Source of the DNA: Candidatus Terraquivivens tengchongensis
GTDB taxonomy: Archaea; Thermoproteota; Nitrososphaeria_A; Caldarchaeales; Wolframiiraptoraceae
Length of the DNA stretch: 64,000 bases
Reading direction: 5' to 3'
Assembly (NCBI GenBank): GCA_023261845.1
Contig: JALNJZ010000003.1
Coordinates: 64,001 to 128,000, forward strand
Shown: in pieces, positions 1-64,000 of the stretch
Position numbering within the stretch: position 1 is the first letter of the stretch
How the letters are laid out: each line of letters opens with the position of its first letter
Made by a program: the position numbers and the translations under genes
Notes under the pieces: model-generated
What the model saw: only the letters and a program-made list of their open reading frames with translations
Told to the model about the DNA's origin: nothing
Database searches by the model: none

Positions 1-235
1 TATCTATCGGTATTATAGGTTTGCTCTTTATGTGCCTTATTCCTTGTATGAGCGCGTTTATGACTTCCTTATTCTTCGCCTCAACGAAGATGTAGCCCTT
101 GACCTCTGGAAGCGTCAGGATAGAGGCCACCTCGGCGTTCTCACCCTTTATCCTGCCCTCCAGTATCCTTGCCACATTCCTCTCTTGCCCTACTGTCGTC
201 TTTATCGCGAACAGCTTATACTTCTCCGCGCTCAA
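1..235 (-). CDS. spt5: Transcription elongation factor Spt5/NusG (5' part; runs off window start)
   Basis: Manual translation from TTG at 235: MSAEKYKLFAIKTTVGQERNVARILEGRI…LPEVKGYIFVEA, matching the archaeal NusG NGN domain; lies downstream of secE as expected. Not in the ORF track. Confidence 0.93.
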   Translation of the reverse strand, partial: MSAEKYKLFAIKTTVGQERNVARILEGRIKGENAEVASILTLPEVKGYIFVEAKNKEVINALIQGIRHIKSKPIIPID

Positions 236-327
236 ACCTTAGCATCCCCAAGCCTCATCGATCGTCGGACCTTTAGCTACCCTCTCTAACCAAACCGTCC
301 TTAAATATCTATTTTTGCCCTCTAACG

Positions 328-498
328 CTAAATCGTCTGGAGGGCGAGGGCCACGAACCTCACTATAAAAGCGATCGCACCTAACACAACTATGCCTAGA
401 AGTGTGATTTTTAAAGCTACCGTGAACTCGGCCCTGCTGGGTTTCTTCGCTACTTTCATGAGCATCTTCACGGATTTAAAGAACTCAATAAGCTTCAT
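328..498 (-). CDS. secE: Protein translocase subunit SecE/Sec61-gamma
   Basis: Manual translation MKLIEFFKSVKMLMKVAKKPSRAEFTVALKITLLGIVVLGAIAFIVRFVALALQTI (56 aa): KPsxxEF motif plus one TM helix; directly upstream of spt5. Confidence 0.93.
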   Translation of the reverse strand: MKLIEFFKSVKMLMKVAKKPSRAEFTVALKITLLGIVVLGAIAFIVRFVALALQTI

Positions 499-519
499 GT
501 TTTTCACGGGCTCCTTCCT

Positions 520-1050
520 TCATGTAGGATATATCTTTTTTCTAAAAGATTTTCCCACCTCATAAAGGTAGACCCTATGCAGCCTTCCATCCTCAGCAGA
601 GACTTTATCCACGACGACTAGGGGCCACCATCCCGGAACAGGAAAGTCATGGGCGACTACCCTCGCTCCAGGCTTAGCGTAAAGCTCAAGCCTTGGTTTT
701 AGTATTTTCAAAGCGTCGTGGGTTAAATACAGGGTTATGACATCTGCCGGTCTAACATCAAACTCGAATAGATCTCCTCTTATTATCTTGAAGTTTTTGA
801 TTCCTTTCTCCAGCAGTCTGTTATATGCATAGCTCGCCAGTATGGGTTTGGACTCAACACCTACGACGGAACACCCGTAATTACTGGCCGCCTCTACCAA
901 TATTCTTCCATCACCACAGCCTAAGTCGACGAGTATCTGCCCTTCCTTCGGTTCTGCAAGGTCTACCATTAACTTAACTATGTCAATTGGTGATGGATAG
1001 AAGGGTATCTTCGAAGAAACGTTCTTTTTGGAGATGTGCGGATGGGACAT
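520..1050 (-). CDS. Class I SAM-dependent methyltransferase
   Basis: PFYPSP and VDLGCGDGRI (motif I), plus ITLYL and RVVAHDF motifs typical of small protein/RNA methyltransferases. Confidence 0.85.
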   Translation of the reverse strand: MSHPHISKKNVSSKIPFYPSPIDIVKLMVDLAEPKEGQILVDLGCGDGRILVEAASNYGCSVVGVESKPILASYAYNRLLEKGIKNFKIIRGDLFEFDVRPADVITLYLTHDALKILKPRLELYAKPGARVVAHDFPVPGWWPLVVVDKVSAEDGRLHRVYLYEVGKSFRKKIYPT

Positions 1051-1082
1051 GATCCGCGTATGGTTTACCAGAAGAGCTTAGA

Positions 1083-2021
1083 TTAAAATCTTCCCCCGTC
1101 CTGAAGCAAATATAACAACAAAGCAGCCTCGGTATGTAGCCTGTTAGCAGCCTGTTGCCAAACAGCTGACCTTTCGCCGTTGATTACCGATGCCTCTACC
1201 TCCTCCTCTCTATGCGCTGGCAAACAATGCATGAATATCGCATCAGGTTTTGCTAAGGACATGAGCCTCTCGGTCACCTTGTATTTTGGATAAAAAATCT
1301 TCAACCTTTTTTCCCTCTCTTCCTCCTGACCCATCGAAACGAAAACGTCCGTGTAGACGACGTCAGCATCTCTCACGGCATCCTCTGGGTTTTCCGTCAG
1401 CTCTATCAAGCTCCCAGATTTCTTTACCCACTCCTTCGCCTGTGTTATCACAGTTTCCGGTGGCTGATACTCCTTAGGCGATGCTACCGCGATTCTGACA
1501 CCGAGTAACGAACATGCTTGGATAAGAGAATTACAAACGTTGTTTCCGTCACCCACATAAGCAACTTTAACGCTATGGATGTCGCCCTTTAGCTCCTTGA
1601 TCGTCATGATGTCAGCAAGTCCTTGGCAAGGATGGAATCTGTCGCTTAAGGCGTTAATTACCGGGACTGAACTATATTTTGCCATCTCGGAAAGCGTCTC
1701 ATGTTTATAGACTCTTGCAACGATAGCATCCACATAAGCTGATAGAACACGCATGGTGTCGCTTATTGGTTCTCCCCTGCTCAGCTGCATTTCGCTAACG
1801 CTGAGCGGTATGCTCTCGCCGCCGAGCTTTGTTATCGCTACCTGGAAGGATACTCTAGTCCTTGTAGAGGGTTTTTCAAAAATCAAAACCACGGACTTGC
1901 CGGATAGCGGTTTGTTATCAGGATATCCCTTTCTCTTAAAATTTATAGCCATGTCTATTATGTGAAGTATTTCTTCCGCAGTGTACCCTTCGAAGTCTAA
2001 GAAATGTCTGACCATGTCCAA
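1083..2021 (-). CDS. argF: Ornithine carbamoyltransferase
   Basis: FEKPSTRTRVSF, HPCQ, DVFVSMG and FMHCLP motifs. Confidence 0.96.
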   Translation of the reverse strand: MDMVRHFLDFEGYTAEEILHIIDMAINFKRKGYPDNKPLSGKSVVLIFEKPSTRTRVSFQVAITKLGGESIPLSVSEMQLSRGEPISDTMRVLSAYVDAIVARVYKHETLSEMAKYSSVPVINALSDRFHPCQGLADIMTIKELKGDIHSVKVAYVGDGNNVCNSLIQACSLLGVRIAVASPKEYQPPETVITQAKEWVKKSGSLIELTENPEDAVRDADVVYTDVFVSMGQEEEREKRLKIFYPKYKVTERLMSLAKPDAIFMHCLPAHREEEVEASVINGERSAVWQQAANRLHTEAALLLYLLQDGGRF

Positions 2022-2126
2022 ATCGTATTACAAATGAATATTTAAGCGTACTAACTCATGGGGCACCGATAACCTTTATCTTAACTATCGCCTATAACGT
2101 AACGCAGCCTATAGGGGGCGGTTCAT

Positions 2127-3962
2127 ATATTTGTTGACGATGAAGGAAGAACGCTGGATAGGATACTGGAGGCATTAGCGTCACCTATAAGGATTGAGAT
2201 GCTGAAGCAGCTCTCGAAGCATGATATGAACTACACGGAGTTGATACGCTCGGTGGGCATGAACCCTCAGAAAGATGCAGGAAGGTTTTCTTACCACTTA
2301 AAAAAACTACTCAGCTCAAAACTCATAAGGATTAATGAAAAGACAAAGCTTTACGAGCTCTCGCATAGTGGTAGGGCAATGCTGGAAGTAATCGAACAAG
2401 CGAAGAGGAAGCTATCAGGCTCGGACTTGCTGATCGTCAGACGCAGTGAATGCTCGATAGAGTCCTTTGATAAGAATAAGATAGTGAACGCTTTAGTCAA
2501 GGAGGCAGGTATGCCAGCAAAACTCGCCCATAAAGTTGCATCCAGCGTGGAGGAAAAACTTCTCGACCTTAAGATAGAGTACCTCTCCGCACCTCTGATT
2601 AGGGAGCTTGTAAACTCTGTTCTGATAGACCAGGGTTTAGAAAAGTACAGACACAAGCTTACAAGGGTCGGGATGCCCATTTATGACGTCACTCAAACAA
2701 TCAAGAATGCCTCAAAGCAAGGTGGAGCCAATGCTGTCATGAGGACAGCAGCAAACTCAGTTTTGAAGGAGTACGTGCTGCTCAATGTGCTACCAAGAAA
2801 CGTAGCTGACGCTTATCTTTCCGGAATGATAGATATCTGCTTTCTAGAATCGTGGGTCATGTCGGTTTATGGTAAGGCGTACGATGCGAGTATGTTAAAC
2901 AAAGATGAGGGCGCAGATGTGTGCGAGGCTCTCATGATGAAATTCATGGAGGATATGTTCGCCGTCGAAAGAGAGTTCCTTCTGTACAATCTTAGCGACG
3001 TTATAGCAAATAAGAAGTTATCAAAACAGCTTGCATCAACACTCATAAAAACCTCATCACTAAGCCTGTTTGAAGGGCGTAAGTTTGTTCTCAATATTGC
3101 CGACGGTTTGGAAAACGTAGAGGACTTTGTGGAGACCTTTGATAAACATCAGAAGGATAACATCTCTATCGTAGTAAGTAAAGATTTGGTTGAGAATGCA
3201 CTCGCACGTTGTATTTCCAGAGAAGGACCCGAACTAGTATTCACAACAGGCTCCAAATCAGAGATTTTGGCGAGCGATGGATACAAAATCTCCGTTAATA
3301 ATCCAGAAAATACCGAAAGCTTTCTATGCGGCGTGGCTGCAGTAAACATGCCAAGATTGGCGCTACAGTGTGCAGGCAACGAAGAAGAATTTATGGAATC
3401 TATAAGAAGAACGATGCAGCTTATCATAACGGCATTCATGAAGAAGATGAACCTAACGAACATGCTTTATGGAAACGTGAACATCAAGCACCACTTTATA
3501 GTATCGCCGTGCGGAATATTCGAAGCGATAAAATGTTTAACGGGAGAGTATCCAACACACGAATCTTCAGATATTTTGTTGAATGTGTTGAGGGAAATGG
3601 TTAAACTAGCGTTGAAAGGCTCTAAGAAGGACTTCCAAATAGGAGTCGCCAATGCCTGTTCACTACAATCTTCTAAGAGGATGATTAAATCTGATATAGA
3701 GAAGTTCGGCTTTAAAACAGTATCAAACCTATCCCCCTATCACACGTCGTCTAACTTCACCTACTCGTCAACCGTCGTGCCCTATGATACAAAAATACCG
3801 CAGGAAGATAGGCTACAACTCGAAGCAAAAGTTGCCAAAGTTTTGAATGGTGGTTATATAGCGATGCTGCCTAAACCTACAAAGGATAAAGAAGCCCAAG
3901 AAGCTATTGAGCTTGCCGAGAGGTACCTAGAGGTCGGTTGCGATTCCTTAAAGTTCATTTAG
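2127..3962 (+). CDS. ArsR-like winged HTH + ATP-cone + degenerate class III ribonucleotide reductase (NrdD-like) fusion
   Basis: N-terminal LEALASPIRIEMLKQL…GRFSYHLKKL (HTH), ATP cone (ESFDKNKIVNALVKEAG…LSAPLIRELVN) and NrdD-like RVGMPIYDV. The ORF-track start is 2199, but the frame is open back to 2115 with HTH-like sequence, so the start is uncertain. Confidence 0.75.
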   Translation: MFVDDEGRTLDRILEALASPIRIEMLKQLSKHDMNYTELIRSVGMNPQKDAGRFSYHLKKLLSSKLIRINEKTKLYELSHSGRAMLEVIEQAKRKLSGSDLLIVRRSECSIESFDKNKIVNALVKEAGMPAKLAHKVASSVEEKLLDLKIEYLSAPLIRELVNSVLIDQGLEKYRHKLTRVGMPIYDVTQTIKNASKQGGANAVMRTAANSVLKEYVLLNVLPRNVADAYLSGMIDICFLESWVMSVYGKAYDASMLNKDEGADVCEALMMKFMEDMFAVEREFLLYNLSDVIANKKLSKQLASTLIKTSSLSLFEGRKFVLNIADGLENVEDFVETFDKHQKDNISIVVSKDLVENALARCISREGPELVFTTGSKSEILASDGYKISVNNPENTESFLCGVAAVNMPRLALQCAGNEEEFMESIRRTMQLIITAFMKKMNLTNMLYGNVNIKHHFIVSPCGIFEAIKCLTGEYPTHESSDILLNVLREMVKLALKGSKKDFQIGVANACSLQSSKRMIKSDIEKFGFKTVSNLSPYHTSSNFTYSSTVVPYDTKIPQEDRLQLEAKVAKVLNGGYIAMLPKPTKDKEAQEAIELAERYLEVGCDSLKFI

Positions 3963-4329
3963 ACTTTAGTAAGAGGATGGCCTTTGCTAAGTCTCCGCCT
4001 ACTTCTATGAGTGCCCTCTTCGCCTCATCCTCGGATACGCCTGCCTGTAGCGCTACGATGGTTATGTCCTCTGGCGTTGGCTCATAGGTTGGGGCCTTCT
4101 CTTCACTTACTCTGGGTTTTTGTTCAGAAACTTCGCCCCCTATGATCTGGTAGACTTTCTCGTCACCAACCTGCAAAACAACGACGGTTGGCTCTTTTAT
4201 TATTACGTCCTTGTCTGGCAAACGGATCAACACTTCTTTAGCAACGTTTTGTTCCCTCACGTCAAGACCCAAGCTGCCAAGTAGCTTTGATTGCATCCTT
4301 CTAAGTTCGCGCGAACTCAGCTTTCTCAT
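3955..4329 (-). CDS. nac: Nascent polypeptide-associated complex protein (archaeal NAC)
   Basis: RELRRM N-terminus, NAC domain (VYQIIG) and C-terminal UBA (EDITIVALQAGVSEDEAKRAL…GDLAKAIL). Confidence 0.93.
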   Translation of the reverse strand: MRKLSSRELRRMQSKLLGSLGLDVREQNVAKEVLIRLPDKDVIIKEPTVVVLQVGDEKVYQIIGGEVSEQKPRVSEEKAPTYEPTPEDITIVALQAGVSEDEAKRALIEVGGDLAKAILLLKSK

Positions 4330-4787
4330 AAAGTCCCGCCCCTGACCTTTCTAACCTTCACAGCCAGACCCCGCCTAAACTTACCCATCTCGCAACCGCT
4401 AATCACAGCTTTACCTACGGCCAATAGTTCACCCTTATCGTTTTCTATGATAACCTCTTCCCCAGGTAGAATTTTTGGGTCAGCCTCAAGAACGTGTTTA
4501 GAGAATAGAGATTTCCCCTCAACGATGAATCTAACAGCATCATCGGATGCAATGACTCTAAACCTACCAGGTGGTAACAAAGCCCTCAACCTCATCGCAC
4601 CCTCGACCGTCAACACTATAAAACCATCGTTGCTCCTTACGGTCGCCAAAAGTTTACCGTCTAGGTAGATCCTCTTGGGTTTACCTGTACGTTTTGACAC
4701 TTCAATAACGGTCCCGTCCGGGAAAAGCTGTTCACCCACATCCGTGCCGAATTGATAATTCAAAATTGCCCTGACAACGTCTAACAA
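4326..4787 (-). CDS. PUA-domain RNA-binding protein (TGT C2/PUA-like)
   Basis: YQFG, SKRTGKPKRIY, GKSLFSKHV and GLAVKVR motifs of stand-alone PUA proteins. Confidence 0.85.
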   Translation of the reverse strand: MLDVVRAILNYQFGTDVGEQLFPDGTVIEVSKRTGKPKRIYLDGKLLATVRSNDGFIVLTVEGAMRLRALLPPGRFRVIASDDAVRFIVEGKSLFSKHVLEADPKILPGEEVIIENDKGELLAVGKAVISGCEMGKFRRGLAVKVRKVRGGTL

Positions 4788-4788
4788 C

Positions 4789-6042
4789 TCAACTACCCTC
4801 TATCCTGAACGATTTAACTAGGCGGAGCCTCTTCAACTTTTCGGCTAGATGATTAGGTGCCTCTACCCTCAGCTCTATGAATCCATCTTCATATTTTAAC
4901 TCTAAAACGTTTGACTTCTCACATATCTCAGACAAAACCTTCACAGAACTTTCATCACTTCCGTCTATCTTGGCTGTAGCTATCACATAATTTCCCATCA
5001 TTGAAGCTATGGTTTGCTCCAATACGTCTATATTGGTACGGTACAGGGCAGATATCATTACGTAGGGTAGTGTTAGGCCAAGACTTTCAACCTTTTTTTT
5101 GACATCGCTTACAAGGTCCATCTTGTTCAATATGATAAGCGTCGGTATTGAGTGAGCTCCTATCGAGCCTAAGGTTTCTAGTGAGTAGGCTAGCTTTTCC
5201 CTGATGATTTCTACAGGTTCTGAAAAATCTGCGACCAAAAGTATTAAGTCTGAGAACAGTATCTCGCTCAACGTAGAATGGAATGCATCGATGAGTGTTG
5301 AAGGCAGGTTTTTGATGAACCCCACAGTATCGGATAGGAATGCACTCCTGCCCTTTATCTTAACGAGCCTGACCGTCGTAGAAAGTGTTGTGAAAAGCCT
5401 GTTATCAACAGGTACGCTCTCTGATGCTAATACGTTGAAGAGTGTTGATTTACCCGCGTTAGTATAGCCGACGAGCGATATCGTTGGGATTCCGTACTTT
5501 TCCCTTCGAAGCCTGAACAACTCGCGTCTTTTCTTTATGCTGGCCAGCTTCTTGATCACCGTATGTATTCTTCTGTTAATCTCGTTATAGTAAACGTCAG
5601 CTTCATAAGCACCTAGTCCGTGGAAACCTGGCTGCTCACCCATCTTCGCAAGCCGAACTTTTTCCTTAGCCCTTGAGAGCTCGTACTTTAGCTCCGCTAG
5701 CTTTATTTGCAGCTTGGCCTCTTTCGAGGATGCATGAAGGGAAAATATCTCCAATATTAGTTGAGTTCTTGACATAACAGGGATGCCTAAGGCTTTAGCC
5801 AGGTTATATTCTTGGACGGTCTTTATGTCGTTTTCGAAAATTACCTTTTCTACGTTAAACTTCTTGATTGCGTCCTTTAACTCCGCCAGCTTTCCAGGTC
5901 CGATGTTATACTTTGGATGCGGATAGCGGTATTGCACTAACTCGTACACCACTTCATAGCCAGCAGTCAGACATAACTCCCTAAGCTCGTCTAAGTTCGG
6001 CCTCTCGCCAGGCTGCACACGATGAACTATCGCTACCCTCAA
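4789..6042 (-). CDS. hflX: GTPase HflX
   Basis: ILEIF…EAKLQIKLAEL, GYTNAGKSTLFN, LFTTL, DTVGFI and NKMD motifs. Confidence 0.96.
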   Translation of the reverse strand: MRVAIVHRVQPGERPNLDELRELCLTAGYEVVYELVQYRYPHPKYNIGPGKLAELKDAIKKFNVEKVIFENDIKTVQEYNLAKALGIPVMSRTQLILEIFSLHASSKEAKLQIKLAELKYELSRAKEKVRLAKMGEQPGFHGLGAYEADVYYNEINRRIHTVIKKLASIKKRRELFRLRREKYGIPTISLVGYTNAGKSTLFNVLASESVPVDNRLFTTLSTTVRLVKIKGRSAFLSDTVGFIKNLPSTLIDAFHSTLSEILFSDLILLVADFSEPVEIIREKLAYSLETLGSIGAHSIPTLIILNKMDLVSDVKKKVESLGLTLPYVMISALYRTNIDVLEQTIASMMGNYVIATAKIDGSDESSVKVLSEICEKSNVLELKYEDGFIELRVEAPNHLAEKLKRLRLVKSFRIEGS

Positions 6043-6073
6043 AGGCTTATATGTAGTACTTTTACGAGTTATA

Positions 6074-6451
6074 TCAACCTTCCTTCTTTTCTTCTCCGAG
6101 CTTCTTCATAACGTCGCCTAACGTATACCCGCCGGGTTGTGGTTTGCTGAGGAATGGTCCATATCGGTAGTCTTCCGTCACCTCTTCTATTATCTGTATC
6201 TTCAAAAATTTCTCGAGCTTCCTAGCAAGCTCGATGGAAGGTTTGACCTCTCCTTGCTCGATTTTCTTAATGAGCGTTGCTTTCTCGTTTAGTTGCGCAG
6301 CGAGTTCCTCTTGCGATAAACCCATGCGCTCCCTCGCATTCTTTATTCTTACGTGAAATCCCTCCACATAATCGATTTTTTCCATGGGCATAAGGCTTTT
6401 CGGGGTTGCGCCCTTCTTAGCCTCAGCTCTTTTCTGGGGCTTAGAAGTCAT
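6074..6451 (-). CDS. mbf1: Multiprotein bridging factor aMBF1 (Cro-like HTH; N-terminal Zn ribbon absent)
   Basis: IKNARERMGLSQEELA…KIEQGEVKPSIELARKLEKFL and C-terminal TLGDV; next to hflX. Confidence 0.85.
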   Translation of the reverse strand: MTSKPQKRAEAKKGATPKSLMPMEKIDYVEGFHVRIKNARERMGLSQEELAAQLNEKATLIKKIEQGEVKPSIELARKLEKFLKIQIIEEVTEDYRYGPFLSKPQPGGYTLGDVMKKLGEEKKEG

Positions 6452-6558
6452 GTTAATTCATTAAAAGCACTCGAAACGCCCTAATATATTTAATCGCGAA
6501 CATCATTGACCTGTTGCGATTAAACGCTTAATTTTAACGATATGATCGTAAAGCTTGT

Positions 6559-7293
6559 ATGATATTCGTGGACAGTAAAGAGGCGTCGAAGAGTAAGAGG
6601 ATACTTGAAATGTTAACTAACGTGCTTGGCCAACAGGTTGGCATAAAGAACTTAGAGGTCGGAGACTATCTTCTTGATGGTAGTGAGGGTATGGCCGTTA
6701 TCGAGAGGAAGACTGTAACCGACCTGCTGAGTTCTCTGAAACCCGACGAATCGGGCCGCGGGAGGATATGGTCCCAGTTAGATAGATTCGCTGAAATGAA
6801 TTCCTTCGAGAAGATTCTGATAATTGAGGGGTGGCTGGGTGCGATAAGAAAGATGACAGAGTGGAACGAGGCCAGCGTATACAGAGCGCTAGAAAGCATC
6901 CAGAAAGGTTACGAAGTCGTCGTTATCCACACACCAGATTGGAAAGGTACTGGAGCTTACGTGATAGCAAAATACAAGAGCCTCTCGGAGAAACCGGAGC
7001 CGAGGGACATAAGACTTCGGGTGAGTTCTGTTTCTATGACGCCGGAACAACAGGCGCTCTACATCGTGGAAGGGCTTCCAAGGGTTGGACCTAGTTTAGC
7101 CAAAGCCCTCCTCAAGGCCTATGGTTCCGTGAAGAACGTGTTCGATTCATTGGCCTCGAAACCCGTTGAACTCCTAAGGGATGAGGTGGCTAAGTTTTTG
7201 GGCAGAAAACCTCCCGAGGTTGTTATAAAGAATGCTAAGGATGTTATCACGAAGGAAATAAAATTAGAAGAACTTGAAGAAAGAAAATCTTAG
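6559..7293 (+). CDS. xpf: Short XPF/ERCC4 structure-specific endonuclease
   Basis: VDSKE, GDY, IERKTxxD (ERKxxxD) and C-terminal HhH (LPRVGPSLAKALL). Confidence 0.88.
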   Translation: MIFVDSKEASKSKRILEMLTNVLGQQVGIKNLEVGDYLLDGSEGMAVIERKTVTDLLSSLKPDESGRGRIWSQLDRFAEMNSFEKILIIEGWLGAIRKMTEWNEASVYRALESIQKGYEVVVIHTPDWKGTGAYVIAKYKSLSEKPEPRDIRLRVSSVSMTPEQQALYIVEGLPRVGPSLAKALLKAYGSVKNVFDSLASKPVELLRDEVAKFLGRKPPEVVIKNAKDVITKEIKLEELEERKS

Positions 7294-7305
7294 AGCGTGT
7301 ATGAT

Positions 7306-8145
7306 TTAACCTAGGTTGCCGAGTAGTAGTGATGCAACGGTAGCGGCCATAATTATGAGTAATGTCTCCAGTAATATCTTCTTCCAATTAATCCGGGATT
7401 TCTTGGAGCGGTATCTAATGAGGTACGCATTCATCGCACCTACGATTGTTAGTGCCGTTATGAGATTCGCTGGCTCCGGCAAAACGATGTATGCAACAAC
7501 AGGAATACCTCCCGCTAGAAAAGTAGTTATGCCACATATAAGCGCGGCATACAAATTAGATAACCTCACTTCTTTATGAAGCAACATGAATAACCTCTTA
7601 ACTAGCATGAGAGATTTATTCCGCTCATTCTTGTCAGGGATGTCACTCAAGCTAAACCTCATCAAAATTTGAAGAGACCTTATGTCTGCTAGGTCTTCAG
7701 TTATTCCGCCCAAAAGAAAGCTTGAAAAGTTCGTTATGGCTACAGCTACTAACGTCAAAAGAGCGGCGAATGTTACAACCTTAGCAAACAGGCCGGACAT
7801 GAAAACAGAAAGGACAACAACGAGTCCTGCTATGGAGCCATCTACGAGGCCGGCTACAACCTCGAGTATAGGCTCCCTCTTCAACAAAAGGTTTCTCCAT
7901 TCCTTACCTAACTTCAAACCCTGAGGCGTTGGCCGGATGTAATCACCATCCTCAATTATTAGCCCTTCAGAAACCATCTCTTTTAAGGCCTTATCTAAAT
8001 CACTCGCTTCGACACAGACATCGTTGGCACAAATTTCGTCGATGCGTTTTTTGAGAAGAGACTTATGCGTACTCGTCTTTCTTTTCAGATTCAACAGAAT
8101 GAACACTTTTATAACGTCGGGCAGCTCTTGGATCTCAAAGGACAC
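7306..8145 (-). CDS. Membrane protein: N-terminal winged-helix-like domain + VIT1/CCC1-like TM domain
   Basis: Soluble ~90-aa N-terminus ending …MVSEGLIIEDGDYIRPTPQG (wHTH wing), then GLVDG, FLAGGIPVVAY and about five TM segments in a VIT1-like arrangement. Confidence 0.55.
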   Translation of the reverse strand: MSFEIQELPDVIKVFILLNLKRKTSTHKSLLKKRIDEICANDVCVEASDLDKALKEMVSEGLIIEDGDYIRPTPQGLKLGKEWRNLLLKREPILEVVAGLVDGSIAGLVVVLSVFMSGLFAKVVTFAALLTLVAVAITNFSSFLLGGITEDLADIRSLQILMRFSLSDIPDKNERNKSLMLVKRLFMLLHKEVRLSNLYAALICGITTFLAGGIPVVAYIVLPEPANLITALTIVGAMNAYLIRYRSKKSRINWKKILLETLLIIMAATVASLLLGNLG

Positions 8146-8331
8146 TCAGCGTTTCACCGCTCGCATTTTAGTGAATATGTTCGTCGATCTAATAACCCTT
8201 CTGCCATCCATATATAAATACGGCTATCGGAGTGCGCTGGAAGCAAGGCTTTACAGAATAGATAAAAATGGTTTTAAGTTTCCCTCAACACTCCATGCTT
8301 TAAACCTGCGGCATAAGAAGGTTGGCGTGGA

Positions 8332-8934
8332 TTGAATAAAACTTCAGAAATCTTAAGCGTTCCATGGATAAGGTCGTCCTTGATTTTGGGTGGAATGCTT
8401 GCGGCTGTAGGTGTAGCATTAATTTTGGTCTTCAAGCTTTTGAACCTTGGGAGCTCTCCCTTCTTCACGGATTTAAAAGCTCTTGTTATGAAGTATGGGC
8501 TTGCAGGCATATTCATAGTTACGATACTAGCTGGCACGATCGTACCCGTTGGAAGCCCGGCACTCGTCGTGGCAGCAGCATCTTTTGGTGTTCACCCGGT
8601 GCCCTTAACAATTGTAGCCACGACTGGTTTCACGGTGGGCATGATAATAAACTACGTGTTGGCTTACGGTCTTGGAAGACCTTTCGTGATAAAGAAGTTA
8701 GGGATGGAAAGGCTTGAAGAAATATCTGCGTTATGGAACCGATGGGGCTGGATCATATACGTGCTCTTCGGGATTATACCTGTGCTTCCAGTTGAGTTCT
8801 TGGCACTATTCTGCGGGTTGATCAAAGCGCAATTCGGTCGCTTCATTGTCCTGAGCTTCATTCCACGTTTAATAGTGTTCGCTTTTCTATCTTACTTCGG
8901 AACTCAACTTGGTTGGTGGCTCGAAATAATGTAA
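8332..8934 (+). CDS. DedA/VTT (SNARE-associated) family membrane protein
   Basis: TIVPVGSP, GMIINYVLAYGLGRP, IIPVLPVE and FIPRL motifs. Confidence 0.85.
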   Translation: MNKTSEILSVPWIRSSLILGGMLAAVGVALILVFKLLNLGSSPFFTDLKALVMKYGLAGIFIVTILAGTIVPVGSPALVVAAASFGVHPVPLTIVATTGFTVGMIINYVLAYGLGRPFVIKKLGMERLEEISALWNRWGWIIYVLFGIIPVLPVEFLALFCGLIKAQFGRFIVLSFIPRLIVFAFLSYFGTQLGWWLEIM

Positions 8935-8955
8935 TAACTCTTTGACGAAATACTT

Positions 8956-9013
8956 AAAGATAAGCTTTTAAAGATAAGCTTTTACAGAAGAAAAGATAAA
9001 CTTTTACAGAAGA
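8956..9013 (+). repeat. Three tandem copies of AAAGATAA(G/A)CTTTT, two followed by ACAGAAGA, upstream of the P-type ATPase
   Basis: Copies read directly at 8956-8969, 8970-8991 and 8992-9013. Confidence 0.85.
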
Positions 9014-9021
9014 AGTGAGGT

Positions 9022-11772
9022 GTGTTTTTCTTGTCACAAGAAAACGTTTGGCATGCATTGTCCATCAAAGAAGTATTTGAAAAATTAAAAACTAATGCTC
9101 ATGGATTAACGATAGCTGAGGCTGAGAAGAGGCTAAAAGAGTATGGGCCGAATGAGTTCGAAGAAGAAAGAAAAATAACAAAACTAGCTTTGCTAATCCA
9201 TCAGTTAAAGAATCCATTAGTTGGAGTACTTCTTGCAGCCATGTTAATTTCTTTAGTAGTGGGCAAGACAATCGACGCTACGGTTATTGTTATCGTAATA
9301 ACAATTAACACATTAGTCGGCTTCATTCAGGAATATAAGGCCGAAGCTGCCCTTCGTGCTATAAAGTCCTTGGCAGCACCGGAAGCTGAAGTTCTTCGAT
9401 ACTATCCAGAAAAAGGTGTCAGTATCGAAATGCGAGTTAAGGCAAGGGAGATCGTTCCTGGGGATGTGATCCTCTTGGAGGCCGGTGACAAAGTTCCGGC
9501 CGATGCACGCATTTTTGAAGCAATAAACCTAGAAATAGATGAGTCAATACTAACCGGCGAATCCATCCCTGTTAGAAAAACCACTGAACCTTTGGATGCC
9601 GATTTGATCGTTGCCGATAGGCGGAATATGGCTTTCTCAGGAACAATCGTTACGCAGGGTCGGGGAAAGGCCGTTGTCGTAGCAACTGGTATGAAAACTG
9701 AGATGGGCAAAATAGCTTCCATTATCAAAAAAACAGAAAAGGTTGTAACCCCAATTCAAAAACGAACTGCCGATTTAGGTAAAAAACTTGGTTTACTCGC
9801 TATTTTGGCGAGCGCTATAGTGTTGGTAATAAGCCTCCTACGGGGTTTTGAATTTTTTGAGGGTTTTCTGTTTGTTTTAGCAATGGCTGTTTCAGCCATA
9901 CCCGAGGGCCTTCCAATAGTCATTACTATTGCTTTGGCGATTGGGGTGCACAGAATGGCTAAAAGAAACGCCATAATCAGAAACTTGCAAGCGATTGATA
10001 CTTTAGGTTCCGCCACCGTAATCTGCACGGACAAAACGGGCACCCTAACGACTAACCAGATGACCGTCAAAAAAATATTTGTTAATAACAAAATGGTTAC
10101 CGTTGGAGGGGTTGGCTTTACTCCTGAAGGCAACTTTGAATTAAATGGAAAGGTTATAAATGTAAAAGAGGACGATACGCTTGGTCTATTGCTTCAAGTG
10201 GGCGCCCTTTGTAATAACGCAAGGCTTAGAGAACACAAGCTTAATGGTATGAGCAGATGGGAAATTTACGGAGATCCAACCGAAGGTTCTATAATTGTTG
10301 CTGCGGCAAAAGCTGGCCTTTATAAAGACGAATTAGATGAAAAATATCCACGTGTTGACGAAATTCCATTTGACCCGGAAAAAAGGTACATGGTCACATT
10401 TCATAAGACTGCAGAAGAAACTTTACTAGTTTGCATGAAAGGAGCACCAGAAACAGTTTTGGAACTTTGTCCAAGTTTTCTAGAGGAAGGTCAAATAAAG
10501 AATTTAACCAAGGAAAAAAGGGAGCAAATTCTCAAAGTTAACACTGAAATGGCTAAAGAGGCTTTAAGGGTTCTGGCGGTAGCATACCAAATAATAAAGG
10601 AGGATAACCTAGAGGCTTTTAAAGAAAGCATCATGCATAAACACGCCAAGTTGGTTTTTATTGGCCTCTTGGGCATGATTGACCCTCCGAGACCTGAGGC
10701 AAAAAAAGCAGTGGAACTTTGTAAAAAAGCTGGAATAAAAGTTATCATGGCAACAGGAGATCATAAGCTCACTGCAGAAGCCATCGCGAAAGAAATCGGA
10801 ATTCTAGAGTCAGATTCTGGAGTTTTAACTGGAGCGGAGATGGACCATATGAGCGACGAGGAATTGGATAAAGTAATAGAAAAAACTTCGGTTTTTGCCC
10901 GCGTGTCTCCTGTTCATAAGTACAGAATAGTCGAATCTCTTAGGCGTAAGGGTCACATAGTAGCCATGACGGGCGATGGTGTAAACGATGCTCCAGCTCT
11001 AAAGACAGCAGAAATAGGAATCGCCATGGGTATTGCTGGCACCGATCTCGCAAAAGAAACCGCTGATATGGTGTTGGTGGACGATAATTTCGCGAGTATT
11101 GTAAACGCTGTTGAAGAAGGACGAGTCGTTTTTGAGAACATTCGTAGGGTTGTAAAATACTTGATTTCTACAAATATGGGTGAAATAATCACGATAATTG
11201 GTGCTTTACTCTTCTTACCGGACGCTCCATTAATTTTTACTCCGGTTCAAATATTATGGGTAAACTTGGTAACCGACGGATTACATGACAAATTTCTGGC
11301 AATGGAACCTAAGGAAAGAGACGTTATGGCACGACCACCGAGAAAACCAACTGAAAGAATAATTAACCGTGATGTTGTCCTAAACATAATGTATGTGGGC
11401 TTATTTATGGCCGTTGGAACTCTATGGGTTTTCAACAATGCATGGATTAACGGGGATCTGCAGAAAGCACGAACAATGGGCTTCACAACTATGGCAATGT
11501 TTCAAGTTTTCAACGCAATGAATTGTAGATCAGCAACAACATCTATATTTAAGATTGGCTTTACAACAAACAAGTATTTGTTAATGGGCACGATGACGTC
11601 TGTTACGCTACAAATACTGGCGACTCTCTTATATCCGCTGCAAATTGCTTTAGGCACAGTTCCCCTATCGCCTTGGGAATGGATAACAATCTTCCTCGTC
11701 TCCAGTTCAGTATTCTTTGTAGAGGAACTAAGAAAATTTGTTATGAATAAAATAAGGCGAAGACGATTATAA
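9022..11772 (+). CDS. P-type (P2A, Ca2+-type) cation-transporting ATPase
   Basis: TGES, IPEGLP, DKTGTLT, KGAPE, DPPR, TGD, GDGVNDAPAL and NLVTDG. The start may be TTG 9031 after SD GAGGTG. Confidence 0.95.
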   Translation: MFFLSQENVWHALSIKEVFEKLKTNAHGLTIAEAEKRLKEYGPNEFEEERKITKLALLIHQLKNPLVGVLLAAMLISLVVGKTIDATVIVIVITINTLVGFIQEYKAEAALRAIKSLAAPEAEVLRYYPEKGVSIEMRVKAREIVPGDVILLEAGDKVPADARIFEAINLEIDESILTGESIPVRKTTEPLDADLIVADRRNMAFSGTIVTQGRGKAVVVATGMKTEMGKIASIIKKTEKVVTPIQKRTADLGKKLGLLAILASAIVLVISLLRGFEFFEGFLFVLAMAVSAIPEGLPIVITIALAIGVHRMAKRNAIIRNLQAIDTLGSATVICTDKTGTLTTNQMTVKKIFVNNKMVTVGGVGFTPEGNFELNGKVINVKEDDTLGLLLQVGALCNNARLREHKLNGMSRWEIYGDPTEGSIIVAAAKAGLYKDELDEKYPRVDEIPFDPEKRYMVTFHKTAEETLLVCMKGAPETVLELCPSFLEEGQIKNLTKEKREQILKVNTEMAKEALRVLAVAYQIIKEDNLEAFKESIMHKHAKLVFIGLLGMIDPPRPEAKKAVELCKKAGIKVIMATGDHKLTAEAIAKEIGILESDSGVLTGAEMDHMSDEELDKVIEKTSVFARVSPVHKYRIVESLRRKGHIVAMTGDGVNDAPALKTAEIGIAMGIAGTDLAKETADMVLVDDNFASIVNAVEEGRVVFENIRRVVKYLISTNMGEIITIIGALLFLPDAPLIFTPVQILWVNLVTDGLHDKFLAMEPKERDVMARPPRKPTERIINRDVVLNIMYVGLFMAVGTLWVFNNAWINGDLQKARTMGFTTMAMFQVFNAMNCRSATTSIFKIGFTTNKYLLMGTMTSVTLQILATLLYPLQIALGTVPLSPWEWITIFLVSSSVFFVEELRKFVMNKIRRRRL

Positions 11773-11880
11773 AACCAAGATACAAAATCGAAAATGGATG
11801 TTACATCAAACTATCAGCGGATACGAATTACCTGAATGCACGTCAATTAGGAAAGTTTTCATATAATGTAGAAAATTAAG

Positions 11881-11972
11881 TGGACCGGCGGGGATTCGAA
11901 CCCCGGACCTCGCGCAGTCTAGCCAAAAGCCGAGGTCGCCAGGCGCGCGATCTTCCGCTGATCTACCGGCCC
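11881..11972 (-). tRNA. trnA-GGC: tRNA-Ala(GGC) with 20-nt canonical 37/38 BHB intron (11917-11936)
   Basis: Acceptor GGGCCGG/CCGGTCC with G3·U70; anticodon stem CGCGC/GCGCG; loop CT-GGC-G; central BHB helix CTGG/CTAG; T-loop TTCGAAT; TTTAAA box about 30 nt upstream. Confidence 0.93.
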
Positions 11973-12013
11973 CGGTTTTAGATAGATTCGTTAGCAGCGT
12001 TTAAAGCTTTTCT

Positions 12014-12190
12014 TTAAGTTTTCATTTTTAATGGCTTTAACCACCTGTAAGATCTCAGCTTCTTTGAAGCACCAAAGCCGCACGCAGCGCACCGTTTCTT
12101 AGAAACATGGAATGACCTGCGCCCGCATCTCCTGCAACGTATGTGCACCGGCTTATTTCGCTTTCCTAAGGAGGGTGTACCCTTCACCAT
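12014..12190 (-). CDS. rpl37e: 50S ribosomal protein L37e
   Basis: Manual translation [40 protein letters not shown]…(58 aa); follows the Sm gene as in many archaea. Not in the ORF track. Confidence 0.96.
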
Positions 12191-12236
12191 ACATGCTCAA
12201 CCAGACCGTCAAAATCCTTCTAATAAGCTTATCATG

Positions 12237-12470
12237 CTACTCCTTGGGGCTGGTGCTTATCATTATTATGTTATCCCCTCTTACAACTATAGTCCCGATC
12301 TGATTACTGTTGTTCTGATCTATGACTTCCTCGGCATTTTCTAGGACTAGGTTTAGATGCTGATCATAACCCTGAAGGAGACCTCTGATCAGCTTACCAT
12401 TCCTGAGCTTTACGAGAACTTTTTCACCCAGGCTTTTGGAAAGAACCTTTAGCGATATGTCACCGGACAT
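12237..12470 (-). CDS. Sm-like archaeal protein (SmAP/LSm)
   Basis: Sm1 (GLLQGYDQHLNLVL) and Sm2 (VVRGDNI) motifs. Confidence 0.95.
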   Translation of the reverse strand: MSGDISLKVLSKSLGEKVLVKLRNGKLIRGLLQGYDQHLNLVLENAEEVIDQNNSNQIGTIVVRGDNIIMISTSPKE

Positions 12471-12546
12471 GTCTCACGCAACCTCTTGCCTCTGCCCCTC
12501 TGGTATTTCTTTTAATAATTAAATCTATCGTTCAAACAACGATTAT

Positions 12547-14448
12547 TTATCCAAAAAGCGATATGGTTTCAAGGTTCTTTGGCATGTATATGTTTGCCGT
12601 AACGATCTTCGAAGCAGACTCTGCTAGGCTCTCAATAGCCTTGGCCTCACCATGTAATAAGATTACGTTCTTCGGCTTCGGTGTGAACTTCTTCAGATAG
12701 TTCAATAGTTGTTGTCTACTGGAGTGTCCCGAGAATCCATCTACTTTTTCTATACGCAACTTAATGTTTAAGACTTCGGTCTTACCCTTCTCGTCTATAA
12801 ACGACACTTCTCTTATGCCTTTAAGCAACTTTCTGCCCAGTGTTCCCTCTACTTGGTAGCTGACGAATATCAACATGTTCTTTTCATCGTTTGCAAACTC
12901 CTTCAAATAATTCAGTACCGGTCCGCCTTCTAACATTCCTGACGTGGAAATCACGATGGCAGGTCCTTTAGCATTTAGTGCCTCATCTCTTTGCGAATGA
13001 CTCCTTACTGGCGTGAAGTAGTCTGACATGAACACATTCCCTTGAGATTCTATAACGTTCTGCAATTCTTGGGAAACGTATTCGGGAAAGGCTGTATATA
13101 TTGCGGTTGCCTCTATGACGAGACCGTCTAAGTAAATGGGCACCTCTGGTATGTTCTTTGAATTTAGAAGGTCGTTGAGGACGAGCATTATCTCTTGAGC
13201 CCTACCGACAGCTGGTACGGGTATGAGCACCTTCCCGCCCGACTCTACCGTCTGCTTTATGTAATCGGCTAGCAATGCCTCGCTTTCTTCTCTGGTAAAC
13301 GGTATTGGTGTCGCACCATAAGTGCTCTCCATCATCAGAGTCTCTGCCCTTAAGAATTTGTGCGCACATGCATCCAGCGTCCTAGTCTTCTCAAACTTGA
13401 AGTCGCTAGTGTAAACGACGTTGTATAACCCCTCACCTATGTGTATATGAACGACTGAAGAGCCAAGGATGTGTCCTGCGTTGTACATAGTTACCCTTAT
13501 GTCAGGCGTTATGCTTGTAACGCTACCATACTTAAGGGTTATAGTATGCTGTACTGCAGTTTTTACGTCATTCTCATTATATAATGGAAATATCCCCTCT
13601 TTTTCTGCGACATTAATGAAGTCTAGCTGTTCCATCGTCATAAGGGGTAACGTCGGCTCAGTACAGTAAACAGGCCCCCTGTAACCGTACTTAAACAGAT
13701 ATGGTATGGCGCCGGTGTGGTCGAGATGCGCATGCGTTGCTATCACCGCATCGAGCTCATCAAAGATTGAAGGATAAGCATCAAACCTGGGTAGCATATC
13801 GAGCTTGCTCGTAGCGCCGACGGCAATACCGCAATCTAGCAATATCTTGCTTTCATTGGTCTGGAGCAATATGGCGGACCTACCAACTTGCCTTCCGGAG
13901 CCAAGTACGCTGAGTATTACATCACTCGTTTCGAAAGTTTTTGACCCGAATACTCTTTCACCTATCGCCCGTAATATGCTGAGCCTTTTATCCGAATCTT
14001 TGTAAAGGTATTGGTTAATCTTCTCGATAGTCTTTGAGGGCATTAGCATTTTCTTTACTAACTTTACATGCCATCCTGTAGCCTTGCAAACATTCTTGAT
14101 AACCTCCCCGTTTTTGTTGGCGTTGAAATCCTTAACCTCAACTATAGCCTCACCCAACGTCTCATCAAAGAACACAGTGACATCTTCGCCGAACGTTGAC
14201 TTGAGCACGCTTTCCGCCTCTTCTTGGGGTAACCTTATCGCTGGGTCGGACCTTATGACCACGCGTTTCTTAAGTATGTTCACGAGGTCTTTTGCGATCT
14301 GATCCCTTTCCACGAACAACTCAGGATTCTTAGTATATATAGCGAGCCTTGTACCTTCGTACTCGATTCTTGTAATAGCAGCCTCTCTAGGGCTAACTAC
14401 AGAGAAGTACCTTAATATCTCAGCTCTGAGCCTATCCGCTGCACTCAA
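12547..14448 (-). CDS. fttA: KH + beta-CASP ribonuclease aCPSF1 / transcription termination factor FttA
   Basis: N-terminal KH domains, QVGRS, HAHLDH, AGHILGS, MESTYG, VGRAQE and GFSGHS; adjacent to psmB. Confidence 0.95.
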   Translation of the reverse strand: MSAADRLRAEILRYFSVVSPREAAITRIEYEGTRLAIYTKNPELFVERDQIAKDLVNILKKRVVIRSDPAIRLPQEEAESVLKSTFGEDVTVFFDETLGEAIVEVKDFNANKNGEVIKNVCKATGWHVKLVKKMLMPSKTIEKINQYLYKDSDKRLSILRAIGERVFGSKTFETSDVILSVLGSGRQVGRSAILLQTNESKILLDCGIAVGATSKLDMLPRFDAYPSIFDELDAVIATHAHLDHTGAIPYLFKYGYRGPVYCTEPTLPLMTMEQLDFINVAEKEGIFPLYNENDVKTAVQHTITLKYGSVTSITPDIRVTMYNAGHILGSSVVHIHIGEGLYNVVYTSDFKFEKTRTLDACAHKFLRAETLMMESTYGATPIPFTREESEALLADYIKQTVESGGKVLIPVPAVGRAQEIMLVLNDLLNSKNIPEVPIYLDGLVIEATAIYTAFPEYVSQELQNVIESQGNVFMSDYFTPVRSHSQRDEALNAKGPAIVISTSGMLEGGPVLNYLKEFANDEKNMLIFVSYQVEGTLGRKLLKGIREVSFIDEKGKTEVLNIKLRIEKVDGFSGHSSRQQLLNYLKKFTPKPKNVILLHGEAKAIESLAESASKIVTANIYMPKNLETISLFG

Positions 14449-14469
14449 CCTATTACACCCTGAGCTATC

Positions 14470-15150
14470 CTACTTAACGCTAATCTTCAGAAACTCCTCA
14501 TAAAGCGGCATCTTCTCATCTAACGTTAACTCAGTATATGGCTTGGTAGTGGTAATGTATGCAACGTCAATGCTATCTCCCGTACCTACATCTCTTCTGA
14601 TGGCCGACGCGACGCTCTTAAAGGCTAGCCTAATCCCATCCTCAAGCTTTAGGTCTGGACTGTAGCTTGACTCGATTATTCCATATGCAACAGGTGAGCC
14701 CGAACCTGTTGCGATCATTAACTCCTCGGTCATAGAGCCCATCGGGTCTAGGTTATACAGATGCGGCCCTTGACTATCCACACCGCCTATTATTAACTGC
14801 GCTATTAACGGAAAGTATCTATAGCTGAAGAGCATGTTCGAGGCAAGCCTAGCTACAGACGCGACATCCATACGCCTCGCCCATTGGATTTGATAGTAGT
14901 TAATGTTAGCGCGGAGTACGTCTATAATGTTCTGCGCATCGGCAACTCTACCCGCGATCGTTATCGCCACATGATCGGCTAGCGGAAAGAGCTTCTTTCC
15001 TTTTTTATGGGCTATGAAATATCCTGCCGTAACCCTGGTGTCCGTAGCAAACACCACGGCATCCTTTACAACTAGACCTACCGTCGTGGTCCCCGTCTTT
15101 AAGAGTTTGCTCCCATTTACCTCATGCCTAAACATCGTCTTTGACACCAA
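14470..15150 (-). CDS. psmB: Proteasome subunit beta
   Basis: Propeptide followed by G-TTTVG, DTRVT, GSGS and RDVGTG. Confidence 0.95.
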   Translation of the reverse strand: MVSKTMFRHEVNGSKLLKTGTTTVGLVVKDAVVFATDTRVTAGYFIAHKKGKKLFPLADHVAITIAGRVADAQNIIDVLRANINYYQIQWARRMDVASVARLASNMLFSYRYFPLIAQLIIGGVDSQGPHLYNLDPMGSMTEELMIATGSGSPVAYGIIESSYSPDLKLEDGIRLAFKSVASAIRRDVGTGDSIDVAYITTTKPYTELTLDEKMPLYEEFLKISVK

Positions 15151-15271
15151 CTAATGCTCCAATAACTTATTCACGGCTTTGTGCAGAAGCCATAAAGTTC
15201 ATAATTCTGCCAAAATAAAAATGTTTGCACGTTAACACTTTAATAAAAGCCATTAAGCAAAAAGTTGAGAA

Positions 15272-16036
15272 ATGTCCTCGGAAGATTTAGAAACTCCTAA
15301 GGAAAAAGGAAGCACCGGCGAGAAGCAGGCATCGGAGGCCCCTAAACCTGTTCTATCTTCAGGTAGCTTCCTCTTAGTAGACTACATGATAAGAATCAAA
15401 GAAACCGGTGAACTTGTTGACACAACCTCGGAGAAGGAAGCGAGAGAGGCAGGTATCTATGATGCTTCAAAGCTTTACGAACCCAGGTTGGCGATAATCG
15501 GTAAGGGCATGTTACTCAAAGCAATCGAGGACGAATTAGTCACAATGTCTGTTGGCGAGTCAAAGACGTTTGAAATCTCACCAGAAAAGGCCTTTGGCCA
15601 GAGGGACCCAACAAAGGTTAAGGTTTACCCTATCAGGAAGTTCAAAGACGTCGAGGCACCGCTGGTCGTAGGTGCTAGGGTTAACATCAATGGAAAAGAG
15701 GGCATAATACGTTCTATAGGTTCTGGAAGAGTCCAGGTGGATTTCAATCCGTATCTTGCTGGCAAGACACTCGTCTGTAACGTTACCATAAAGAAGATCA
15801 TAACTGACGACAAGGAAAAGGTCCAGCAGATATTGCATAACAGGCTACCGGATGTAGATATTCAAAAATTTACTATTGAGCTTGCACCTCCGGAGGTGGT
15901 CATTACCCTGCCAGAGGAAGCATATCTTCTGCCAAACCTGCAGATAGCCAAGAGACTCATAGCTAAAGAAATTCAGGAGAACATCCAAGGTATAGAAAGG
16001 GTAAAGGTTATCGAGCTTTACACGAAGCAGACATAA
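15272..16036 (+). CDS. Long FKBP-type peptidyl-prolyl isomerase (SlyD-like)
   Basis: VDY…DTT, PEKAFGQRD and DFNPYLAGKTL, plus the archaeal C-terminal domain. Confidence 0.9.
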   Translation: MSSEDLETPKEKGSTGEKQASEAPKPVLSSGSFLLVDYMIRIKETGELVDTTSEKEAREAGIYDASKLYEPRLAIIGKGMLLKAIEDELVTMSVGESKTFEISPEKAFGQRDPTKVKVYPIRKFKDVEAPLVVGARVNINGKEGIIRSIGSGRVQVDFNPYLAGKTLVCNVTIKKIITDDKEKVQQILHNRLPDVDIQKFTIELAPPEVVITLPEEAYLLPNLQIAKRLIAKEIQENIQGIERVKVIELYTKQT

Positions 16037-16086
16037 TACTGTAAGTTAAATCTTATAATTCGTTACTGAGTTACTGTAGTGTGCTG

Positions 16087-16170
16087 GCCGGGGTACCCGA
16101 GCCTGGTCAAGGGGGTGGGCTCAAGACCCACTGGCGTAGGCCATCCTGGGTTCGAATCCCAGCCCCGGCA
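16087..16170 (+). tRNA. trnL-CAA: tRNA-Leu(CAA)
   Basis: Acceptor GCCGGGG/CCCCGGC-A; anticodon arm GTGGG-CTCAAGA-CCCAC; long variable arm; GGTTCGAATCC. Confidence 0.96.
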
Positions 16171-16297
16171 CTCTTATGTCTTTCATTAACAGTCAGAAGT
16201 CAACGCACTGTGGTGCGGATACATCAAAAAGGATAGCAGTAGGCATATGTGCGACAATCGAGAAGAAACCATGATTCACTGCACAAAACAGTATGAT

Positions 16298-16319
16298 TAT
16301 ATTTAAATATAGCTATATT
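16298..16319. promoter_or_regulatory. Overlapping palindromes TATATTTAAATATA and AATATAGCTATATT at the acr3 promoter
   Basis: Two perfect 14-bp palindromes covering the TTTAAATA box upstream of acr3. Confidence 0.45.
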
Positions 16320-16355
16320 CGCCTCTCTTGTTAAAATTACGAACACAAAGCTAGT

Positions 16356-17438
16356 TTGGTGAGGAATAATATGACTGGACAAAAAGCCGGCCTACCGATC
16401 TTGAGCAAGTTTCTAACGCTTTGGATCTTCTTGGCAATGATAATCGGCATAGGCTTGGGCTATGTCTTCCCAGATATTGCTGATGTGCTGGGTCAGCTAA
16501 GCATAGGCACGACCTCCATCCCTATAGCGATAGGTCTAATCTGGATGATGTACCCGCCTCTTGCCAAGGTAAGGTATGAGGAACTTAGGAAGATAGTCAC
16601 AGCCAAGGGTTCGAAGACTATGCTTACAGAGTCGCTTATACTCAACTATCTGGTAGGCCCGTTTCTTATGTTCGTCCTTGCATGGATATTCCTCGCAGAT
16701 TACCCTGAATTCAGAAACGGCGTAATCCTAGTAGGCTTAGCAAGATGTATAGCGATGGTTATCGTCTGGAACGACCTTGCTGATGGTGACAGGGAGTGGG
16801 CTGCCATACTCGTCGCCCTGAACTCGGTCTTCCAGATTTCGTTCTATTCCGTATATGCCTACTTCTACATTACCTTCGTAAGTTCTTGGATTGCCGGTAC
16901 CGGCACGGTAGTTGATATATCCTTTATAGAGGTTGCCACATCGGTCCTCATATACCTCGGCATACCGTTCTTTGGCGGAATGATTACGCGCTTTTATTTC
17001 CTTAAAAAGAAGGGAAGGGAATGGTACGATAGAGTTCTCATACCGAAACTCGAGCCAACATCCCTCTTTGCCCTGCTGTTCACCATAGTTGTGATGTTCT
17101 CCTTAAAAGGCGAATACATAATCACGCTTCCGATGGATGTCGTAAGGGTAGCAATGCCGTTGCTTTCTTACTTCGTTATAATGTTCCTCGTATCCTTTCT
17201 GGTTGGCTACAAATCTGGTCTTGATTACAGCAGGGTCACTTCACTGGCTTTTACGGCCGCAAGCAACAACTTTGAGCTCGCGATAGCCGTGGCTGTGTCC
17301 GTTTTTGGCTTAGCCTCAAAGGAAGCCTTTGCTACAGTGATCGGCCCCTTAATAGAGGTTCCAGTGATGATCTCTTTGGTAAACGTGGCACTCTGGTTTA
17401 GAAAGCGCCTTTACGAAAAAATAAAAGCAGTCGTATAA
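16356..17438 (+). CDS. acr3: Arsenite efflux transporter Acr3
   Basis: [30 protein letters not shown] and GPLIEVPVM. Confidence 0.96.
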
Positions 17439-17660
17439 ATCCACAAAATTCAAAAACTTGTTTGGTAAGGAGTGCTAAATGTAACATAGCGTTTCGCCGT
17501 GCGCTCTGGCTAATTTGGAATCCAGATTGAAGTTTAGGATTTTCTTGAAGGTTAGCTTTGTACAAATTTCCAAAAGCTTCCCCATCATTAGAATTGTAAA
17601 GTGACGTTTTTACTATTTTAGAGTGAAATGTATAAATCAGTGTAAGTATTGTGTTAATTT

Positions 17661-17867
17661 GCGTCGTCCGGAAAAGGAGAGGCTGGCGCTAAGCAACACC
17701 TGGGGGAAGCCTCAGGTGTTGTATGCGTCGACCCATGCCCAGCGCTCCGGGGCTGCTTTGGCAGTACCTCCAAGCTGGGTATGGGTGGGAGGTGCCCGTA
17801 GGGCATCAGGGGTTAATCCATGGAGGGTGCCCTAGCAGGGAGGCCCGCCATCTCCGAAAGACGACGC
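17661..17867 (+). ncRNA. Unassigned structured RNA (~207 nt)
   Basis: GC-rich island in AT-rich flanks; terminal stem GCGTCGTC/GACGACGC; long hairpins with several G·U pairs only on the + strand; TATAAA at 17631-17636. Confidence 0.7.
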
Positions 17868-17889
17868 AATTATAATTAATTCTTGTCAT

Positions 17890-18561
17890 TTAGGCCTTTT
17901 CATATGAACCGCATGATGCGTTCTTAAGTCTCATCATTTGCTTAACAAACTCGTAATATTCCTGCGGCGACAACTCGCTAACCATTACTTCGTCAACGTT
18001 TATCACGTAGATCATGTAAAGCCTTGCGTTAAGTATCTCTTCAAGACTAACGGGCGGTTTCGTGTAGTAGAGGTCGCAGATTCTTTTAATGTAAAGTATC
18101 TCTTCCTTAGTCCTGTCCCTTGGTGGTTTTAAGAATACATGTGGCACTTGGACGATGTTATGTGGCGGCGTTCCGATGCCGAACTTTTTTGCAAAAGCGC
18201 TGTACCTAGCTATTTTGCTGGCAACCCTGGCTAAGAGATAGGTATTGGGGTCGAGTGCATGCTCAGGAGGCACGAAACCTGTCTCTATCTCGATTATGAT
18301 GTTACCATCACCTTTTACTCCATATATATCGCATGTGAGTATCTCGTTAAGCTTATGCTCAGCGTCCACCTCATATCCCTTAACGATTAGGTCGGCAGCG
18401 CAGACGACCTCCATCACGGAATGGTTTATCTTAACCATGTTGGCTTCGTATAACTTACACAATTTTTTATACACGTCGTCAAGTTTGTTTACAACTTCTT
18501 TGCCGTACTTATCGCCTATTTGCGCGATGACTTTCAAGACGTCTTCTTCGAATTTATTCAT
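17890..18561 (-). CDS. Conserved hypothetical protein with PD-(D/E)xK-like motif
   Basis: H…E…GYEVDAEH…CDIYG…IIIEIETG motif. The ORF track starts at 18708, but ATG 18561 lies about 23 nt behind an AAAAGTTTATC promoter-like element and is the more likely start. Confidence 0.65.
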   Translation of the reverse strand: MNKFEEDVLKVIAQIGDKYGKEVVNKLDDVYKKLCKLYEANMVKINHSVMEVVCAADLIVKGYEVDAEHKLNEILTCDIYGVKGDGNIIIEIETGFVPPEHALDPNTYLLARVASKIARYSAFAKKFGIGTPPHNIVQVPHVFLKPPRDRTKEEILYIKRICDLYYTKPPVSLEEILNARLYMIYVINVDEVMVSELSPQEYYEFVKQMMRLKNASCGSYEKA

Positions 18562-18742
18562 CAAAGCTGTCAAAATGCTTGATAAAGATAAACTTTTGAT
18601 AAACTCCAGAAGCCACCGCAAATAACGAATGAACTGGTTTTTAAGCTCTGGCCATAATTGTAGAGCTGCTCTATGGATTAATACCGTCTTACTACTCGTG
18701 TTAAACACTTAAAACGTGATTGATGATATTACATAACCAGAG

Positions 18743-20791
18743 ATGGCAAAAGACCCCGTGTGCGGAATGTTCGTGGAGGAGACTGATGATGCTCTAAAAA
18801 CTACCGTGAGGGGTAGAACGTACTACTTCTGCAGCGAAACTTGTCTCAAGACATTCTTGATGCCTGAGGTTGAGGTTAGAAATCTGAAAAGGATGACCAT
18901 CCTTAGCTTCGCGCTAGGAATACCTGCCCTCATGTTGACATGGTTCTTGAGCCTACCCTTACCTATACCCAATAGTCTCCTGCTATTCTTTTTAGCAACA
19001 CCGGTTCAGTTTGTCGCGGGTTGGTCTTTCTACAAGGGCATGTGGCACGCTATTAAGGTCAAGTCAGCAAACATGGACACACTTATAGCCATAGGGACTT
19101 CTGCGGCATGGCTTTACAGCACGCTAGTTACGTTCATACCTTCCGTATTTCCTGAGGGTTTATACTATGAAGTATCGGCGTTAATAATAGCATTCGTACT
19201 TCTCGGAAGATTACTCGAGCATGTTGTAAGGAGGAAGGCATCGGATGCTGTGAGGAAGCTTATGGAACTCCAACCAACCACAGCAAGAGTGCTACAGGAT
19301 GGCACCGAGACAACAGTCCCCGTCGAGAAGGTAAGGGTTGGCGACCTTTTGTTGGTTAAACCAGGCGAGAAGATACCGGTAGATGGTGTAGTCGTCGATG
19401 GTCATTCGACAGTTGATGAAAAAGTGATCACAGGTGAAAGTATTCCTGTAGAGAAGGAAGTGGGCAGCGAGGTCATAGGTGGTACGATGAACAGAAGCGG
19501 AATCCTCTTGATTAGAGCTACTAGGGTTGGAGCCGACACCACTTTATCCCAGATAGTAAGACTTGTCGAAGAAGCTCAGGCCGCACAAGCTCCGATAGAA
19601 CGTTTAGCAGATAGAGTGGCCTCCTACTTCGTTCCCGTGGTCGTGGGCATCAGCATAACCGCATTCTTAATATGGTACTTCCTTTTCAGTAATCCGCTCA
19701 CCGGTCTTACGGCATTCATAGCAGTTTTGATAATAGCTTGCCCTTGTGCCTTGGGTTTAGCGACACCGGCAGCCGTGGTGGTTGGTTTAGGAAAGGGTGC
19801 TGAAAACGGTATTTTGATAAAAGGTGGCGAAAATCTTGAAAGGGCATATAAAATAACTACCGTGGTCTTTGATAAGACGGGCACACTCACAAAAGGTGAA
19901 CCAACAGTAACTGGCATCATCCTGTTAGATGAAATGGATGAGAAAGAAGTCATGAGGCTGGCCGCATCCGCAGAGTCTGGCTCGGAGCATCCTTTAGGGG
20001 AGGCCATAATTAAGAAGGCGAAAGAACTCGGAGTAGAACCTGTCAGACCGGAAAGCTTCGAGGCAGTTCCCGGCAAAGGTATTCTGACAACCGTGAATGG
20101 AAAACGTGTAGCAATAGGCAACAGGAAATTATTCCTTTCGTTGGGTCTTGAATTATCCGAACTGGAAGAAATTTTGAGGGCACTTGAGCAGGAAGGTAAA
20201 ACGGTGTTGATAATTTCGATTGATAAAAAGCCGGTTGCCCTAATAAGCGTGGAGGACGTTCTGAAGGAGCATGCGGCCGAAGCAGTGAACCAGCTGAAAT
20301 CCATGGGCCTCGAAGTCGTAATGCTTACGGGTGATAACGAAAGGACGGCGAAGGCTATAGCAAAGCAGCTGGGGATCGAACACGTGGTGGCAGAGGTCTT
20401 GCCTTCTGAAAAGCTCGAAAGCATAAAAAAGCTTCAGACGAAGGGAAAGATCGTGGCGATGGTCGGTGATGGCGTGAACGATGCTCCGGCGCTGGCTCAG
20501 GCCGACGTAGGAATCGCCATAGGTAGTGGAACAGACGTTGCGATAGAGACTAGTGGTATAGTCCTGATAAGAGAGGACTTAAGAGATGTCGTGGCAGCGA
20601 TAAAGCTCAGCAGAGCTATGATGCGCAAGATAAAGCAGAATCTTTTTTGGGCTTTCGCTTACAACATGGCGCTTATACCGGTGGCCGCCATAGGCTACCT
20701 CAACCCTATACTGGCCGGTATAGCCATGGCTCTGAGCTCGGTCAGCGTAGTCACGAACTCTCTTACGTTAAAAAGGCTGAGACTAAGATAA
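18743..20791 (+). CDS. copA: Cu(I)-type P1B ATPase with N-terminal YHS/TRASH domain
   Basis: DPVCGM…YYFCSETC, CPCALGLATP, DKTGT, SEHP, GDGVND, YN and MALSS. Confidence 0.93.
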   Translation: MAKDPVCGMFVEETDDALKTTVRGRTYYFCSETCLKTFLMPEVEVRNLKRMTILSFALGIPALMLTWFLSLPLPIPNSLLLFFLATPVQFVAGWSFYKGMWHAIKVKSANMDTLIAIGTSAAWLYSTLVTFIPSVFPEGLYYEVSALIIAFVLLGRLLEHVVRRKASDAVRKLMELQPTTARVLQDGTETTVPVEKVRVGDLLLVKPGEKIPVDGVVVDGHSTVDEKVITGESIPVEKEVGSEVIGGTMNRSGILLIRATRVGADTTLSQIVRLVEEAQAAQAPIERLADRVASYFVPVVVGISITAFLIWYFLFSNPLTGLTAFIAVLIIACPCALGLATPAAVVVGLGKGAENGILIKGGENLERAYKITTVVFDKTGTLTKGEPTVTGIILLDEMDEKEVMRLAASAESGSEHPLGEAIIKKAKELGVEPVRPESFEAVPGKGILTTVNGKRVAIGNRKLFLSLGLELSELEEILRALEQEGKTVLIISIDKKPVALISVEDVLKEHAAEAVNQLKSMGLEVVMLTGDNERTAKAIAKQLGIEHVVAEVLPSEKLESIKKLQTKGKIVAMVGDGVNDAPALAQADVGIAIGSGTDVAIETSGIVLIREDLRDVVAAIKLSRAMMRKIKQNLFWAFAYNMALIPVAAIGYLNPILAGIAMALSSVSVVTNSLTLKRLRLR

Positions 20792-20845
20792 AAAGCATCA
20801 AACAAGATTTTTATCCTAAATGTTGAAGTTTTAATCGAATAAAAT

Positions 20846-21613
20846 ATGAGCGTAGGCAGGAGCTTACTAAACATCATATACAACAGAAGAACTATCAGAA
20901 AGTTCAAACCCGCTGATATACCAGAAGAGTTACTCAACATGATAGTAGAGGCGGGTCAAAGAGCACCCTCATACAACCAGGCATACTCGTTCATACTCGT
21001 CAGCGATAAAGAAAAGAGGAAAGCACTCGAGGATATTTGTGATGTAAAGTACATATCGAATGCTTCTGCGATAATAGTCATATGTAGCGACCTTAATAGG
21101 GTTAGTAAGATGTATGATTACCTCAACCGAAACCATGTTTTGACCTCTGATGAATATCCTGTCGAGACAATATACAGCATATTTGAGACGGGGCTTGCAA
21201 CGCAGAACATGATCATTGCAGCCGAAGTTTTGGGCTTCGGCACCGCTCTACTTGACTGTGTGCTTGTTGAGGCAGAGCGAGTAGCGGCCTTGCTGGAGCT
21301 CCCAAAGGGGGTGATTCCCATAGGCCTCCTCTGTATAGGTGAAAAAGATGAACTGCCACCCAAGAGACCTAGGTGGCCGTTACGCATAGTTTTTCATAAA
21401 AATAAGTACCGAGAGCCGAATCCTTACGAAATCGCTAACTACGTCGAAGAATCTGCAGAAATATATGACCAAGAGGGTTATTTGATGAAGTACGCGGGTA
21501 TACCTATGAAATACAAGGATTACTTAATAGCAAAGGTTGAACGAACGAAAGAGGTAGAAAAGAAGTATGAAAAACTATCAAAATTCCTCAGGAAGTTAGG
21601 CTTTAAGATATAA
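20846..21613 (+). CDS. Nitroreductase family flavoprotein (NfsA-like)
   Basis: RRTIRKF, RAPS…Q, QNMIIAAEVLG and KRPRWP. Confidence 0.88.
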   Translation: MSVGRSLLNIIYNRRTIRKFKPADIPEELLNMIVEAGQRAPSYNQAYSFILVSDKEKRKALEDICDVKYISNASAIIVICSDLNRVSKMYDYLNRNHVLTSDEYPVETIYSIFETGLATQNMIIAAEVLGFGTALLDCVLVEAERVAALLELPKGVIPIGLLCIGEKDELPPKRPRWPLRIVFHKNKYREPNPYEIANYVEESAEIYDQEGYLMKYAGIPMKYKDYLIAKVERTKEVEKKYEKLSKFLRKLGFKI

Positions 21614-21677
21614 TTGCACCGCTAGATAACAATCCTAAGCTTTTTATACTATTGATGTAAAAAGCGTACCCGAAAGT

Positions 21678-22751
21678 ATGACGGAAATAGAACAACAAGT
21701 ATTGAATATGCTAAGGGAATACTCCCAACTTGTCGAGAGGGCTATAGAGCGTTACATGCCAAGAAAGTTTACACAGGAAGCTGCTACTAGGTTATTTGGT
21801 AAGCCGAGGTTTTCGTACGAACCTGAATCATTGACCAAGGCGATATCCGAACCATTCTGGGACCTTATAGATAGAGGCGGAAAGAGATGGAGACCAGCCT
21901 TGCTTTTACTGACGTATGAAGCGTTGGGCGGTAACGCTGAGGATATAGTGGACATAGCCATAATACCCGAAATCGTCCATAACGGTACGCTAATAATCGA
22001 TGACGTAGAGGACAACGGAGATTTTAGGCGCGGCAAGGAGTGCATCCACAAAATTTATGGTGTTGATATAGCGGTCAACGTTGGCAATGCGATGTATTAT
22101 CTCCCGCTTTTGGGTCTGCTGAACGATGATAGGATACCTGCCGATAAGGTTCTTGCGATCATGCGGTGTTATGTTGAGGAAATGCTTAAGCTGAGTCTAG
22201 GTCAGGCAATGGATATAGCTTGGCATAAAGGACTCGTTGAAGAAATTACCGAAGAGCACTATATGCAGATGTGTGCTTTCAAAACAGGTTCGCTGTCGCG
22301 TATGGCGGTCGGAATAGCCGGTATAATGGCCGGCGCTAGTCATGGACTCTTAGAAGGCCTAAAGGAGTTCGCGGAATCTCTCAGCATAGCTTTCCAGATA
22401 CAGGACGACATACTAAACATCGTGGGCGATATGACGAAGTATGGTAAGGAGATAGGGGGCGATATAAAGGAAGGCAAGAGGACGTTGATGGTGATATACG
22501 CATTGAAGCATTTGCCGAAGGATGAGGCAAACAGGCTCAAGGAAATCCTTTCGTTACACACGAACGAGCCCAGCCTAATAGAGGAGGCAATCACTCTGAT
22601 AAAGAAGAGCGGAGCGATAGAGTATGCGAGCGGAGTCGCCAGGGAGCTGGTCAGCAAGTCTTGGACGGTGCTAGATAAGCTCCTACCAGATACACCCGCA
22701 AAGAAGAAACTCAAGGCTTTAGCGGATTTTCTAATCACCCGCGAATTCTAA
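21678..22751 (+). CDS. Polyprenyl (geranylgeranyl) diphosphate synthase
   Basis: GGKRWRP, DDVED…RRG, GQAMD, KT, FQIQDD and DIKEGK. Confidence 0.93.
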   Translation: MTEIEQQVLNMLREYSQLVERAIERYMPRKFTQEAATRLFGKPRFSYEPESLTKAISEPFWDLIDRGGKRWRPALLLLTYEALGGNAEDIVDIAIIPEIVHNGTLIIDDVEDNGDFRRGKECIHKIYGVDIAVNVGNAMYYLPLLGLLNDDRIPADKVLAIMRCYVEEMLKLSLGQAMDIAWHKGLVEEITEEHYMQMCAFKTGSLSRMAVGIAGIMAGASHGLLEGLKEFAESLSIAFQIQDDILNIVGDMTKYGKEIGGDIKEGKRTLMVIYALKHLPKDEANRLKEILSLHTNEPSLIEEAITLIKKSGAIEYASGVARELVSKSWTVLDKLLPDTPAKKKLKALADFLITREF

Positions 22752-23879
22752 CACAGTCGTTTGTTCGGCACGTGCTAGCCTTTTAAGAGCCTCAATTTTT
22801 GATGCTTTCTCCAACTCTGCTGCCTCGATCATCTCTCTTAAGAAATTCGTTACCTCATCCATAGTCCTCCTTGATACAGGATATGGCACACCATCCTTTC
22901 CGCCAACAGCAAAACTATACTTCACAGGGTCCCTCCAGTCAATCTCTGCGCCGAATATGAGTGTAGCAATAAGAGCCAGCGCCCTGACGGTCGACGGCCC
23001 AACTCCCCTTATCTCGACAAGTTCCTCATAATTTCTTGGCTTGAGCTCGTACACCTTTCTCAACAAATTCCAGTTAATAGTTTTTGGCATGCGAAGATAT
23101 GCTGGGGTTTTTTCTATCACCATCGCATCAGTCCCTTCATCCAACCATCTGGTCAAGCTTTCCTGCTTATTGAGATTGTTGAACATGCGTATCAACTTTG
23201 ATGGTGATTCGCATACAAGGTCAACAGAAACTTTTCTAGCGTCCTCGCACTTTCTTGATGTCATGTTAAGAACCACGGATGATACGCCGTCGCTGACTAT
23301 GGAAGAGTGTGGTTCAACAACGAAGTTCTTCACGGCCTCACCGAGCCAGTGGTACCTTCTTGCATAACCTTCTGAAACATTCATTCCTTGTTGCACTACT
23401 GCCCACTTTCCTTTTTCATCTATAAATATAGTATGATGGTAAAGTTCATAACCATCCTGGACGAGCGCGTTATCAACCTTTGCGGACAATCTGCTTGCAC
23501 GTAGCAAATACTCCACCATTCCTTCATCAAATCCATACGAGATGAGCGTCGACCTTAACTCATCAGGCGTCCTTTTGCTTTTCAAACCCTTTCCGCCAGC
23601 GACCATGACACCATGTTTATCGAGGTTTAAGCTATCCCTAAGAACTCCAGTCACCACGGTGGTCAGACCACTTGAGTGCCAATCAAAACCAAGGACGCAA
23701 CCGAACGACTGGAACCACAAAGGGTCTGATACCCTCCTGAGAAACTCTCCTGTATCGTAACTATCAACGATAACGGAGACTATGGCATCCGCAAGCTTTT
23801 TCATCTTCTCTATAAGCCAGATTGGTGCATGGCCAGAATGTAGTGGTAGCTCGGCAATACCCGTCTTTACAGGTGTCAT
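22731..23879 (-). CDS. DUF763 family protein
   Basis: AELPLHSGHAP, GFDWHSSGLTT, KVDNALVQDGY, VVQQGMN and FAVGGKDGVPYPV. Confidence 0.9.
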   Translation of the reverse strand: MTPVKTGIAELPLHSGHAPIWLIEKMKKLADAIVSVIVDSYDTGEFLRRVSDPLWFQSFGCVLGFDWHSSGLTTVVTGVLRDSLNLDKHGVMVAGGKGLKSKRTPDELRSTLISYGFDEGMVEYLLRASRLSAKVDNALVQDGYELYHHTIFIDEKGKWAVVQQGMNVSEGYARRYHWLGEAVKNFVVEPHSSIVSDGVSSVVLNMTSRKCEDARKVSVDLVCESPSKLIRMFNNLNKQESLTRWLDEGTDAMVIEKTPAYLRMPKTINWNLLRKVYELKPRNYEELVEIRGVGPSTVRALALIATLIFGAEIDWRDPVKYSFAVGGKDGVPYPVSRRTMDEVTNFLREMIEAAELEKASKIEALKRLARAEQTTVLEFAGD

Positions 23880-23999
23880 TCATATTTATCAGAAACTCGG
23901 ATGATAATAAATGTAGTGTTCGTTAGAGCATTTGTGTCGTGGTTGAAAATGAACGTTTTTATCAAACTGTAGGCTCCCGATTATTATGGTGTATGCAAG

Positions 24000-24482
24000 T
24001 TGAAGATGGAGATAATAGATGTAAAGGTGCCTGAAGGTTGTAATGTTATATTCGGCATAACGCACTTCATAAAGAGTGTGGAAGACATCTATGAAGCGAT
24101 AGTGAACTCCGTACCAGGAGCGAAGTTCGGCTTGGCGTTTGCTGAGGCCAGCGGTCCATGCCTCATCAGGCATGAGGGTACGGACGGGGAACTAAGAAAG
24201 CTCGCGGCCGAAACGTTGCTCAAGATCGGGTGCGGTCATACGTTTTTGGTTTTTATAAAGGACATGTATCCTATAAACGTGCTGAACAGGTTAAAAGAGG
24301 TGCCCGAGGTCTGCACAATTCTGGCAGCCACAGCTAACCCGCTTCAGATTGTTATAGTCGAGTCGGAGCAGGGCAGGGGCGTGCTTGGTGTGATTGATGG
24401 TTACAAATCAAAGGGAATAGAAGGAGATGAGGACATAAAGAAAAGGAAGGAATTCCTAAGGAAGATAGGATACAAATTGTAG
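24000..24482 (+). CDS. Adenosine-specific kinase family protein (DUF355)
   Basis: HFIKSVEDIYEA, FAEASGPCLIR, ATANP and RGVLGVIDG. Confidence 0.88.
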   Translation: MKMEIIDVKVPEGCNVIFGITHFIKSVEDIYEAIVNSVPGAKFGLAFAEASGPCLIRHEGTDGELRKLAAETLLKIGCGHTFLVFIKDMYPINVLNRLKEVPEVCTILAATANPLQIVIVESEQGRGVLGVIDGYKSKGIEGDEDIKKRKEFLRKIGYKL

Positions 24483-24490
24483 CCGAGCGT

Positions 24491-25834
24491 TTAGAGGGTA
24501 CTCTTTGTGAATTCAACGTCGGTAACGAGTGCCCAAGGTGCATAGACTGGCGTTTCTACTTCCCACCACTCTATCCAGTGCCTCTCCGCGCTTAGAGCCG
24601 CTACGGAGCCCAGGAGCTTTATCATGTTACCGACGAGTCTTAGACCCTTGATTGGCACCTCTATGCTACCGTTCTTTATCATGAAGAGACCGTCCCTCGG
24701 TACTGTGGAGAAATCCCCCTCTCTGTAGTTTGAATATCTTAGATACCAGTCATTCGTTACGTATATGCCTCTATCGATCCCAGAAATCAATTTCTCAAAA
24801 GTCTTATCACCAGCTTCAACAACCAGGTTAAACGGTGTAGGGACTATTATCCCAGCATTCGCAGTACTTACAGTACCGTGCCTCTTCGCTGTTGTGCTGT
24901 TATGAAGATAGGTTTTCAAGATACCGTTTTCTACGATTACGTTCCTCCTAGTCGGCAACCCCTCATCATCGAAAGGCTCGGCACCATAGGTATTATGCAA
25001 CGTAGGATCATCGATTAGCGTGAATTTCTGCGAAGCGACCTGCTTTCCTAGCATATCGACCAAAAATGACGCCCCGATGTCAACGTTAAAGGCGGACGCT
25101 GCTGAGCCGAACTCATCGACGATATGAGCAAACGTCATAGGTCCTAAAATCGCGTCGTATTTGCCCGGCTCACCTTCGACAGGATTCAGAGCCATCTTTG
25201 CTATCTCACCAGCAATAGAACCAACCTCTTCTGGCCTAAATTCTGAACTATCAGCAGCAACCGTGGCAAACTGTCCCGTGGCATCGTCTGCCGCAAACGC
25301 TCTCACAGAAAGCGCTACAGCACTCTTCGTGGACGAGGCCTCTACGTTACCACTAGTGCAAAGCACGGTCTTGTCATTCATAGACCTAAGGGAACCCGCG
25401 ACCCTTTTAGCACCGGCGGATATCGCAGAGTTTACGGCAGCATTTACGTGATCGATGAGTATGTTGGGCTCCATAGCAACCTTGCCAACTTTTAGAAGAC
25501 GTTTATTATACTTAAACGGGCCATTTGGAAGGGGCGCATAAACATCCGAAGGTTGAACGGTCTTAGCGGTAGATACCAATCGTTCAACCGTTCGTTCAAT
25601 TGAAGCTTGTGAGAGGTCAGTTATTGTGCCCGTAACCCTTCTCTCTTTAAATGCTACGTACATTTCTAGCATAACGTTCTTGAAAGAGTTCGAAATGGTG
25701 ATGTTGTTATTCGAAAACCTTATCATCGTAGAATTTGATATGTTTAACCTTACTGCCGCATCGGAAGCGCCTAGCTTCAGAAATTTTCTAACAAGCTTTC
25801 TCGGAAGTTCCTGGACCTCTAAAGTGGTTGACAT
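24491..25834 (-). CDS. TldD/PmbA family protein (PmbA/TldE-like, no HExxxH)
   Basis: IRFSNN, PFDDEG, TANAG and GDFS…RDG. Confidence 0.88.
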   Translation of the reverse strand: MSTTLEVQELPRKLVRKFLKLGASDAAVRLNISNSTMIRFSNNNITISNSFKNVMLEMYVAFKERRVTGTITDLSQASIERTVERLVSTAKTVQPSDVYAPLPNGPFKYNKRLLKVGKVAMEPNILIDHVNAAVNSAISAGAKRVAGSLRSMNDKTVLCTSGNVEASSTKSAVALSVRAFAADDATGQFATVAADSSEFRPEEVGSIAGEIAKMALNPVEGEPGKYDAILGPMTFAHIVDEFGSAASAFNVDIGASFLVDMLGKQVASQKFTLIDDPTLHNTYGAEPFDDEGLPTRRNVIVENGILKTYLHNSTTAKRHGTVSTANAGIIVPTPFNLVVEAGDKTFEKLISGIDRGIYVTNDWYLRYSNYREGDFSTVPRDGLFMIKNGSIEVPIKGLRLVGNMIKLLGSVAALSAERHWIEWWEVETPVYAPWALVTDVEFTKSTL

Positions 25835-25900
25835 GCCGAGCCTCGTTACGCTGAACGAGAATAAAAGTTTAAACCTTGAACTTGACCGATTTATAAGGGA

Positions 25901-27553
25901 ATGTACGCAATTCCAGAGGATAGGTTAAATCTATTCGCACAAACAGCGCTCGAAGCTTCGAGAAACCTCTTTAAAGAAGATGACGTATCATGCCTCTGCA
26001 TTTATGGATCGCAAGTTTCTGGCTATTCTTCAAAGAGTAGCGACTTGGATGTGTTGTGTGTAGTGAAAGGTTTCAAAGAGGACATAAAGTATTACTATCT
26101 AAGGAATTTCGAGCCTACCGTCGCCGTCTTAGCGGTTGACGAAGATGCTATGAGGAGTGATGTGACAAGCGGTTCTTTGGGAGAATTCGTTGCAGGAAGA
26201 CTCCTAACGCCGTTTTATCCTGTTGTAGGCGTCGCGCTTTTGAAAGAATTCGATAAGACCTACAAGAAGAATGTTGTTTTGGAACTATGTGATAATCTGA
26301 TACTGGAACACAGGATGGCGGCGAGCGAGCTCTTGATACGACCCGAGTATTTTCTCTTCGAGAAGTTAAGGAGAAGGGCTTTGATGTACCCGCCAGCGCG
26401 CTATAGTTATTCAAAGATATTTTCTGGTCCCTATAAGAAGGTGAATACAGAAATTTGCATGAAAGGGTTCCATGCAGCTTTTGCGGAATTGGAATCTGAA
26501 GGTCTACTGGTCAAGGATGGCGAGTATTATCGCCTGTCTAACAAGTTTGTAGTTTCAACCTTAAACAGGGTAAGCACATTTGCCAAGAAACTTTATGATT
26601 TCGAAAGAATGTTTAAGATGTATCTCGTGCACGGTTATGCAGGGCGCTTTAACCCGCGTATCATAGCGGAGGAACTCTACTCAAAAATCAGGAGGTCGCT
26701 ATTTTACAAAGTTGAAGATGAACTTCCGGACCCGGAAGAATATGTGTTCATAAAAACCGCCATAGGAGAACAACCGTTAAAAGAGCGATTTGACATCCTA
26801 GATTTCGTTGAACAAGTTTATGACGTAGACAGAAATCAAATATCTATAAAGAAAATAGGCAGGATGCTTAACTCGACTTACGCGGTCACGATCCGCACAA
26901 AAGATTCAGAAGAGAAAATCTTTGTGAAGAAATACCTTAACTGGACAGATCTGAAGTGGGTAGTGGCGAGAATTTGGACCGTCGGTGTGAAGAATTTTTC
27001 GGTCGTAGCTGAAGTCAGACTTTCAAATGAAGTTTACTTCGTTAACAAGCTAGCGGAACTTGGCTTTAATACAGCTGACATATACCATGTAAATTGGAAG
27101 AAGAAGATGTTGTTCCAAAAATTCATCGAAGGACAAGACCTCATGCAGATATGGACGTCAGGAAGTGAGCAAAACGTGCGACAGAAGGCGGCGTTTATAG
27201 TAGGGAAAGAATTGGCAAAGATTCATCAATACAACATCACATTAGGTGATTGTAAACCTGAAAACGTCATAATCTCTGGAGACAAAGTTTACATAACAGA
27301 CTTAGAACAAGCTTCGTTCAACGGTGATAAGGCATGGGACTTAGCAGAGATTATCCTTTACATAGGACATTATCTCGATGTAAATAAATCGGTAGAATAT
27401 GCGCGCTCCCTTTTATCTGGATACCTATCCGTCGGAAGCAAGGATGTTCTGGAGAATGTTATTAGTGGTAAGTATACATCGCTCTTGGTACCTTGGACAC
27501 CCGTATGGGTGCAGAAGAGAGTTCTTAGCGAGGTGAAAGCGTTTCTTCGATAG
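25901..27553 (+). CDS. Pol-beta-type nucleotidyltransferase fused to a Bud32/Kdo-like kinase domain
   Basis: N-terminal YGS…SDLDVL; C-terminal VKKY, HQYNITLGDCKPENV, TDLE and WDLAE. Confidence 0.75.
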   Translation: MYAIPEDRLNLFAQTALEASRNLFKEDDVSCLCIYGSQVSGYSSKSSDLDVLCVVKGFKEDIKYYYLRNFEPTVAVLAVDEDAMRSDVTSGSLGEFVAGRLLTPFYPVVGVALLKEFDKTYKKNVVLELCDNLILEHRMAASELLIRPEYFLFEKLRRRALMYPPARYSYSKIFSGPYKKVNTEICMKGFHAAFAELESEGLLVKDGEYYRLSNKFVVSTLNRVSTFAKKLYDFERMFKMYLVHGYAGRFNPRIIAEELYSKIRRSLFYKVEDELPDPEEYVFIKTAIGEQPLKERFDILDFVEQVYDVDRNQISIKKIGRMLNSTYAVTIRTKDSEEKIFVKKYLNWTDLKWVVARIWTVGVKNFSVVAEVRLSNEVYFVNKLAELGFNTADIYHVNWKKKMLFQKFIEGQDLMQIWTSGSEQNVRQKAAFIVGKELAKIHQYNITLGDCKPENVIISGDKVYITDLEQASFNGDKAWDLAEIILYIGHYLDVNKSVEYARSLLSGYLSVGSKDVLENVISGKYTSLLVPWTPVWVQKRVLSEVKAFLR

Positions 27554-28568
27554 GGATGGCATACTCCTTATTCATACCCTCGAACGTACCGATTAGTAAC
27601 CACTTAAAGTGACGCCCACTTCTCAAATTCGTAACGCATTCTACCTTCCCAAAAGCCTCTATCCGTGTACCCTCTTTGAACATCGCGGTGAATGTTCCAT
27701 CAAAACATGCTAATATTTCTACATCCTTAGCGTATTCCTGTTCCGCCTCCACATCGGATAACTTGTAGATGGCTGGCATGAAGCACGATTCTGATGCATC
27801 AGAAATTACGGCCCTTATTTTAGCAAGACCCAGCCTACGGTAAACAACCTCACCATAACTTCTTGTCACTTCTTCGTCCAACCTAACGCCATGGATCGAG
27901 AAGGGCGTCCCTTTGTAGATGCATTTGTTCCTCAATAGCCTCGCCAGCCTTGATATTTTGCTCACCGGAATGGGGTACTTCATGCTTGTCCTCCTAATCC
28001 AATCATTCAACCTGAATTCATCAAGAGGTTTAACACCGTCAATTGAGTGCAGGTTATGCAATACCTTCCAAAAGTTGTTTTTCCCGTATACGACAAGGTC
28101 TATGTCCGACCTTTGATGATGCATTTTTAAGAGTATGGAACCGGTAATTCCCATGTTTTTAATTTCTACACCAGAGACCGCGGTTATTAATTCCACTAAT
28201 TCCTTAGTCTTACTCTCAAGTTCGTCCAAATTATCGCTTTCCATCATATCATGCAATCTTTCATCACATCTATATAATTTCGATATCTTGTTAAACGGAA
28301 CGCAAGACATCTCGGCATCTGTTGTTTCGTCGTAAAAAACATACTCAGGTTTATTTTTCTTGAGAAAATTTATCGTGTCAAGTAACTCTTGCATCGAATA
28401 CGTACATATGGTCCTCTTAAAACTTTTTCCCCATCTTGACCATACACCGTCACCTGGCAAATATTTTAAATAAGCGATAACTCTATCATGGGGGTGCTCC
28501 TCGCCTACTATGCAGAAGAACCACTCCTCTTGCGTTTCAACATAATCTTTGTCTCTAAACATTCTCAA
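27525..28568 (-). CDS. Predicted nucleotidyltransferase (COG1665-like)
   Basis: FRDKD, HPHDRVIAYLKY, GITGSILL…SDIDLVVYG and a C-terminal OB-like region (PAIY…GKVE). Confidence 0.75.
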   Translation of the reverse strand: MRMFRDKDYVETQEEWFFCIVGEEHPHDRVIAYLKYLPGDGVWSRWGKSFKRTICTYSMQELLDTINFLKKNKPEYVFYDETTDAEMSCVPFNKISKLYRCDERLHDMMESDNLDELESKTKELVELITAVSGVEIKNMGITGSILLKMHHQRSDIDLVVYGKNNFWKVLHNLHSIDGVKPLDEFRLNDWIRRTSMKYPIPVSKISRLARLLRNKCIYKGTPFSIHGVRLDEEVTRSYGEVVYRRLGLAKIRAVISDASESCFMPAIYKLSDVEAEQEYAKDVEILACFDGTFTAMFKEGTRIEAFGKVECVTNLRSGRHFKWLLIGTFEGMNKEYAIPIEETLSPR

Positions 28569-29566
28569 GATGAATCGACCATTAAAAAGTCCTTTGGATC
28601 GTTTCCGATGAATAATCTTAACTCTCCGTCACTTGATATCTCAAGTCTCCCCGAAGCTATGCCAACCTCACCATCACGAAGTTGTTCGGCAAATCTGCTT
28701 CTGAATGATACGATCGAGGATACCTTCGCTGAGATATCCGGCCCATCGATTACACCAATTACATCAACATCATAACGGCAAGGTGTGAAGATGCCCTTTG
28801 ATGCATCATTCGCTTGGAAGTGTATTGTGCTTCTACCGATTTCCTTAAAACTGCGCTCTCCGTATTTATCCCAAAACTCTTCTGGGAAAGGAACAAGCTT
28901 TAATGTGTAGGGTCTTCCCATGAATACTCCGTTTGTTAACTTTCTCCTCTCATGCATCTCCCATATGACAGATTCTACACAGGTATCAGACCTTGATTCC
29001 AAGACCTTTTCTAAAGCATTTCCAGAGAGACAGCTAGTCACGTTACTTTCACGCATAAGCTTTAGGGCATCGTAAACTTTCAGACAGTTCTCTATACCAT
29101 AAACTACGATGTCAACGTCAGAGGATTCGTTGTAAAGTCCTAAGAGGATGGAACCCGATACGCCAATAAAATCACTTCCTATCCCGGACTTTTCAACAAT
29201 TAGGCCCGTCATTCTAAGGGCGATGCTTGACGCCGCATCTTTTCTCAAACTATTCTTTCCATTGACCGGATCGTAAACTCTCTTAATCTCCTCAAAAGGT
29301 ACGAGCGGCACCTCCTGGCCTATATATTCATCATATACCAAAAATTCGCAAAAGTGTCTTCTGAGAAAATCCATTGAAGCATTGAAACTGTTCAACTTAA
29401 TGGTTGAACCTTCCGTCCTTAAATATTTTGGAACAGCTATGACGCCTTTAGGTGGGTGCGACACACCTTTCACTGCAAATATCGCACCATCTTTCACTTC
29501 GACATAACTACCCTCTATTAGGACTGGTCTTTTAGCGTTCAAATGCACCCCTACCCCCATACGCAT
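28565..29566 (-). CDS. Predicted nucleotidyltransferase (COG1665-like), paralog of the downstream gene
   Basis: FAVKGVSHP…AVPKY, GVSGSILLG…SDVDIVVYG and FTPCRY…GRLE. Confidence 0.75.
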   Translation of the reverse strand: MRMGVGVHLNAKRPVLIEGSYVEVKDGAIFAVKGVSHPPKGVIAVPKYLRTEGSTIKLNSFNASMDFLRRHFCEFLVYDEYIGQEVPLVPFEEIKRVYDPVNGKNSLRKDAASSIALRMTGLIVEKSGIGSDFIGVSGSILLGLYNESSDVDIVVYGIENCLKVYDALKLMRESNVTSCLSGNALEKVLESRSDTCVESVIWEMHERRKLTNGVFMGRPYTLKLVPFPEEFWDKYGERSFKEIGRSTIHFQANDASKGIFTPCRYDVDVIGVIDGPDISAKVSSIVSFRSRFAEQLRDGEVGIASGRLEISSDGELRLFIGNDPKDFLMVDSS

Positions 29567-29629
29567 TCATTGAGGATAAGCCTTTCTTGAGCAACCTTTA
29601 TTATTAGACTCCAGCTTATTACTTCAGCC

Positions 29630-30979
29630 TTGAACCCAATAACTTCGCTCGGCGAGCTCATAAAGCAGGCCATAAGCAAGTTCATGTCAGCGCCAGGAGT
29701 AGATAAAAATGTTGTCGAGGAACTCATAAGGGGTATACAAAGAGCTCTCCTAGTTTCGGATGTAAATGTCGAGCTCGTTATGAAGCTTTCAGAGAAGATA
29801 AGGAATAGGGCGCTGACAGAGAAAGTTCCGCCGGGTATTTCCAAGAAAGACCAAATCATAAAAATAGTGTACGAAGAACTCGTCTCGTTGTTAGGCGAGA
29901 AGCCCTATAAGTTTACCATAGATAAATCCAAGCAGTACGTAATCATGGTCGTTGGCATACAAGGACACGGAAAAACAACTACGGTTGCGAAACTGGCAAA
30001 TTATCTCAAGAAATTGGGCTACTCTGTAGGTGTGGTCTGTGCCGATACGTTTAGGACTGGAGCATACGAGCAATTAAGACAGCTCCTCGACGGAAGGGAT
30101 ATGCCCGTATACGGCATGCCTGGAGAACGTGATGCAATCACCATAGCTACAAAGGGCATTGAATATCTGTCTAAGCAACAAAAATGTAACGTTATACTTG
30201 TGGACACGGCTGGTAGGCACAAAGACCAACAATCATTAATGCAGGAAATGAAAGCGTTGGAAGAAAAGATTAAGCCTAACGAGATAATGCTGGTCTTGGA
30301 CGGAACGATAGGTCAGCAGGCTGGCACACACGCTGAGGCATTTCACAAAGCAACGCCGATAGGTTCCATAATAGTCACTAAGATGGACACGTCTGCGAAA
30401 GGTGGCGGTGCGCTGTCGGCTGTAGCGGCTACTGGAGCACAGATAAGATTCATAGGTACTGGTGAGAAGCTTGAAGATATAGAGGTATTCAACCCGCAAG
30501 GTTTCATCGGTAGGCTCCTGGGTATAGGCGACCTAGAGGGTTTGTTAGAAAGAATAAAGATTGCTGAATTAGAGCTTAGCAAAGAGAAGCTTAAGAGTTT
30601 TACAAGTGGCACGTTTACCCTAGAAGATTTCATAAAGCAGTTTAAAGAAATGAAAAAGCTGGGACCTTTAAAGAAAATATTATCAAAGCTACCTTTGCCC
30701 GGGCTTCCCAACTTACCTGATGAGGAGCTCGAAAAGGTTGAGGCCCAAATCGAAAAATGGTCGGCAATTCTACTTTCCATGACGCCCGAGGAAAGGGAGA
30801 ACCCCCACATCATAGACTCTTCGAGGATAAGGCGTATAGCTAGGGGATCTGGTGTGACAGAGAAGGACGTTAAGCACTTCCTCCAACAATATAATTTATT
30901 AAAGAGGATGATGAAATCCATAAAAAGATCTCCTTGGAAGCTACCGAAACATATGTTCAGCGCAGAATTAGAAGAATAA
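29630..30979 (+). CDS. srp54: Signal recognition particle protein SRP54
   Basis: GHGKTTT, DTFR, DTAGRH, TKMD…KGGGALS, GTGE and M domain (SMTPEE, RIARGSG). Confidence 0.97.
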   Translation: MNPITSLGELIKQAISKFMSAPGVDKNVVEELIRGIQRALLVSDVNVELVMKLSEKIRNRALTEKVPPGISKKDQIIKIVYEELVSLLGEKPYKFTIDKSKQYVIMVVGIQGHGKTTTVAKLANYLKKLGYSVGVVCADTFRTGAYEQLRQLLDGRDMPVYGMPGERDAITIATKGIEYLSKQQKCNVILVDTAGRHKDQQSLMQEMKALEEKIKPNEIMLVLDGTIGQQAGTHAEAFHKATPIGSIIVTKMDTSAKGGGALSAVAATGAQIRFIGTGEKLEDIEVFNPQGFIGRLLGIGDLEGLLERIKIAELELSKEKLKSFTSGTFTLEDFIKQFKEMKKLGPLKKILSKLPLPGLPNLPDEELEKVEAQIEKWSAILLSMTPEERENPHIIDSSRIRRIARGSGVTEKDVKHFLQQYNLLKRMMKSIKRSPWKLPKHMFSAELEE

Positions 30980-30996
30980 GCGCGCGAAGTTGGTGA

Positions 30997-32331
30997 ATGC
31001 GAATGGAGGAAATACTCAACTTAGCTTATAGAATGTTGCAGAAGTATGCGCTTTGTGATTACTGCCTCGGGAGACAGTTTGCAAGATTGCTATCCGGTGT
31101 GGGCAATAAAGCAAGGGGCGAGGCTCTTAAAGTTGTGTTGGCGATGGAGGCGAACATGAAGTTGCTCATGAACGATAAGGATGCGGCAAATGTTTTGAAG
31201 ATTGTCGCAGAAAACGGCATGAACAAGTATGCAAAAAAGCTTGCTAAGTCGCTTAATTACCAGATTAATGAAACTAAAACATGTTATGTATGCGAAGGCA
31301 AATTGATTGACGAGAACATTCGTCGCATGGCTGAAGAGATAATAGAAGAGTTAAAAGGATACGAGTTTTCGAACTTTCTAATAGGTGCATCCGTCCCAGC
31401 TCATGTAAAAGAAAGGGATGACCAAATAAAGGCTGAATTTGCTTTAACCTTCGGCGAGGAGATCAAGAGCGATATAACGAGAGAAATAGGAAAAATTATT
31501 GAAGGGGTCATGAGAAAACCTGTTGAGTTTGCCACACCAGATATAACAATAATCGTTGACATTTTTTCAGGGACGTTTACAATCAAATCAAACCCTGTAT
31601 TTATCAAGGGCTACTATAGGAAGTTGCAACCTAACATACCTCAAGCACCATGGATATGCAGGAAGTGTCGGGGTAAGGGATGTGACGCTTGTGGTCATAC
31701 TGGAAAAGAGTATCCTGATTCCATTAGCGAGCTTATAGGAGATCCGGCCTTAAGCCTCTTCGAAGCCCTTGACTACAAATTCCATGCGGCGGGAAGAGAA
31801 GATGTAGACGTAACGGTTCTTGGAACTGGAAGACCTTTCATCCTTGAGTTAAAATCACCGAGAAAGAGGTTTGTCCAGCTTAACCAACTACAAGACGCCA
31901 TAAATGAGCATGCGAAGGGTAAGGTTGAAGTCTCGTCCTTATCCTATGCAACAAAAAAAGATGTGAGGGATATGAAAGCAAAATCAGCAATCGCTTCAAA
32001 AACTTATGTTGCACTTGTTGAGTTCGATTCCAGCGTAGATGAAAGTAAGTTAAAGGAAGTATGCGAGAAGTTTAGAAATTTGTTGATACATCAGAGGACA
32101 CCGAGCAGAATTCTCCGCAGAGGTGATAAGGTCAGGAAAAAGTATTTGTATTTCGTAGAGGCTGAAAAGAAAGGGGATAGAATCGTCGAGTTCAAGATAA
32201 AGGCACAGGGTGGTCTTTACATAAAAGAGGTGATAAACGGGGACGGTGGGAGGACAGTGCCTAATATAGCTGACGCCCTAGGAACTGCACCGATAAATAT
32301 TACCCTTTCAGTCTTAGAGGTGGAGGGGTAA
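30997..32331 (+). CDS. pus10: tRNA pseudouridine(54/55) synthase Pus10
   Basis: LCDYCLGRQF, FHAAGREDVDV, GRPF and GGLYIKE. Confidence 0.95.
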   Translation: MRMEEILNLAYRMLQKYALCDYCLGRQFARLLSGVGNKARGEALKVVLAMEANMKLLMNDKDAANVLKIVAENGMNKYAKKLAKSLNYQINETKTCYVCEGKLIDENIRRMAEEIIEELKGYEFSNFLIGASVPAHVKERDDQIKAEFALTFGEEIKSDITREIGKIIEGVMRKPVEFATPDITIIVDIFSGTFTIKSNPVFIKGYYRKLQPNIPQAPWICRKCRGKGCDACGHTGKEYPDSISELIGDPALSLFEALDYKFHAAGREDVDVTVLGTGRPFILELKSPRKRFVQLNQLQDAINEHAKGKVEVSSLSYATKKDVRDMKAKSAIASKTYVALVEFDSSVDESKLKEVCEKFRNLLIHQRTPSRILRRGDKVRKKYLYFVEAEKKGDRIVEFKIKAQGGLYIKEVINGDGGRTVPNIADALGTAPINITLSVLEVEG

Positions 32332-32339
32332 AGGCTGGT

Positions 32340-32636
32340 ATGCCCAACTCGCATGGTTACAGAGTGAGAACTAGACAACTCCTTAGGAAGAAGTATGGCT
32401 CACGGAGTGGTCCAAGGCCAGACATATACCTCAAAGAATATAATCCGGGCGATAAGGTGTTGATAATGGTCGACCCGGCCGTTCAAAAAGGGATGCCGCA
32501 CAAGAGGTTTTATGGTAAGATAGGCACGATAGTATCGAAGAAGGGTAATGCATACGAGGTTTCTCTCATGTTAGGGGATAAGTTAAAGAAGTTAACGATC
32601 TTGCCGGACCATATCAGGCCTTGGGAAGGTGGCTAA
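32340..32636 (+). CDS. rpl21e: 50S ribosomal protein L21e
   Basis: SHGYRVRTR and KGMPHKRFYGKIG. Confidence 0.96.
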   Translation: MPNSHGYRVRTRQLLRKKYGSRSGPRPDIYLKEYNPGDKVLIMVDPAVQKGMPHKRFYGKIGTIVSKKGNAYEVSLMLGDKLKKLTILPDHIRPWEGG

Positions 32637-33000
32637 GTTGCCAAGGAAGGTATTGAGCTCTAAGCCTATACCCATAGCTGAAGTCAAGAGAATCTTGGAG
32701 GAAAGGGAACAGTACTTAAATCCACTCCAGTTAAAAACGTTAAGTTATGCAAGAAAGTACTCAAAATTAACTCCTGAGCAGGCCGAGGAACTTATCACTA
32801 AGCTTATGAACGAATACGGACTCGAAAGGGAGGAGGCGGTCCAAGTCGCTGATATATGTCCTGAGACCGTCGATGAGCTCAGAACAATCCTGAGCGGTTA
32901 CCGACGCCTTGTATCGTTTTTACTTTTCTCCGAAGAAAAGATGAATGGCATACTAAGTCTTGTCAAGCAAGCTTTAGAGGCGAGTAAACAACAAATTTGA
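32629..33000 (+). CDS. rpo4: RNA polymerase subunit Rpo4 (F)
   Basis: EVKRIL…YARKYSKL…ADICPETVDELRTIL; conserved position after rpl21e. Confidence 0.92.
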   Translation: MAKLPRKVLSSKPIPIAEVKRILEEREQYLNPLQLKTLSYARKYSKLTPEQAEELITKLMNEYGLEREEAVQVADICPETVDELRTILSGYRRLVSFLLFSEEKMNGILSLVKQALEASKQQI

Positions 33001-33036
33001 ATTTATGTGACAAGGCATTAAAGGGGGAACTTACAT

Positions 33037-33648
33037 CTGCAAAAGCAGAAGAAATATGAGGATTATGCTTACGTATTGGATGTAGTCGATGCAACACTAC
33101 TCAGGAGCTCAACCCGTCGTGTAAATATACATAGGGGCGAGCTACTCATCCAATTATTAGGTGAAGAATACTTCACTCTCCTAGAAGCCGCGATAAATGA
33201 GAATTATAGACCGCGCGTAGGTATAAGGCTTTATATAGGCAAAGACGTCCCCCGGAACATCTTAAGGATACTTGGGCGCATAAGTTATGATGAGCTTACT
33301 GAAAACGCTAAAATTGAATTAGAAAACGCCATCCAAAAGATAATTCAGGCAAATGAACAACGATTCGTAGAGTTCTTTAATACATGCACGCCCGTGTCGC
33401 CAAGGCTCCATGCACTCGAGCTGATACCTGGCATCGGTAAAAAATCTATGCAAAAGATCCTAGAAGAAAGGGAGAAAAAACCTTTTGAGTCCTTTAAGGA
33501 CTTACATGAAAGGTGTGGGCTTTCGGATCCTATAAAGGCGATTGCCAAAAGGGTAATGGATGAGTTGACGGGTCGGAGCGGCGGCTATTTCTTGCTTGTA
33601 CGAGAACCATCCAGCGTTGCATCGGAAAGATTCTTTAGAAGGGAATGA
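33037..33648 (+). CDS. DUF655 family RNA-binding protein
   Basis: GEEYFTLLE, RLHALELIPGIGKK and PFESF. The family-typical KYEDYAYVLD lies upstream of the ORF-track start (33076), so the start is probably CTG 33037. Confidence 0.85.
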   Translation: MQKQKKYEDYAYVLDVVDATLLRSSTRRVNIHRGELLIQLLGEEYFTLLEAAINENYRPRVGIRLYIGKDVPRNILRILGRISYDELTENAKIELENAIQKIIQANEQRFVEFFNTCTPVSPRLHALELIPGIGKKSMQKILEEREKKPFESFKDLHERCGLSDPIKAIAKRVMDELTGRSGGYFLLVREPSSVASERFFRRE

Positions 33649-33748
33649 TGTTACGCAAGGGTAAAGTTGGATTTATAAAACAAAACTTTGGTTTGGTAAA
33701 GATTAATTAGCGGCTGATTCTTGCAATATAGGCAAAGAGGGTAAATAC

Positions 33749-34273
33749 ATGAAGGCCAGGAACTACCGCAGAACGGAAGGCATGCCCTATACAAGAGAGG
33801 AATACATCCATGGTGCACCTGAACCAAGGATAAGCAAGTACACGATGGGGACCTATAGAGAAGACTATACGCATGAACTCGAGCTCATAGCGCTGGAAGA
33901 ACTTCAAGTTAGGGATGTGGCGTTGGAGTCTGCTAGGGTGACCATAGGAAAGATGCTTAGCGCCAAATTAGGTGAAAATTATTTCCTAGAACTCAAGGCC
34001 CATCCACATATCGTTTTGAGAGAAAACAAGATGATCTTTGGAGCACATGCAGATAGGCTACAGGAAGGTATGAGGAGGGCGTTCGGAAAGCCTATAGGAA
34101 GGGCCGCAAGGTTGGAACCTGGAAAGCCTGTCTTCAGGATTCTCGTGTATGAAAATGGTGTTAATGTTGCCAAGGAGGCTCTCGAACTCGCGTCAAAAAA
34201 GCTTCCTAAGAGCTATAGGATAGTTATTAATAAATTGACAGAATCAAAAGCAGCCTCTCAACTAAATGCTTAA
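33749..34273 (+). CDS. rpl10e: 50S ribosomal protein L16/L10e
   Basis: YTREEYI, ALESAR, LRENKM and ADRLQEGMRRAFGKP. Confidence 0.96.
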   Translation: MKARNYRRTEGMPYTREEYIHGAPEPRISKYTMGTYREDYTHELELIALEELQVRDVALESARVTIGKMLSAKLGENYFLELKAHPHIVLRENKMIFGAHADRLQEGMRRAFGKPIGRAARLEPGKPVFRILVYENGVNVAKEALELASKKLPKSYRIVINKLTESKAASQLNA

Positions 34274-34323
34274 AAGTTAACCAATAAACATAATTTTTTG
34301 CAATACTTACGGGGTAAGAAAAA

Positions 34324-36711
34324 ATGAAAGAGAATGCGTTCGTATTCGAACTGGAATCAATAACCAAAGAGGATGTACCCCTCGTCGGAGGTAAAGGTGC
34401 AAACCTAGGTGAAATGCTAAGATTGGGCATACCTGTCCCTCCTGGTTTTACGGTAACGGCATATGCCTACAAGTACTTTATAGAAAAAGCTGGTATCGGT
34501 GAACAAATACGTAAGATATTAAGCGAAGTGGATTATTCAAACCCTGAATCGATAGAAGAGAAAACAAGAGAGATAAGGGAACTCATATTAAAACAAGAAA
34601 TCCCCAAAGAGTTAGAGGCAGAGATAATAACTGCATATAGGAGGTTAGCCGAGAAAGTAGGCATGGTTGACCCTCCTGTTGCTGTCAGGTCGAGTGCAAC
34701 TGCTGAGGATTTAACATCGGCCAGCTTTGCTGGACAGCAGGAGACTTACCTAAACGTTAGGGGCGAAGCACGTCTGTTGGAAAGCGTTAAGAAATGCTGG
34801 GCGAGCCTATTCACGTCGAGGGCAACGTTTTACAGACACGAAAAAGGATTCGACCACATGAGTGTGTATTTATGTGTGGTGGTTCAGAAGATGGTCAATG
34901 CAAAAGCCTCCGGCGTAATGTTCACACTACATCCAGTCACGGGTGACACGTCAAAGATACTGATAGAAGCTAACTGGGGGCTTGGCGAGTCTGTAGTGAG
35001 TGGTGAAGCCACACCTGATGTATACGTGGTTGACAAAAAGACGCTGAAGATAATTGAAAAGAAGGTTGCAAGGAAAACTATTGAAGTTGTTTACAGTCCA
35101 AAAGGTGGCACGGAGAAACGTGAAGTCCCACTCTCGAAGCAGAATGTGCCATGCTTAACTGACGAAGAGATATATAGACTTGCAGAGCTTGCCATCCGTA
35201 TCGAAGAGCATTATGGTGCACCACAAGACATAGAATGGAGTATAGATATGGATGTACCATTCCCATACAATGTATTCATAGTTCAGTCTAGACCCGAGAC
35301 CGTTTGGTCTCAGAAAGCGGTTGCGGAAACCCCTGCTGCAACAGAAACTGTAACAGTTGCTAGAAAAGTTGTCACAAAAGGATTGCCCGCAAGCCCTGGC
35401 ATTGCTATCGGAACCGCTAGGGTGATCTTAGACGTGAAGAACATAGGGCAGATGAGAAAGGGGGATATTCTGGTCACACGAATGACGTCGCCCGATTGGG
35501 TACCTGCGATGCGAATAGCGTCCGCAATAGTGACCTCAGAAGGTGGAATGACGTGCCATGCAGCTATAGTTTCAAGAGAGTTGGGCATACCCTGCATAGT
35601 AGGTACTGGTGATGCCACTGAAACCATGAAAGATGGGCAGGTTTATACAGTTGATGCCAAATCAGGCGTAGTATATGAAGGTGCAGTGGAGGAGTTGTTA
35701 GCTAAACCGCCGACTCCAGCGGCCGCTCCTTCTGGTGTCCCGACCCCCTTAATTAGCGTACCAGTCACGGCCACGAAGATTATGATGAACCTTGGCGTTC
35801 CAGAAAAGATAGATGAATATGTAGATCTGCCCTTTGATGGAATAGGTTTAATGCGCATAGAGTTCATACTGGCCTCATACATAGGCGAGCACCCGAACTA
35901 CCTCATTGAGATAGGGCAACCTGATAAGTTCGTGAATAAACTGGCTGAGGGTATCGCGAAAGTTGCTAGGGCAATACAACCTAGACCAGTAGTTGTCAGG
36001 TTTTCAGACTTTAAGACGAATGAGTACAGAGAGCTGAAGGGCGGAGAGAAGTACGAAATTGAAGAGGCAAACCCGATGATGGGATGGAGAGGAGCGGCAA
36101 GGTACATAAGCAAAGGGTATGAGAAAGCGTTTAGGCTTGAGTGTAAAGCCATCAAAAAGGTTCGGGATGAGTGGGGACTGAAAAATGTTTGGGTCATGAT
36201 ACCAATGGCGAGGACAACATGGGAAATAAAGAGGGTATTAGAGATAATGAAGGAAGAAGGACTAGAGAGGGACAGGGACTTTAAAGTGTGGTTGATGGCA
36301 GAAGTTCCGAGCACGATACTCATGGCAGACGAGTTTAGCAAGCTATGTGATGGTTTCAGCATAGGTTCCAACGACCTTACTCAGTTCATCTTGGCGACCG
36401 ATAGAGACTCCGCCATACTGCCCAGCATAGATGCCAGATACTTTGACGAGAGGGACCCAGCCATACTAAGAGCGATAGAGTATCTGATAAAAGTTGCACA
36501 CGAAAATGGTGTCACCGTTTCGATTTGCGGACAAGCACCAAGTGTTTATCCAGAGTTTACAGAATTCCTAGTTAGGTGCGGCATCGATTCGATAAGCGTC
36601 AACCCAGACGTGGTAATTAAAACGAAACAACTCGTCGCCAGCATAGAGCAGAAGATAATCTTGGAAAAGCTTAGCGAACTTACAAAATCTAAAAACCGAA
36701 CTTTAGGGTAA
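34324..36711 (+). CDS. ppsA: Phosphoenolpyruvate synthase
   Basis: [43 protein letters not shown] and ICGQAPS. Confidence 0.96.
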
Positions 36712-36718
36712 AGGTTGC

Positions 36719-37141
36719 TTGCAACCGGATCATGGTACCGAAGAGCCCACCGAAGTCGAGATATATGTTGATGGAGCATCTAGAGGCAACCCCGGGCCTG
36801 CTGGTATTGGCATCGTTCTCAAGCTTGACTCTAGGACGGTATGTTTCAAGAGGTTTATCGGCAATAAAACAAACAACGAGGCAGAATACTTAGCACTCTT
36901 AGAAGGGTTAAAGTTAGCCATAAGCGTTAATGCGAAGAAGGTAAAGGTTTTCTCCGACAGCGAGCTGATAGTAAAGCAGCTTAAGGGCGAGTTCTCCGTT
37001 AAGGAGACAAGGCTTAGCAAGCTTTACTCAGAGGTAAAGGAGCTGGAAAGAATGCTTGATGTTGAATATTTTCACATCCCCAGAGAATCGAACAAGCTGG
37101 CCGACGAGCTTGCTAACGAGGCCATAGATGAAAACCGCTAG
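36719..37141 (+). CDS. rnhA: Ribonuclease HI
   Basis: DGASRGNPGPAG, TNNEAEY, SDSEL and NKLADELAN. Confidence 0.93.
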   Translation: MQPDHGTEEPTEVEIYVDGASRGNPGPAGIGIVLKLDSRTVCFKRFIGNKTNNEAEYLALLEGLKLAISVNAKKVKVFSDSELIVKQLKGEFSVKETRLSKLYSEVKELERMLDVEYFHIPRESNKLADELANEAIDENR

Positions 37142-37172
37142 ATTTATAAGCCCGGCCGCAAACATCCAATTG

Positions 37173-37841
37173 ATGCCCATCCTGAAAGAAAGGGAGAAAA
37201 AGATTATCGCAGAAAAGCTTAGTAGAAGTATGGAAAACAACGTTAGGCTTATCGTCTTCACCCAAGATTTTGAGTGTGAATATTGTGCGACGAACAGGGA
37301 GCTGATGGAAGACTTAGCATCACTTTCGGATAAGATAAAGCTTGAGGTGTTTGATTTCGAAAAGGATTACGAGAAAGCGCAAAAGTTAGGGGTAGACAAG
37401 ATACCGGCAACAGCAGTATTCGGCGTTCGTGAGTATGGTATAAGGTTCTTTGGTGTACCGATAGGTTATGAATTTCCAGCCCTAATCGACACCATAATAG
37501 ATGCATCGAGAGGGACGACAAAGCTTCAACCTACGATAAAAGAAAAGATTAAAAGCATTAAGGAGCCAGTGCACATTCAAGTGTTCGTAACGCCCACCTG
37601 TCCATACTGTCCTAGAGCTGTAAGGATTGCACACCAGTTGGCAATCGAGAACGAGTTCATTAGGGCTGATATGATAGAGGCTATAGAATTCCCCCAACTT
37701 GCGAATAAATACGACGTTATGGCAGTTCCTAAGACCATAATAAATGATGTTATTTCTTTCGAAGGTGCCTTACCAGAGCAACACTTTGTTGAGTACATCT
37801 TCTCGGCGATTAAACCAGACAGGACAATAAACTATAGATGA
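37173..37841 (+). CDS. Protein disulfide oxidoreductase (two thioredoxin folds)
   Basis: CEYC and CPYC motifs, GYEF and VMAVP. Start set at MPILKE (ORF track gives 37128). Confidence 0.9.
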   Translation: MPILKEREKKIIAEKLSRSMENNVRLIVFTQDFECEYCATNRELMEDLASLSDKIKLEVFDFEKDYEKAQKLGVDKIPATAVFGVREYGIRFFGVPIGYEFPALIDTIIDASRGTTKLQPTIKEKIKSIKEPVHIQVFVTPTCPYCPRAVRIAHQLAIENEFIRADMIEAIEFPQLANKYDVMAVPKTIINDVISFEGALPEQHFVEYIFSAIKPDRTINYR

Positions 37842-38722
37842 ATTGGGAAGAAAACATCGAAAACCATGCCCATGAATAGTGCGGCCAAGTAAGGGCTTGA
37901 CATCTTAAACACCAACCATGCCTTCTTAGCGTCCGGCTTGAGGACAAGTAAGAAATTAAAGACCAAAATTGCTGTGCCGAAAATAAATGCCACTATTGCG
38001 TATATTATTCGAAAAACTCCCATAAGGACTGGCAGGAGACTGAACACGACCATCAAAACGCTGGTGGAAGCTATGCACCTTATGGCGAGTTTTTCAGGTA
38101 CGACTACCGGTAACATGGGGACTTTCACCTTAGCATAATCCTCCCTATACTTAAGCGCGAGACTCCAGATGTGTGTAGGTATCCACAGAACAACGAGCGC
38201 CGCAATTATTAAGCCGAGAGTGAGGTTTTCGGTTGTAGCTGCCGAATAGCCTATCATAGCGGGCGCACCGCCAGAGAAACCGCCGGCTATTATGTTGATA
38301 GGGTTTCGGCGCTTTAACCATTTGCTATAAATTAGGATATTGTCTACTAGCCCGAAGAGCATCAGACCGAAGCATATGGGGTTAAGCATGAAGGACATCA
38401 CGACAGCTATCGTTGAAAGCATGAGGCCGAAGTAAAGCGCCTTTTCAGCTGGCCTTATCTTGCCAGAAGGCAAGGGTCTCATCTTGGTTCTATCCATCAT
38501 AGCATCGATGTCCCTATCTATGTAGCACGTAATCGCGTTAGCTCCTGCCGAGCCTAAAGCAATGGCTAAAGTCACTAACACGAGAATGTACCAATCTATG
38601 CTCCTTCCAGAAACTCCGAAGCCAACTATAGTGTTGCAGAATCCTGTGAAGGTTAGAAGGAACCATGTACGCGGCTTCGTAACTTGCCAATAACTAGCTA
38701 GAGCAGACCACGGTCTTTCCAA
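37832..38722 (-). CDS. cyoE: Protoheme IX farnesyltransferase (heme O synthase)
   Basis: TKPR, DRDIDAMMDRTKMRPLP, WIPTHIWSLA and DYAKVKVPMLP. Confidence 0.94.
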   Translation of the reverse strand: MERPWSALASYWQVTKPRTWFLLTFTGFCNTIVGFGVSGRSIDWYILVLVTLAIALGSAGANAITCYIDRDIDAMMDRTKMRPLPSGKIRPAEKALYFGLMLSTIAVVMSFMLNPICFGLMLFGLVDNILIYSKWLKRRNPINIIAGGFSGGAPAMIGYSAATTENLTLGLIIAALVVLWIPTHIWSLALKYREDYAKVKVPMLPVVVPEKLAIRCIASTSVLMVVFSLLPVLMGVFRIIYAIVAFIFGTAILVFNFLLVLKPDAKKAWLVFKMSSPYLAALFMGMVFDVFFPIHL

Positions 38723-38786
38723 CCAATCCCACCCAAGCCTTGGCTAAATTTTAGTGTAGAATGTTCTTAAAAAAATCTTTTTTAAA

Positions 38787-40601
38787 TTGTATTCTCAAGA
38801 CCTAAACATGAGCACTCTGCGCGTTAAAGAGCCGACAGCAGACAACCGAGGCGAGACCGTTTCTATCGACGTTAACGGCACGACCGTAAAGGGCCTTACG
38901 TCAGAATCCATAAGCGTAACGTTATACGCTAACGGTATAAAATTTTTTGATAGAAGTAAAAAGCTCTACAGACCCCGTGGATTCTTCAGTTTACATCCAC
39001 AAGCTAGAACGGTAATGATCAACGTAAACGGTATGCTTGCAACGAACCCATCTGAAATTTATCTAACGGAAGGACTTAAAGTTCATATCCAGCAAAAAAG
39101 ACCTTTATCAATGCATTTTTTTGAATCCATGATAGATACGAGTCTGCTCCATAAACCCATAGTGAAGAATAGGTTAATCTGGCCCTTGGCTCTCAGATTC
39201 ATCGCAAATAGTATCAACAACCCAGAGCCAGCTGAATATGAAACGCCGCATAGCATTCCAACAATCGTAGAAAAGGCTGATTTAGTGGTGGTTGGTGGAG
39301 GTGTAGCAGGACTTTCAGCAGCCATCGAGGCTAGAAAGTACGGTCTCGAAACTCTCCTAATAGATGATGTTGAGCTCGGTGGAGAGATGTTGTGTGATGA
39401 GCTGGAACCACCGGGAATGTCAGAACCTGGTTGCGTATTCGCGAGAAACCTGAGGAAAAAAGCACTTGAGCTTGGTGTTAGGGTTTTATCGAAAACCACA
39501 CTTGTTGGCTTCTTTGAGGATGCCGTACTGGCATTCTCACCTCATCCGCTCGGTAGTGGAACGCCTTACATAATATCTGCCAAGGCATACGTTGTTGCAA
39601 CGGGCGCTGTAGATTTACCGTGCATATTCGCTAACAACGACCTACCAGGAATAATAGACGCCTCATCCGCTCTAAGGATGTTAAGTATACGTGGTGTTGT
39701 CCCAGGAAAGAACGTCGCAGTATTGGGAGCAACAGAACGTGGGTTAAGGTTGGTAGAACATCTGAAAAAGTATGCGGTCAATACGATTGTGCTTGATAAG
39801 TCAAAGAACGGTGTCGGTAAAGGCGATATAGTACGTGGAGTAAAGGAAATTATTGCGATAGGAAAAGATAAGGTTGAAGCTCTTAAGATAAAACGTGATG
39901 GTGAGGAGCTTAAGCTGAACGTTGACTGCATAATTTGCGCAGCCTCCACGAACCCTGACATAAAGATTTCTGCACAAGCTGGTGCCAAAATAACCTACAT
40001 CAAAGAGCTTGGCTTTGTACCGATCCACGATCTTTTTATGAGGACCTTGAAGAGCAACCTTTTCGTGGCAGGGGGTGCCTCCGGCTCGCCTTACGGAATA
40101 CTTCATGTAATCGAGGGTAGGATTGCAGGACTATCTGCTGCTATTTCACTAAATAAAACCGATGCCGAAGCTGAACGGGATGCGCTCGTGAAAGAGTATA
40201 GGTCACTACTCCAGAAGTTCGGTATAAGCGACCCTAAAGAGAAGATGTTCAGATATTTCAAAACAAAAGTTGTCCCCGATGAGAAAATAACTGAGCCGCC
40301 CACTTTGTTCTGCTCAGGACCAAGAAGAAATGCATTCGTCTGTTTCTGCGAAGATATCAGGTTATGGGACTTGTACCGCTCCGTATCAGTCTATGGCTTC
40401 ACGTGTCTTGAGAAGGTGAAGCGTAGCACCGGAATCGGCACGGCTAGATGTCAAGGTAGGCTGTGTCTCGTCAACTCTGCATTGTACATAGCGTATATTA
40501 CGGGCTTAAGTCCTAATGTGGTCGGTATCGCTAGACAAAGACCGCTTGCTATATCAATACCAATCAACGTACTGGCCGCTATGGGGGTGAATAAAGCATG
40601 A
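38787..40601 (+). CDS. Sarcosine oxidase / proline dehydrogenase alpha-like subunit with C-terminal 2Fe-2S-like motif
   Basis: YRPRG, VVGGGVAGL, ATGA…NNDLPG and CFCED…GTARCQGRLC. Confidence 0.8.
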   Translation: MYSQDLNMSTLRVKEPTADNRGETVSIDVNGTTVKGLTSESISVTLYANGIKFFDRSKKLYRPRGFFSLHPQARTVMINVNGMLATNPSEIYLTEGLKVHIQQKRPLSMHFFESMIDTSLLHKPIVKNRLIWPLALRFIANSINNPEPAEYETPHSIPTIVEKADLVVVGGGVAGLSAAIEARKYGLETLLIDDVELGGEMLCDELEPPGMSEPGCVFARNLRKKALELGVRVLSKTTLVGFFEDAVLAFSPHPLGSGTPYIISAKAYVVATGAVDLPCIFANNDLPGIIDASSALRMLSIRGVVPGKNVAVLGATERGLRLVEHLKKYAVNTIVLDKSKNGVGKGDIVRGVKEIIAIGKDKVEALKIKRDGEELKLNVDCIICAASTNPDIKISAQAGAKITYIKELGFVPIHDLFMRTLKSNLFVAGGASGSPYGILHVIEGRIAGLSAAISLNKTDAEAERDALVKEYRSLLQKFGISDPKEKMFRYFKTKVVPDEKITEPPTLFCSGPRRNAFVCFCEDIRLWDLYRSVSVYGFTCLEKVKRSTGIGTARCQGRLCLVNSALYIAYITGLSPNVVGIARQRPLAISIPINVLAAMGVNKA

Positions 40602-41734
40602 GAATCGCGATAGTGGGCTCAGGTATCATGGGACTCTCCTCGGCATATAACTTAGCAAAGCTCGGAGCAAAAAACATAATCATCTTAGAAAAGGAGTACC
40701 TATCATACGGCTCAACAGTAAGATCCGCCAGCAGATTCAGGGTTCACTTCTGGACCGAGGAAAATTCTAGGTTTGCTCTGGAAGCGAAGAAAATTATGGT
40801 CAGTTTATCATCGATTACTGGTTGGAATGTGCTAGTGACAACAGGCGGTTATCTTTGGTTATTGTTTAGCGAGGAGCAGATTAAAGCATTCCGCGAGAAG
40901 AACAAAATGTGGGAGCGACTTGGGATAGCCGGAAAGTTTCTCTCACCGTCAGAAATTAAAGAAAGATATCCATACATACACACGGATGATGTCCTCGAGG
41001 GCTTCTTCGGTCCACAGAACGGAAGCTGCTTCCATAACTACGTGGCACTCGGTTACTATAAAGCAGCAGCCAGGCTTGGCGCTAAGCTCTTCGAGAGGTC
41101 GCCTGTCGAAAGGGTGCTTGTAGAAAATAACAAGGTCGTGGGGGTTGAGCTCCCCCAGGGTAAGGTAGAGGCCGACGTCGTTTTATTGACTGCTGGTGCT
41201 TGGACTGATGAGCTCTTGAAAGGCTTGGGTATTATGTTACCGACGGAGCCTGAAAGGAAGGAGATGGCCCTAACGGAATCCTACAAGTACTTTATTGAGC
41301 CTCTAATTATAGACTTAGGAACTTCAGCTTACATCGGCCAGGCACTCAAAGGCGAGATACTCGGAAGCATAGAAGTCCCGGTGAAGAGTGGTCTATTACC
41401 CTTGGAGAACACGCTCGACTTCTTAGTGAAGTGGGCGAGAGCCGTGTACAAGAGGTTTCCTGCGTTAAGAGGTGCTAGGGTCATGAGGTGCTGGAGCGGG
41501 TATTATTCCATGTCTGCAGATTCGAGCCATATAATGGGAAGGGACCCGGAGTGGCCGGAAGGGCTTTACGTGGCCTACGGCGATAGCGGTCATGGCTTTA
41601 TGATGGGGCCCCTTATCGGTAAGTTGCTGGCTAGGAACATATTGTACGGAGAAATCGATGAGCTTATGAGACCATTCTTACCTACCAGGTTCAAGGAAGG
41701 TAAGTTGATACCTGAAAAATTGGTCATAGGTTAG
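40598..41734 (+). CDS. FAD-dependent amine oxidase (sarcosine oxidase beta / dye-linked proline dehydrogenase beta)
   Basis: IVGSGIMG, GSTVRSA, WSGYY and SGHGFMMGP; coupled to the upstream alpha-like subunit. Confidence 0.85.
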   Translation: MRIAIVGSGIMGLSSAYNLAKLGAKNIIILEKEYLSYGSTVRSASRFRVHFWTEENSRFALEAKKIMVSLSSITGWNVLVTTGGYLWLLFSEEQIKAFREKNKMWERLGIAGKFLSPSEIKERYPYIHTDDVLEGFFGPQNGSCFHNYVALGYYKAAARLGAKLFERSPVERVLVENNKVVGVELPQGKVEADVVLLTAGAWTDELLKGLGIMLPTEPERKEMALTESYKYFIEPLIIDLGTSAYIGQALKGEILGSIEVPVKSGLLPLENTLDFLVKWARAVYKRFPALRGARVMRCWSGYYSMSADSSHIMGRDPEWPEGLYVAYGDSGHGFMMGPLIGKLLARNILYGEIDELMRPFLPTRFKEGKLIPEKLVIG

Positions 41735-43680
41735 AGCAGCGCATGGAGAGCCCTATAGAATAGCCCTCCGATGAACATTGCAAACGCGAGCTGGGAAATT
41801 GCAATGTAGCAAGCCGTCTTCCATCCAAATTCCTTCTTCAATATCATGAACGTAGAAGCACAAGGCACGTAATACATGGCTACGAATGCTAGCGTTATCA
41901 TCTGGATGGGCGTAAACAAGAGCTCAAAGTTTGTGGTTCCAAAAAGTATGGCCGGCATTATTATGATCATTTCTTTCCTTACTACGCCGAAAAGTAATGG
42001 AATGCCTGTATATGCTGGTAACCCTAGCCATTCCACAGTTAACGGGGCCATCAAACCTTCTACTGGTTGTAAAACGTTGAGTGAATACAACATCGCTAAT
42101 ATTCCACCCCCCAAGATGTAGATGGGAAACACGACGTACATTATCGACTTAATGTTGTTCCATGTTTGCGTCAAGACGGTCTTTAATGCAGGTAACCTTA
42201 ACGGTGGCACCTCCATTATGAGGCCCATAGATTCTCCTGGACAAACCTTGAAAGCCAGCTTGGCCATTCCTATGACGACTACCAAGTTTACCAACAGTAA
42301 CAGGTATGCCCACTCTATACCGACGAACGTTCCTACTAGTCCATATATCACGACAAGCCGTGCAGTGCAAGGAATGAACGTGACCGCGAACGCAGATATC
42401 AGGCGCTCCCTCGGGGTTTCCATTATTCTACATGCATAACATGCAGGAACGCTGCAGCCATAACCCATGATGAGCGGTATGATGGCTTTTCCATGAAGAC
42501 CTACCTTATGCATAACGTTATCTAGAAGGAACGCAACCCTTGGGAGGTATCCCACATCTTCTAATACCGAGAGGAGGAAATAGAATGGGATGACGAACGG
42601 AATTAGAAGGGTAACGCCAGCTATGAACCCACCAAAGAACCCTTCCCATAATATCTCGCCTGTTACTGAGATTATTGAAGGTTTAATTGTATCAAACGCC
42701 TCCGAGAGTATTGTAGAAAGATAATCGCCAAAGGTGAATATAGCATAAAAAGATGAGAAGAAGACGGCTACCATTATTAAATATCCTAGTATTTTATGCG
42801 TAAGTAGTTGGTCAATCTTTTCTATTAATCCGATTTTATAGGGCGCTAAAACTTTCTGAGCTTCTTTAATGATTTTACCTATGATCGCGTACCTTTCAGA
42901 GGCTATAACGATCGGGGCTGGAATGCCTCTTATCTCCTCGATCTCTTTCGCAAGCTTCTCAGCCGTCTCAACAACCTTTTTGCTAACTCTTCTTTTAATG
43001 TCCTCGTCTCCTTCAAGTAGCTTTACAGCAACAAAACGGATCGGATAATATATGCTTTCATCCTTAAGAAGTTCCATCAACTTTTTTATCCTTTCTTCAA
43101 CATCCTTGCTATACGTAACATTCATGGGCCTTAACTTTATCTTATGTTCTGCTAGGTTGATGGCTTGTCGAATTAATTCGTAGATACCTATGCCTTTACT
43201 CGCAACTGTAGGAACGACGGGTACTCCGAGCAATTCGCTCAGCTTTTTATCGTCCACACTTAATCCTTTATCTTCGGCCAAGTCAACCATGTTCAGGGCG
43301 ATAATAATCGGCGCCTGCAACTCCAGGAGTTGGAGCGTAAAATACAGATTCCTCTCCAACACAGAGGCATCCACGACGTTTATTACAACATCCGGTCTAT
43401 CGAATACTATGTACTCGCGGGATATGAGCTCCTCTATCGAGAAGGTTGATAAAGAGTATATGCCGGGTAGGTCTATAATATCTATCGCATAACCGTCAAC
43501 TACTAAGCTCCCCTCGCGCCTCTCGACAGTCTTGCCGGGCCAATTACCCACGTGTTGATGCAACCCTGTCAGCTGATTAAACAACGTGCTCTTACCAACG
43601 TTCGCATTACCGGCCAATGCCATGACAAAGCTTACTTTGTCATCCTTTTTGGTGCTTGACGGCTTATGGCAAGCACTCAT
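41731..43680 (-). CDS. feoB: Ferrous iron transporter FeoB
   Basis: GNANVGKS, VGNWPGKTVE, DLPG, NMVD, GYGCSVPA, PCTAR and YVPCAS. Confidence 0.96.
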   Translation of the reverse strand: MSACHKPSSTKKDDKVSFVMALAGNANVGKSTLFNQLTGLHQHVGNWPGKTVERREGSLVVDGYAIDIIDLPGIYSLSTFSIEELISREYIVFDRPDVVINVVDASVLERNLYFTLQLLELQAPIIIALNMVDLAEDKGLSVDDKKLSELLGVPVVPTVASKGIGIYELIRQAINLAEHKIKLRPMNVTYSKDVEERIKKLMELLKDESIYYPIRFVAVKLLEGDEDIKRRVSKKVVETAEKLAKEIEEIRGIPAPIVIASERYAIIGKIIKEAQKVLAPYKIGLIEKIDQLLTHKILGYLIMVAVFFSSFYAIFTFGDYLSTILSEAFDTIKPSIISVTGEILWEGFFGGFIAGVTLLIPFVIPFYFLLSVLEDVGYLPRVAFLLDNVMHKVGLHGKAIIPLIMGYGCSVPACYACRIMETPRERLISAFAVTFIPCTARLVVIYGLVGTFVGIEWAYLLLLVNLVVVIGMAKLAFKVCPGESMGLIMEVPPLRLPALKTVLTQTWNNIKSIMYVVFPIYILGGGILAMLYSLNVLQPVEGLMAPLTVEWLGLPAYTGIPLLFGVVRKEMIIIMPAILFGTTNFELLFTPIQMITLAFVAMYYVPCASTFMILKKEFGWKTACYIAISQLAFAMFIGGLFYRALHALL

Positions 43681-43988
43681 TCTTCATCACTTTCTACACG
43701 CACCAACACTCCTTTGGCAATGTCCTTTCCAATGACCAGCTTACTCCCTCTTACGAGGATTTCAACAGGTCCGCCAAAAGGTATGGAGTTTATGACTTCT
43801 ATGACAGTGTCTGGTACTATACCCAGCTCCGAAAGCCTACGGATGACCTTTTCATCCCCTTCTAGAAGAACCACCACACCTTTCTGACCGTTTTTAAGCT
43901 CTAGCAAGGAAACTAAATCCCCAAACCGCTGACGGTATCTGTGCCTATGCCTATAAGGTCCGCTATGTTCAGCGCCGTTATTTTTCAT
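43677..43988 (-). CDS. feoA: FeoA with His/Arg-rich N-terminal extension
   Basis: RRLSELGIVP, PFGGP and VRGSKLVIG. Confidence 0.92.
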   Translation of the reverse strand: MKNNGAEHSGPYRHRHRYRQRFGDLVSLLELKNGQKGVVVLLEGDEKVIRRLSELGIVPDTVIEVINSIPFGGPVEILVRGSKLVIGKDIAKGVLVRVESDEE

Positions 43989-44001
43989 AATTTAGCTTAA
44001 A

Positions 44002-44019
44002 AGTTAGGCTAGCCTAACT
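44002..44019. promoter_or_regulatory. DtxR/IdeR-type operator palindrome AGTTAGGCTAGCCTAACT upstream of feoAB
   Basis: Perfect 18-bp palindrome with TTAGG…CCTAA core, between a TTTAAATA box (~44022-44029, minus strand) and the feoA start. Confidence 0.75.
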
Positions 44020-44036
44020 ACTATTTAAATATATTG

Positions 44037-45347
44037 TTAATCTGAAGATCTTAGCTCAAACTTTGCGCCTAGGCTGGCAAGGTCTTCAAGAAAATTCGGG
44101 TAAGATACGCTCGCGGATTCTGCTCCTATTACTGTGCACCCTTCCTCCAGAATAAGTCCTAAGAGACAATAGGCCATGAAGAGCCTATGGTCACCTCTTG
44201 GGTCGAGTACGGCATGTTTAACCAGTTTGCCCTGCGTTATGCTTAACCCATCCGTCGACTCTCTTACGTTCATTCCGATCTTAGAAAGAGTATGGGCAAG
44301 GGCGCTGACCCTATCGCTTTCCTTAACCCTTGCATGCTCTACGCCAGTTATCTCGAGCGTCCCTTCACACTTAGTAGCTAAGACTGCTAGGACTGGCAAA
44401 AGATCTGGAGAATCGGATAGGTTAAAGCTACCACCTCTAAGCTTTCCACTTCCACTAACCATTACACGTCCAGAGCCGTAATCCAATTTAACATTAGCCC
44501 CCATCTTGATAAGTATATCAACTATAGCAGCATCAGCTTGCGGTAAATCTTGACTAAGCCCCTCAACTGTAACTGAACCGTCTGTCATGAGCGCCGCGAC
44601 CATCATGAAGGAGGCGAGTCCAAAATCCCCCGGCACTGTGAAACGTGCGGGCTTAAAATTCTGTTGTGAAGGAATGTGAAAGACTTTATACCCTTCTCTT
44701 TTTATACGAATGCCGAACTGCTCCAGTACGTTTATGGTTGAGTCAACATAAGGCCTCGAGACAAGGTCTCCTTGTATTATGAGCGTCGTATCGTTTAGGG
44801 CCTTTGGTGATGAGAAGAGTATAGACGATACGAACTGGGATGATATGCTGCCAGTCATCCAAGCATTGCCGCCCTTTAACCCGCTACCTTTAACAATTAT
44901 GGGTGCACAACCGTTGAGTCTCGTAGACCAGCACTCCCCTCCGAGCATGTTAAGGGCATCGAGTAGCGGTTGCATCGGTCTTCTCCTTATGCTCTCATCA
45001 CCTGTGAGGACTACGTACCCATCTTTGACTAAGCAGCTCACACCAGTCATTATCCTTAACGTAGTTCCAGAATTCTGAACGTTCACAACATCATCCGGTA
45101 CCTTAGGTGTTGAGAAACCACTGATGATGAGCCCGTCCCCCTCTTCAATTATGGATGCACCGAATTTCTTACACGCGTTAATCGTAGCGATTACATCATT
45201 GGATTTTGAAACGTTTTTTACGACACACTCACCATCGGTCATAGAGGCTGCTATTATCGCCCTATGGCTGTAGCTTTTGCTGGGAGGTGCCCGTACTCTA
45301 CCCGATATTACCGACGGTCTAATTAAGACCTGCAACGGAATCACCAA
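44037..45347 (-). CDS. aroA: EPSP synthase (3-phosphoshikimate 1-carboxyvinyltransferase)
   Basis: PPSKSYSHR, NSGTTLR, RRPM, SSQF, KESDR and DHR. Confidence 0.96.
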   Translation of the reverse strand: MVIPLQVLIRPSVISGRVRAPPSKSYSHRAIIAASMTDGECVVKNVSKSNDVIATINACKKFGASIIEEGDGLIISGFSTPKVPDDVVNVQNSGTTLRIMTGVSCLVKDGYVVLTGDESIRRRPMQPLLDALNMLGGECWSTRLNGCAPIIVKGSGLKGGNAWMTGSISSQFVSSILFSSPKALNDTTLIIQGDLVSRPYVDSTINVLEQFGIRIKREGYKVFHIPSQQNFKPARFTVPGDFGLASFMMVAALMTDGSVTVEGLSQDLPQADAAIVDILIKMGANVKLDYGSGRVMVSGSGKLRGGSFNLSDSPDLLPVLAVLATKCEGTLEITGVEHARVKESDRVSALAHTLSKIGMNVRESTDGLSITQGKLVKHAVLDPRGDHRLFMAYCLLGLILEEGCTVIGAESASVSYPNFLEDLASLGAKFELRSSD

Positions 45348-46197
45348 CCCATGAATAGGCTTTCTTATTATTCGGTTTGGCTATTATAAGTTCGCACCCT
45401 TTTTCACTTAACATATTAGCAACATCGCTTACCACATCTTTTTTACATACAGCGGCGATGGCAGGTCCAGTGCCGGATAGGCCGGCAGCTAAGGCTCCTG
45501 CTCTTATGGCATCCAAAGTCTTCTTCATGCTGTAGTTTAACGCTGCCGCATGAAGAATGCCGTTAAGTGTTAGGGCTCTCCAATATTCCCCGTTCATGGA
45601 CATCTTATACGCCTCCTCAACAAAGGATGCGATAGGCTTGAGTGCATTTTTATCGAAAAACTTAGTATAGCTTTTCAATTCTGGGACGAGCAAAACGACG
45701 ACAAGGTCCTCTGGAGCTTCAACCCTCCTCATAAGCTGCCTCTTCAAGTTATCTGTGACGACTATACCGCCATAATAGCTAGCACATGCATCATCGTACG
45801 CGCCAGTTATAGTAACACCAGCTTCGATTGCGGCATCTACTGCTATGTTTAATATCTCAGCATCACTCAAGTTTAAGCCCGCAGCCCTTGCCGTAGCCAG
45901 AACTATGGCATTTGCGGCTGCGCTGGAACTCTTCAGTCCTCTACCGATAGGTATATTCGATCTTATTTCGACATAAGCCCCACAATCCATCTGTGCTAGC
46001 TTCAAGATCTTTCTTACCGCCGCCTTTGCAAGTGTTGTATCCTCGTCTGGGTTTTCCTTTATCACCACGTCTATATCTCTGCCACCTATCTCCACCGTAG
46101 CCTCTGTGTAAAGGTCGATGCCCATTGCCGCTCCCTTACCGATTGATATAGCGTTAACGATCGTTATGGCACCGTGCGCCCTAGCAGTCGCCTTCAT
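45319..46197 (-). CDS. aroK: Archaeal (GHMP-family) shikimate kinase
   Basis: AITIVNAI, GLKSSSA, TGAYDD and GLSGTGP. Start at MKATA (46197) overlaps the aroE stop; the ORF track over-extends. Confidence 0.93.
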   Translation of the reverse strand: MKATARAHGAITIVNAISIGKGAAMGIDLYTEATVEIGGRDIDVVIKENPDEDTTLAKAAVRKILKLAQMDCGAYVEIRSNIPIGRGLKSSSAAANAIVLATARAAGLNLSDAEILNIAVDAAIEAGVTITGAYDDACASYYGGIVVTDNLKRQLMRRVEAPEDLVVVLLVPELKSYTKFFDKNALKPIASFVEEAYKMSMNGEYWRALTLNGILHAAALNYSMKKTLDAIRAGALAAGLSGTGPAIAAVCKKDVVSDVANMLSEKGCELIIAKPNNKKAYSWVGDSVAGLN

Positions 46198-47066
46198 ACA
46201 AAACGACCTATTGTCTTGATGGCAACACTCTTCATAACCTCTATCGGCGGCTCTAAAGACGTCCACAGCTTAAAGGACTCTGCAGCCTGAAAGACCAGCA
46301 TGTCAAGCCCGGAGACACATGTAGCGCCCGCAAGCTTCGCCTCTTTCAGAAGCATAGTTTCGGGAGGATTGTATACCATATCCATCACGATAGAGCCGCT
46401 CGGTATCTGCTCCTTCCTAAGTAGCGAGTGCTCAATATTCGGCCACATGCCAACTGGTGTCGCGTTGATTATAACACTGCAAGCTTTAGCAATTGCGGGT
46501 AATTCGTTGATAGAAAGTCCCATACCTTTTGCAGAAATTTTAATTCTTCTTTTAAGGAAGTTCGCAAGTCTACGGGCCCTTGAAGGTGTACGACTAACAA
46601 ATGTTATGCGATTACAACCAAGCCTGGCCAACGCTAGCGCAGCGGCAGAAGCGCCTCCGCCTGCACCAAGGATTAACGCTTCATGACCGCTTATTGCATC
46701 TTTGTACGGCATGAGAGCATTCATTACGCCTGAAACGTCTGTGTTGTATCCAACCATTCTATCCTTCTCGATCACGACGGTATTCACCGTCTTTATGATT
46801 TTAGCATCATCTGCAAGTTTATCCAAAAACCTCACGACCCTCTGTTTGTATGGTATCGTTACGTTAAAACCTGCCGCTCCTAGAGCCTTAAGGCCTCTGA
46901 TCGCGTGTCCAAGTTCTTTTTCTTTTACATCAAATGCGATGTAGAAGTAATCAACGTTCATGTGATTAAAAGCAGCGTTGTGAATAGCTGGTGATATCGA
47001 ATGCTTCACCGGTTGCCCGATGAGACCTACAAGTCTTTTGTTACCAGAGCGTGTTTGTGCTGACAT
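46194..47066 (-). CDS. aroE: Shikimate dehydrogenase
   Basis: HSISP, NVTIPYK, NTD, GAGG, NATPVG and DMVYNP. Confidence 0.96.
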   Translation of the reverse strand: MSAQTRSGNKRLVGLIGQPVKHSISPAIHNAAFNHMNVDYFYIAFDVKEKELGHAIRGLKALGAAGFNVTIPYKQRVVRFLDKLADDAKIIKTVNTVVIEKDRMVGYNTDVSGVMNALMPYKDAISGHEALILGAGGGASAAALALARLGCNRITFVSRTPSRARRLANFLKRRIKISAKGMGLSINELPAIAKACSVIINATPVGMWPNIEHSLLRKEQIPSGSIVMDMVYNPPETMLLKEAKLAGATCVSGLDMLVFQAAESFKLWTSLEPPIEVMKSVAIKTIGRFV

Positions 47067-47072
47067 CTTAGA

Positions 47073-47774
47073 TCACTTTCCACAGCAGCTCGATGAAAGC
47101 ATACGGATTATTTCCTTCGCCTCAGTGATACTGAGTTGGCCGGGCGCCGTAGGTGCTCCGGGTAACGAGACGTACATGAAGGGCGCACCCAACATTACTG
47201 AGAGAAAACGCGACAAGATTCCTTCTACTCCCATGCAAAAGGCGATGAGCCTATGCTTATCATATGTATGATATAATGAGAGAATCCTGAGGTTATCGCT
47301 GAAGGACCTCGCCATGGTTACTACTTTTGTTATACTTCCAGATTTCATGGCTAAGTCGACTATCCTTCGTAGCTCATCGCTTTCCGGTGTCTTTTCAAAG
47401 TCGTGCCATGAAACTATCAAGGCCGTGCCCGTACCCATCAACTCTTTCGATAAATCTTGAAAAATGGGGGAACGAAGCTCTATGTCAACGTACGCCGGAC
47501 CTTCCCTACTCAGTCGCTTTAAAATCTTTACCCTTTCTTCTTCGTTACCCTCAAACAGTCCGTTCTCATAGCTCGGTCTGAGCGTCAACACCAATTTACC
47601 CATATAGGGTCTTAATGTCGAGCTTACAACGTTAACGTCCAACTCCTTCAAGTAATCAAGTCTAACCTCTACGATATCTGCACCGCTGTTTATTGCTTTA
47701 ACCACCGCATCTTTCAAGGATTGTATATCTCTCCCAAACGTCGATACGCATAGTTTGAACCGTTCCGTACTCAT
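47073..47774 (-). CDS. aroD: Type I 3-dehydroquinate dehydratase
   Basis: EVRLD, TLR, DIEL, SWHDF, FCMG, SR and TAPGQ. Confidence 0.94.
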   Translation of the reverse strand: MSTERFKLCVSTFGRDIQSLKDAVVKAINSGADIVEVRLDYLKELDVNVVSSTLRPYMGKLVLTLRPSYENGLFEGNEEERVKILKRLSREGPAYVDIELRSPIFQDLSKELMGTGTALIVSWHDFEKTPESDELRRIVDLAMKSGSITKVVTMARSFSDNLRILSLYHTYDKHRLIAFCMGVEGILSRFLSVMLGAPFMYVSLPGAPTAPGQLSITEAKEIIRMLSSSCCGK

Positions 47775-47812
47775 GAATATTACTTCACCAGTTCTTATGG
47801 TTAATCGGCATT

Positions 47813-48871
47813 TTACCTCTCTACTATGAATTCGTCAACTGACACCCCAAAATGTCTGGCCTTCTCTTTACTTATGTGCGCCAATACTTTATCGCCCGGC
47901 TTAACCTCGGTTACCGAGATGGGCTTGCCATCTGGCCCTACGAGCCTTATGGTCTCAGCATTTTGCAAGATAACTGTCCCTTCTTCACCGTCAGCCTCTG
48001 CCTTGATGAGTCTCAGCGGCCTCCTTTCTATCTTCACCCTACCGACTGTTGTTGGTCTTGCTGAGCCTTGTGTATTAACCACTAAAACTCTGTCACCTGC
48101 CCTTATCTCCGACAAATACTTAGTTCCACCAGTAGGGGTTAGAATGTAACTATGTATCGCACCCGCGTTTACTCTGAAGGGTCTTGGCTCCGTGAACGAT
48201 GAACCTAAAGATTCGCTATGGATGAGAAACAGAAACCCTGCCTTACTTCCGACGAGCATCCCCTCCCCTATCGATAAAATAGAGACCGTATCAATACATG
48301 CCCTATCTCCTATCCCAACATCCTTAACATCCGTAATTTCGACTGGAGATAACTGAACCCTTGTGATGTAGCTGATCACTTCGAAGATTCTACCAACCTC
48401 CTCTTTGTTCCTTGGCTTGAATAAGACGGCGTCAACGCCCCTCTCTAGTATACCGTACATAATCTCAACCTCTTCTGGACTACTAACCTTCGCAATGAGC
48501 TTCGTCGATGTTTTTTGCAGATACGCGATTATGTTCTCTAGTGGGATTATTTTCCAGTCCTTTGTGTCAACTATCAAGGCTTCAGCACCAAGCTTAGCCG
48601 CGGAGACTAACTTCTCTACGTCGCCATAGTTTAGCACGACGGCATGTACCGCAAACCTCTTCGCTTGCGGCACATCTTTACCAATAGGTACAACAAGAAC
48701 GTCGCCGGCTGGCGAGTCTGAGTATATCGTAAGCCTTTGCCTAAACTCTAGTGGAACGTTAGCAGGGTCGCAGTAGTATGTGGTGATCCCTTTTGATAGG
48801 GCTTCCCTAAAGATTTCGTCGTTCCAGTCTCTTAAATCTATGCAGATCTCTTTTTTACTTAGCGGAAGCGT
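47813..48871 (-). CDS. aroB': 3-dehydroquinate synthase II (AroB')
   Basis: WKIIPLEN, GDRACID, RPFRVNAG, QNAETI and ARHFG. The frame stays open 66 codons upstream of the ORF-track start (48673), to an ACG at 48871 that sits 7 nt after GGAGGTG. Confidence 0.9.
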   Translation of the reverse strand, partial: TLPLSKKEICIDLRDWNDEIFREALSKGITTYYCDPANVPLEFRQRLTIYSDSPAGDVLVVPIGKDVPQAKRFAVHAVVLNYGDVEKLVSAAKLGAEALIVDTKDWKIIPLENIIAYLQKTSTKLIAKVSSPEEVEIMYGILERGVDAVLFKPRNKEEVGRIFEVISYITRVQLSPVEITDVKDVGIGDRACIDTVSILSIGEGMLVGSKAGFLFLIHSESLGSSFTEPRPFRVNAGAIHSYILTPTGGTKYLSEIRAGDRVLVVNTQGSARPTTVGRVKIERRPLRLIKAEADGEEGTVILQNAETIRLVGPDGKPISVTEVKPGDKVLAHISKEKARHFGVSVDEFIVER

Positions 48872-49652
48872 CTTTGAGCACCTCCAGAGCCTCTTTGACC
48901 GTGTAGTCTTCGATTATTATGGCCCTGAGCGCCCTAGTTATCGCGAATGGGTTATCGTGCTGGAACACGTTCCTGCCTATTGCCGCACCGATAGCTCCGG
49001 CATCCATCGCCTCCCTTACCATCTTCAAAACTTCTAAGTCGCTTTCCGCTTTCGGCCCACCGGCTATGACTATAGGGACGGGACAACCATCCACGACCTT
49101 TCTAAATGTCTCTGGGCTGCCTATGTAGGGCGTCTTTACGATGTCTGCTCCAAGCTCAGCACCTATCCTCGCGACATGTGCGGCAACGTCGGGGTCGTTT
49201 GGATTCTTTATATTCTCACCCCTCGGATACATCATTGCTATGAACGGTACCTGCCATTCATCACACTCGTCAGCAAGCATTCCAAGCTTTCTCAACATCT
49301 TCGGCTCATCGCTGCATCCTATGTTGACATGAACGGAAACTGCGTCCGCCCCAAGCCTTAAAGCCTCTTCAACGCCCGAAACTCTCACTTTGAGGTTAGG
49401 CGATGGTCCTAAAGATGTGCTCGCAGAAACGTGCATTATGGTACCAACGTTCAAAGGTTTGGGCATAACCCTCAGTATGCCTTTGTGTGTCAAAACGGCC
49501 GTGGCTCCTCCGAGGCTAACCTTTTCTATCGTATCAAATATCTTGTCCAAGCCTTTAACCGGACCTATAGTAACTCCGTGGTCCATCGGTATGCATAACA
49601 TCCTTCCTTTTTCCGTTATCCTATTCAACCTGACCTGCTTTCCGAACACCAT
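48855..49652 (-). CDS. aroA': 2-amino-3,7-dideoxy-D-threo-hept-6-ulosonate synthase (AroA')
   Basis: PMDHG, HKG, AMMYPRG, ELGADIVKT, AGG and GRNVFQ; adjacent to aroB'. Confidence 0.92.
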   Translation of the reverse strand: MVFGKQVRLNRITEKGRMLCIPMDHGVTIGPVKGLDKIFDTIEKVSLGGATAVLTHKGILRVMPKPLNVGTIMHVSASTSLGPSPNLKVRVSGVEEALRLGADAVSVHVNIGCSDEPKMLRKLGMLADECDEWQVPFIAMMYPRGENIKNPNDPDVAAHVARIGAELGADIVKTPYIGSPETFRKVVDGCPVPIVIAGGPKAESDLEVLKMVREAMDAGAIGAAIGRNVFQHDNPFAITRALRAIIIEDYTVKEALEVLKDASAK

Positions 49653-49654
49653 GT

Positions 49655-50710
49655 CTACTCTATCCTCCCAGATGCATGTAGCAGCTCAGCCGTCAGTATC
49701 GCTATGCCGGCAGCACCCCTTATCGTGTTATGGCTAAGAACAAAGAACTTTAGAGCCCTCTCATCTTTTGCAGACCTTACCCTTCCAACGACCGCACTCA
49801 TGCCTGGAACGCTTCCAGCATATATGTCGAGCCTTGGTTGTGGTCTATCTTCCTCCTCCATCACGATTATCGGTCTCTCAGGAGCTGTAGGTAGCGCCAG
49901 CCTCTGTGGAAGGCCTTTGAATTCCGCTAGCACCCTTTTCGCATCTTCTACGCTCACAACTTTCTCTGTCTCGATGTAGACGGATTCTAAGTGTCCATCT
50001 ATCGTGGGAACTCTGGTACAACTAGCCTCGATGGCTATACGGGCTGACTCAATGGACCCGTCCTTAAACCTTCCCAGTATCTTCTGTGTTTCTTTTTCTA
50101 CCTTTCCCTCCTCGCCTGATATGTACGGTATAACGTTCCCGAGTATAGAAAGCGAAGGTACGCCTGGGAAGCCCGCACCCGAGACTGCCTGCATCGTAGT
50201 TACCACGACCTTCTTGAGACAATAAGCATCGTGCAATGGTTTAAGGGGCATGACTAGACCTACGGTTGTGCAGTTGGGCGTGGTTACTATGTACCCATCC
50301 CACTTCCTATTCTTTTTCTGAACATCTATTAACTCGATGTGCTCCGGGTTTATCTCCGGCACGATGAGCGGTACGTCTTTCTCCATCCTATGAGCAGAAG
50401 CATCGCTTACAACTGGGAAGCCTTCTTGCGCAAAAAGTGGTTCTGACTCATGAGCAGCTTCAGTAGGTAGCGGGGAGAACGCCAAGTCTGCATCAACATA
50501 TTTTGGCTCGTTCGGTACGACCTCCATATCCGCTACACTGGATGGAATATCGATCGGGTTCCCCCTCACTGCTTCTCCATACTTCTTACCGACAGATTCC
50601 TTCCCCGTTAGGCATGAGAGTTTGAACCATGGATGTCTCGAGAGTATGCTTACGTATCGTTGGCCGACCATTCCAGTGGCTCCTAACACGGCAACTTTAA
50701 TTTGTTTCAT
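49655..50710 (-). CDS. asd: Aspartate-semialdehyde dehydrogenase
   Basis: GATGMVGQ, PNCTT, QAVSGAG, RVP…GH and HNTIRGAAG. Confidence 0.96.
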   Translation of the reverse strand: MKQIKVAVLGATGMVGQRYVSILSRHPWFKLSCLTGKESVGKKYGEAVRGNPIDIPSSVADMEVVPNEPKYVDADLAFSPLPTEAAHESEPLFAQEGFPVVSDASAHRMEKDVPLIVPEINPEHIELIDVQKKNRKWDGYIVTTPNCTTVGLVMPLKPLHDAYCLKKVVVTTMQAVSGAGFPGVPSLSILGNVIPYISGEEGKVEKETQKILGRFKDGSIESARIAIEASCTRVPTIDGHLESVYIETEKVVSVEDAKRVLAEFKGLPQRLALPTAPERPIIVMEEEDRPQPRLDIYAGSVPGMSAVVGRVRSAKDERALKFFVLSHNTIRGAAGIAILTAELLHASGRIE

Positions 50711-51920
50711 TCAATTCCACCTCCAGATTTGCTTTTACAAGAGAGGCAGCTTTCTCCGCGTCTTTTGCGGACACGAATATCCTGATTGACGAACTTATAG
50801 TTACCAAACCGTAGATATTTATGCCACGCTGTGCGAGCGGTGCTACGACTTTATATATCAAGCCCGGACTCGTTTCGAGCATTCTACCGCTTACGCTTAT
50901 AGCAGACAGCCCCTCGAAAAAGCTTATGGCCTTACCCATGCCCGATTCCACAACCTCCTTATGCAGCTCATCTATTAGCTTGGTGTCCAAGTCCGTGTAA
51001 ATTATGATGGATTTTTCGCCGGTCGTTATATTGAGGATTTCACCGTTGTGCTTTTGAACAAACTCTACGACAGGTTTAACCATGGACGCACCGTCCGAGT
51101 TTCTTGAGAGTATCGTTATCATGGTTACTTTAGCCGGGTGTCTGCTGACTTCGAGCTTTGGAAGTGTGCCAATTATGACTGTTCCCGACTTCCCTAGACC
51201 TTCCATGCTAGATATTCTTAACTTGAGGTCCCCTGACAGATACCTCAACGCTTTCGAGTGAATGATCTTTGCACCACCTTCTGTTAAAAGTTTGGCCTCA
51301 TCTACGTCAAGCGTCTCTAGTATCTCGGCTTTGCTGACCTTATCCGGATCTCCCGAATATATGCCCTCAACATCTTTAATTAAGACAACTTCTGCAGCAT
51401 TTAGACAGCTGCCGAGCAATATGGCGGTCGTGTCACTGCCACCCCTGCCCAGCGTAGTTATCTTACCCGAAGTACTAACACCAATATATCCGCATACAAC
51501 AGGAACTTTGCCGGCCTCAATCAGTGGCAATAGTTTCTCTTTACATCTTTTCTCCGTCTCGTGATAGATGGGGTTTGCATCAAGATGTACATCGTCCGTT
51601 ATTATAGGCCAGTACTCGTTAGATGGGTCCACCAAGACAGCGTCGACACCAAACCTATTCAACGCAGCCGTGAAAAGTCTCGCGCTTGTCCTTTCACCCA
51701 TCGCCAAAATTTCGTCGAGCATGTCGGGTCGAATGTCCGGGTTAACATCTTTAGCTGTCTTCAACAGCTCATCAGTCATTCCCTTTAGCGCCGAGACCAC
51801 TACTACCAGTCCGTATTCCTTCAGCAGGTCCTTCACCCAGGACGCTGCCCTTTCAAGGGCTCTAGAGTCTTGGAGGACAGAGCCACCAAGCTTTACGACC
51901 ATTATATTTTTCATAGGCAC
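50697..51920 (-). CDS. lysC: Aspartate kinase with C-terminal ACT domains
   Basis: KLGGS, VVVSA, GE, TTLGRGGSDTTA and KDVEGIYSGDP. Confidence 0.94.
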   Translation of the reverse strand: MPMKNIMVVKLGGSVLQDSRALERAASWVKDLLKEYGLVVVVSALKGMTDELLKTAKDVNPDIRPDMLDEILAMGERTSARLFTAALNRFGVDAVLVDPSNEYWPIITDDVHLDANPIYHETEKRCKEKLLPLIEAGKVPVVCGYIGVSTSGKITTLGRGGSDTTAILLGSCLNAAEVVLIKDVEGIYSGDPDKVSKAEILETLDVDEAKLLTEGGAKIIHSKALRYLSGDLKLRISSMEGLGKSGTVIIGTLPKLEVSRHPAKVTMITILSRNSDGASMVKPVVEFVQKHNGEILNITTGEKSIIIYTDLDTKLIDELHKEVVESGMGKAISFFEGLSAISVSGRMLETSPGLIYKVVAPLAQRGINIYGLVTISSSIRIFVSAKDAEKAASLVKANLEVELNETN

Positions 51921-52085
51921 GACCTCCCTCCAAAGCTGTTAAAACACAGAAAGGAGAAGATGGCTTCAGAGAGAGGCGTCCGGCTCGCTATAGCGATAAT
52001 AGCGGTAGCCGGTCGTGAGGAAAAGGCGATCCCTCACGTTCGCCGCCTCTCTTTAGTAATTTGCATTCACGTTGGTTATTTAAAC
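51921..52085 (-). promoter_or_regulatory. Promoter and structured 5' leader of the lysC-asd-aro operon
   Basis: BRE/TATA GAAACGTTTAAATA ending at 52077; three-way junction AGAGAGGCG/CGCCTCTCT, CGTGAGG/CCTCACG, CCGGCT/AGCCGG; pyrimidine tract; SD GGAGGGAGGT. Confidence 0.7.
51966..52037 (-). CDS. Putative Tyr-rich leader peptide MRDRLFLTTGYRYYRYSEPDASL
   Basis: GTG 52037 preceded by SD-like GAGAGGCGG; 4 Tyr codons within 6 positions; TGA ends 46 nt before the lysC start. Not in the ORF track. Confidence 0.65.
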   Translation of the reverse strand: MRDRLFLTTGYRYYRYSEPDASL

Positions 52086-52179
52086 GTTTCGAACATACGG
52101 AAAATCCACGTCATTATAGCCATTATGTTGCCAGCTAAAACTTCTAAGCGTTTATATTTGAGGATACAACTAGGTGTAG

Positions 52180-52845
52180 TTGGTTTTAGAAAAGGAGGAT
52201 CAGCTAGCGTCCATGTCTAAAGGTAAGACGGGAAATTATGCTTGTGTCGTCCTTGTAAACGGAAGGGGTTACATGGGCGACAAGAAAGGTTTGGTGAAGA
52301 TAGCCGGGAGGCCCATGATCGAGTACGTCCTCGATAGCGTACCAGACGAGGTTACGGAATTGTTCGTATCGGTTGAGAACGAAATGCAGGCCGCAGCCTA
52401 CGGGCCTATATGCGAGAAGTACTTTGCTTCACTCATGAGACTGGAGAAAACTCAGTACCTGAACGAACATGAAAAGATAAAAGAGGTTCTGGAGAACGTT
52501 CCGGGTTCTAATATACTCGTCCTTCCTTGCGATATGCCGTGTATCACGTTAGAATTTACTTACTTCTTATTAGAGGCCTCTAAGAAATTCACAGCAGTAT
52601 TGCCTAGGATGCTGGATAATAACGTTGACTTCAGCTTAGCGTCCTATCAAGCCGAACCTTTTCTTGAGGCATTTAAAAAGTATCCTGAAATGCGCCTACC
52701 TGAGCTCATTAAGAAACTTAGGAATGTGCTTTATGTATCAACTAATGCCCTAAGGATGTTTGACAGCAAGCTTAGTATTCTATACAGGGTATCTTCTGCG
52801 GCGGACGTACCAAAAGTGGAGAACATACTCCGCAACAGGTTATAA
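52180..52845 (+). CDS. MobA-like NTP transferase (divergent)
   Basis: MGDKKGL…GRPMIEYV and LPCDMP; the canonical LAGG loop is replaced by LVNG. Confidence 0.7.
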   Translation: MVLEKEDQLASMSKGKTGNYACVVLVNGRGYMGDKKGLVKIAGRPMIEYVLDSVPDEVTELFVSVENEMQAAAYGPICEKYFASLMRLEKTQYLNEHEKIKEVLENVPGSNILVLPCDMPCITLEFTYFLLEASKKFTAVLPRMLDNNVDFSLASYQAEPFLEAFKKYPEMRLPELIKKLRNVLYVSTNALRMFDSKLSILYRVSSAADVPKVENILRNRL

Positions 52846-52865
52846 GAGTTTTATGCGTTTAGGGC

Positions 52866-53918
52866 ATGTGCTGGAGTTGCGGTATGAAGGTAACCTATGG
52901 TAAGTTACCAAAAGAAGTGTTAGAAAAAACAGTCTTCAGGTGGCTAGGTGCGAGGAGAAAGGACGTCTTACTATGGCCGGCATACGGTGAGGATGCTGCC
53001 GTCGTCAATGCACCCGAGAGGTGTCTGGTTGTAACATGCGACCCCATCACAGGTTCGAGGAAGTTAATCGGATGGTTGGCGGTTCACATAAATGCTAACG
53101 ACGTAGCGGTTTGTGGTGCAAAGCCCGCTTGGTTCTCGTCTTGCATACTACTGCCCGAAGATGATGAAGCTCTTTTCGCATCCATAGTCAAGCAGATTCA
53201 TAAGGCAGCATCAGAGCTTCATGTCTCCGTCATCACAGGCCACTCCGAGGTTGCGCTTTACGTATCCGAACCGATAATAATCGGCACGATGATAGGTGTG
53301 CTTGAAGGTAATAAATATTACAGGACCGGAGGCGCGAAGCCTGGCGATAAGATACTCATGACGAAGACTGCGGCCATAGAGGGAACGGCGATACTTGCGA
53401 CGGACTTATCAGAAGTACTTAGCTCGAAGGTAGACAAACCTTTACTCAAAAGAGCCTCTGCTTTTTACAGGAAGATAAGTGTCGTAGATGAGGCTTTAAG
53501 GATAGCGTCAACGGGCCTTGCTACGGCGATGCACGACCCAACTGAAGGAGGCTTGTTGGGTGGGCTTTACGAAATGGCCGAAGCGTCCGGGACAGGGTTT
53601 GTTGTTTATGAGGACACGATACCGATTGCAAAGGAAACTAGGATAATTTGTGAGACACTCGGTTGCGACCCTTTAAAGCTGATAAGCTCGGGCACACTAA
53701 TAGCATCTGTTAGGGGCGATTATAAAAAGCTCATTACCGCTCTTAAAAGGGCGGGTGTAAAAGCTACGATTATAGGTGAAGTGGTGCCCAAAAAGAATGG
53801 AAGGAAATTGATAAGGTCTGAAGGCAACGTCGAGAACATAAAGTCGACAATTACGGACGAGTTATGGCGAATATTGTCAGAATACCCTCCTTCAAGTACG
53901 AGTAGATTAGCCGTATGA
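52866..53918 (+). CDS. AIR synthase/HypE-like (PurM family) protein
   Basis: GEDAAV, DPIT, NANDV, TGHSE, MHDPTEGG and LISSG. Confidence 0.88.
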   Translation: MCWSCGMKVTYGKLPKEVLEKTVFRWLGARRKDVLLWPAYGEDAAVVNAPERCLVVTCDPITGSRKLIGWLAVHINANDVAVCGAKPAWFSSCILLPEDDEALFASIVKQIHKAASELHVSVITGHSEVALYVSEPIIIGTMIGVLEGNKYYRTGGAKPGDKILMTKTAAIEGTAILATDLSEVLSSKVDKPLLKRASAFYRKISVVDEALRIASTGLATAMHDPTEGGLLGGLYEMAEASGTGFVVYEDTIPIAKETRIICETLGCDPLKLISSGTLIASVRGDYKKLITALKRAGVKATIIGEVVPKKNGRKLIRSEGNVENIKSTITDELWRILSEYPPSSTSRLAV

Positions 53919-53945
53919 AATAACAATAGTTTAAATATGCGGTAG

Positions 53946-55421
53946 TTGAATCAAAGCTTTGGTATGAACAATATACCGCTAAAGAAGTTAGATGAAAACG
54001 TATGGGTTATAGACAAGAACTTCAAACAAGGTATGAGAGTACCTGTTACGATTTTCGCATCTGAAAAACTGCTCCAAAAAATGACGCAAGACAGAACGCT
54101 TGAGCAAGGTGCAAACGTTGCTATGCTTCCAGGCATATACAAAGCCAGCATAGTACTCCCCGACGCACACGAAGGATACGGATTTCCTATAGGAGGTGTG
54201 GCCGCCATGGATGCAACCGATGGTGTCATATCTCCGGGAGGTGTGGGATACGACATCAATTGCGGCGTTAGGCTAATGGTAACAAACCTTACCGTAAAGG
54301 ACGTTATGCCCAAGCTAAAGGAGCTAGTAGATACGATCTTCAGGAATATTCCTGCAGGTCTTGGAAGCAGGCGGAAGGACTTTAGGGTGAGCCCTTCAGA
54401 CCTTGATAGGATAGCAATAGAGGGCGCGCGTTATGTTATAGAAAGGTATGGCCTCGGGTGGAACGAGGACATAAAGCACATAGAGGAGGAGGGCGCTTTA
54501 GAAGGAGCGGACCCTTCAAAAGTCTCACCAACCGCTAGGAGTAGGGGCGAGTCCCAGATAGGTACACTCGGCAGCGGTAATCACTTCCTTGAAATACAGA
54601 GGGTTGACAAAATATTCAACCGCGAAGCTGCGAAGATCATGGGAATAAATCACGAGAATCAGATAACGGTCTTGGTCCATACAGGCAGTAGGGGTTATGG
54701 CCACCAAATATGTAGCGATTACCTAAAGGTCATGGAAAGGGCGGCCCACAAATATGGAATCAGGCTACCTGACAGGGAGCTTGCGTGCGCACCTGCCAAC
54801 ACGCCCGAGGCTGATCAGTACCTTAAAGCATTCACATGCGCAGTTAACTTCGCGTTCGCAAACAGGCAAGCAATTAGCCACTGGGTTAGACAGAGCTTCG
54901 AGGAGGTGTTCAAACAACCAGCAGAATCCCTTGGAATGAAGCTCGTGTACGATGTAGCCCATAACATCGTGAAGCTCGAGAAGCATATGGTAAACGGTGA
55001 GACAAAGGATGTTTACGTTCACCGAAAAGGAGCGACGAGGAGCTTCCCCGCTGGACATCCGCTCGTGCCTAGCGATTACAGAAGCATAGGACAGCCCGTA
55101 ATAATTCCTGGCTCGATGGGAACAGCAAGCTGGCTTTTGCTAGGGAATCCAAAGGCTATGGAACTGAGCTTCGGTAGCACGGCTCACGGAGCTGGAAGAG
55201 AAATGAGCAGGGCAGGAGCAAAAAGGCGTTATACGGGTCTAACTGTTATAAAAGAGATGGAAAACAAAGGCATAATCGTCAGGAGCGACAGTACGGAGAC
55301 GTTGATAGAAGAGGCCGACGAAGCATACAAGAACGTTGACGAGGTGGTTGAGGTAAGCCATGCAGTAGGGATAGCGACAAAAGTGGCCAGATTTGTTCCT
55401 ATAGGCGTAATTAAAGGTTAA
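53946..55421 (+). CDS. rtcB: RNA-splicing ligase RtcB
   Basis: LPDAHEGYGFPIGG, GYDINCG, GSGNHFLE, HTGSRG, HRKGATR, PGSMG and HGAGR. Confidence 0.97.
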   Translation: MNQSFGMNNIPLKKLDENVWVIDKNFKQGMRVPVTIFASEKLLQKMTQDRTLEQGANVAMLPGIYKASIVLPDAHEGYGFPIGGVAAMDATDGVISPGGVGYDINCGVRLMVTNLTVKDVMPKLKELVDTIFRNIPAGLGSRRKDFRVSPSDLDRIAIEGARYVIERYGLGWNEDIKHIEEEGALEGADPSKVSPTARSRGESQIGTLGSGNHFLEIQRVDKIFNREAAKIMGINHENQITVLVHTGSRGYGHQICSDYLKVMERAAHKYGIRLPDRELACAPANTPEADQYLKAFTCAVNFAFANRQAISHWVRQSFEEVFKQPAESLGMKLVYDVAHNIVKLEKHMVNGETKDVYVHRKGATRSFPAGHPLVPSDYRSIGQPVIIPGSMGTASWLLLGNPKAMELSFGSTAHGAGREMSRAGAKRRYTGLTVIKEMENKGIIVRSDSTETLIEEADEAYKNVDEVVEVSHAVGIATKVARFVPIGVIKG

Positions 55422-55447
55422 ATCAATAAAGGGTTTAAATTTATTAA

Positions 55448-57658
<2,211 letters not shown>

Positions 57659-57659
57659 A

Positions 57660-58622
57660 TTAGACTTTCTCCTTTATCCTTTTAATAACGCTGGTAAGGA
57701 CTGGCAAAACTTTGTACAGGTCGCCTATTATGCTGTAGTCAGCCTCTTTATGCATCGGAGCGTTTGGGTCAGTGTTTATGCATACGACGGTTTTTGAATC
57801 CCTCATGCCTACCACGTGTTGTATCTGGCCCGACACGCCGACCGCCACATAGAGCTTAGGCTTTACGCGCTTCCCAGAAAGTCCTATGTGCCTATCCTCA
57901 GGAAGCCACTTTAGGTCTCCGGATATCGGTCTAGTGCAGCCAAGCTCGGCCCCTAACACCTTCGCAAACTCTTCCACCAGCTTCAAGTCATCCTTTCTTT
58001 TTAGACCTCTTCCTACGGCAACCACGACTTCTGCATCCTCAAGCCTCACGCCGCTCTTCTCAACGGCTCGGAACCCAACCTTCGACATTTTCCCTTGTAC
58101 TGCAAACTCTAATTTCTCCAACTCTCCCTTGCCTTTTGATGTGGTTGCTTGAAACCTGTGAGGCAGTATTGTGATCACGGCAGGGTAGCTTTCAAAAATC
58201 TGTCTCGCAAGAAACCCGCCACCCATCACGAACCTCGTAACTTCAACTTGCGAATCTTTAAGCGAGACATCTAAACATTCCGATGCGCATCCTGTGCGCA
58301 GGCTTTGTGCAACATAGGCGGCAACCTCCTTTCCTACCTTCGTCGCCGCAATCAACACTATCCTCGGCGATGTTCTTGAAACAACATGCGATACTGCTTC
58401 TGCAATCGCATCCGGTCCATCTTTTCGCGAATCGACTTCCGAAATTACAAAGAGCTTATCGGCACCATGCTCTGTAAATTTGGCAACTCTGTCGCCCCCG
58501 TCACCTAAAATTATCGCCCCCGTCCAGGAACCTAGCTGATTAGATAACTGTTTAGCCAAGGCAAGAAGTTCAAACGCAAGACCGTCTTCCTCAGAGAAGA
58601 CGAGAACAGCTTTCTCCGTCAT
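57660..58622 (-). CDS. etfA: Electron transfer flavoprotein alpha subunit
   Basis: VAVGRG, GCTRP, IGLSG, GVSGQIQH and INTDPNAP. Confidence 0.94.
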   Translation of the reverse strand: MTEKAVLVFSEEDGLAFELLALAKQLSNQLGSWTGAIILGDGGDRVAKFTEHGADKLFVISEVDSRKDGPDAIAEAVSHVVSRTSPRIVLIAATKVGKEVAAYVAQSLRTGCASECLDVSLKDSQVEVTRFVMGGGFLARQIFESYPAVITILPHRFQATTSKGKGELEKLEFAVQGKMSKVGFRAVEKSGVRLEDAEVVVAVGRGLKRKDDLKLVEEFAKVLGAELGCTRPISGDLKWLPEDRHIGLSGKRVKPKLYVAVGVSGQIQHVVGMRDSKTVVCINTDPNAPMHKEADYSIIGDLYKVLPVLTSVIKRIKEKV

Positions 58623-59392
58623 CCCTTTATGACACCTTCCTTCAGCAGATTCATGACCAGTTTTTCGGATACTTCTTCGGGACTGCCCTCTATCACCACG
58701 TTTTTCCTCACACTCTTAACGACACTCATTTCTACCGTTCTTAAAGCTGGCTTAACAGTAATACCCAAATCCTTCAGGCTCCAAGTTGTTATGGGTTTTT
58801 TGGATGATGCCTTTATCATAAGTAGGCTCGGAATCCTTGGTGTGTTTATTTCTAAGCCCACAGTTAATAGGACGGGCAATGACACTTCGTAAGTCTCCAC
58901 AACGTCTTCTAATGTTCTCTCGACCAAAACCTTGCCTGATTTCAGCTCCAGCTTCGTCACATGAGCAAGAAAGGGTATGCCGAGCTCCCTGGCTAACCTA
59001 GGGCCCGTCTGATATCCCGCCTCGTCGGACGACGCCTCTCCGCATAGGATAATATCCCACCCCTTTATCCTTCTAGCCGCCTCTGCCAGGACAATGGCCG
59101 TAGCTAAACCATCAAAACCTTCCATGGCAGGATCGGAGACCACATAAGCTTCGTCGGCACCCATCGCGAGCGCCTCCCTTACCAACATCGTTTTAACATC
59201 GGAACCGATGCTTAGAACTGTGACTTTACCACCGTGCTTTTCTTTTAACCTTATGGCCTCTTCCAATGCGTTCAAGTCAAATTCGCTGATCTTCTTTGGT
59301 GCACGCTGTATGGCTTCTTGGATTGACCCGTTCGATATTCTAAGCTGGTTTACGTCTACGACTTGCTTCACACATACGAGGACGTTAACCAT
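58619..59392 (-). CDS. etfB: Electron transfer flavoprotein beta subunit
   Basis: VCVKQV, DLNALEEA, ALAMGAD and INTPRIPS. Confidence 0.94.
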   Translation of the reverse strand: MVNVLVCVKQVVDVNQLRISNGSIQEAIQRAPKKISEFDLNALEEAIRLKEKHGGKVTVLSIGSDVKTMLVREALAMGADEAYVVSDPAMEGFDGLATAIVLAEAARRIKGWDIILCGEASSDEAGYQTGPRLARELGIPFLAHVTKLELKSGKVLVERTLEDVVETYEVSLPVLLTVGLEINTPRIPSLLMIKASSKKPITTWSLKDLGITVKPALRTVEMSVVKSVRKNVVIEGSPEEVSEKLVMNLLKEGVIKG

Positions 59393-59427
59393 GTATTATC
59401 GCAAAGAATTGACGTATGCTGATATTT

Positions 59428-61485
59428 CTAATTTTCTTCATCGAAGACGGCTGTTGCTAAAACTTCTGCTACATCTTTTACAATAAAGCCCTCCAAGCCC
59501 ATGACCCTCGCAGCATCCTCGAACATCGCTAAGCAGTACGGACACTCGACCACAACCATCTTTGCGCCTACCGAGATAGCCTCCTCAAGTCTTATCAGGG
59601 ACTCTCTCTTACTCCTTGGTATGTGATACCAATAGTTGCAACCGCCCGCACCACAACAGAAGCTATCTTCCTTCGAGCGTCGAAATTCTAAAAGTTTGTT
59701 TGACAGAACAGTGGATAGCACGTACCTTGGCTCGGCATATATTCCATTCACACGACCTATGTAGCATGAATCATGCAAGACGGCAGGTGTCTCAAGTTTC
59801 TTCTTTACATGAAACCTCCCATCCTTTAACAGCGCGCTCAGCAATTGGGTGTGGTGGACAACATCGGCCTCTAAACCGAATTCTCTGTACTCGTTCTTTA
59901 AAGTGTTATAGCAATGCGGACAATGCGTCACTATCTTCTTTACTTTAAGTCCCATGATCTTCTCCACGTTGGCATATGCCTGTTCTTGAAATCTTCCTTC
60001 CTCACCGACCCTTCTGGCCGGGTCGCCAGTGCACCTTTCATCGGCAAGTATCCCAACGTTCAATCCTGCTTCCTTCAGAAGCCTAATGGTCGTCTTAGCT
60101 ACTTTCCCAGCTCTTGGGTCGTAAAAGGCAGCGCAACCGAGCCAATACAAGTACTCTACTTCACCATCATCCGGTAGGATTTTTACACCCATGCCCCTGA
60201 GCTCTTCGACCAACTTCTCCTTCTCGTACTCAGGCATACCGAACGGGTTAGACATCCTGGCTATGTTAGAAACCAACGGGTAAACCCTTTCGTCCATCTT
60301 ACCCTCAAAGACTATCGCCCTCCTAATCTCGATTGCATATTTTATGGGGCTTATGAGAACAGGACATTTCAACGAACACGCATAGCAAGTGGTGCACGCC
60401 CATACTGCCTCTTCTTCTATCACACCCTCAGCTAACACATCACGGTCTCTGAAACCTTTATCGAGCGAATACTTTAACGATTGGATAAGCCTCCTTGGGG
60501 ATAGTGCTGAGCCAGATTCGTAAGCCGGACAGGATTCTTCACATCTACCACAATCCGTGCAAGCATAGATGCTGAGCGCATCTCTCCAGCCCATCTCTCC
60601 CACTTTTTTGAACCCAACGTGCAACTCAACCTCTTCAGCTTCATCCAAAGCTTTAATGTTAAAGGGTGTTGTCAGCTTTCCAACGGGCTCCATCGGCCTC
60701 GAGAGGTAGATGTTCAGGGAAGACGTTAGGATGTGCATAAGGTTGGAATAAGGCAGAAATGCGATTAACGTGAGAGCCACGAGTCCATGGCTCCACCAAA
60801 GCACGATGTATAGCTCATATGCTAACTCCGGGTGAACGCCAAAGTATGAGATCATGTCTGCGATCGTTTTACCTATAAAAGAGTAACCAGACCATGGCAC
60901 ATCTTTGAGAAACAACCTAAACCCTTCTACTAAAAACCCAGATATGCCTACGTACAACAGCCCTACCAACACTAGCGTGTATTGTATGCCGGTGCCGATC
61001 CTAGGAGGATACCTGACGATTCTAGAGGTAAGGAGCACGGCTACGCTCAACACGAAAAGCAATCCAAAGAAGTCCAGAAGCGATTCAACGAATGGGTAAA
61101 TGTCTCCAACTAATAGTTTTACCCCGAACTTTTCGACGGTATGGTCAACAAAAACTATGCACGTACCTATGAAGAGGATTATTGTTCCGATAAAGAGCGT
61201 TGCGTGTAGGCCGCCCCTAAAGCGGTCAGAGATTATCTTAACTTGAAGCAGGCCATACTTAAGAAAAGCCTTTAACCTTTGTTCGCCATGCTTAGTGACT
61301 TCTTTTATCACATATCGTCCGTAAAGCCTGTAATGCTTGTACAGGCCTGCGATGAAGATAGCCACGAATAGTATCAGGATTGAATAAAAAACGAGCTCCA
61401 TGAATTGAGGCAGTAATGCGAAGCTTTCCCTGAATGGTTGGAACAAGATAAACACCTTTTTTGATACAGTGCAATATGTTGGCAA
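59428..61485 (-). CDS. Membrane Fe-S oxidoreductase (HdrD/GlpC/FadF-like; probable ETF:quinone oxidoreductase)
   Basis: N-terminal TM domain with His residues, two CxxCxxCxxxCP motifs and CCG domains (CTG, HDSC, CCGAGG, CPYC); directly upstream of etfBA. Confidence 0.85.
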   Translation of the reverse strand: MPTYCTVSKKVFILFQPFRESFALLPQFMELVFYSILILFVAIFIAGLYKHYRLYGRYVIKEVTKHGEQRLKAFLKYGLLQVKIISDRFRGGLHATLFIGTIILFIGTCIVFVDHTVEKFGVKLLVGDIYPFVESLLDFFGLLFVLSVAVLLTSRIVRYPPRIGTGIQYTLVLVGLLYVGISGFLVEGFRLFLKDVPWSGYSFIGKTIADMISYFGVHPELAYELYIVLWWSHGLVALTLIAFLPYSNLMHILTSSLNIYLSRPMEPVGKLTTPFNIKALDEAEEVELHVGFKKVGEMGWRDALSIYACTDCGRCEESCPAYESGSALSPRRLIQSLKYSLDKGFRDRDVLAEGVIEEEAVWACTTCYACSLKCPVLISPIKYAIEIRRAIVFEGKMDERVYPLVSNIARMSNPFGMPEYEKEKLVEELRGMGVKILPDDGEVEYLYWLGCAAFYDPRAGKVAKTTIRLLKEAGLNVGILADERCTGDPARRVGEEGRFQEQAYANVEKIMGLKVKKIVTHCPHCYNTLKNEYREFGLEADVVHHTQLLSALLKDGRFHVKKKLETPAVLHDSCYIGRVNGIYAEPRYVLSTVLSNKLLEFRRSKEDSFCCGAGGCNYWYHIPRSKRESLIRLEEAISVGAKMVVVECPYCLAMFEDAARVMGLEGFIVKDVAEVLATAVFDEEN

Positions 61486-61521
61486 GCCAACTTTAATATA
61501 AGGTTAAACTATTTTCACAAA

Positions 61522-61740
61522 GTGGTGGAGGTTGAAGCGTTGCACAAAGAGTACAAGGTCGTATCGTGTCCGAGTTGTGGCCATCTACAGATTACTCTTG
61601 CCGAGCATTCTTTCATATGTCATGGCTGCGGTAGGAAAAATTACGTAAGTTCTAAATGTGTGCTGTATGTGTCCAAGAATCAGGAGGACGTCAGGGCAGT
61701 GCTAATCTCCTTAAAGATGAAGAGGACATGTAAATCTTAG
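61522..61740 (+). CDS. Small zinc-ribbon protein
   Basis: CPSCG…CHGCG; TATA-like TTTAATATA upstream. Confidence 0.65.
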   Translation: MVEVEALHKEYKVVSCPSCGHLQITLAEHSFICHGCGRKNYVSSKCVLYVSKNQEDVRAVLISLKMKRTCKS

Positions 61741-61775
61741 CCTTCTTCAAAACTTCCGCCAAAGTTTTATGGTAA

Positions 61776-62663
61776 ATGCTTTTCTATGGGTTACTAAACC
61801 GTATGAACATGACAACAGGCCCTGTCCTCGGGGCACATGTATCTATAGCGGGCTCAATCGACAAGGCGGTTGACAGGGCCGTAGAAATAGGTTGCATCGG
61901 AACTTTCCAAATATTCACAAGAAACCCGAGAGGGTGGAAGTTCAAAAAACTAAACCCAGAAGAAGTCAGATTATTCAAGGAAAAGGTCAGGGCTAAAGAA
62001 TTCTCCGTACCGGTCGGTCATATGCCGTACTTACCCAATATAGCCTCGCCTTCGAAGCAGCTCTTCACAAAGTCCCTAAACGTATTGACAGCTGAGCTGG
62101 AGAGGTGCGGCGAGCTGGGTATAAAGTTCCTTGCTGTACATCTGGGAAGCCACATGGGGAAGGGCATTGATGTTGGCATACAAAAAGTGACGGAGGCTTG
62201 CAGGACTGCATTGGAAAAAGTTCAGAACGACGTCGTGATACTCTTAGAAAACATGGCAGGGCAGAAGAATAGCGTTGGTTCTAAGTTTGAGGAGCTAAGG
62301 AAGATTCTAGACTCGATAGGCGATGAAAGGCGTGTCGCGATATGCTTCGATACATGTCACGCGTTTGCGGCTGGCTACGACTTAAGAAACGAGGACGCAG
62401 TAGAAAAGACTGTTGAACAATTCGATAACGTGATAGGCATAAAGCACCTTAAGGTCATTCACATAAACGATTCAAAAGGTGAGCTTGGCAGTCATCTAGA
62501 CAGGCATGAACATGTAGGCATGGGTATGATAGGCGAGAAAGGTTTCAGAGCGATATTTCACCACAAAGCCTTAAGGAATCTTCCGTTTATCCTAGAAACG
62601 CCCGAAGACAAGAGGGGAAACTTTAGGACGAATATACTGAAGTGTAAGGAACTTTACGGGTGA
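61776..62663 (+). CDS. nfo: Endonuclease IV
   Basis: GAHVSIAG, HMPYLPN, HLGSH, ENMAG, DTCH, HINDSK, DRHEH and ETP. The true start may be 61803 or 61809. Confidence 0.95.
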   Translation: MLFYGLLNRMNMTTGPVLGAHVSIAGSIDKAVDRAVEIGCIGTFQIFTRNPRGWKFKKLNPEEVRLFKEKVRAKEFSVPVGHMPYLPNIASPSKQLFTKSLNVLTAELERCGELGIKFLAVHLGSHMGKGIDVGIQKVTEACRTALEKVQNDVVILLENMAGQKNSVGSKFEELRKILDSIGDERRVAICFDTCHAFAAGYDLRNEDAVEKTVEQFDNVIGIKHLKVIHINDSKGELGSHLDRHEHVGMGMIGEKGFRAIFHHKALRNLPFILETPEDKRGNFRTNILKCKELYG

Positions 62664-62717
62664 GGCGTTACGGAGAAATTCAGCATAAGGACGCTGATCC
62701 TGAAGCTTATCAGGAGC

Positions 62718-63098
62718 ATGCTCACGATAAGATTCCTGGAATTTAGCGTCGTTGGTGCCATTGGTGTCATCGTCAACCAAACAGTACTTTTTCTTCTAGC
62801 ATACATCCTCGGAATCTACTACCTATTGGCGGCCGTGTTCAGTTTCGAGGTCGCGCTCCTTAACAATTTCTTCCTTAACGAATGGTGGACGTTCAGGAAA
62901 AGGAACCTGTCCTCGTCATTTTGGCTTAGGCTCGTTAGGTTTCATGTTTCAAGAGTCCTTGGATTCGCCGCGACAATGGTCACGCTATTCCTCATAACGG
63001 AGTTCCTAAACGTACACTACCTGATATCCAACGTAATAGCCATAGGAATTGGTACGTGCATTAACTATTTTACAAGTGACTTATGGGTTTGGAGATAA
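62718..63098 (+). CDS. GtrA family membrane protein
   Basis: FSVVGAIG, NNFFLNEWWTF and NYF…WVW. Confidence 0.88.
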   Translation: MLTIRFLEFSVVGAIGVIVNQTVLFLLAYILGIYYLLAAVFSFEVALLNNFFLNEWWTFRKRNLSSSFWLRLVRFHVSRVLGFAATMVTLFLITEFLNVHYLISNVIAIGIGTCINYFTSDLWVWR

Positions 63099-63132
63099 AC
63101 GTTATTATTGCAGGATAAAGCACACGTTTTCC

Positions 63133-63714
63133 ATGAAAGCTGAATACAAACTCTCCGGCTTATCGATGAAGGTCGCTTTAACCGCAACTTTCTCAGCGTT
63201 GGGCGTCGTGCTAGCACCGTTCTTCTGGTTCCCATTCCTTGGGACGAAGGCCTATCCCGGACAGCACTTCATAAACTCGTTATCCGGCGTAATGCTGGGT
63301 CCTTGGTGGGCAGCGCTCGTAGCTATAATAATTGGTCTCATAAGGAATGCGCTTGGTATCGGTACGGTGTTCGCCTTTCCTGGAGGTATACCCGGAGCCA
63401 TCGTCGTGGGACTTGTCTACATGCTCACTTCGCGTATAAAAAACAGATACCTGAAATACATAGCAGTATTCTTTGAGCCGATAGGCACGGTCTTCGTTGG
63501 AGGGACTGTCTCGCTACTGCTTGTCGCACCGTGGACCGCAAGTTACCTGAAGCCTGCGCAAGACATGCTTATGCGAATACAAGAGCTTGGTACATTTACG
63601 GCGCTCCTTACGTTATGGAGCGGATGGGCTATAAGCTCGATCATAGGTAGCGTCATAGGGTTCGTAGTTCTGGTTGCGCTCGAAAGGTTTGGTGTGCTTT
63701 CAAAAAGGGGTTAA
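63133..63714 (+). CDS. thiW: ECF transporter S component ThiW
   Basis: KAYPGQHFIN, RNALGIGTVFAFPG and EPIGT. Start set at ATG 63133 (ORF track gives 63049). Confidence 0.88.
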   Translation: MKAEYKLSGLSMKVALTATFSALGVVLAPFFWFPFLGTKAYPGQHFINSLSGVMLGPWWAALVAIIIGLIRNALGIGTVFAFPGGIPGAIVVGLVYMLTSRIKNRYLKYIAVFFEPIGTVFVGGTVSLLLVAPWTASYLKPAQDMLMRIQELGTFTALLTLWSGWAISSIIGSVIGFVVLVALERFGVLSKRG

Positions 63715-63717
63715 TGA

Positions 63718-64000
63718 GTGTTGACCTTAAAGCTCGAGGACGTGCTTGGTAAAAAGGTGCTGATAGCGGGCGAGGCTGGAACAGGCAAAACAATGCTCCT
63801 CGTTAAATTGTTGGAGGAGGCAAACGCACAGAGCATTTCTGATGCGGTGACCTTGATAGACTTGGCACCAAAAAAGATCGGCGAATTCGGCGGCAGAGTT
63901 GCGGATTATTTGCGCCAAATCGGTGGCATAAGGTTGCTGATGCCAGTAAACGTTTTTGCACCAAGGCTATCTGGTAAGACGAAGGATGAAGTTATGTCGC
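63718..64000 (+). CDS. P-loop NTPase (5' part; runs off window end)
   Basis: Manual translation …KKVLIAGEAGTGKT…TLIDLAP…APRLSG (Walker A). Not in the ORF track. Confidence 0.75.
   Translation, partial: MLTLKLEDVLGKKVLIAGEAGTGKTMLLVKLLEEANAQSISDAVTLIDLAPKKIGEFGGRVADYLRQIGGIRLLMPVNVFAPRLSGKTKDEVMS

Follow-up and report, generated by a model that had tools for sequence, protein, structure and literature searches.

The archaeal bulge-helix-bulge (BHB) motif is described as a helix of four pairs with a three-nucleotide bulge on either side (PMC7714728); the tRNA-splicing endonuclease cuts within the bulges and a ligase then circularises the excised piece (PMC7714728, PMC12558985), and the (alpha-beta)2 endonucleases of TACK archaea are described as tolerant of relaxed motifs (PMC7714728). 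In the literature searched (PMC7714728, PMC12558985, PMC4731332 and related papers), circles made at a BHB are tRNA introns, intermediates of rRNA, a piece of one 5' UTR and a permuted SRP RNA. The same literature gives 5S rRNA, whole tRNAs and omega RNAs as archaeal circles independent of the BHB, and circles of C/D box sRNAs in hyperthermophiles are also mentioned (PMC12558985). The closest of these to a dedicated gene is the circular permuted SRP RNA of Thermoproteus tenax, which is processed at a tRNA-splicing-endonuclease site and ligated (Plagens et al. 2015, PMC4731332).

The locus described here lies in a stretch of 64,000 nt (the window, by which we mean the whole of the DNA analysed) from 'Candidatus Terraquivivens', a genus of the Wolframiiraptoraceae within the Caldarchaeales (synonym Aigarchaeota; PMC9246946), and is very probably a gene dedicated to making a circular non-coding RNA at a BHB motif, with cleavage and ligation predicted. 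It resembles the T. tenax SRP RNA gene, as presented in PMC4731332, in being a stand-alone gene of a thermophilic archaeon with processing at an endonuclease site and ligation to a stable circle; unlike that product, a known RNA from a permuted gene, the ring matches no known family, and the canonical SRP RNA is encoded elsewhere in the genome. With the circles formed from pre-16S and pre-23S rRNA (Schwarz et al. 2020, PMC7714728; PMC12558985) it shares a long stem ending in a BHB, a presumed cut by EndA and ligation, and the genome's own 16S stem carries AAA/AAA bulges, the same as those of the RNA. The pre-rRNA circles are transient and are reopened, whereas the junction of this RNA builds a conserved helix capped by a tetraloop, which points to the ring as the end product. 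Circular introns excised from tRNAs, both those of archaea and the metazoan tricRNAs (PMC4536317), involve the same enzymes and the same motif, and in them too the excised piece becomes the circle. Here, in contrast, no tRNA host surrounds the RNA, the 'exons' amount to ~14 nt and to ~10 nt plus a trailer and are unconserved in sequence, and it is the excised part that holds all the conservation. Circles of C/D box sRNAs are small, abundant, circular ncRNAs of thermophilic archaea that are made by a ligase only; this RNA differs from them in lacking C/D boxes, in being much larger, in having a four-way junction and in its predicted dependence on a BHB. Literature searches found no description of the RNA, which we take to be a new RNA family and a variant of known BHB processing.

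A first-pass annotation of this region, made from the letters of the sequence, had proposed an orphan structured RNA gene in a GC-rich block with a TATA box of its own. The block is borne out: GC content is 0.52-0.575 across 17659-17869 (+ strand) against 0.36-0.46 in the flanking DNA, and a direct reading of the sequence finds every helix that the annotation listed at the position it gave. The + strand folds with a minimum free energy of -123.2 kcal/mol versus -85.9 +/- 4.95 kcal/mol for 200 dinucleotide shuffles (z -7.53; 0/200 as good) and the - strand folds more weakly (z -5.36); the block is structured far past chance expectation. Since the RNA gene sits between two convergent genes (Table 1), it must carry its own promoter. 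TATAAA is indeed found 25-30 nt before the first base of the processing stem, the distance estimated beforehand; the promoter block is almost unchanged among 7/7 genus copies, copies in other genera have GAAA and an A/T box at the equivalent place upstream of the RNA, and T-runs follow the stem on its 3' side in most copies. These conserved boxes support the earlier view of a stand-alone gene with its own promoter, the start and stop of transcription being predicted ones.

Table 1. Features of the circular RNA locus and of the genes discussed with it (positions in the window).
Feature	Position	Strand	Remarks
ACR3/SBF-type transporter gene	16356-17438	+	gene upstream of the RNA
Promoter	17624..17638	+	purine-rich BRE-like GAAA 17625-28; TATA box TATAAA 17631-36
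Outer helix h (P1), 5' strand UUGCGUCGUC	17659-17668	+	pairs with 17860-17869; predicted to be discarded as 5' 'exon'
BHB helix H, 5' strand CGGA	17669..17672	+	pairs with UCCG 17853-17856
5' bulge AAA, predicted 5' cut site	17673..17675	+	A-N-A in 39/39 homologues
Mature 184-nt circular RNA (predicted register)	17675..17858	+	X15 joint; register within AAAG ambiguous, up to 4 nt
P2, 5' strand (GGAGAGGC)	17676..17683	+	pairs with 17847-17855; fold, covariation, circular fold
Arm P3	17684..17730	+	6-bp base, internal loop, 13-bp hairpin 17693-17722 with GAAG loop
Arm P4	17731..17786	+	13-bp stem 17731-43/17774-86, internal loop, apical CUGC-UUUG-GCAG hairpin
Arm P5 region	17791..17846	+	hairpin 17791-17807 and a further one, defined less clearly
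BHB helix H, 3' strand UCCG	17853..17856	+	its UCC also forms P2 in the circle
3' bulge AAA, predicted 3' cut site	17857..17859	+	A-N-N in 39/39 homologues
Outer helix h (P1), 3' strand GACGACGCAA	17860-17869	+	predicted to be discarded as 3' 'exon'; fold and covariation
Uncharacterised PD-(D/E)XK-fold protein gene, 223 aa	17890..18561	-	convergent with the RNA gene
RtcB RNA ligase gene, presumed circularising enzyme	54105..55418 (G000:C5:118105-119418)	+	PF01139, 578.8 bits; unlinked to the RNA

The 'internal loop' between the terminal stem P1 and helix P2 is a BHB, a 4-bp helix (H) with two 3-nt bulges on opposite strands that fits the motif as defined in PMC7714728, and the succession of outer helix, 3-nt bulge, 4-position helix, 3-nt bulge and inner helix recurs in 39/39 homologues. 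All four positions of H pair in 32 of these copies and three of four in the other 7, with a terminal A.G in all 7 copies of genus g5; where one strand of H varies between A and G, its partner covaries between U and C (AU 16, GC 5 and GU 1, of 22). The 3' bulge reads AAA in 19 copies, AAU in 8, AAG in 7, ACA in 2 and AAC, AGA and AGG in one each. With G-U pairs allowed, the outer helix h spans 6-13 bp in 38 copies, the one remaining copy having 3 bp, and the inner helix h' has at least 2 bp in 27/39 (2 bp in 14) and 1 bp in 12; in the window copy h has 10 bp and h' has 2 bp, the second being G-U. Because h' is limited to 1-2 bp in many copies and H contains the A.G in g5, some copies, as judged from their predicted pairing, would be relaxed and not canonical BHBs.

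A strict scan of the whole genome for BHBs (outer helix of at least 8 bp, 3-nt bulges, 4-bp Watson-Crick helix, inner helix of at least 2 bp, interior of 40-3500 nt) gave 237 hits, nearly all with ordinary GC. Only two of the 237 had GC-rich (0.64) interiors, namely the RNA and the 16S stem, the latter with an 18-bp outer helix and a 1606-nt interior containing the 16S rRNA. The genome also encodes two tRNA_int_endo (PF01974) proteins, 189 and 192 aa long (105.3 and 61.5 bits), and such a pair of putative EndA-type subunits fits what the two-subunit endonuclease of TACK archaea would require.

A circular junction was seen when the contigs of four public runs, one RNA library (X15, a metatranscriptome) and three DNA runs, were aligned to 17400-18800. 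One X15 contig of 214 nt spans 17673-17856, with 17856 connected back onto 17673, a backward step of 184 nt, and with the joint ambiguous by 4 letters (AAAG fits either side); 214 equals 184 + 30 nt, exactly what an assembly with k = 31 gives for a 184-nt ring. The back-joint occurred in none of the 3 DNA runs, one of which (X1) holds the whole stretch in one colinear piece. Two mismatches to the window mark the X15 contig as the product of a close strain. The circular joint is a single contig from one metatranscriptome, of a kind of data in which contigs show neither ends nor strand and RNA libraries can contain DNA; X15 contigs leave 17400-17672 and 17857-18066 uncovered, a part that carries no evidential weight, and contig depth, which is 109.6 on the ring and 3.4 and 4.9 at the neighbouring gene, is unfit for ranking expression.

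An endonuclease cut at a BHB falls after the second nucleotide of the bulge. The coordinates of the ring in Table 1 assume such cuts, and the predicted joint, 17858|17675, lies inside the 4-nt ambiguity of the observed one; any symmetric cut in both bulges would give a 184-nt ring. Folded as a circle, the ring forms a four-way junction of P2, P3, P4 and P5 at -102.6 kcal/mol, and the corresponding rings of the homologues measure 153-194 nt. After ligation the junction would read YCC-G-A-A|A-GGR and P2 would be capped by the tetraloop G17856-A-A | A17675, to which H contributes its final base, the 3' bulge its leading two and the 5' bulge its final one. Among the 39 homologues this loop is predicted to be GAAA in 35, GAGA in 2 and GACA in 2. 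A single YCC covaries with each of two GGR triplets, at alignment columns 12-14 and 18-20, because UCC pairs in H in the precursor and then in P2 in the ring, and the variable bulge positions (nt 2 of the 5' bulge and nt 3 of the 3' bulge) are those discarded under the assumed cut. From the conservation of the junction loop, the GGR/YCC covariation and the free variation of the discarded bulge nucleotides, selection appears to act on the ring itself. The proposal of a ~207-nt RNA with a closing stem therefore holds as far as the stem is concerned and gives way in its end product: the linear form would be the precursor, and the mature RNA the 184-nt circle. BHB biogenesis of the ring is well supported, and from the motif, the encoded enzymes and the junction (seen once, in an RNA library) we infer that EndA is the cutter, RtcB the ligase and the ring the end product.

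The fold is shared among relatives. BLASTN found a full-length copy in 6/6 same-genus genomes at 85-89% identity with unalignable flanks, the edges of conservation in this comparison coinciding with the terminal stem; in the remaining 34 relatives its only matches were two short, chance-like ones. From the 7 genus copies RNAalifold derived 74 pairs with compensatory change in 10, and a covariance model built from the same copies (R1) detected full-length copies in 14/35 family genomes. In an 11-sequence alignment fitted to the model, 62/74 pairs show compensatory change and 94.7% of cells are paired versus 64.2% in shuffles (0/500 as high) and 39-43% in slid controls, figures that are somewhat inflated since the alignment was fitted to the structure. 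Both sides change in 7/9 pairs of P1 among 14 sequences and in 8/9 among 11 sequences; compensatory change affects 16/19 pairs of arm P3 (helices 3-6), 13/13 of arm P4 (helix 7) and 16/18 of the P5 region (helices 9-11), and MAFFT alignments misregister arm P3 between families.

The architecture common to these copies consists of the terminal stem P1, the conserved internal loop, P2 (with a core of GGAGA 17676-80 paired to UCUCC 17851-55) and three long arms with stable tetraloops, the P5 region being a single long arm in other genera; the same architecture emerges independently from the genus-level MAFFT result and from single-sequence folds of every genus. A pseudoknot between 17764-72 and 17821-30, previously raised as possible, is unsupported: it pairs in 82.5% of cells with 0 compensatory changes, a value equalled by 500/500 shuffles. 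Readings of K-turn, loop E, tetraloop-receptor and tRNA-like loop were tried by eye and none was consistent across genera, and a rolling-circle ORF is ruled out, also by eye, by UAA and UAG triplets in the ring. The sequence of P1 varies freely and that of H and the bulges is fixed; outside the junction hairpin, sequence conservation is nearly nil and the loops closing the arms are variable, so that shape, and not guide sequence, seems to matter. The conserved letters amount to ~24 bits, too few for a specific pattern scan without stem complementarity.

No Rfam family matches the block. In an Rfam cmscan of the whole window at the gathering score, the only match was a tRNA at 16087-16170 and none fell on the RNA, and a scan of 17500-18000 at E <= 10 likewise found nothing on it; homologous loci returned no family either, 6 at the gathering score and 5 more at E <= 1. 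The family models RF00373, RF02357, RF01857 and RF00001 do not match the RNA, with the proviso for Type-T RNase P (RF02357) that the model's control matched in no genome either. The genome (14 contigs, 1.22 Mb, completeness 99.4%) carries a canonical archaeal RNase P RNA (165.9 bits) and a canonical SRP RNA (120.1 bits) at separate loci and its 5S rRNA (91.4 bits) and 16S rRNA elsewhere. Among 39 rings, UGAUGA occurs in 3 and CUGA irregularly at 0-2 per ring, and as to an H/ACA signature the ACA count is equally irregular (0-7 per ring); the sole snoRNA hit in Rfam (17 bits, E 2.1) is on the opposite strand and does not touch the RNA. These results agree with the first reading of the block as an unrecognised ncRNA that is neither RNase P nor SRP RNA and has no C/D boxes.

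We found 39 homologues of the RNA, all in one archaeal class (one order, 76 species genomes), in which the neighbouring protein occurs in 48 genomes and the RNA in 39 of those 48. By genus they number 7 in g1, 3 in g4, 7 in g5, 12 in g2, 7 in g6, 2 in g14 and 1 in g8, and near-identical copies are present in named MAGs of 'Candidatus Terraquivivens'. The model-based first search of genomes was lossy, finding the RNA in 3/8 genomes of g5 and 1/14 of g2 where protein-anchored searches found 7 and 12. The RNA lies tail-to-tail with the protein gene in 38/39 genomes from 7 genera, the exception (G073) having the two on different short contigs. Judged by these homologues, several genera and no fewer than two families of Caldarchaeales have retained the RNA.

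Beyond these genera the searches returned no further copies of the RNA. None lies beside the protein in g9 (0/6) or g7 (0/3), BLASTN with a g6 copy matched only in g6 and in G051, and the 28 class genomes without the protein gave no RNA hit in unbiased searches, which are lossy and in which kin are not independent. A descriptor of the RNA for protein-gene loci, which recovers 10/10 positives, detected none at 42 loci (9 belonging to g9 and g7 and 33 to other families in the phylum); 80 named loci returned two true hits, both in Terraquivivens, together with two low-GC chance hits, with none in the other 78, and 20 protein-gene loci had no GC-rich island downstream. The outer neighbours of the RNA-protein pair vary by genus, from ACR3 and a Cu-ATPase in g1 to a 16S rRNA gene divergently upstream of the RNA in g4 and g2. 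Because the pair stays together while its outer neighbours change, the persistent pairing suggests a functional link between the two. The 3' ends of the two genes overlap in several genera, the protein's last codons lying within the RNA gene, and this overlap alone could preserve their adjacency.

The neighbouring protein belongs to no Pfam or NCBIfam family, has no sequence relative in the PDB and appears in the ESM Atlas only as a hypothetical protein. Its AF2 model (pLDDT 96.6) gave weak Foldseek matches (best E 1.5e-3), nearly all of them nucleases of the PD-(D/E)XK fold, and VIA-align Z values of 9.9 (3dnx), 9.3 (2okf, XisH-like), 8.8 (1y88) and 7.2 (NucS); according to the model, its core (residues ~45-200) has a restriction-endonuclease-like PD-(D/E)XK fold. 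E69, D79, E92 and K117 are invariant in 46 sequences of the family, which comprises 2612 database proteins, all 'hypothetical', in 241 clusters at 50% identity and is found in 131/301 genomes of the phylum, far more widely than the RNA, so that it clearly also occurs apart from it.

We propose that transcription from the BRE/TATA promoter would produce a short precursor of ~210-240 nt, the ends of which would pair as a 9-10-bp stem followed by a CGGA/UCCG helix with two 3-nt bulges, an hBHBh' arrangement. The tRNA-splicing endonuclease would cut both bulges and RtcB would join the ends of the inner piece, leaving the small flanking 'exons' as by-products. The ring would then refold, the UCC of the BHB pairing with the second GGA to make P2 with a GAAA tetraloop at the ligation junction, so that P2 and the three long tetraloop-capped arms (P3, P4 and P5) would radiate from a four-way junction. 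As to its use, the one sequence-conserved feature of the ring is the CC-GAAA-GG hairpin, and because conservation is confined to the helices and this junction hairpin, no target or ligand can be read from the sequence. Tentatively, the ring might withstand exonucleases and heat and serve one or more proteins as a scaffold or ligand, a possibility that we favour over other roles while holding it short of probable, and the PD-(D/E)XK-fold neighbour is the best candidate partner. That the ring is the RNA subunit of an RNP with this protein (an RNA-scaffolded or RNA-directed nuclease), or is itself catalytic, its four-way junction and internal loops docking like those of the hairpin ribozyme, is in our estimate unlikely. 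A cis-antisense role, a permuted known RNA and a ribozyme are all less likely than the protein-binding scaffold.

Several other accounts of the locus deserve weighing against a BHB-made ring. The functional molecule could be the linear ~207-nt RNA, with the circular contig a minor by-product or an assembly effect, an account to which the very stable linear fold and the covarying terminal stem lend something, as does the finding of the joint in one RNA-library contig only. Yet the stem ends in an exact BHB in 39/39 copies, the joint falls exactly in both bulges, P1 is free in sequence where H and the bulges are fixed, and the junction positions are conserved so as to build a GNNA-capped P2 that would be purposeless in a linear RNA, all of which makes this account improbable. 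More improbable still is that the ring is a circularly permuted version of a known housekeeping RNA: Thermoproteus SRP RNA provides a precedent (PMC4731332), and the Rfam scans took the RNA unrotated, in linear genome order, in which a circularly permuted family member would escape linear covariance models. Against this stand the canonical RNase P, SRP, 5S and 16S RNAs, each encoded elsewhere in the genome, and cmscan, which found no partial local match in the window (E <= 10) or in 5 homologous loci (E <= 1).

The tail-to-tail order kept in 38 genomes and the overlap of the protein's last codons with the RNA gene in several genera would also suit a cis-antisense arrangement, in which the nuclease-like gene is under the control of convergent transcription or a 3' trailer and the main use of the structure is to stabilise or terminate the transcript. 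We see little chance of this, because an antisense trailer would need far less than an exact excision motif and covarying helices over ~150-190 nt, and in the window the genes do not overlap at all (the RNA stem ends at 17869 and the neighbour's stop codon starts from 17890). A MITE or other mobile element, which the first-pass annotation had kept as its alternative on account of the 10-bp terminal inverted repeat, is rejected almost outright: the block is single-copy in a 99.4%-complete genome and has one copy per relative too, at the same, orthologous position by the same gene in different genera, the repeat shows the covariation of an RNA helix, and no target-site duplication was seen in the flanks.

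Taken as a BHB-made ring, the locus is a whole gene that would exist only to make a circle, with promoter, stem and cut sites arranged so that ligation creates a tetraloop-capped helix, and it adds a large structured RNA family with strong covariation. It points to archaeal circular RNAs as designed end products, beyond by-products. One member of the Wolframiiraptoraceae, Wolframiiraptor gerlachensis, has been cultivated (PMC9246946). Should the reading as an RNP subunit or catalytic RNA be true, Caldarchaeales would use the tRNA-splicing machinery to make a purpose-built circular cofactor.

The convergent neighbour of the circular-RNA gene (loci L031-L203) belongs to a large, unnamed archaeal family of PD-(D/E)XK nuclease fold, in which residues E, D, E and K are invariant and which carries a helical hairpin at the N-terminus and an alpha/beta addition at the C-terminus. 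The family is present in 131 of the 301 sampled genomes of the phylum, including named records from Nitrosopumilales, Nitrososphaeraceae, Bathyarchaeia and Caldarchaeales, and neither Pfam nor NCBIfam has a model for it. One genome of genus g2 (G043) holds a second, broken copy spanning residues ~40-150, with one internal TGA and one internal TAG.

Genera g4 and g2 have the circular-RNA gene divergent to the 16S rRNA gene, ~300 bp from the latter's 5' end, such that two putative, highly expressed stable-RNA promoters would face away from each other; this layout is absent from the window's genus. G051 is the sole genome of its family with both the circular-RNA gene and the nuclease-fold gene; on its short contig a gene for RNase P RNA, scoring 157.1 bits, is located directly upstream of the nuclease-fold gene. 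Since the circular-RNA copy of G051 resembles those of genus g6, this 2.8-kb contig may be mis-binned.

Coordinates of the features discussed
Feature	Location	Strand
Predicted tRNA-Ala(GGC)	window 11880-11972	-
aCPSF1/FttA-type ribonuclease gene	window 12547-14448	-
Nuclease-fold gene	window 17890-18561	-
16S rRNA within processing stem, window's own genome	G000:C12:90995-92643	-
Broken nuclease-fold copy	G043:C26:64040-64369	
Divergent 16S layout	L021 196-1203	-
Divergent 16S layout	L025 1-1113	-
Divergent 16S layout	L020 1-186	-
RNase P RNA gene, G051	L052 1369-1659	-

Outside the window, the window's own genome encloses its 16S rRNA in an 18-bp processing stem that holds a canonical bulge-helix-bulge (H = CCAC/GUGG) with AAA/AAA bulges, as in the circular-RNA gene; a circle of 1606 nt is predicted for the pre-16S rRNA. 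Within the window, 3 kb upstream of the circular-RNA gene, is a gene for an aCPSF1/FttA-type beta-CASP ribonuclease that combines KH, metallo-beta-lactamase and beta-CASP domains. aCPSF1/FttA is the archaeal factor for transcription termination and RNA processing, and its proximity is probably coincidental. ARAGORN predicted a 93-nt tRNA-Ala(GGC) that is missing from the gathering-score hits of the Rfam tRNA model, and the length of this tRNA suggests an intron. If true, this intron would be a further substrate for the splicing enzymes (tRNA-splicing endonuclease and RtcB ligase) that presumably make the ring.

Follow-up and report, generated by a model that had tools for sequence, protein, structure and literature searches.

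The DNA analysed here (the window) is a 64,000-nt stretch of the genome of Candidatus Terraquivivens tengchongensis, and its minus strand carries an operon that runs from lysC to the gene for EPSP synthase. Pfam assigns the start of the operon to aspartate kinase, aspartate-semialdehyde dehydrogenase, a DeoC-family aldolase (AroA') and DHQ synthase II, and its end to DHQ dehydratase, shikimate dehydrogenase, a GHMP kinase and EPSP synthase. These families agree with the sequence-only reading, which had taken the downstream genes for the archaeal AroA'/AroB' route to EPSP. Upstream of lysC, whose start is the GTG at 51920, that reading had placed a TATA box and a 23-codon ORF with its Tyr-rich peptide, and each of these was found where it had been put. 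The order lysC-asd-aroA' is retained in the genus of the window (g1), in genera g3, g5, g7, g11, g12 and g13, and in one Nitrososphaerales MAG. The features of the locus are as follows.

44037 to 51920, minus strand: operon of lysC, asd, aroA' (DeoC family), aroB' (DHQS II), aroD, aroE, a GHMP-type shikimate kinase gene (aroK) and aroA for EPSP synthase, from ORFs and Pfam
51922 to 51936, minus strand: S3, the lysC Shine-Dalgarno (SD) strand, tandem GGAGG-like, partner of S2 in the sequestrator through 15 conserved pairs
51937 to 51962, minus strand: pyrimidine- and U-rich linker including 3-5 consecutive U, looped out in the sequestrator hairpin; its composition is kept, its sequence and length vary
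51963 to 51978, minus strand: S2, a pyrimidine-rich anti-SD strand, from the folds and pair conservation
51966 to 52037, minus strand: leader ORF, GTG plus 22 codons plus TGA, from its translation and its conservation in the genus
51980 to 52012, minus strand: P3 hairpin, with the four Tyr codons in stem and loop, from the fold; its register varies among species
52014 to 52038, minus strand: P2 hairpin, 9 bp, from the fold
52044 to 52052, minus strand: S1, the 5' strand of P1 at the transcript 5' end, holding the leader SD-like GAGG; from the fold, with 9 of 9 pairs invariant in 8 sequences
52077 to 52084, minus strand: TATA box TTTAAATA with an adjoining BRE-like stretch, the putative promoter of the leader and lysC, invariant in 7 of 7 species of the genus

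In the alignment of the seven species, the TATA block is invariant whereas the DNA 5' of it is riddled with indels. Two RNA reads cover the leader, with a 5' boundary about 27 nt downstream of the centre of the TATA box. These come from a metatranscriptome run (X4) that yielded 6 reads at ≥99% identity, all of them lysC-sense if the library is a standard stranded one; the upstream boundary of the two falls near 52053 and none reaches beyond it, which, with six reads in total, is weak evidence. Read depth in X4 is zero between the leader and lysC, a drop that six reads are too few to count as attenuation. Runs X2 to X4 were sampled at 3-5% each, with X2 and X3 giving no reads from about 3% of each, and X1 is a contig that covers 51650-51772 only. 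As no TATA-like sequence occurs between the junction described below and lysC, transcription of lysC must pass through the leader. A 116-aa plus-strand ORF (51870-52220) was considered as an antisense gene and rejected because three of the six other species in the genus have it disrupted. Between 51500 and 52600, a search with Rfam models at E values up to 10 returned three weak matches (E 0.61-9.9), all below the gathering threshold and none on the leader, and ARAGORN found no tRNA there.

The leader ORF starts with GTG at 52037, has 23 sense codons and ends with TGA at 51968-51966. Codons 11, 13, 14 and 16 specify Tyr and codon 6 specifies Phe. Across the whole 1.22 Mb genome, 1497 short ORFs precede a long ORF; no other has 4 Tyr within 6 codons, and no other makes a convincing cognate-codon leader. 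The trpE gene of this genome is without a leader ORF. The total aromatic content is ordinary: 5 of the 23 codons, 4 of them among the last 14, and at least 4 in the last 14 codons were also counted in 174 of 1291 control windows (13.5%). For ribosome binding the ORF has an SD-like GAGG, 8 nt before the GTG, with 4 matching bases only (the 3' end of 16S rRNA reads ...GGAUCACCUCCU), and its start codon is buried in the 9-bp stem of P2. An aromatic-looking ORF before a gene on contig C1 of the same genome was discarded as a leader because it lies upstream of the TATA-like box of its gene. That gene, inspected by eye, resembles a polyamine gene.

Within the genus, start, frame and stop of the leader ORF are preserved, free of indels, in 8 of 8 sequences (seven species and one metagenome variant); seven end in TGA and one in TAA. 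For the sequence-only reading, absence of the short ORF from relatives, or of its enrichment in aromatic codons, would have been a refutation; the comparison turned out in its favour. All six other species of the genus keep the ORF, and in other genera the orthologous lysC is preceded by ORFs of unrelated sequence that are far richer in Phe, Tyr and Trp. Most substitutions in the ORF within the genus are non-synonymous, and codon 13 is Trp in two species. Comparison within the genus cannot tell constraint on the ORF from constraint on the RNA structure, and since two of the four Tyr codons lie in a palindromic stem, RNA structure alone could retain them. A scan of metagenome contigs with a 23-letter pattern recovered five loci, four identical to known species and one with a single-base difference, and loci so nearly identical to known species add almost no power to detect covariation.

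The leader RNA has two mutually exclusive conformations, one of which hides the lysC SD. In the first, the 96-nt stretch 52055-51960 folds as a three-way junction of P1 (9 bp), P2 (9 bp) and P3 (6+6 bp), with linkers of 5, 1 and 1 nt, which reproduces the architecture that the sequence-only reading had described. The fold has a predicted energy of -46.5 kcal/mol against a shuffle mean of -28.2 (sd 3.3; z -5.6), and none of 200 shuffles is as stable. Column identity over the junction RNA is 95% across seven species, compared with 71% for the entire intergenic alignment. The 5' strand of P2 carries the leader start codon and its 3' strand carries codons 5-8, including that for Phe; among the 8 sequences, compatible changes on one side occur at 2 of its pairs, and one pair is disrupted in a single sequence. 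P3 shows compensatory changes at two pairs, with several cells broken, and species G001 forms it in a different register, as a perfect 13-bp hairpin.

The second conformation is built from S2, which spans the last four leader codons, the stop and 3 nt more. S2 can pair with S1 through 51978-51970 (P1) or with the lysC SD strand through 51977-51963. The latter pairing had also been proposed from the sequence, and it proves longer than stated there: the sequestrator has 15 pairs, 51977-51963 with 51936-51922, conserved in the genus, with 100% of cells paired in 8 of 8 sequences and four one-sided changes, each compatible. The minimum-energy fold is the sequestrator at 37 °C and the junction at 70 °C. 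Covariation is absent from P1 and the sequestrator in the 8 sequences of the genus. Of the alignment check put forward earlier, the conserved short aromatic ORF held up; covariation was not significant against shuffle controls, with 68 of 500 shuffles reaching the observed level. The pyrimidine-rich tract expected after the leader stop is present at 51962-51937. In this genus no U tract comes immediately after a hairpin; the run of U is found 28-35 nt past P1, within the sequestrator loop. When a covariance model built on the junction (R1) was run against 76 genomes of the class, it matched 7, all of them g1, once each and at the lysC leader.

Outside g1, leaders with ORFs of similar size and unrelated sequence occur in further genera, in a second family and in three more families of the phylum. 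For each, Phe, Tyr and Trp codons were counted among the last 14 codons of the ORF upstream of orthologous lysC, with the following results.

Genus g1: leader ORF in 7 of 7 genomes, 4 aromatic codons
Genus g3: 3 of 3 genomes, 8
Genus g5: 8 of 8 genomes, 8-9
Genus g11: 2 of 2 genomes, 7
Genus g12: 2 of 2 genomes, 9 and 6
Genus g13: 1 of 1 genome, 7, in an ORF without a canonical start
Family f6, outside the class: 4 of 4 genomes, 3-6
Family f14, outside the class: 2 of 2 genomes, 9 and 8
Family f21, outside the class: 1 of 1 genome, 10, including a run of seven Tyr
Nitrososphaerales MAG, outside the class: one genome, 5

The window's own leader is the least aromatic of the compared set; cognate-codon enrichment and ORF conservation are strong in the relatives and weak in this leader. 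In one further family (f3), three genomes keep lysC-asd-aroA' without such an upstream ORF. In g5 and g3 the start column is conserved (ATG in 10, TTG in 1), the ORFs have 23, 24 or 27 codons despite indels, and the stop stays at a single position as TAA in 8, TAG in 2 and TGA in 1. A start column, frame and stop kept through indels and stop-codon swaps are signs of translation, as far as sequence comparison can give them. The leader peptides cannot be aligned between lineages except for their aromatic content. The leader of the window's genus matches those of sister genera in ORF size and in carrying its aromatic codons from position 11 onward, and it is separated from lysC by 44-45 nt as against 41-44 nt in sister genera with clearly aromatic leaders. 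Equivalents of the S1/S2/S3 pairings are formed from different sequence in g11, g12 and g13, the second family, with duplexes of -17 to -27 kcal/mol; no sequestrator was found in the g5, g3, f14 or f21 leaders. In every lineage the leader start region is paired with leader codons.

The aromatic enrichment was set against several controls. Upstream of lysC, 12 of 27 ORFs have at least 8 aromatic codons and 15 of 27 have at least 7, while among random windows of the same loci none of 1291 reaches 8 and 8 of 1291 reach 7. In genome G000, not one of 1025 short upstream ORFs has more than 6. Aromatic codons make up 248 of 730 in frame versus 52 of 730 and 56 of 730 in the other two frames, a comparison biased upward because the ORFs had been chosen for aromatic content. 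Phe, Tyr and Trp account for 34% of leader codons and for 8.4% of the proteome.

The explanation favoured here, with a probability of roughly 60%, is that the lysC-asd-aro mRNA begins with this stretch as its 5' leader, and that the leader serves as a ribosome-mediated sensor of aromatic aminoacyl-tRNA supply, with its output through lysC. Transcription would start about 25 nt after the TATA box, at S1. Loading of a ribosome on the weak SD of S1 and the GTG would be limited to the period of RNA synthesis, because P1 and P2 later close S1 and the start codon. Under a shortage of charged aromatic tRNAs, the ribosome would be slowed at the Tyr codons of the 23-codon ORF (in relatives, at Phe, Tyr and Trp codons), and its position and dwell time would choose which strand S2, the anti-SD strand at the ORF's end, pairs with. 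Pairing of S2 with S1, as in the three-way junction, would leave the lysC SD free; pairing with S3, as in the sequestrator, would hide it. Expression of the entire operon would in turn depend on lysC translation, both directly and, probably, by transcription-translation coupling, so that starvation for aromatic amino acids would switch the operon on. As the product of the operon is EPSP, the pathway matches the aromatic codons of the leaders. The sensor part, taken for the family of leaders, has a high probability because relatives keep aromatic-rich ORFs, because frame and stop are conserved and because the controls never reach 8 aromatic codons. The proposed output step is more tentative and somewhat less likely to be right than wrong.

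The output step was approached by folding the RNA under the constraint of a ribosome footprint, an equilibrium nearest-neighbour model and therefore only a weak test. In the window's genus, an A site on the Tyr codons lowers modelled accessibility of the lysC SD to 0.0-0.2, compared with 0.02-0.34 in the free RNA, and accessibility rises, to 0.3-0.6, only once the ribosome has reached codons 17 to the stop. In g5 and g3, too, placing the footprint on aromatic codons lowers it; in f14 and f21 it has no effect. Genus g12 is the sole lineage where a footprint on the terminal Tyr and Phe codons opens the SD (last 1-4 codons). For the attenuator proposed by the sequence-only reading, the recurrent aromatic leaders support the sensor; an output in which stalling on Tyr would open lysC is not supported, as modelled accessibility falls. 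The controlled step may still be lysC initiation, with the modelled footprint on the window's Tyr codons closing the lysC SD. The distance from leader stop to lysC (38-53 nt) would leave no space for a trpL-like decision point. A classical terminator was sought lineage by lineage as a hairpin with a U tract and rejected, such an arrangement being found only in L076. This distant relative has an 11-bp hairpin followed by a U-rich run, alone among the lineages inspected. The output may instead lie in closing of P1 around the stalled ribosome or in loading of FttA/aCPSF1 on the pyrimidine tract; a stalled ribosome may also shield the RNA from 5'-to-3' decay, or cleavage may occur at a hairpin after the stop.

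The low aromatic content of the window's genus, far below that of its relatives, could also mean that the ORF is a relic of an ancestral leader or a structural by-product, no longer a sensor, within a genus-specific regulatory RNA that binds a ligand or protein like a riboswitch, or acts as a thermosensor. The very stable fold, the near-invariance of the RNA in seven species (95% versus 71% column identity), the survival of P3 through compensatory changes and a register shift, and the different minimum-energy folds at 37 and 70 °C would all suit such an RNA, and the Tyr codons are too distant from S2 for a stalled ribosome to expose the SD. It is nevertheless unlikely. The RNA belongs to no Rfam family; the junction occurs once per genome and in this genus only, which argues against a conserved aptamer class; and linkers of 5, 1 and 1 nt leave little space for a ligand pocket. 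Moreover, start, frame and stop of the ORF are maintained in 8 of 8 sequences despite the change of TGA to TAA in one, and ORF size, aromatic position and distance to lysC agree with the aromatic leaders of sister genera.

Comparably unlikely, if anything slightly more so, is a leader ORF that is translated without sensing any amino acid, whether as constitutive translational coupling that opens the lysC SD or as a 5' helix or ribosome that guards against 5'-to-3' decay. The footprint model, in which the SD opens only with a ribosome on codons 17 to the stop (g1) or on the last 1-4 codons (g12), favours it, and the pairing of the start region with leader codons in all lineages fits a single-round co-transcriptional device. 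Such a device leaves unexplained both the choice of Phe, Tyr and Trp (34% of codons against 8.4% in the proteome) and the recurrence of leaders unrelated in sequence, always before the aromatic pathway operon. Less probable still is that the ORF encodes an aromatic micropeptide with a function of its own, or that the element is a separate small RNA gene with its end at the U-rich tract. ORF conservation speaks for the one; a run of 3-5 U at 28-35 nt after the junction and the fall of RNA depth to zero before lysC (six reads in total) speak for the other. The peptides, however, share nothing alignable across lineages beyond their aromatic content, the run of U is short and variable, and lysC, with no TATA-like sequence between it and the junction, is read through the leader.

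Taken more broadly, the ribosome-mediated sensor would belong to a widespread archaeal family of amino acid-sensing leader ORFs in several families of the Caldarchaeales/Nitrososphaerales phylum, in which a pioneer ribosome sets the pairing of an anti-SD strand (with a 5' SD-mimic or with the SD of the first gene), controls the AroA'/AroB' operon, and also couples or uncouples RNA polymerase and ribosome; the chances for this wider proposal appear about even. If true, these would be the first leader-peptide attenuators described in Archaea, and archaea too would employ the translating ribosome as a metabolite sensor. The leaders would offer a compact natural test case for archaeal transcription-translation coupling and SD-based initiation control, and leaders for other amino acids may be findable with the same comparative screen. 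The several architectures, one sensor with different helices, would allow the output mechanism to be dissected by comparison.

Archaeal gene regulation is mostly credited to transcription factors, and to our knowledge ribosome-mediated attenuation by cognate-codon leader peptides has been described in bacteria only. A search of open-access full-text literature found no archaeal counterpart of a cognate-codon leader, in agreement with the sequence-only reading, which knew of no characterised Tyr-sensing leader in archaea. In a review of archaeal coupling (PMC8116511) the words attenuat-, leader peptide and riboswitch are all absent. According to one introductory sentence of the uORF4u paper, uORFs are at work in archaea as well; its available part offers no archaeal example for an amino acid.

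The E. coli leaders trpL, pheL, thrL and hisL each have a short upstream ORF rich in codons for the end product, together with mutually exclusive helices; in such classical attenuators the regulatory codons lie within a hairpin, and simultaneous transcription and translation are required. The archaeal leader shares the cognate-codon upstream ORF, the exclusive helices and the placement of the regulatory codons in a hairpin, and would likewise depend on simultaneous transcription and translation. Unlike the trpL type, the window has no terminator hairpin directly followed by a U tract, its competing helices use two SD-like strands and one anti-SD strand, and the switch strand finds its partner at the transcript 5' end, ahead of the ORF, rather than downstream of the regulatory codons; the archaeal host also has a different RNA polymerase and termination. 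It differs from riboswitches in having no conserved aptamer core across taxa or genes (no Rfam match, and a junction model confined to g1). In pathway, a close bacterial parallel is aroR-aroF of Corynebacterium glutamicum, where a Phe-Tyr-Phe leader peptide lies upstream of the operon for the first common step of the aromatic pathway; the available part of the source (PMC11802643, citing Neshat et al. 2014) describes this as transcription attenuation and the enzyme as DAHP synthase. The archaeal operon instead encodes the AroA'/AroB' route fed by lysC and asd, and the two leaders have no sequence relationship.

Translational attenuation, in which a ribosome halted at the regulatory codons occupies the strand that masks the next ribosome-binding site and thereby exposes it, is exemplified by ermC. 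A related case is that of the mycobacterial polycysteine short ORFs, termed the "Cys ribulon" in the available part of bioRxiv 10.1101/834739. As far as that text describes it, this is the model closest to g12, in which the terminal Tyr and Phe codons abut the anti-SD strand. In the window, by contrast, the modelled footprint on the Tyr codons, a weak test, fails to free the lysC SD, and the last Tyr codon stands at a distance of 4 codons from the anti-SD strand, which a stalled ribosome would therefore not cover. To the ermC and polycysteine design, as that part of the source presents it, the archaeal leaders bring a further SD-like strand, located upstream, with which the anti-SD strand can pair instead and which shuts the start region of the leader itself.

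The lysC gene of the window is preceded by what appears to be a cognate-codon leader ORF, set in switchable RNA before an archaeal aromatic operon. This interpretation, proposed by the sequence-only reading, is supported chiefly by the leaders of related genomes. The observation behind it (a TATA box, an ORF, and a switchable fold before lysC) is confirmed, and translation of the ORF starting at 52037 reproduces the peptide that had been quoted.

Features of the leader and the lysC start, with the basis of each in parentheses
52084-52077, minus strand: TATA box (sequence)
52052-52044, minus strand: S1, a purine-rich strand (sequence)
GTG at 52037 to TGA at 51968-51966, minus strand: leader ORF of 23 codons (sequence, translation)
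Between the leader stop and the lysC SD region, minus strand: pyrimidine-rich linker (sequence)
51936-51922, minus strand: lysC SD region, tandem GGAGG-like (sequence)
51920, minus strand: GTG start of lysC, a 407-residue aspartate kinase (ORF and Pfam)

The eight downstream genes encode, by Pfam, aspartate kinase, aspartate-semialdehyde dehydrogenase, a DeoC-family aldolase, DHQ synthase II, DHQ dehydratase, shikimate dehydrogenase, a GHMP kinase, and EPSP synthase. We take this operon to be the archaeal AroA'/AroB' route plus the two enzymes that supply the aspartate semialdehyde it consumes. Another aspartate kinase, about 465 to 480 residues long and 31% identical to that of the window, is encoded outside the window (G000 contig C3:1027-2034, in the genome of the window) and is found in every genome of the family. 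Presumably it is the enzyme of the Lys/Thr/Met branch, which would leave the lysC of the window dedicated to the aromatic route.

On the opposite strand, a gene for a MobA-like nucleotidyltransferase (52180-52845, plus strand) diverges from the leader and is followed by one for an AIR-synthase-related protein. The start region of the MobA-like gene is conserved in the genus, and the two promoters are separated by a spacer whose length varies widely. A long antisense ORF was rejected as a gene because it is not kept in relatives. At 11880-11972 (minus strand), ARAGORN predicts a 93-nt tRNA-Ala (GGC), long for a tRNA and possibly intron-containing. Elsewhere in the genome, at about 15350-15440 of contig C1, a long GC-rich inverted repeat (roughly 80 nt) occurs just 5' of the TATA-like box of a gene resembling tyrosyl-tRNA synthetase (KMSKS motif); this repeat might terminate the preceding gene or encode a small RNA.

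Evidence for a transcript comes from a hot-spring metatranscriptome (X4), about 5% of which was read. Six reads match at 99% identity or better, all six in the lysC-strand orientation expected of a standard stranded library. Four of them map to the lysC start and two to the leader. Both leader reads have their upstream boundary near 52053, some 27 nt from the TATA box centre; none of the six extends further upstream. These two reads fit a transcript that begins at S1.

The sequence-only reading had described two mutually exclusive folds, the junction and a pairing of the P1 3' strand with the lysC SD region, and both are computed as minima. Nucleotides 52055-51960 (96 nt) form a three-way junction with P1 of 9 bp, P2 of 9 bp, and P3 of 6+6 bp, whose energy of -46.5 kcal/mol compares with -28.2 (sd 3.3) for shuffled sequences (z -5.6; 0 of 200 shuffles as stable). 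In P1, S1, which holds the GAGG of the leader, pairs with the last four ORF codons; P2 pairs the start codon with codons 5-8; and the four Tyr codons sit in P3. Folding of the whole 5' UTR at 37 C gives, in place of P1, a sequestrator hairpin in which the 3' strand of P1 (S2, 51977-51963) forms 15 pairs with the SD strand of lysC (S3). The minimum-energy structure at 70 C is again the junction, and this switch indicates that the two folds are nearly equal in energy. In this genome the 3' end of 16S rRNA reads ...GGAUCACCUCCU; by this comparison S2 resembles the ribosome's own anti-SD, and S1 and S3 are each SD-like. Rfam has no family that matches the leader, and no tRNA is predicted on it.

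Within genus g1, to which the window belongs, the stretch running from the TATA box to lysC is almost unchanged, and the DNA 5' of the TATA box is full of indels. Of 41 related genomes searched at the DNA level, G000 and all six other g1 genomes contain the intergenic region, and none of the 34 from other genera does. The covariance model built on the junction gives one hit per genome, only in g1 (7 of 76 genomes of the class). The leader ORF is free of indels in seven species and one metagenome variant, with TGA as the stop in seven sequences and TAA in one. Tyr 11, 14, and 16 are conserved, position 13 is Trp in two species, and the remaining substitutions are mostly non-synonymous. Among the eight sequences, P3 shows two compensatory pairs along with several breaks. 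P1 is invariant, and in P2 there are two compatible one-sided changes as well as one break. The junction as a whole has 94% of cells paired, yet 68 of 500 shuffles equal its covariation score. The sequestrator is paired in every cell of its 15 pairs in all eight sequences, with four one-sided changes, all compatible, and no two-sided change. The g1 alignment thus fits both folds and the ORF, and within the genus the constraint on the ORF is inseparable from that on the structure.

Outside the genus, a short ORF rich in aromatic codons, for which the sequence-only reading had suggested testing relatives, recurs upstream of lysC in other genera and families. Within the family, genera g5 (8 genomes) and g3 (3 genomes) also have a lysC orthologue (about 53% identity), and g2 and g4 have only a 30%-identical aspartate kinase paralogue. 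A leader of quite unlike sequence precedes all 11 orthologues: a TATA box, a 5' strand with an SD-like motif, ATG (TTG in one), and an ORF of 23, 24, or 27 codons whose second half holds a cluster of Phe, Trp, and Tyr codons (core motif FWSY). Start column, frame, and stop position survive indels, and the stops are TAA (8), TAG (2), and TGA (1). In g11, g12, and g13 (5 genomes) of a second family of the order, aromatic-rich ORFs with 6-9 aromatic residues in the last 14 codons end 38-53 nt upstream of lysC; the g13 frame is without a canonical start codon. One further family of the order has no lysC orthologue in 19 genomes, and in the low-GC family f3 the operon is present with no aromatic leader ORF (3 genomes). 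One f3 genome (L057, genome G029) has, about 60-120 nt 5' of lysC, an open frame with an uninterrupted run of four Tyr codons and one Phe. This frame has no start codon, lies 5' of the apparent TATA box, and is absent from the two sister genomes; it may be a decayed leader.

Among 401 genomes sampled across the phylum, 38 have an orthologue (E 1e-80 or better). Seven of these are outside the class, and all seven have an upstream ORF with aromatic codons: 9 and 8 of the last 14 in the two f14 genomes, 10 of 14 in f21, including seven consecutive Tyr codons, and a weak 3-6 in the four f6 genomes. A Nitrososphaerales MAG with lysC-asd-aroA', which came from a scan of genome contigs, has an upstream ORF with 5 aromatic residues in the last 14 codons (four Tyr and a final Trp). 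In g8 (13 genomes), a genus of the second family mentioned above, lysC is without asd or aroA' downstream, and the next gene at the single annotated locus (L046) is a convergent deoxyhypusine synthase; 3 of 12 readable upstream regions have 5-6 aromatic codons. Among the g8 loci (L042-L053), a few species retain a short upstream ORF with two terminal Tyr codons, a hint that this lysC paralogue keeps its link to the aromatic pathway though apart from the operon.

Phe, Trp, and Tyr make up 34% of leader codons (248 of 730), compared with 8.4% of the G000 proteome and with 52 and 56 of 730 in the other two frames of the same spans, contrasts that are inflated because the ORFs were picked for aromatic content. 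Under the same picking rule, none of 1291 random windows of the same loci reaches 8 aromatic residues in the last 14 codons and eight reach 7; upstream of lysC, 12 of 27 have at least 8. In G000 (1.22 Mb, 14 contigs), none of 1025 short upstream ORFs exceeds 6. The window leader has the highest Tyr density among 1497 short upstream ORFs of that genome, with 4 aromatic residues in its last 14 codons, a count equalled by 13.5% of control windows. It is the weak member of the set, and the leaders of its relatives are far clearer.

Two architectures are seen. In Type I (g1, g11, g12, and g13), an anti-SD strand, located at the leader stop or immediately past it, has as alternative partners an SD-like strand at the 5' end or the lysC SD, with duplex energies of -17 to -27 kcal/mol. 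In Type II (g5, g3, and f14), the partner of the 5' strand that carries the leader SD and start is the aromatic codons themselves (-17 to -32 kcal/mol; z -1.9 to -5.4 relative to mononucleotide shuffles), with no evident pairing to the lysC SD. A GC-rich hairpin follows; in g5 and g3 it directly adjoins the final aromatic codon and has the stop codon in its loop, and in f14 it begins directly after the stop codon. The foot of the next hairpin marks the end of the aromatic cluster in every lineage except g1. In all lineages, leader codons pair with the leader start region and close it, an arrangement that would confine leader translation to the time of transcription.

Codon content, conservation of the ORF, and the match to the pathway suggest, with a probability of roughly four in five, that leaders of this family are translated and that the ribosome is slowed by scarce charged aromatic tRNA; the same reading of the window leader is held to be somewhat less probable. 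How a stalled ribosome would act was modelled by keeping the RNA unpaired over a footprint that extends 18 nt upstream and 12 nt downstream of the A-site codon's first base; the probability that the lysC SD is unpaired was then calculated for 37 C and for 70 C. A ribosome on the g1 Tyr codons lowers predicted SD accessibility to 0.0-0.2, compared with 0.02-0.34 in free RNA, and an increase (to 0.3-0.6) is predicted only when the ribosome sits between codon 17 and the stop. Predicted accessibility rises with a ribosome on the terminal Tyr and Phe codons of g12, falls with one on the aromatic codons of g5 and g3, and is unchanged in f14 and f21. At face value, the model would contradict a simple ermC-like or mycobacterial-Cys-like mechanism for the window; the calculation is one of equilibrium, without tertiary stacking of the junction, sterics, or kinetics. 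A kinetic model would yield the expected direction of control. S2 emerges about 30 nt ahead of S3; a lagging ribosome would allow S1 to capture S2, and a closely following one would shield S2 until S3 exists. This model supposes that P1 can close around the stalled ribosome.

At the f21 locus L076 (G135:C1:481770-482300), about 50-130 nt before lysC, the seven Tyr codons are followed by Cys-Phe-Phe and a stop; a perfect 11-bp hairpin lies directly after the leader, then a U-rich run just 5' of the lysC SD. It is the most bacterial-looking attenuator of the set.

Known systems include the C. glutamicum aroR-aroF attenuator, covered in PMC11802643, and the poly-Cys short ORFs of mycobacteria (bioRxiv 10.1101/834739). 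No archaeal leader-peptide attenuator was found by full-text searches of open-access papers and preprints, and a word search of PMC8116511 gave no mention of attenuation. The window leader is a candidate variant of leader-peptide attenuation, in a domain where none was found described. Since g1 has no hairpin with an adjoining U tract, a trpL-type terminator is absent there, whereas the distant relative L076 does have such a hairpin. The SD-mimic/anti-SD design of these archaeal leaders also differs from that of the classical bacterial attenuators.
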